Below, in pieces: positions 1-13,982 of a DNA stretch of 13,982 bases. Under the pieces are notes generated by a model. That model saw only the letters and a program-made list of their open reading frames with translations. It did not search any database and was not told the origin of the DNA. The first letter of the stretch is position 1. The number at the start of each line of letters is the position of its first letter. Made by a program: the position numbers and the translations under genes. The DNA is taken from NCBI GenBank assembly GCA_048938445.1, contig JBHLME010000119.1:1-13982 (forward strand), in the 5' to 3' direction. This DNA comes from Promethearchaeota archaeon. Its GTDB lineage: Archaea > Asgardarchaeota > Lokiarchaeia > Sigyniarchaeales > SOKP01.

Positions 1-341
1 TCCTGCTAGGCCCATACTTCTTGCTTTTACGTATATTAATCTTTTTTTAAGATATTCAAATTTGTATTCAATTTCATAAACAACTAATATAAATATCACT
101 GAGATATTGATTTAAATATAATCTTAGTCCTCTATCAATGGAACAATGTTATAATTCACTCTAACCAATTAATCTTAATCCAAGGATCTTGTATATTCTA
201 TTTTATAGAAAATTTCAGATTTCTTTTATATGAAATACTTTTAATTTCTCTGGAATATTAAAATTGACAAAAATCAATAATCTTTTTTATAAAATTTAAA
301 TATGATATAATTGGACTTCAAAAAATTATTTAAATTTTAAT

Positions 342-1382
342 ATGAACGATAAAAAATCTCATAAAAATCAGCTACTTCAAAAGTTCATCTGTATAATCAC
401 AATTTTTTTGATCATCCTACCAAGTTTTAATGTTTTTGGATTTATTTTTATCCAAGGTTCCAATAAGCCTCTTAGCAAAATTGAAAAAATCCAAAGTTCT
501 AAGCTTGAGGAACAATATCTTGAAAAAGAACTCATCCAAGAAATAGATTTAATAATCGTTGATAAAAGCATTCAAATGAATTTTGGAACAGCAACAATTT
601 CTGAAGAGGACATAAAAATCATATATTGTAGATTAGGTTTAATATTTTCTATAATCATTCTTGAATTTAGCGTAATACTCAAAAAAGGCATTGGAAAAAA
701 TCGAAAGGAAGAAAAAAACCATTCAGAAAATTGTCAACATGCCCTTTATCACCAGATTGATCAAGAAAGAGTAGTTCTCAATAGTATTCAAGAATATCTA
801 CAAAATAACAGACATTTGGAAATAGAAAAAACCATCCAGTATTTAAAATCAAAATTTGCAAAATCAAGTGTTGATCTAAATAACACAGGGATTGAGCTTA
901 TTGTAAAATCCCTCTTAGACAAGAAATTTATCGTGGAAGGATCAAAATTAACAAGAGGAAATGTATTAGAAAATCCGAATCGAAGTGTCATCTATGAATT
1001 TATAAAAGAAAAACCAGGAGTCCACTTAATGAAAATTGTGAGAGGGCTAAATATGAGTAATTTTCTGGTAAGGTGGCATTTAGATATGCTCTTAAAATTT
1101 AATTACATAAAGTGTGAAAAAATAAGTAATCATGAGATTTATTATGATATCTCCATTAATCCAGAAGAGGCAAGGTGTAATCATTTAATTATGAAAGATA
1201 AATGTTCAAATATATTGAATTACTTGGAGAAAAATGATAAAGGATCAACGAAATATCAACTCGCAAAAGGACTTGGAATGCATTACAATACAATCAGTAA
1301 ATATTTGACTGAGTTAGGTGAATATGGTATGATATTCAAGAAAAAATCTAATAATAGGATTTTATACTTTTTAAATGATTAA
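342..1382 (+). CDS. Membrane-anchored transcriptional regulator with tandem winged helix-turn-helix domains (COG3398/ArsR-like)
   Basis: Two N-terminal hydrophobic segments (FICIITIFLIILPSFNVFGFIFI; LGLIFSIIILEFSVIL). Two C-terminal wHTH-like units: LENPNRSVIYEFIKEKPGVHLMKIVRGLNMSNFLVRWHLDML and ILNYLEKNDKGSTKYQLAKGLGMHYNTISKYLTELGEYGMI. Confidence 0.8.
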   Translation: MNDKKSHKNQLLQKFICIITIFLIILPSFNVFGFIFIQGSNKPLSKIEKIQSSKLEEQYLEKELIQEIDLIIVDKSIQMNFGTATISEEDIKIIYCRLGLIFSIIILEFSVILKKGIGKNRKEEKNHSENCQHALYHQIDQERVVLNSIQEYLQNNRHLEIEKTIQYLKSKFAKSSVDLNNTGIELIVKSLLDKKFIVEGSKLTRGNVLENPNRSVIYEFIKEKPGVHLMKIVRGLNMSNFLVRWHLDMLLKFNYIKCEKISNHEIYYDISINPEEARCNHLIMKDKCSNILNYLEKNDKGSTKYQLAKGLGMHYNTISKYLTELGEYGMIFKKKSNNRILYFLND

Positions 1383-1620
1383 TTACTGGAAAAATTTACA
1401 TAAATTCTTCAAATCCAGTAGAAAACTAAATTAACAGATTTTTATTATAGCTACTATTTTCAAAAACCTCTATGATGATTTTATAAAGGATTTCTTAATT
1501 TTTTTTATTATAATACAAATTGGAAAAAAATGATTAGTAAATACTAAAGTCATTAAAGTGGATTAAGAGTGAAATCCTATAAAATTTTCAAAAGATAATC
1601 ATGCTCATAGGTATAATTAT

Positions 1621-4023
1621 ATGGAAAGATTAAGCAAGAAAAATATTCAGAAAATCGGAATAATAATTGGAATTGTTATTTTTATTATAGGTTTGGTTTT
1701 AAATTCCATATTACCTTCCGATTTTTCAAGAGCTAATATCGAGCCTTTCACATTAGCAGAAGATGAATATCAGGTTACTATATTTGATCCTGGTATCAAT
1801 CAGATTGATTATGATTTTAAAATAGATTTGCATATATATATTACTGGAGAACCAAATTGCACTGTTTTAATTTTAAATTTAATAGAATATGAGAAATTCC
1901 TAGCTGAAGATTCATTAGATAATGTATCAGCATTGAATACAATAGATGGTCAATATGAGCCTAGAATGGATTCGATTGGTTATGTTGGATCTTTTTCAAG
2001 TAAGAATAGTGGTGTTATTTGTGTATTAATTGTTAATTTTGAAAATATTTCTGAAATAGAATATTATGGGTATTATTATACAATTAGCACTCCGATGTTC
2101 TTATATGGAGCAATTATAATGTTAATTGGAGTCATTATTGTCTTTAGTTTTTTAACATGGTATTTAAACGGATGGCAGAGATATTTTGCTATTGGAGTTG
2201 GAATTAACTTAAGTTTATTCATTGCCCGCATCCCGATCATGCCTTATCTATTTAATGAAACTCCTATGTTAATGGGACTTCAAAATATCTTTGATATTGA
2301 ATTGTTTAGGGATTTTGAAGCCTACTATCTTGGATGGACAAAAGCATTTACAAGTGGAGTATTTCCCTACTCAGAACAATATTTTTCTTATTATTATGGA
2401 CCACTTTTCATCCTAACACTTGGAAGTTTTGCTTACTTACCGATTCCTTGTTGGAGTGTAGCAATACCTTTATTTTTATCTTCTATAGGATCCGGATATC
2501 TACTTTTACTAATTTCACGACAGTTAACTAAAAATGAAAAATTTTCGATATTCGCAATGATGTTATTCTTTATAAATCCATTTACTTTAATGTATGCAAG
2601 TTTTATATGGTTAAATCCACCTATATTTACGGTATTTATATTATTATCATTTTATCTTGCCCTTATTAAAAAGAATTATTTATCAATTCTAATATTAGCC
2701 ATTGGAACAATGTACAAACAATATACAATAATTTTTTTTCCGCTTATACTCTTAATGTTGATAAAGAATCATAAAGGAAGCGATCGAAAATCTAAATTAA
2801 AACTCTTTTTTTCCTATTTACTTATTTATGGAGCCACTATCTTAGCAATTTCGCTTCCATTTCTGATTATTAAAACTCAATCGTATATTGAATTATATAT
2901 TATTAATATATCTTTTTCATTTGAGTTTTTTACAACCCTTAATTTTTACCCTAATTGGCCTACTCATTTTAACTCTTTTTTCTTGCTAATTGGTCTTCCA
3001 GATATCATTATTCAAGCAATTGCATACTTGCTTGTTTATTATGTTTTATTAGGAGGGAGTTTTGGGATCATATACTTGTTGTATGCTAAAAATTCAAAAT
3101 ATAAAAAGATCATAAAATTAAACTCAAATCATTCGAACATTATAGAAGCACTCTTTTTATCAATTTTTCTTATAATTAGCTTCCAATTGTTTTATCCCCG
3201 AGGATTTAAGTATAACTTGGTGCTTTTAACACCTTTTATTTCATTTTTTTTTAATTTACAGGATTTACATCTTCTTGGAATGAGTTCAATTGAAGAAAAA
3301 AATTTTAAATTTCAAAAAAAGTATTTAATTCCATTATTACTTTCATGGATAGTTTTTTTATGTTTTAAACATATTTATTTTTTAATTCTTATTGCCTGGT
3401 GTCTTTGCTATATATATTATAATTATAATTTCAAAAAAAAGTATATTAAGAAATTTAAGAAAATGATTCAATCTGATGAAAAAAAAAGTAATCTTAATGA
3501 ATTACCTCGCCCAGGTTCAACAATTTATGATTTTCACTTTCAAAGAGATGAGTTAAAGAAAAGAAAGTTGAAAAGGTGGCAAAAATTAAACAAATATTTC
3601 ATGATACCTTTATATCGAGCGAGATTATTACCATTATTAGGTTTTGGGAGGATTATACTATTATTAAAAACTACAGAATGGAAGACTGGAGAAAAAAGAC
3701 TAACTCCACTCGAATATAGAACAATTGATGGAAGCATTACGATATTTTCTGCGATGGGGGAGAAATCTATCTGGGTTAAAAATTTACGTGCAAATCCCGA
3801 AAAAGCAACTGTAAGACAGGGATTCCACCATTTTATACCTAATATAGAATTTATAACAGATGTAGATCAAAAAATTTCCATAATAAAATCATATGTTACT
3901 AAATTCGGGAAGTCCTCAAAAATGTTGTTCGGGTGGAATCCAAAACAAGATGATCCAGAATCAATTGATTATTTAAAATTAGTAAATTTACTCTCAATTA
4001 TAAAGCTTCATAAAACAACCTAA
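1621..4023 (+). CDS. Polytopic membrane protein (GT-C fold, GT87/DUF2029-like glycosyltransferase) fused to a C-terminal deazaflavin (F420)-dependent nitroreductase-family domain
   Basis: More than 10 hydrophobic segments. The loop DFEAYYLGW...GVFPY...YYYGPLF and later FFINPF and GTMYKQY resemble GT87-type motifs. From M615 (nt 3463), ILLLKTTEWKTGEKRLTPLEY...WVKNLRANP matches the Ddn/F420H2_quin_red pattern. An AGGT Shine-Dalgarno-like site lies at 1609-1612. Confidence 0.7.
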   Translation: MERLSKKNIQKIGIIIGIVIFIIGLVLNSILPSDFSRANIEPFTLAEDEYQVTIFDPGINQIDYDFKIDLHIYITGEPNCTVLILNLIEYEKFLAEDSLDNVSALNTIDGQYEPRMDSIGYVGSFSSKNSGVICVLIVNFENISEIEYYGYYYTISTPMFLYGAIIMLIGVIIVFSFLTWYLNGWQRYFAIGVGINLSLFIARIPIMPYLFNETPMLMGLQNIFDIELFRDFEAYYLGWTKAFTSGVFPYSEQYFSYYYGPLFILTLGSFAYLPIPCWSVAIPLFLSSIGSGYLLLLISRQLTKNEKFSIFAMMLFFINPFTLMYASFIWLNPPIFTVFILLSFYLALIKKNYLSILILAIGTMYKQYTIIFFPLILLMLIKNHKGSDRKSKLKLFFSYLLIYGATILAISLPFLIIKTQSYIELYIINISFSFEFFTTLNFYPNWPTHFNSFFLLIGLPDIIIQAIAYLLVYYVLLGGSFGIIYLLYAKNSKYKKIIKLNSNHSNIIEALFLSIFLIISFQLFYPRGFKYNLVLLTPFISFFFNLQDLHLLGMSSIEEKNFKFQKKYLIPLLLSWIVFLCFKHIYFLILIAWCLCYIYYNYNFKKKYIKKFKKMIQSDEKKSNLNELPRPGSTIYDFHFQRDELKKRKLKRWQKLNKYFMIPLYRARLLPLLGFGRIILLLKTTEWKTGEKRLTPLEYRTIDGSITIFSAMGEKSIWVKNLRANPEKATVRQGFHHFIPNIEFITDVDQKISIIKSYVTKFGKSSKMLFGWNPKQDDPESIDYLKLVNLLSIIKLHKTT

Positions 4024-4036
4024 TTTTTATTTTAAT

Positions 4037-4048
4037 AAAGTTTATATA
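4037..4048 (+). promoter_or_regulatory. Putative archaeal BRE/TATA box for the downstream membrane protein gene
   Basis: AAAG-TTTATATA: purine-rich BRE-like bases followed by a consensus TATA at 4041-4048 in the 4024-4098 intergenic region. Confidence 0.5.
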
Positions 4049-4098
4049 ACCTCTTCTCTTATCTGTTTAACAATATTTAAAGGTTAACAATTTAAATA

Positions 4099-4686
4099 GT
4101 GGTTTTAAATATGGCAGAAACTGAAGATGAGACGTTTTGGAAAAGTATGATAAAGAGACTCTGGATATTTTTTGTTATTATTGCCATAACAGCAGTCGCT
4201 TTCATCATAGGATTGATAGCAGTACTATACTTTCACATGAATTCATGGATGGTAACCAGTGGAATAATTACATTTGGTCAATTTTCAGTAGGAACTCTTC
4301 TCTTATTCCTCATTCAGCTAATATTGTGGGAGCTTTTATTAGTATTTTTGCCTGGAGGGTGTTTTTTTGGTATAGCTTTTTACATTTGGTGGAAGAAGCT
4401 AATAACTCCCGAGGAAAGAGAATACTTGAAAAGAAAAGAAGAAAAAGAAAAAGAATCTAAATTAAAGAAACATAGGAACAGCGCTGGTGGTGGCTTTTCA
4501 TTTATAGTGTTTATTGCTTTTTTCATTGTCCTGGTCATTCAGAATAAACATTTGGTAACTTTTGAAAATTTAGCTTTTATAGATTTAGTAACTGCTTGGC
4601 TTTTGGGTTTAATGTGGATTTTAATAATTTTTGGAATACCTTGTGCAGTTGGTGGACTCATTTGGTATTTTAAATATAAAAAATAA
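4099..4686 (+). CDS. Hypothetical integral membrane protein (about 4 TM, charged central loop); real start possibly ATG at 4111
   Basis: Hydrophobic helices flank a highly charged loop (EEREYLKRKEEKEKESKLKKHR) followed by GGGFSFIVFIAFFIVLVI. No recognisable catalytic motif. Confidence 0.75.
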   Translation: MVLNMAETEDETFWKSMIKRLWIFFVIIAITAVAFIIGLIAVLYFHMNSWMVTSGIITFGQFSVGTLLLFLIQLILWELLLVFLPGGCFFGIAFYIWWKKLITPEEREYLKRKEEKEKESKLKKHRNSAGGGFSFIVFIAFFIVLVIQNKHLVTFENLAFIDLVTAWLLGLMWILIIFGIPCAVGGLIWYFKYKK

Positions 4687-4697
4687 TTTTTTTTTTT
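4687..4697 (+). terminator. Oligo-T intrinsic terminator (T11)
   Basis: Eleven consecutive T directly after the TAA at 4684-4686, between convergent genes. This is the typical archaeal termination signal. Confidence 0.6.
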
Positions 4698-4725
4698 ATT
4701 TTAATCATTAATTGTTTATTTAGTT

Positions 4726-5292
4726 TTATTTCACTTTTGAAATCGTAGTTATATTAGCTAAATCTAAAGAATATTTAACTCGACGTTGATGGGAGTTTAA
4801 ATCATTAATTTTGCCAACTGCGCTATTAGCTAAGCTTTTTATGGTATTGGATCTCTTTATATAATATTTTTCTGGAAGTTCATAAAATTCTAAACATTTA
4901 TATGAGCAAAACTCCACACATTTTGGTGAGCCATCACATAAATCACATTTAATTATTTTAATGTCCTTAGAAAATTCAATTGCACCAAAAGGGCACGCCT
5001 CAATACATTGCTGACAACTAGTACAGAGATCCGAATTAAAATCAACGATTAATTCTCCATTTGAGGTCTTTTTTTTATAAATTGCACCAGTTGGACAAGC
5101 ATCCATACATAAGGGTTCTTCACATTGAACACATACGAGTGGTCTGCTCCATCCTTCAAGTCCATTTGTGATAATTTTAATACAAGAGCGTTCAGGAATA
5201 AAAGATCCGTACTTAGTACTTGAACATGCTAATTCACACATTCGGCATCCCGTGCAATTTTCTGCTTGAATTATTAGGACTTTATTACTCAT
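4726..5292 (-). CDS. 4x[4Fe-4S] electron-transfer protein (DmsB/HydN-like), probable small subunit of the adjacent AOR
   Basis: Cys motifs CTGCRMCELAC, CVQCEEPLCMDACP, CTSCQQCIEACP and KCDLCDGSPKCVEFC. Lies 21 nt downstream of the AOR gene on the same strand. Confidence 0.92.
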   Translation of the reverse strand: MSNKVLIIQAENCTGCRMCELACSSTKYGSFIPERSCIKIITNGLEGWSRPLVCVQCEEPLCMDACPTGAIYKKKTSNGELIVDFNSDLCTSCQQCIEACPFGAIEFSKDIKIIKCDLCDGSPKCVEFCSYKCLEFYELPEKYYIKRSNTIKSLANSAVGKINDLNSHQRRVKYSLDLANITTISKVK

Positions 5293-5313
5293 TTTATTAT
5301 ATAACTCTTTTAA

Positions 5314-7137
5314 TTATGATTTTAATGTTATTTTAGGCTCCCTGCTAAAATCATACTTAGTGAGTGTTTCTCGTGTTGGAACACCCACCTCATTCCATCC
5401 TCGATTCAAATAATAATTCATCCTCATTTTTAAGAAATTTTCATTTCCTATTATCTTCCCTTTCGCAGGCCCTTCAATTAGACTTTCTTCTAAAATTCTT
5501 TTAGGTAACATATCATCTTTATAAGTTAATCCTTCTCGAAGATTAATACGCCGGATGAGCGTTTCAATGATTTCTGCTTTAAAATTCAGCTCATCCCAAG
5601 TATACTTTAATCCAGTAATATAATTTAAATAATCACACCATATCTTTTTATTAAACGATAAAGCTTGTGCAGGAAAGTCGCAAACTATTAGATTATGTAA
5701 GATACATCTCTCATTCATTAATTCTATAACCATTTCCGCTTTATTTTCTGTTGTAAAAGGATCAATTCCACCCAATATTTCTTTTGCTGGAGGCCAAGCT
5801 CTTCTATGACAAGCACCTCTAGGAGTAACAGAATATGTAATAGTACTTCCCCACCCTGCTCGGGGATCATACCCGGGAAATTCTAAACCCTTGGAATGTA
5901 ATGCAAAATCTTCAGTACCTTTTTTTAGCTGTTCGGACATTTTTTTTACACCTTGCGCACAAAAATTTCCAAAACCTTTTTTATGAGCCATAAGCTCAAG
6001 TAATTTGATCATTTCTTTATAGTTGCCAAATTTCAGTTCTAAACCATCCGTATCTTTTATCGTTAGGAGGCCTCGCTCAAAGCATTCCATTACAAAACCA
6101 ATAATTACTCCAGATGAAATTGTATCCATTCCTAAGTCATCGCATAAATAATTTGCTTTCATTATTGCTGGTAAATAATCAATTTCCAAGTTTGAACCTA
6201 GTAAAGAAAGTGTTTCATACTCAGGACCTTCAAGGATGAGGTTTTTAAACTCTCCGTCTTTGACTTTTGTAATATTAGAACATGACGCAAAACATGCAAA
6301 ACATGCTCGAAAACTTGTTGTTAGTTTATTGACAGCTAGCATATCAATGTTATCTTTTGCTTTAGGAAAGTGGCCAATTGTAAAGTTCCGAGTTGGTAAC
6401 ATTCCTGCGGCATTTGTGATACTTAGCGTCATTGGAGTAATTATCCTTCTTTTTCTTTTTTTGACAAGTTTTAAAGTAAGTGCTGATAACTTATCCATTT
6501 TCGCGCATTCAACTCCCCCTGAACCCTTGATAGCAATTGATTTAAGGTTTTTTGAACCCATTACCGCACCAGTTCCACCTCTTCCAGCTTTTCGAAAAAA
6601 ATCACTTCCAACACATGCAAATTGGAGGAGGTTTTCACCAGCAGGACCAATTGAAAGGCAACCACATTCTGGATGAAACCTTTCCTTCATATAAATTTCT
6701 GTCTCAAAAGCTCCTTTTCCCCATAGATGCATTGCATCATGATAACTCACAAGATCATCTTCAATTGTTAAATATAGAGGATGATGTGCTTTACCTTTAA
6801 TAATTAAAGCATCAAATCCTGCATATTTTAACTCAGGAGATACTCTGCCACTGGAATAAGATTCAAGCCAACCACCCGTTGTGGGAGATTTAGTTATAAT
6901 CACGTGTTTTGCTGAACCAAGAGCCATAGTTCCACCGAGTGGTCCCGTAATTACCATAAAAAGATTGTCTGGCTCAAGTGCTCCTGTTTGCGGAGAGAGA
7001 AGATCCCAATATAATTTTGAGCCTAATCCTCGACCTCCTATATATTTTACTAAGATTTCCTCTGGAATTGAAATAATTTCATGATTTTCTTGGTTTAAAT
7101 TGATAAATAATAATTTTCCTTTATAACCATCAAGCAT
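5314..7137 (-). CDS. aor: Tungsten-dependent aldehyde:ferredoxin oxidoreductase (AOR/WOR family)
   Basis: Family motifs: GYKGKLLFINL, YIGGRGLG, KSPTTG, ELKYAGFD, IGPAGENL, GRGGTGAVMGSKNLK, LPTRNF, the CxxCxxxC Fe-S motif (CFACFASC), EGPEYET, CDDLGMDTIS, YDPR, RGACH, YYLNRGWNEVGVPT. Length 607 aa. Confidence 0.95.
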   Translation of the reverse strand: MLDGYKGKLLFINLNQENHEIISIPEEILVKYIGGRGLGSKLYWDLLSPQTGALEPDNLFMVITGPLGGTMALGSAKHVIITKSPTTGGWLESYSSGRVSPELKYAGFDALIIKGKAHHPLYLTIEDDLVSYHDAMHLWGKGAFETEIYMKERFHPECGCLSIGPAGENLLQFACVGSDFFRKAGRGGTGAVMGSKNLKSIAIKGSGGVECAKMDKLSALTLKLVKKRKRRIITPMTLSITNAAGMLPTRNFTIGHFPKAKDNIDMLAVNKLTTSFRACFACFASCSNITKVKDGEFKNLILEGPEYETLSLLGSNLEIDYLPAIMKANYLCDDLGMDTISSGVIIGFVMECFERGLLTIKDTDGLELKFGNYKEMIKLLELMAHKKGFGNFCAQGVKKMSEQLKKGTEDFALHSKGLEFPGYDPRAGWGSTITYSVTPRGACHRRAWPPAKEILGGIDPFTTENKAEMVIELMNERCILHNLIVCDFPAQALSFNKKIWCDYLNYITGLKYTWDELNFKAEIIETLIRRINLREGLTYKDDMLPKRILEESLIEGPAKGKIIGNENFLKMRMNYYLNRGWNEVGVPTRETLTKYDFSREPKITLKS

Positions 7138-7140
7138 TTT

Positions 7141-7163
7141 TATATATTCGAGTATATATATTA
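7141..7163 (-). promoter_or_regulatory. Candidate TATA element and overlapping near-palindromic operator upstream of aor
   Basis: TATATATTCGAGTATATA (7141-7158) is an 18-bp palindrome with one mismatched pair, 3 nt from the aor ATG. The minus strand reads TTAATATATA about 17-26 nt upstream of the ATG. Confidence 0.35.
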
Positions 7164-7174
7164 AAAATAATTAA

Positions 7175-7795
7175 TTACTCATGGATTAGAGCCATTACTT
7201 CTTTTTCAAGTTGTCTTAAAATTAAGTTTCCCATTCCTAGCTTTACATTAGCGGTAAATATTAATATCATTATATACTTTTTTTGATGTATATTAAAAAA
7301 TCGAGAGCATACCATCTGCTTATTTTCGAGGACCAGATAAATTCTACTTGTATCTATGAGATTTTCTTCTTTTCTAACTTCGAATTCTCTAATGGTGTTG
7401 AATAGAGTATCTGGAGGAAGTGAAGAATATATAATTTTGCCTTCAATGCTAAATAAGGCACTTCCAAGAATCTCTTGGTCATCTACAACACTTCTTAAAA
7501 CTCGTATAATATCATTTAGCTTTGGAATAACGTGATGGGCTTCTTGTTCTTCATCTTTATCTAAGTATTCAATCGTTGAAAAGTCAAAATCGACTTGTTG
7601 ATAACCTCTTACTTTAAAATTCTTGTCAATAAAAGCTTGAAAACTATGTTCACAACATAATTTTGCGGGTATGGAAACAGTAGTCAACTGCTTGCTCTGA
7701 TTTATAATCTTAACGGGGACAGATAATTTTTTTTTAGTATCACATTTAGGACAAATTATAGAAACTTCCTTGAGAGAATCTTCTGTTTCAACCAT
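7175..7795 (-). CDS. Two-domain protein: N-terminal Zn-binding (CPxC...CxH) domain plus C-terminal Roadblock/MglB/LAMTOR-like domain
   Basis: N-terminal CPKC...CCEHSFQAFIDKNFKVRGYQQVDF, a domain I associate with Lokiarchaeia hypothetical proteins. C-terminal EILGSALFSIEGKIIYSSLP...IMILIFTANVKLGMGNLILRQLEKEV follows the Roadblock/LC7 pattern. The fold call is by eye. Confidence 0.6.
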   Translation of the reverse strand: MVETEDSLKEVSIICPKCDTKKKLSVPVKIINQSKQLTTVSIPAKLCCEHSFQAFIDKNFKVRGYQQVDFDFSTIEYLDKDEEQEAHHVIPKLNDIIRVLRSVVDDQEILGSALFSIEGKIIYSSLPPDTLFNTIREFEVRKEENLIDTSRIYLVLENKQMVCSRFFNIHQKKYIMILIFTANVKLGMGNLILRQLEKEVMALIHE

Positions 7796-8227
7796 TTTTA
7801 CTATTTTTTTATGTAGTTCTTGCTCTTATTAGTAATATATTAAATAAAAAATTATATGTTAATTTACTCTTAATGAGATGCTTTAAATTTATTATTGAAT
7901 CACTCACGTGTTCTTTGGAATTATTTAAATTGAAATTAAAGATAATAGAGAATATCTATTTTAAGAAGGTTTAAATAAACCTTATTAAAAAATAAAATGC
8001 TATTATAAAAATTTATTGAAAAAAAAAGGTTTTTTAATAAGAATTTTTATAATATTATCAAAAAAAATTTCTGTAAAATCTAAAATAGATTTATTTCACA
8101 TTAGAACTAATCAACATTTTCGTTAAATTCATTGAAAAGTCAATAGAAACAGGGGTAAGGTTTTTCATATAATGCAAGAAAACATTGAATTTCAGTATTT
8201 CAATAAAAATCAGATCATTAACATAAA

Positions 8228-8235
8228 TTTATAAG
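8228..8235 (+). promoter_or_regulatory. Putative TATA box of the longin-cheW-cheY-cheA operon
   Basis: TTTATAAG preceded by A-rich bases, beginning 27 nt upstream of the in-frame ATG at 8255. Compatible with a leaderless transcript starting near 8255. Confidence 0.4.
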
Positions 8236-8245
8236 GGTTTACTCG

Positions 8246-9061
8246 ATGATTGGTATGAATAAAGTGATTGGTATTAACAACGAGGATTTAAACACACTTC
8301 AAATATTAGGGGTTGGACTTGTTACCCTTTCATCAAAAGAATCAAATGATAATATTGATGTATTCTTACAAAAGGGTATAGGTCGGTCTCTCATTCAAAA
8401 TATCATTGAGTTATATAAAGATGAGATCCTACAAAAAAGGAATGGAAAATCATTTTTTCCCTTAGAAGAATTCATGGTCTTCATAAATTATTTTAAATCC
8501 TTATCAAATGAGATTTTAATTATTATTTATATAGATGAAAAAGAAAGTGCTCATGTTTATCCTCAATTGTATCTCCATTCAAAAAAAATAATGAAGAGAT
8601 ACAATGAGAATCACGATATTGAAGAAATTATATCTATTTGTGAATCTACCGTTGAGATTCCACGAATAGATGGTGTTATTGGTGTTTTTATTGTCGATTA
8701 TGGGGGATGTCCGTTATATACAAAAGTTATGGGGATTAGAAAAGATATAATTGATGGTGAAGTACAAATTGGCGGGTTTATTTCAGCATTATTTTCCTTT
8801 TCTCAATTTGTAATTGGAAAAGAAAGTGGGGGAAAACTAAGAGAAATCAATTTTGGGAATCAGTCCTTTTATACAATTACGGAAAAGAAAGTCATAATTG
8901 CTTATTTGATTGAGAAAATGACCCCCTTACTTAAAAGATATATGTATATAATCGCTGAAGAGTTTGTAGGTAGATATAGAAAGGTTCTTAATAGTTTTGA
9001 TGGAGATATTGCTCAATTTGGTAGTTTTGAAAATATAATAAATGAATATTTAATTATTTGA
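8246..9061 (+). CDS. Longin-like domain protein (C-terminal longin-like domain; N-terminal half possibly a second, divergent longin-like fold); start may be ATG 8255
   Basis: C-terminal half VIGVFIVDYGGCPLYTK...QIGGFISALFSFSQFVIG...LREINFG...IAEEFVGRY...FDGDIAQFGSF follows the beta-beta-alpha-beta-beta-beta-alpha-alpha pattern typical of Asgard longin-like proteins. Confidence 0.65.
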   Translation: MIGMNKVIGINNEDLNTLQILGVGLVTLSSKESNDNIDVFLQKGIGRSLIQNIIELYKDEILQKRNGKSFFPLEEFMVFINYFKSLSNEILIIIYIDEKESAHVYPQLYLHSKKIMKRYNENHDIEEIISICESTVEIPRIDGVIGVFIVDYGGCPLYTKVMGIRKDIIDGEVQIGGFISALFSFSQFVIGKESGGKLREINFGNQSFYTITEKKVIIAYLIEKMTPLLKRYMYIIAEEFVGRYRKVLNSFDGDIAQFGSFENIINEYLII

Positions 9062-9077
9062 AAAAGGTTAACAAAAA

Positions 9078-9599
9078 ATGATAAGTGAAAGTGATAGTAG
9101 CAAACAAACTGTATCTGTAGTATTATTTGAAGTTGAAAGGGAGCAATTTTGTATTGATTTATTGACTGCTCGAGAAATAGTTCCTAAAGGTCAAATTAGG
9201 AGATTACCCCAAACGTTTGATTTTGTAGAGGGAATATATAACTACCGAGGAGACATTATTTATGTAATCAATATTGCTAAAAAATTAAAATTATCTGAAT
9301 TTAAAACCCTAAAAATGAAAGGTATAGAAGAGCAAGATGAAACCGGTTCTAATAATTATATCATGATTGTTAATATTAATAATATCAATACAGGATTCTT
9401 AGTAGATCGTATCTTAAATATATCCCATATAAAAGCAAATTCAATAGTAGGATTAAGTCCAATATTTGAAACAAGCATTAGTATTGAATATATTAAAGGG
9501 ATTGTAAAATTTGACGATCGTCCTAGAATTTTGCTTGATGTGGAAAAAGTTCTTACTGAAGCAGAACAAGTTCAAATTCAAAAAGAATTAAATAAATAA
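9078..9599 (+). CDS. cheW: Chemotaxis coupling protein CheW
   Basis: VVLFEVEREQFCIDLLTAREIV, IRRLPQTFDFVEGIYNYRGDIIYVINI, TGFLVDRI and YIKGIVKFDDRPRILLDVEKVL are CheW motifs. Adjacent to cheY and cheA. Confidence 0.95.
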   Translation: MISESDSSKQTVSVVLFEVEREQFCIDLLTAREIVPKGQIRRLPQTFDFVEGIYNYRGDIIYVINIAKKLKLSEFKTLKMKGIEEQDETGSNNYIMIVNINNINTGFLVDRILNISHIKANSIVGLSPIFETSISIEYIKGIVKFDDRPRILLDVEKVLTEAEQVQIQKELNK

Positions 9600-9603
9600 A
9601 AAA

Positions 9604-9999
9604 ATGGGAATAAAAATGGCGGATGATAAAAAAAGAGTACTAATTGTGGATGATGCTCAATTTACTCGAAATATTTTAAAAAATATTATGAGTAAAACGG
9701 GTTATGTTGAAATTGTTGGAGAAGCCTCAAATGGTAAAGAAGGGATTGATTTATTTAAAAAATTAAAACCTGATATGATTACCATGGATTTAGTAATGCC
9801 TGAAAAGGGAGGAATCGAAACAATTGAGGAGATATTAAAGATAGATCCTAAGGCCTTAATTGTAGTAGTTTCTGCCTTAGGACAAGAAGCATTAGTTCTT
9901 GAAGCTGCCAAGAAAGGAGCTAAAGATTTCATTCAAAAACCCTTCAAAACCGAGCAAATTTTAGAAGTCCTTGAAAGAATATTAAAAAAAAAAGCATAA
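9604..9999 (+). CDS. cheY: Chemotaxis response regulator CheY (stand-alone receiver; start may be ATG 9616)
   Basis: VLIVDDAQFTR, VGEASNG, phosphoacceptor region PDMITMDLVMP, VSALGQ and GAKDFIQKPF. Resembles the Firmicutes/archaeal (F1-class) CheY type. Confidence 0.95.
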   Translation: MGIKMADDKKRVLIVDDAQFTRNILKNIMSKTGYVEIVGEASNGKEGIDLFKKLKPDMITMDLVMPEKGGIETIEEILKIDPKALIVVVSALGQEALVLEAAKKGAKDFIQKPFKTEQILEVLERILKKKA

Positions 10000-10037
10000 T
10001 AAACAAAATTTGAAAAAATCAATTAATAGGTGTTCAC

Positions 10038-12128
10038 GTGTCTGTATCTAAGGACGATATTAAACTTTTCATAAGTGAAGCAGAAGATTTAATACAAAAA
10101 GTCGAAGATGAGGTCTTTAAATTAGAAAAAAATCCAAATGATATGAAACCCGTACAGGAACTTTACTTTGCATTTCATACATTAAAAGGTCTCACAGCGA
10201 TGGCGAGTCTTAATAATGCTTCAAAGTTTTGTCATTATTTTGAGTCGTTTTTAGATAAAACAAAAGATAGTCAGATTGATGAAAACCAACAAGATGATTT
10301 TATAAGATTATTATTTGATAGTCTAGATTTACTACGGTCAATCTTGAAAAGAGTAAAAAAAGGTGACATGTCCGATATTGACGAGAATTTTTTAATTTCA
10401 ATTAAGGATAGTTTCGATGAATTTGAAACGGGAGCCGAACCAGAATTATCTTTAATAGTTCCAATTGCTCCTGATAAATTTATAAAAATCATAGATGATA
10501 AAAAGAACCTGATTTATAAGATTTACATTAGGCTTCAACCTACATGCGTCTTTAAAAAAGTGAGATTATTCATTATTTTTAGAGCATTAAACGAAGTTGG
10601 ACAAATATTTTTTAGTAAACCTTATCCTGAGATTTTAGAAAAAGGAGATATTAAAGTCGATTTTGAAATCTATTTTCTAACTCAGAAAAAAGACAATGAT
10701 ATAATGAAAATCTTAGATGAAATTTTGGAAATTGAAAATAAAGTTATCACGATATTAAAGGATGATGAGATTAAAACTTTAATTGATAAAGATATTTCAG
10801 ATTGGTTTAAAGGAGCAAAAAAACCAGAAATAAGTTCTAAAGTTGAAAAAAAACCAAAAACCAAAATAGAACCAAGTAAAGTTAGAGACATTTCACGAAT
10901 AACGGGTACTTTTGAAGATGAAGGAAAGATAACTAGTGTAAAAGTTGACATTAATATATTGGAAGAATTAATGAATTATTTTAGTGAATTAGTAATTTCT
11001 AAGAATCAAATTACTCAACTTTTAAAAAATAAAGGGGACCAAGAATTAGTTCACATCTTTGACGAGATGGATAAACCCTTTCTTGAAATTCAAGAAATTC
11101 TCTTCGATCTTAAACTTATTCGAGTTGAATCTACTTTTAGAATTTTTCGAAGATTAGTACGTGATGTTGGAAGAGAAGTGGATAAAAAAGTTCAATTAAT
11201 ATTAGAGGGTACAAACGTGGAAATTGATAGAAAAATTCTGGAAGAATTAAACGCCCCTTTGATACATTTATTAAGAAATGCAATATATCATGGAATAGAA
11301 ACACCTAGTGAGAGAAAAAAGAAGAAAAAAGATGAAACTGGAACGATAAGACTTGCAACGCTAAGAAGGGCAGGTATGATATATATCGAGGTTGAAGATG
11401 ATGGAAGAGGAATTGATTATGAGACAATTCGTAAAAAAGCTGTTGAAAAGAACTTCTATTCAAAAGAAGATGCTAGCGAACTCAGTGATGAGGACCTAAA
11501 TAAAATCATTTTAATGCCGGGATTTTCAATTCTTGAAGGAGCAGATCAAATATCTGGGAGAGGAATGGGATTAGCAATAGTTGCTGAAAAAATTAAAGAA
11601 TTAGGGGGTTCATTTACAATTCATTCCGAAAAGGACGTTGGCACGACCTTTAGGTTGATGGTTCCATTTACAAGGGCGATTCTTAATGCCCAATTAATAA
11701 AAGTTTCTGGAGATTTATTTGCAATACCTACAGAAAATATTAAACAAATATATCTTTATAATAAAGCTTTAGTAGAATATGTAGGAGATACTGAATATTA
11801 CAAGTTAGATGCGGATTTAATACCAATAATTTATTTAAACCGTTATTTAAAATTCGATAAAGATCATTTACTAGAAGAATCTGACTCAAAAATAGCTATT
11901 TGGGTTAAGAAAGATGAAAATATTTCAGCAGTATTTGTAATGGACGATATCCTACAACAAATGAATGTCGTCGTAAAACCTTTCAAGTTTAGTTACTCAG
12001 ATTTCTATAATATATTGGGCTCAACTATAATGTCAGATGGTTCGATATGTTTAATATTAGATGTCTTGAGTATTATTGCATCTTATATCACTGAAGATAA
12101 ATTTTCTAAACTAACTAGTATACAATAA
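10038..12128 (+). CDS. cheA: Chemotaxis histidine kinase CheA (HPt-P2-dimerisation-HATPase-CheW domain), GTG start
   Basis: HPt FAFHTLKG; P2 IYKIYIRLQPTCVFKKVRLFIIFRAL; P3 SVKVDINILEELMNYFSELVI; P4 HLLRNAIYHGIE, EDDGRGID, PGFS, SGRGMGL; P5 ILGSTIMSDGSICLILDV. An AGGTG Shine-Dalgarno-like site lies at 10028-10032. Confidence 0.96.
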   Translation: MSVSKDDIKLFISEAEDLIQKVEDEVFKLEKNPNDMKPVQELYFAFHTLKGLTAMASLNNASKFCHYFESFLDKTKDSQIDENQQDDFIRLLFDSLDLLRSILKRVKKGDMSDIDENFLISIKDSFDEFETGAEPELSLIVPIAPDKFIKIIDDKKNLIYKIYIRLQPTCVFKKVRLFIIFRALNEVGQIFFSKPYPEILEKGDIKVDFEIYFLTQKKDNDIMKILDEILEIENKVITILKDDEIKTLIDKDISDWFKGAKKPEISSKVEKKPKTKIEPSKVRDISRITGTFEDEGKITSVKVDINILEELMNYFSELVISKNQITQLLKNKGDQELVHIFDEMDKPFLEIQEILFDLKLIRVESTFRIFRRLVRDVGREVDKKVQLILEGTNVEIDRKILEELNAPLIHLLRNAIYHGIETPSERKKKKKDETGTIRLATLRRAGMIYIEVEDDGRGIDYETIRKKAVEKNFYSKEDASELSDEDLNKIILMPGFSILEGADQISGRGMGLAIVAEKIKELGGSFTIHSEKDVGTTFRLMVPFTRAILNAQLIKVSGDLFAIPTENIKQIYLYNKALVEYVGDTEYYKLDADLIPIIYLNRYLKFDKDHLLEESDSKIAIWVKKDENISAVFVMDDILQQMNVVVKPFKFSYSDFYNILGSTIMSDGSICLILDVLSIIASYITEDKFSKLTSIQ

Positions 12129-12162
12129 AAAAAATTAAAGAAAAGTAAGAGTAGATAAAAAA

Positions 12163-13982
12163 ATGGGATTTAAAAATATAACCCAGATGGAATTGAAGAT
12201 TAAGCAAGGACCAAGTTTTCTTGGAATTCCTCAAAAAGTTGTAGGACAAATTCAAAAAGAAGAAGTAAAAGTGGGTTTAACAACAGCAAAAATGTTAACT
12301 GAAGTAAAACAATTGTCCGAAATTATCATAGAAAATGAAGAGGTCTTAGAATTCAATCTTCAACATGAAGGAAAAATGAATAGCGTGGAAGGTTATGGAA
12401 ATATCTCAATATTTAATAATTCTGATAGAGATAGAATTTGGGATACTCGAATTCAGTTTTCCGGAACCGAATTTAGTAGTTTAGAATCTGAAAATGACAT
12501 GAATTTAGGAATTTTCGAACCAAAAACCAGTAGAAATATAAAATATAATCTTATAGATGCAGAAAAGCTTCCAGATCTCTTAAAAATTAGAGAAAATATC
12601 GAGATTATCGAAAATGATGTCTTAATTTTCCGAGATACTGAAGAAGGCTCTAAAGAAAAAAATCATTTACTTCTTTTTGGTAATGAAAATCAAGTTAGGT
12701 TTATATTAAATATAGAGAATATTTCAAAAAATACAATTACAAATATTGATTTAAAAAAAACTATATCAAAAAGTTTTTATGGACTACGATTTGAAGGAGA
12801 AACAGATAAATATTTAAAAATCAGTGGGAATAATCTACAATGGAGCATTAAAGAGATTAGACCTCGTCAAAAAATCACATTATCATTTATAGCAAAAATA
12901 ACTCCTAAATCCAAGGAAAACGTGAGGACTGGGAAAATAGATGTTTCATATACTTTAAAAGATCATGTTATATCTGGAGTAAAGGTTAATAATTTTTGGG
13001 CATACTCCCACGCGATGCATTCAATTGATAAAATAGAAAAAGATGAAACTCCTAATACGTGGGCTTGCTCATTAACATTTAAAAATCAAAGTAGTTTTCC
13101 AATGAGACTTAATTCCATTTTAGTCACTGATAAATCAAATCAAGAGAAATATCTTGATTTAGATTTAACACCAAAAGATAGAGAAGTGATTATAAAACCT
13201 GGTGAACGATATAATTCAAAAGTTTGGGAAATTTCAGATGAAAATGAACCAAGATTTTCAAGAAAATTAGAATATTATGTTAACTATAAACTTGAAGAAA
13301 ATACTGATGTTATTCTACGAATTGATGATGATATATTTAAAATCGTTGGTATTAAGATAAATAAAAAGATGTCGGAGCAAGAGATTAAATCTTTTGAAGA
13401 ATCAACAATTCATGTTAATATTAAACTAGAAAATATGGGAACGATCCCTCTGAAAGGAATAGTAATTAAAGAATCCATTCCGGAAGATTTTTTACCTCCA
13501 TTTAACATTTCTGACTATAAATTTTTAAACTCAACGGGAGAATTAGATTCAAATAATTTTAATTTAAAAATTAGTCCTGAGGATGAAAACGCTTCAAAAC
13601 CTCATGTAATAGAAATCAGTAATAAAAGTGAATTATCTAATGTCATCAATACTAATGATTTCTTTGAAGTGAATTATTCTTTTAAAGCAATTTCTCCAGA
13701 TAATAAAAAAGACTATAAATTTCCCCTTGAAGTAAAATCATTTTATCACAAATTCAAGGCTGATGAAGAATTAAAGGATTTTAAATTCGAAGATAAAGCA
13801 GATTTAAAAGTGTTTTACATTAAAGAAGAAGCATTAGCAAAAACAGAAGAAGCCCCAACATTGAAGATTGCCCATAAGCGTCGTAAAGCTTCCATTGGAA
13901 AAGAAATATTCCCAGGAAAGAATCATGACGAATTTGCAATAGTTATTAATGTAAGTAATAAATCAAATGTAGAACTCACGGA
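12163..13982 (+). CDS. Large soluble beta-rich protein (more than 606 aa, truncated by the window end): putative mu-homology (adaptin-mu/delta-COP C-terminal-like) domain followed by Ig-like/DUF11-like beta-sandwiches
   Basis: Not in the ORF track because it has no stop codon in the window. Manual translation is open from ATG 12163 (MGFKNITQMELKIKQGPSFLG...) to the last base (...FAIVINVSNKSNVELT). It starts 34 nt after the cheA stop. No signal peptide or TM segment is seen. The ORF is well supported; the domain call is by eye. Confidence 0.75.
   Translation, partial: MGFKNITQMELKIKQGPSFLGIPQKVVGQIQKEEVKVGLTTAKMLTEVKQLSEIIIENEEVLEFNLQHEGKMNSVEGYGNISIFNNSDRDRIWDTRIQFSGTEFSSLESENDMNLGIFEPKTSRNIKYNLIDAEKLPDLLKIRENIEIIENDVLIFRDTEEGSKEKNHLLLFGNENQVRFILNIENISKNTITNIDLKKTISKSFYGLRFEGETDKYLKISGNNLQWSIKEIRPRQKITLSFIAKITPKSKENVRTGKIDVSYTLKDHVISGVKVNNFWAYSHAMHSIDKIEKDETPNTWACSLTFKNQSSFPMRLNSILVTDKSNQEKYLDLDLTPKDREVIIKPGERYNSKVWEISDENEPRFSRKLEYYVNYKLEENTDVILRIDDDIFKIVGIKINKKMSEQEIKSFEESTIHVNIKLENMGTIPLKGIVIKESIPEDFLPPFNISDYKFLNSTGELDSNNFNLKISPEDENASKPHVIEISNKSELSNVINTNDFFEVNYSFKAISPDNKKDYKFPLEVKSFYHKFKADEELKDFKFEDKADLKVFYIKEEALAKTEEAPTLKIAHKRRKASIGKEIFPGKNHDEFAIVINVSNKSNVELT

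Follow-up and report, generated by a model that had tools for sequence, protein, structure and literature searches.

Many Asgard genomes carry che genes. Archaellin was detected in almost none of those sampled and CheF in none, and the output of the pathway is thus in question. According to the passages of PMC9680633 that treat it, the euryarchaeal Che system acts through CheF on the ArlCDE archaellum switch. A contig of a Promethearchaeota archaeon (JBHLME010000119.1, assembly GCA_048938445.1) raises this question at a single locus: on what does CheY act where the che genes are interleaved with genes for predicted eukaryote-like proteins? The window is this entire contig of 13,982 bp, and the features studied lie at 7175-13982.

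The gene row and its chemosensory core

A divergent gene, P1, is followed by five co-oriented genes, P2, cheW, cheY, cheA and P3:

7175-7795, minus strand: P1, ORF of 206 aa with a zinc-ribbon-like N-terminus and a C-terminus that is Roadblock/LC7-like by one structural lead
7796-8245, no strand: P1/P2 divergent intergenic region, 450 bp, very AT-rich (from the sequence and the ORF coordinates)
8246-9061, plus strand: P2, ORF of 271 aa with predicted tandem longin domains, opening the che operon
9078-9599, plus strand: CheW, coupling protein of 173 aa (Pfam CheW, E 1.4e-25)
9604-9999, plus strand: CheY, single-domain response regulator of 131 aa (Pfam Response_reg, E 1e-27)
10038-12128, plus strand: CheA, histidine kinase of 696 aa with a GTG start and all five domains
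12163-13982, plus strand: P3, ORF at 12163-13980 of 606 aa, open at the 3' end of the contig; predicted mu-homology domain (MHD) and Ig-like domains

The gaps between P2, cheW, cheY, cheA and P3, computed from the ORF coordinates, are 16, 4, 38 and 34 nt, and both these values and the shared orientation are identical to those of the original prediction. The region 7796-8245 presumably carries candidate promoters of both P1 and P2. Because the window is the whole contig, the row is broken off within P3; in relatives it goes on. A Pfam scan of the 11 window ORFs matched no archaellum, CheF or pilus family, as had been noted from the sequence. P1, P2 and P3 matched no Pfam family at E<=0.01, the one exception being P3, with weak similarity to DUF11.

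The Che core is complete. The Hpt, P2, dimerisation, HATPase_c and CheW-like domains of CheA are all above the Pfam curated cut-offs, as are the separate CheW and the single-domain receiver. In 21 CheY orthologues, D16, D17, D62, S90 and K112 are invariant, and so are nearly all positions of the stretch from S90 to P113. From the receiver fold, we take D16/D17 to be the acidic pair, D62 the phospho-acceptor, S90 the conserved Ser/Thr and K112 the conserved Lys. The only CheW domains found in the source genome are those of the window CheW and the P5 domain of CheA. The genome also encodes 13 MCP, 5 CheR and 3 CheB genes, and its MCP reading frames are mostly short (263-334 aa).

The locus could be part of a conventional archaeal Che system with an archaellum as its target via CheF; the archaellum and cheF genes would then have been missed through incomplete assembly or divergence. 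The assembly (96.5% complete) leaves room for this, being split into 256 contigs, with contamination at 8.2% and the che contig itself broken off. However, the source genome, which had been proposed as the place to look for cheF and arl genes, gave no match to CheF (PF04283) and, within this incomplete assembly, none to archaellin (PF01917) or the type-IV platform T2SSF (PF00482). T2SSE gave weak matches only, among them a weak T2SSE ATPase match in one frame of 742 aa. A sample of 41 CheW-positive Asgard genomes, of which 11 reach 90% completeness or more with contamination of 5% or less, yielded no CheF and a single genome with archaellin; the control genomes were detected. The original prediction had also named cheF or archaellum genes just downstream as evidence against it. 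In relatives, the 10 kb around the cluster contain no archaellar gene, and the che genes continue there together with further unassigned genes. A missed archaellum is very improbable in our view. Since CheF is missing from 41/41 and archaellin from 40/41 of the Asgard genomes, such absence alone does not single out the cluster.

The system shares its parts with euryarchaeal Che, that is, CheA, CheW, CheY, CheB, CheR, CheC, CheD and MCPs, in its own genome and in relatives taken together. It differs in that CheF, archaellin and platform genes were not detected and in that four to six non-Che genes with eukaryote-like folds are interleaved.

Predicted folds of P3, P2 and P1

In congeners, full-length P3 has 675-676 aa, and the window holds the N-terminal 606 aa. 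P3 is predicted to be a cytoplasmic all-beta protein. An invariant N-terminus (MGF...) and about 50 disordered residues precede an MHD-like region at about 49-386, and Ig-like beta-sandwich domains follow. The structural model is the AF2 model of a congener with 73% identity (pLDDT 80.2). In VIA-align superpositions of this model, the region at about 49-386 matches AP-4 mu4 (Z 16.4, rmsd 2.9, 219 of 250 aa aligned), AP-2 mu2 (Z 16.1, spanning residues 169-435 of the mu2 chain) and the MHDs of delta-COP (Z 14.9) and SGIP1 (Z 14.1), with 214-228 residues aligned at Z 14-16.4. As modelled, P3 has the complete two-subdomain architecture of the MHD. The earlier label of an MHD/Ig-like protein is thus borne out by the model, with a whole MHD and Ig-like domains after it.

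The sequence signals of P3 are weak and point only to mu-adaptins. Pfam Adap_comp_sub matched a che-linked orthologue at E 1.1e-5, which is below threshold (25.4 bits against a cut-off of 31.6), and did not match the window fragment at E<=0.01. In the wider P3 family, 33 of 68 members matched, with a best E of 1.9e-10. When the family profile was compared with all PDB sequences, mu-adaptins made up all nine best matches and 24 of the 29 in total, at marginal E values of 0.0026-0.08 (AP-3 mu at 0.0026). The MHD assignment therefore depends on the AF2 model and on sub-threshold sequence scores of che-linked orthologues.

The C-terminal part of P3 suggests another kind of output. The pathway might control a surface or motility structure that has so far escaped recognition, perhaps a new type of filament or an apparatus for adhesion, with P3 and its DUF11/Ig-like domains as a part. 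Pfam DUF11 is present in 43/43 P3 orthologues, residues 390-600 superpose on Ig-like domains of Gram-positive pilins (Z 14.6), and the weak T2SSE ATPase match of the 742-aa frame is consistent with this idea. However, no hydrophobic segment that could act as signal or anchor is seen in the sequence of the P3 N-terminus, which is modelled as disordered, and the best structural match of the protein is a cytoplasmic eukaryotic domain. That no T2SSF platform and no archaellin were found also speaks against such a structure, and we give it a low probability.

P2 is predicted to be a cytoplasmic protein with two longin-type domains, at about 19-139 and 143-271. Its AF2 model (pLDDT 80.4, pTM 0.80) contains the beta-beta-alpha-beta-beta-beta-alpha topology twice. 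In VIA-align comparisons, the C-terminal domain matches Sec22 (Z 12.4, rmsd 2.6, 117 aa), the VAMP7 longin (Z 12.3), Asgard Roadblock3 (Z 12.1) and MglB (Z 11.3). The N-terminal domain matches the longins of Lst4 (Z 10.7), GATOR1 (Nprl, Z 10.3) and FNIP2 (Z 10.2), a likeness to the longin GAP platforms GATOR1 and FLCN-FNIP. The longins of AP sigma and of the mu N-terminus give a Z of about 10. On the model, P2 belongs to the longin domain superfamily with two tandem domains, which agrees with its description as longin-like. Whole-protein Foldseek searches gave Fuzzy (E 3.9e-5) and Mon1-Ccz1 (2.6e-4) as best matches, and Pfam Fuz_longin_1 was found in 4/16 family members (best E 5.3e-5); these matches recall the tri-longin Rab GEFs Mon1-Ccz1, Fuzzy-Inturned and BLOC-3. 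P2 was rejected as a tri-longin Rab GEF, with two and not three longin domains in its 271 aa.

In P1, an acidic linker joins an N-terminal zinc-ribbon-like domain (CPxC...CxH) to an alpha/beta domain at the C-terminus. C15, P16, C48 and H50 are invariant in an alignment of 25 relatives, and Pfam CpXC matches 13/25 family members weakly. The Roadblock-like nature that had been proposed for P1 found support in one structural lead, an Atlas model in which residues 90-205 resemble Robl_LC7 clusters (TM 0.70 over 111 aa). It did not find support in the Pfam scan, where none of the 25 members matched Robl_LC7 at E<=1. The P1 profile had no relevant match in the PDB, and hhalign found nothing between P1 and P2. 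P1 is a member of a large paralogous family, with 31 matches in its own genome and matches in 41/41 related genomes.

Longin, MHD and Ig are folds that serve interactions of many kinds, and function does not follow from a common fold.

P2 and P3 invite a comparison with the AP mu subunits, delta-COP and the muniscins. According to the models, P3 at about 49-386 superposes on a whole MHD and P2 supplies longins. In the eukaryotic AP mu and delta-COP subunits the arrangement is different. Here, longin and MHD are encoded by separate genes with cheW-cheY-cheA between them, and the N-terminus of P3 is a disordered stretch of 50 aa in place of a longin. Moreover, P2 has two longins, P3 has additional Ig-like domains, and the sequence similarity is marginal.

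Conservation of the cluster in relatives

The comparison set consists of 38 related Promethearchaeota loci, fetched with the P3 profile. The gene order in relatives is P1 (divergent), P2, CheW, CheY, CheA, P3, X, CheW::CheC, Y, (CheR), CheB, CheD, CheC, (GTPase), CheB. CheA lies directly 5' of P3 in 35/35 loci having upstream sequence, X after P3 in 36/36, CheW::CheC after X in 33/34, and P2 directly 5' of CheW in 27/30. P1 is divergent and adjoins P2 in 16 of the 27 P2-bearing loci and is missing beside P2 in the other 11. The same order, with intergenic distances of tens of bases, recurs in different genera and in two families, even where identity has dropped to 31-34%. Such an arrangement is far from what chance would produce. 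Outside the source genus too, cheW-cheY-cheA has kept the longin-like and MHD-like neighbours whose conservation the original prediction had proposed to check. In the window we have the 5' half of a chemosensory supercluster that is conserved in one Promethearchaeota group (Asgard, Loki-type).

X is a protein of 280 aa without an assigned role and serves as a single-copy marker of the cluster in relatives. It occurs in 12/13 CheW-positive genomes of the window's family, the source genome being excluded because its contig ends before X, and in 0/27 CheW-positive genomes of other Asgard families. In the source assembly, neither X nor Y nor the CheW::CheC fusion was found, so we infer the full cluster from congeners.

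Y, known from relatives and not from this window, is present in 30/32 loci. Its profile matches the chains of Asgard gelsolin-like proteins in the PDB (7c2f, 7c2h, 7whf and 7whg) at E 5.4e-7 to 2.5e-3, with 7c2f_B at 5.4e-7 and 7c2h_G at 1.4e-5, and CapG at 2.9e-4. Pfam Gelsolin matches 10/16 members (best E 5.7e-4). By profile, Y fits the gelsolin family, and actin binding is putative. The solved Asgard proteins presumably regulate actin. Compared with them, Y appears as one gelsolin-like domain with a C-terminal helical tail, encoded within the che operon. A gene for a Ras-family GTPase is present in 16 of the 21 loci that reach past CheC and is missing from the other five. Neither of the two window-genus loci reaching that far (L075, L095) has it. 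Pfam was run on one copy, that of locus L085, and gave Ras at E 3.3e-39 and, weakly, Robl_LC7 at the N-terminus.

Genes kept side by side may still share only regulation or history, and the eukaryote-like proteins could be independent of Che signalling. All three window families have paralogues in other contexts. P2 paralogues away from che genes account for 7/16 rows of the family, P3 has three full-length paralogues in its own genome, with a fourth contig giving a partial match, and P1 has the 31 matches noted above. These paralogues imply che-independent roles for all three families, and the P2 tree requires two changes of the che-linked label. Yet the order and the short gaps hold over two families at such low identity, and interleaving within an operon is unusual for unrelated functions. 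X is also confined, among the 41 CheW-positive genomes tested, to those of the window's family. We find mere neighbourhood hard to credit.

The same conservation bears on a closer association with Che. P2, P3, X and Y might be scaffolds of the chemoreceptor array, localisation factors or accessories of adaptation, in a role like that of bacterial ParP/ParC or CheV, with the target of CheY-P elsewhere in the genome. The genes lie among core array genes (CheW, CheA and CheW::CheC) and not at the end of the operon, and P3 stands directly after CheA in all 35 loci with upstream sequence. The MHD and the Ig-like domains modelled for P3 belong to folds that bind peptides or act as scaffolds, and the short MCP frames would suit arrays that need extra anchoring. 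On the other hand, a gelsolin-like protein and a Ras-family GTPase are not expected in arrays, and no array component is known to have such folds. The CheW-positive genomes of other Asgard families do without X, and close P3-family relatives (E<=1e-50) occur in 1/27 of them. A role as array parts is conceivable, but we would not expect it.

Candidate outputs of the pathway

In our preferred reading, the eukaryote-like proteins would serve as output or adaptor components of a Che pathway that works without an archaellum. We consider the chances of this reading to be about evenly balanced. The computable checks that the original prediction had named against itself, on synteny, folds and cheF or archaellum genes, did not contradict it, and it is partly supported. 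Receptors, CheW and CheA would phosphorylate CheY as in any Che pathway, and CheY-P would then act on the embedded eukaryote-like module instead of a rotary motor. P2 as a longin platform, possibly with P1, may regulate a small GTPase or serve as its scaffold, as in eukaryotes and in MglB of Myxococcus. The MHD of P3 may localise the module by binding to membrane proteins or to short peptide motifs, and the gelsolin-like Y may act on Lokiactin filaments. Chemical gradients would thereby bias local remodelling of membrane or actin, for example the growth of protrusions, instead of swimming.

A bacterial parallel is the Frz chemosensory pathway of Myxococcus xanthus, which controls the polarity module of the MglA GTPase and the Roadblock protein MglB. 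PMC3441718 deals with Frz, RomR and MglA. Both systems combine a Che-type pathway with Roadblock/longin folds, here including the modelled P2 domain that resembles MglB, and in most of the testable loci with a Ras-family GTPase. The present system differs in being archaeal, in carrying the longin and GTPase genes inside the che operon, and in having two further proteins, one with a predicted MHD and one that is gelsolin-like. The window genus also lacks the cluster GTPase.

In a stronger form, the Che phosphorelay would be wired directly to the longin platform, the small GTPase, the MHD adaptor and gelsolin on Lokiactin. The outcome would be chemotropism of actin-supported protrusions or membrane remodelling in place of swimming. 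As a corollary, P2 and P3 would be an archaeal relative of the mu-adaptin/delta-COP architecture. This stronger form is possible but rather unlikely.

For the cultured Lokiarchaeon 'Ca. Lokiarchaeum ossiferum', the main-text passages of PMC9834061 on this subject report che genes and putative chemoreceptor arrays, name no output for the arrays and do not discuss the neighbours of the che genes. Supplementary Table 3 of that paper gives one series (UYP44120-44123) in which a protein annotated 'Longin' immediately precedes CheW and CheA, with an uncharacterised protein next in line; the other two CheA loci in the table are without such neighbours. Our literature search found no paper describing this cluster of che and eukaryote-like genes and no report of a mu-homology-like domain family in archaea. 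The Asgard annotation table that we checked contains no Adap_comp_sub protein.

The cluster offers concrete candidates for the output of Asgard chemosensing in one operon: P2 with its predicted tandem longins, P3 with its predicted MHD, the gelsolin-like Y and often the Ras-family GTPase. As these candidates are encoded together, the question of output becomes testable with purified proteins. If the homology of P3 holds, an element of coat adaptors joins the Asgard inventory, and the corollary on P2 and P3, if true, would give the mu-homology domain an origin earlier than eukaryogenesis. A direct output to these proteins, if true, would be the first link of prokaryotic chemosensing to the actin, GTPase and adaptor toolkit of eukaryotic directed growth and trafficking.

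Gene layout and its conservation in relatives

The window spans an entire contig (13,982 bp), which has a GC content of about 27% and belongs to a 4.63 Mb assembly of 256 contigs, which is 96.5% complete with 8.2% contamination. Its downstream half contains the following features.

Features of the che-bearing part of the contig
7175-7795, minus strand: P1, ORF of 206 aa
7796-8245: divergent spacer between P1 and P2, 450 bp, AT-rich
8246-9061, plus strand: P2, ORF of 271 aa
9078-9599, plus strand: CheW (Pfam CheW, 1.4e-25)
9604-9999, plus strand: CheY (Pfam receiver domain, 1e-27)
10038-12128, plus strand: CheA (GTG start; five domains by Pfam)
12163-13980, plus strand: P3, ORF of 606 aa, running past the contig end

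The ORF coordinates reproduce exactly the layout of the original prediction, five co-oriented genes and one divergent gene at 7175-13982, with gaps of 16, 4, 38 and 34 nt between P2, CheW, CheY, CheA and P3. When the window ORFs were scanned with Pfam, P1 and P2 gave no match and the window copy of P3 gave a weak DUF11 match only. An NCBIfam scan assigned no family to P1, P2 or P3. The upstream half of the contig, which encodes an HTH protein, an 800-aa membrane protein, a 195-aa ORF, a ferredoxin and an aldehyde:ferredoxin oxidoreductase, is common to congeners only and is outside the che system. In the 800-aa ORF (1621-4023), residues 257-491 weakly resemble a GT87-like membrane glycosyltransferase, and residues 679-740, towards the C-terminus, match the family of F420H2-dependent quinone reductases / deazaflavin oxidoreductases. 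Across the ferredoxin and oxidoreductase genes (4726-7137) the GC content is clearly higher, at 34-37%, compared with 26-29% in the remaining contig.

In a set of 41 related genomes, five congeners have a full-length P2 orthologue that adjoins CheW-CheY-CheA-P3. The same row is found in two more genera of the family and, at 34% P2 identity, in a single genome from a different family. With the P3 profile, 38 loci were fetched from a species-representative collection and mapped by BLAST and HMM against the proteins of the window and of one congener. These are MAG records mostly titled Promethearchaeota or with a related Asgard label; one is labelled Bathyarchaeota, though it belongs to the same order by genome taxonomy. 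The gene order is P1< P2> CheW> CheY> CheA> P3> X> CheW::CheC> Y> [CheR>] CheB> CheD> CheC> [GTPase>] CheB2>, where X is a protein of ~280 aa and Y a gelsolin-like protein.

Gene neighbourhoods at the 38 loci; loci with too little flank were dropped from each denominator
CheA immediately 5' of P3: 35/35 (three loci begin inside P3)
X immediately 3' of P3: 36/36
P2 ahead of CheW: 27/30 (absent in L094, L100 and L109)
CheW::CheC following X: 33/34
Y present: 30/32
P1 divergent to P2: 16/27
Ras-family GTPase flanked by CheC and CheB2: 16/21 (in addition, L100 and L110 have GTPase matches at other positions of the cluster)

Pfam confirmed the Che assignments in two complete loci, including a CheW domain fused with CheC/CheX repeats. 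The GTPase of locus L085 is a 319-aa protein with matches to Ras (3.3e-39), Arf and Gtr1_RagA and a weak N-terminal match to Robl_LC7 in Pfam; at the remaining loci, the GTPase was called from the best BLAST match to this protein. In the genus of the window (L075, L095), no GTPase gene was found within the cluster, which terminates in a second, convergent P1 paralogue. At L100, which has no P2, ORFs of 127 and 126 aa without a Pfam family (5765-6532) lie directly upstream of CheW and may represent a longin pair that has been split or replaced.

Predicted folds of the proteins flanking the che genes

The AF2 model of P2, built from an alignment of 16 family members (pLDDT 80.4, pTM 0.80), has the order beta-beta-alpha-beta-beta-beta-alpha twice, at residues ~22-122 and 144-243. 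The top whole-chain Foldseek matches are Fuzzy (E 3.9e-5), Mon1-Ccz1 (2.6e-4) and BLOC-3, and single domains match Roadblock, MglB, AP sigma and TRAPP. A structure search independent of Foldseek matched the C-terminal domain to Sec22 (Z 12.4, rmsd 2.6, 117 aa), the VAMP7 longin (Z 12.3), the Asgard Roadblock 9jue (Z 12.1) and MglB (Z 11.3), and the N-terminal domain to the longin of Lst4 (Z 10.7), a GATOR1 subunit (10.3), FNIP2 (10.2) and Fuzzy (9.1). Pfam Fuz_longin_1 matches four of the 16 family members (best E 5.3e-5). On its predicted model, P2 is thus a tandem longin protein: the repeated longin fold order and the longin structural matches bear out the longin-like call made from the sequence. 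Paralogues unlinked to che make up 7 of the 16 rows of the family alignment, and two changes of the che-linked label are required on a tree of 35 P2 sequences. Many weak relatives of just the C-terminal domain occur across related genomes, as parts of diverse fusion proteins.

Since the window copy of P3 lacks its final ~70 residues, P3 was modelled on a 675-aa congener protein (73% identical) with 43 aligned homologues. The model is all-beta with a pLDDT of 80.2. In Foldseek, the model matched integrin legs and the C-terminal domains of AP mu. When the best 1000 Foldseek chains were realigned structurally, mu-homology domains (MHDs) ranked top: AP-4 mu4 (Z 16.4, rmsd 2.9, 219/250 aligned), AP-2 mu2 (Z ~16, chain residues 169-435), AP-1 and AP-3 mu (Z 15), delta-COP (Z 14.9) and SGIP1 (Z 14.1). 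All MHD matches fall on model residues ~49-386, and residues 390-600 resemble Ig-like pilin domains (Z 14.6). On the predicted model, the anticipated combination of an MHD with Ig-like domains is therefore upheld. The N-terminal ~50 residues are partly conserved and, apart from a short helix at 8-13, disordered in the model; residues 1-3 (MGF) are invariant in 43 homologues (window 12163-12310; alignments A3 and A8). One may speculate that this disordered terminus could be a short docking motif.

The sequence evidence on P3 is weaker than the structural evidence, yet points in the same direction. Adap_comp_sub matches one che-linked orthologue (E 1.1e-5, 25.4 bits) below the cut-off of 31.6. 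A profile of the MHD region found 651 proteins at E<=1e-3 in a library of 1.84 billion proteins. From the best 150, 68 were chosen with a length below ~1,100 aa and near-full coverage; 60 of these match DUF11 and 33 Adap_comp_sub (best E 1.9e-10). The profile of the 68 gave 29 matches at E<=1 among all PDB sequences, comprising 24 mu subunits of AP-1, AP-2 and AP-3 (best 0.0026) and four gamma-adaptin ear domains. The top three PDB matches of a narrower P3-family profile are AP-3 mu. The orthologue-only profile (A3) gave no adaptin match in the PDB; adaptins appear only with profiles that include paralogues. Together, the predicted model and the marginal E-values suggest that the MHD-like domain of P3 is genuine and probably a homologue of the eukaryotic MHD.

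The P3 homologues, every one annotated as hypothetical or DUF11, come from sources with names such as Promethearchaeota, Lokiarchaeia and Lokiarchaeota, in keeping with a Loki-type Asgard archaeon. Four loci (L098, L109, L110 and L111) encode long variants (970-1064 aa) that match the window protein only past residue 400-500, and hence have an extra N-terminal part. The source genome contains three full-length P3 paralogues and a partial match on a fourth contig. One of 721 aa on contig C23 (L072:6071-10017; DUF11 5e-11, Adap_comp_sub 3.9e-6) has as its immediate downstream neighbour a protein of 548 aa matching the BBS7 beta-propeller (1.6e-17), BBS2_Mid and Itfg2; the two may form a coat-like gene pair of an MHD-like protein and a BBSome-type propeller. 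Another of 793 aa on contig C105 (L074:844-5013) lies ~1.3 kb from a 154-aa Roadblock/LC7 protein with a further match to the LAMTOR3-type MAPKK1_Int family.

The N-terminal part of P1 carries a CPxC...CxH motif, in which C15, P16, C48 and H50 are invariant in the family alignment, and P1 gives weak CpXC and Zn-ribbon matches in Pfam. The Atlas model of the C-terminal domain resembles Roadblock/LC7 clusters (TM 0.70 over 111 residues), but the Pfam scan gave no Robl_LC7 match, the sole PDB match of the profile was an irrelevant esterase at E 0.71, and hhalign found no profile similarity to P2 (probability 1%), so that the Roadblock-like assignment remains a lead. The family is large, with 31 matches in the source genome and matches in 41/41 related genomes. 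P1 homologues are also found near che-unlinked P2 copies at two loci: at L047 (687-2163), one is convergent with and directly adjoins a full-length P2-family ORF, and at L045 (5235-6365), one is convergent with and adjoins a short 133-aa P2-like ORF. Both genomes have a che-linked P2 without P1 beside it. This arrangement suggests that P1- and P2-type proteins pair up independently of che.

A 16-member profile of Y matched Asgard gelsolin-like structures in the PDB (7c2f_B, E 5.4e-7; 7c2h_G, 1.4e-5; also 7whf and 7whg), as well as CapG (2.9e-4) and villin, and Pfam Gelsolin matches 10 of the 16 members (best E 5.7e-4). By these profile matches, Y is gelsolin-like. None of 20 scanned members of X matched a Pfam family at E<=0.01, the X profile gave no meaningful PDB match, and the feature matches in the Atlas were all below 0.9. 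Overall, the folds proposed in the original prediction were largely right.

Che complement of the source genome and the phylum

The source genome has 13 MCP matches above cut-off, five CheR, three CheB, one CheC-type and one CheD-type frame; no CheW domain was found beyond the window. A search of this 96.5% complete genome found no CheF, archaellin or T2SSF platform, and its T2SSE matches are weak only. Away from the cluster, a 467-aa open frame with CheR and CheD domains (contig C146:24959-26074) is apparently a CheR-CheD fusion. When the congener X, CheW::CheC, Y, CheD and CheC were searched against the source genome by tblastn, only distant paralogues were found (C129, C146, C12 and C187), and the second P1 paralogue, located on C215, has no cheC after it. 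In this genome, the rest of the cluster downstream of P3 is thus unassembled or lost.

CheW is present in 41 of 251 sampled genomes of the phylum. Pfam CheF was found in 0/41 and archaellin in 1/41 of these, so that Che without a recognisable archaellum is general in the sampled Asgard genomes. Complementarity of the cluster with CheF and the archaellum was dropped as an argument, because both are missing in nearly all of them. X occurs in 12 of the 41, all of the window's family (12/13, source genome excluded; 0/27 in other families). A close P3-family member (E<=1e-50) occurs in 15 genomes: 14/14 of this family, including the source genome, and one of the sister family. In these genome searches, the che-P2-P3 supercluster is confined to one order-level group.

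Candidate output of the Che system

A route through CheF and ArlCDE is described in PMC9680633. PMC9834061 reports putative chemoreceptor arrays in 'Ca. L. ossiferum', which has che genes, as do 27/97 MAGs; its consulted sections name no output. In its annotation table, one of the three CheA loci reads 'Longin' - CheW - CheA - 'uncharacterized protein', and an Adap_comp_sub entry was not found in the portion covered here. Chemotaxis and archaellum machinery are mentioned for another Asgard archaeon in 10.1101/2025.07.22.663070. The longin-part domain of AP mu/sigma is reported in two Asgard groups in 10.1101/2021.04.02.438162. Longin and adaptin-like clusters are described in 10.64898/2026.10.28.762692, and the terms 'mu homology', 'MHD' and 'chemotaxis' do not occur in its main text. 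In openly searchable articles and the main texts of preprints, no account of the che cluster or of an Asgard MHD was found.

The Che core of the window is complete, and the active site and output face of CheY are invariant. The spacing is operon-like, and longin, MHD, gelsolin-like and, mostly, GTPase genes are conservedly interleaved with the che genes. P2 and P3 very probably function within the Che system, whatever their precise role. In the scheme judged most likely, phosphorylated CheY would act on the embedded longin/MHD/gelsolin/GTPase module, in which P2, perhaps with P1, would be a longin/Roadblock platform regulating or scaffolding a small GTPase, P3 would localise the module via its MHD and Ig-like domains, and Y would modulate Lokiactin; the output would be local remodelling instead of swimming. 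As a whole, this scheme has about an even chance of being right. In the main rival reading, these proteins would build or position the chemoreceptor array. A complex prediction of CheY with P2 and P3(1-395) from alignment inputs scored 0.00, which weighs neither for nor against binding.

With CheF in 0/41 and archaellin in 1/41 genomes, Che output is unexplained across most of the sampled phylum, beyond the window's family too. The original prediction coupled Che signalling to GTPase and trafficking-type machinery; as a candidate reading, this withstands every computable test, with a functional link that is still putative. The gelsolin-like and GTPase genes in the clusters of relatives add to the evidence for such a coupling.
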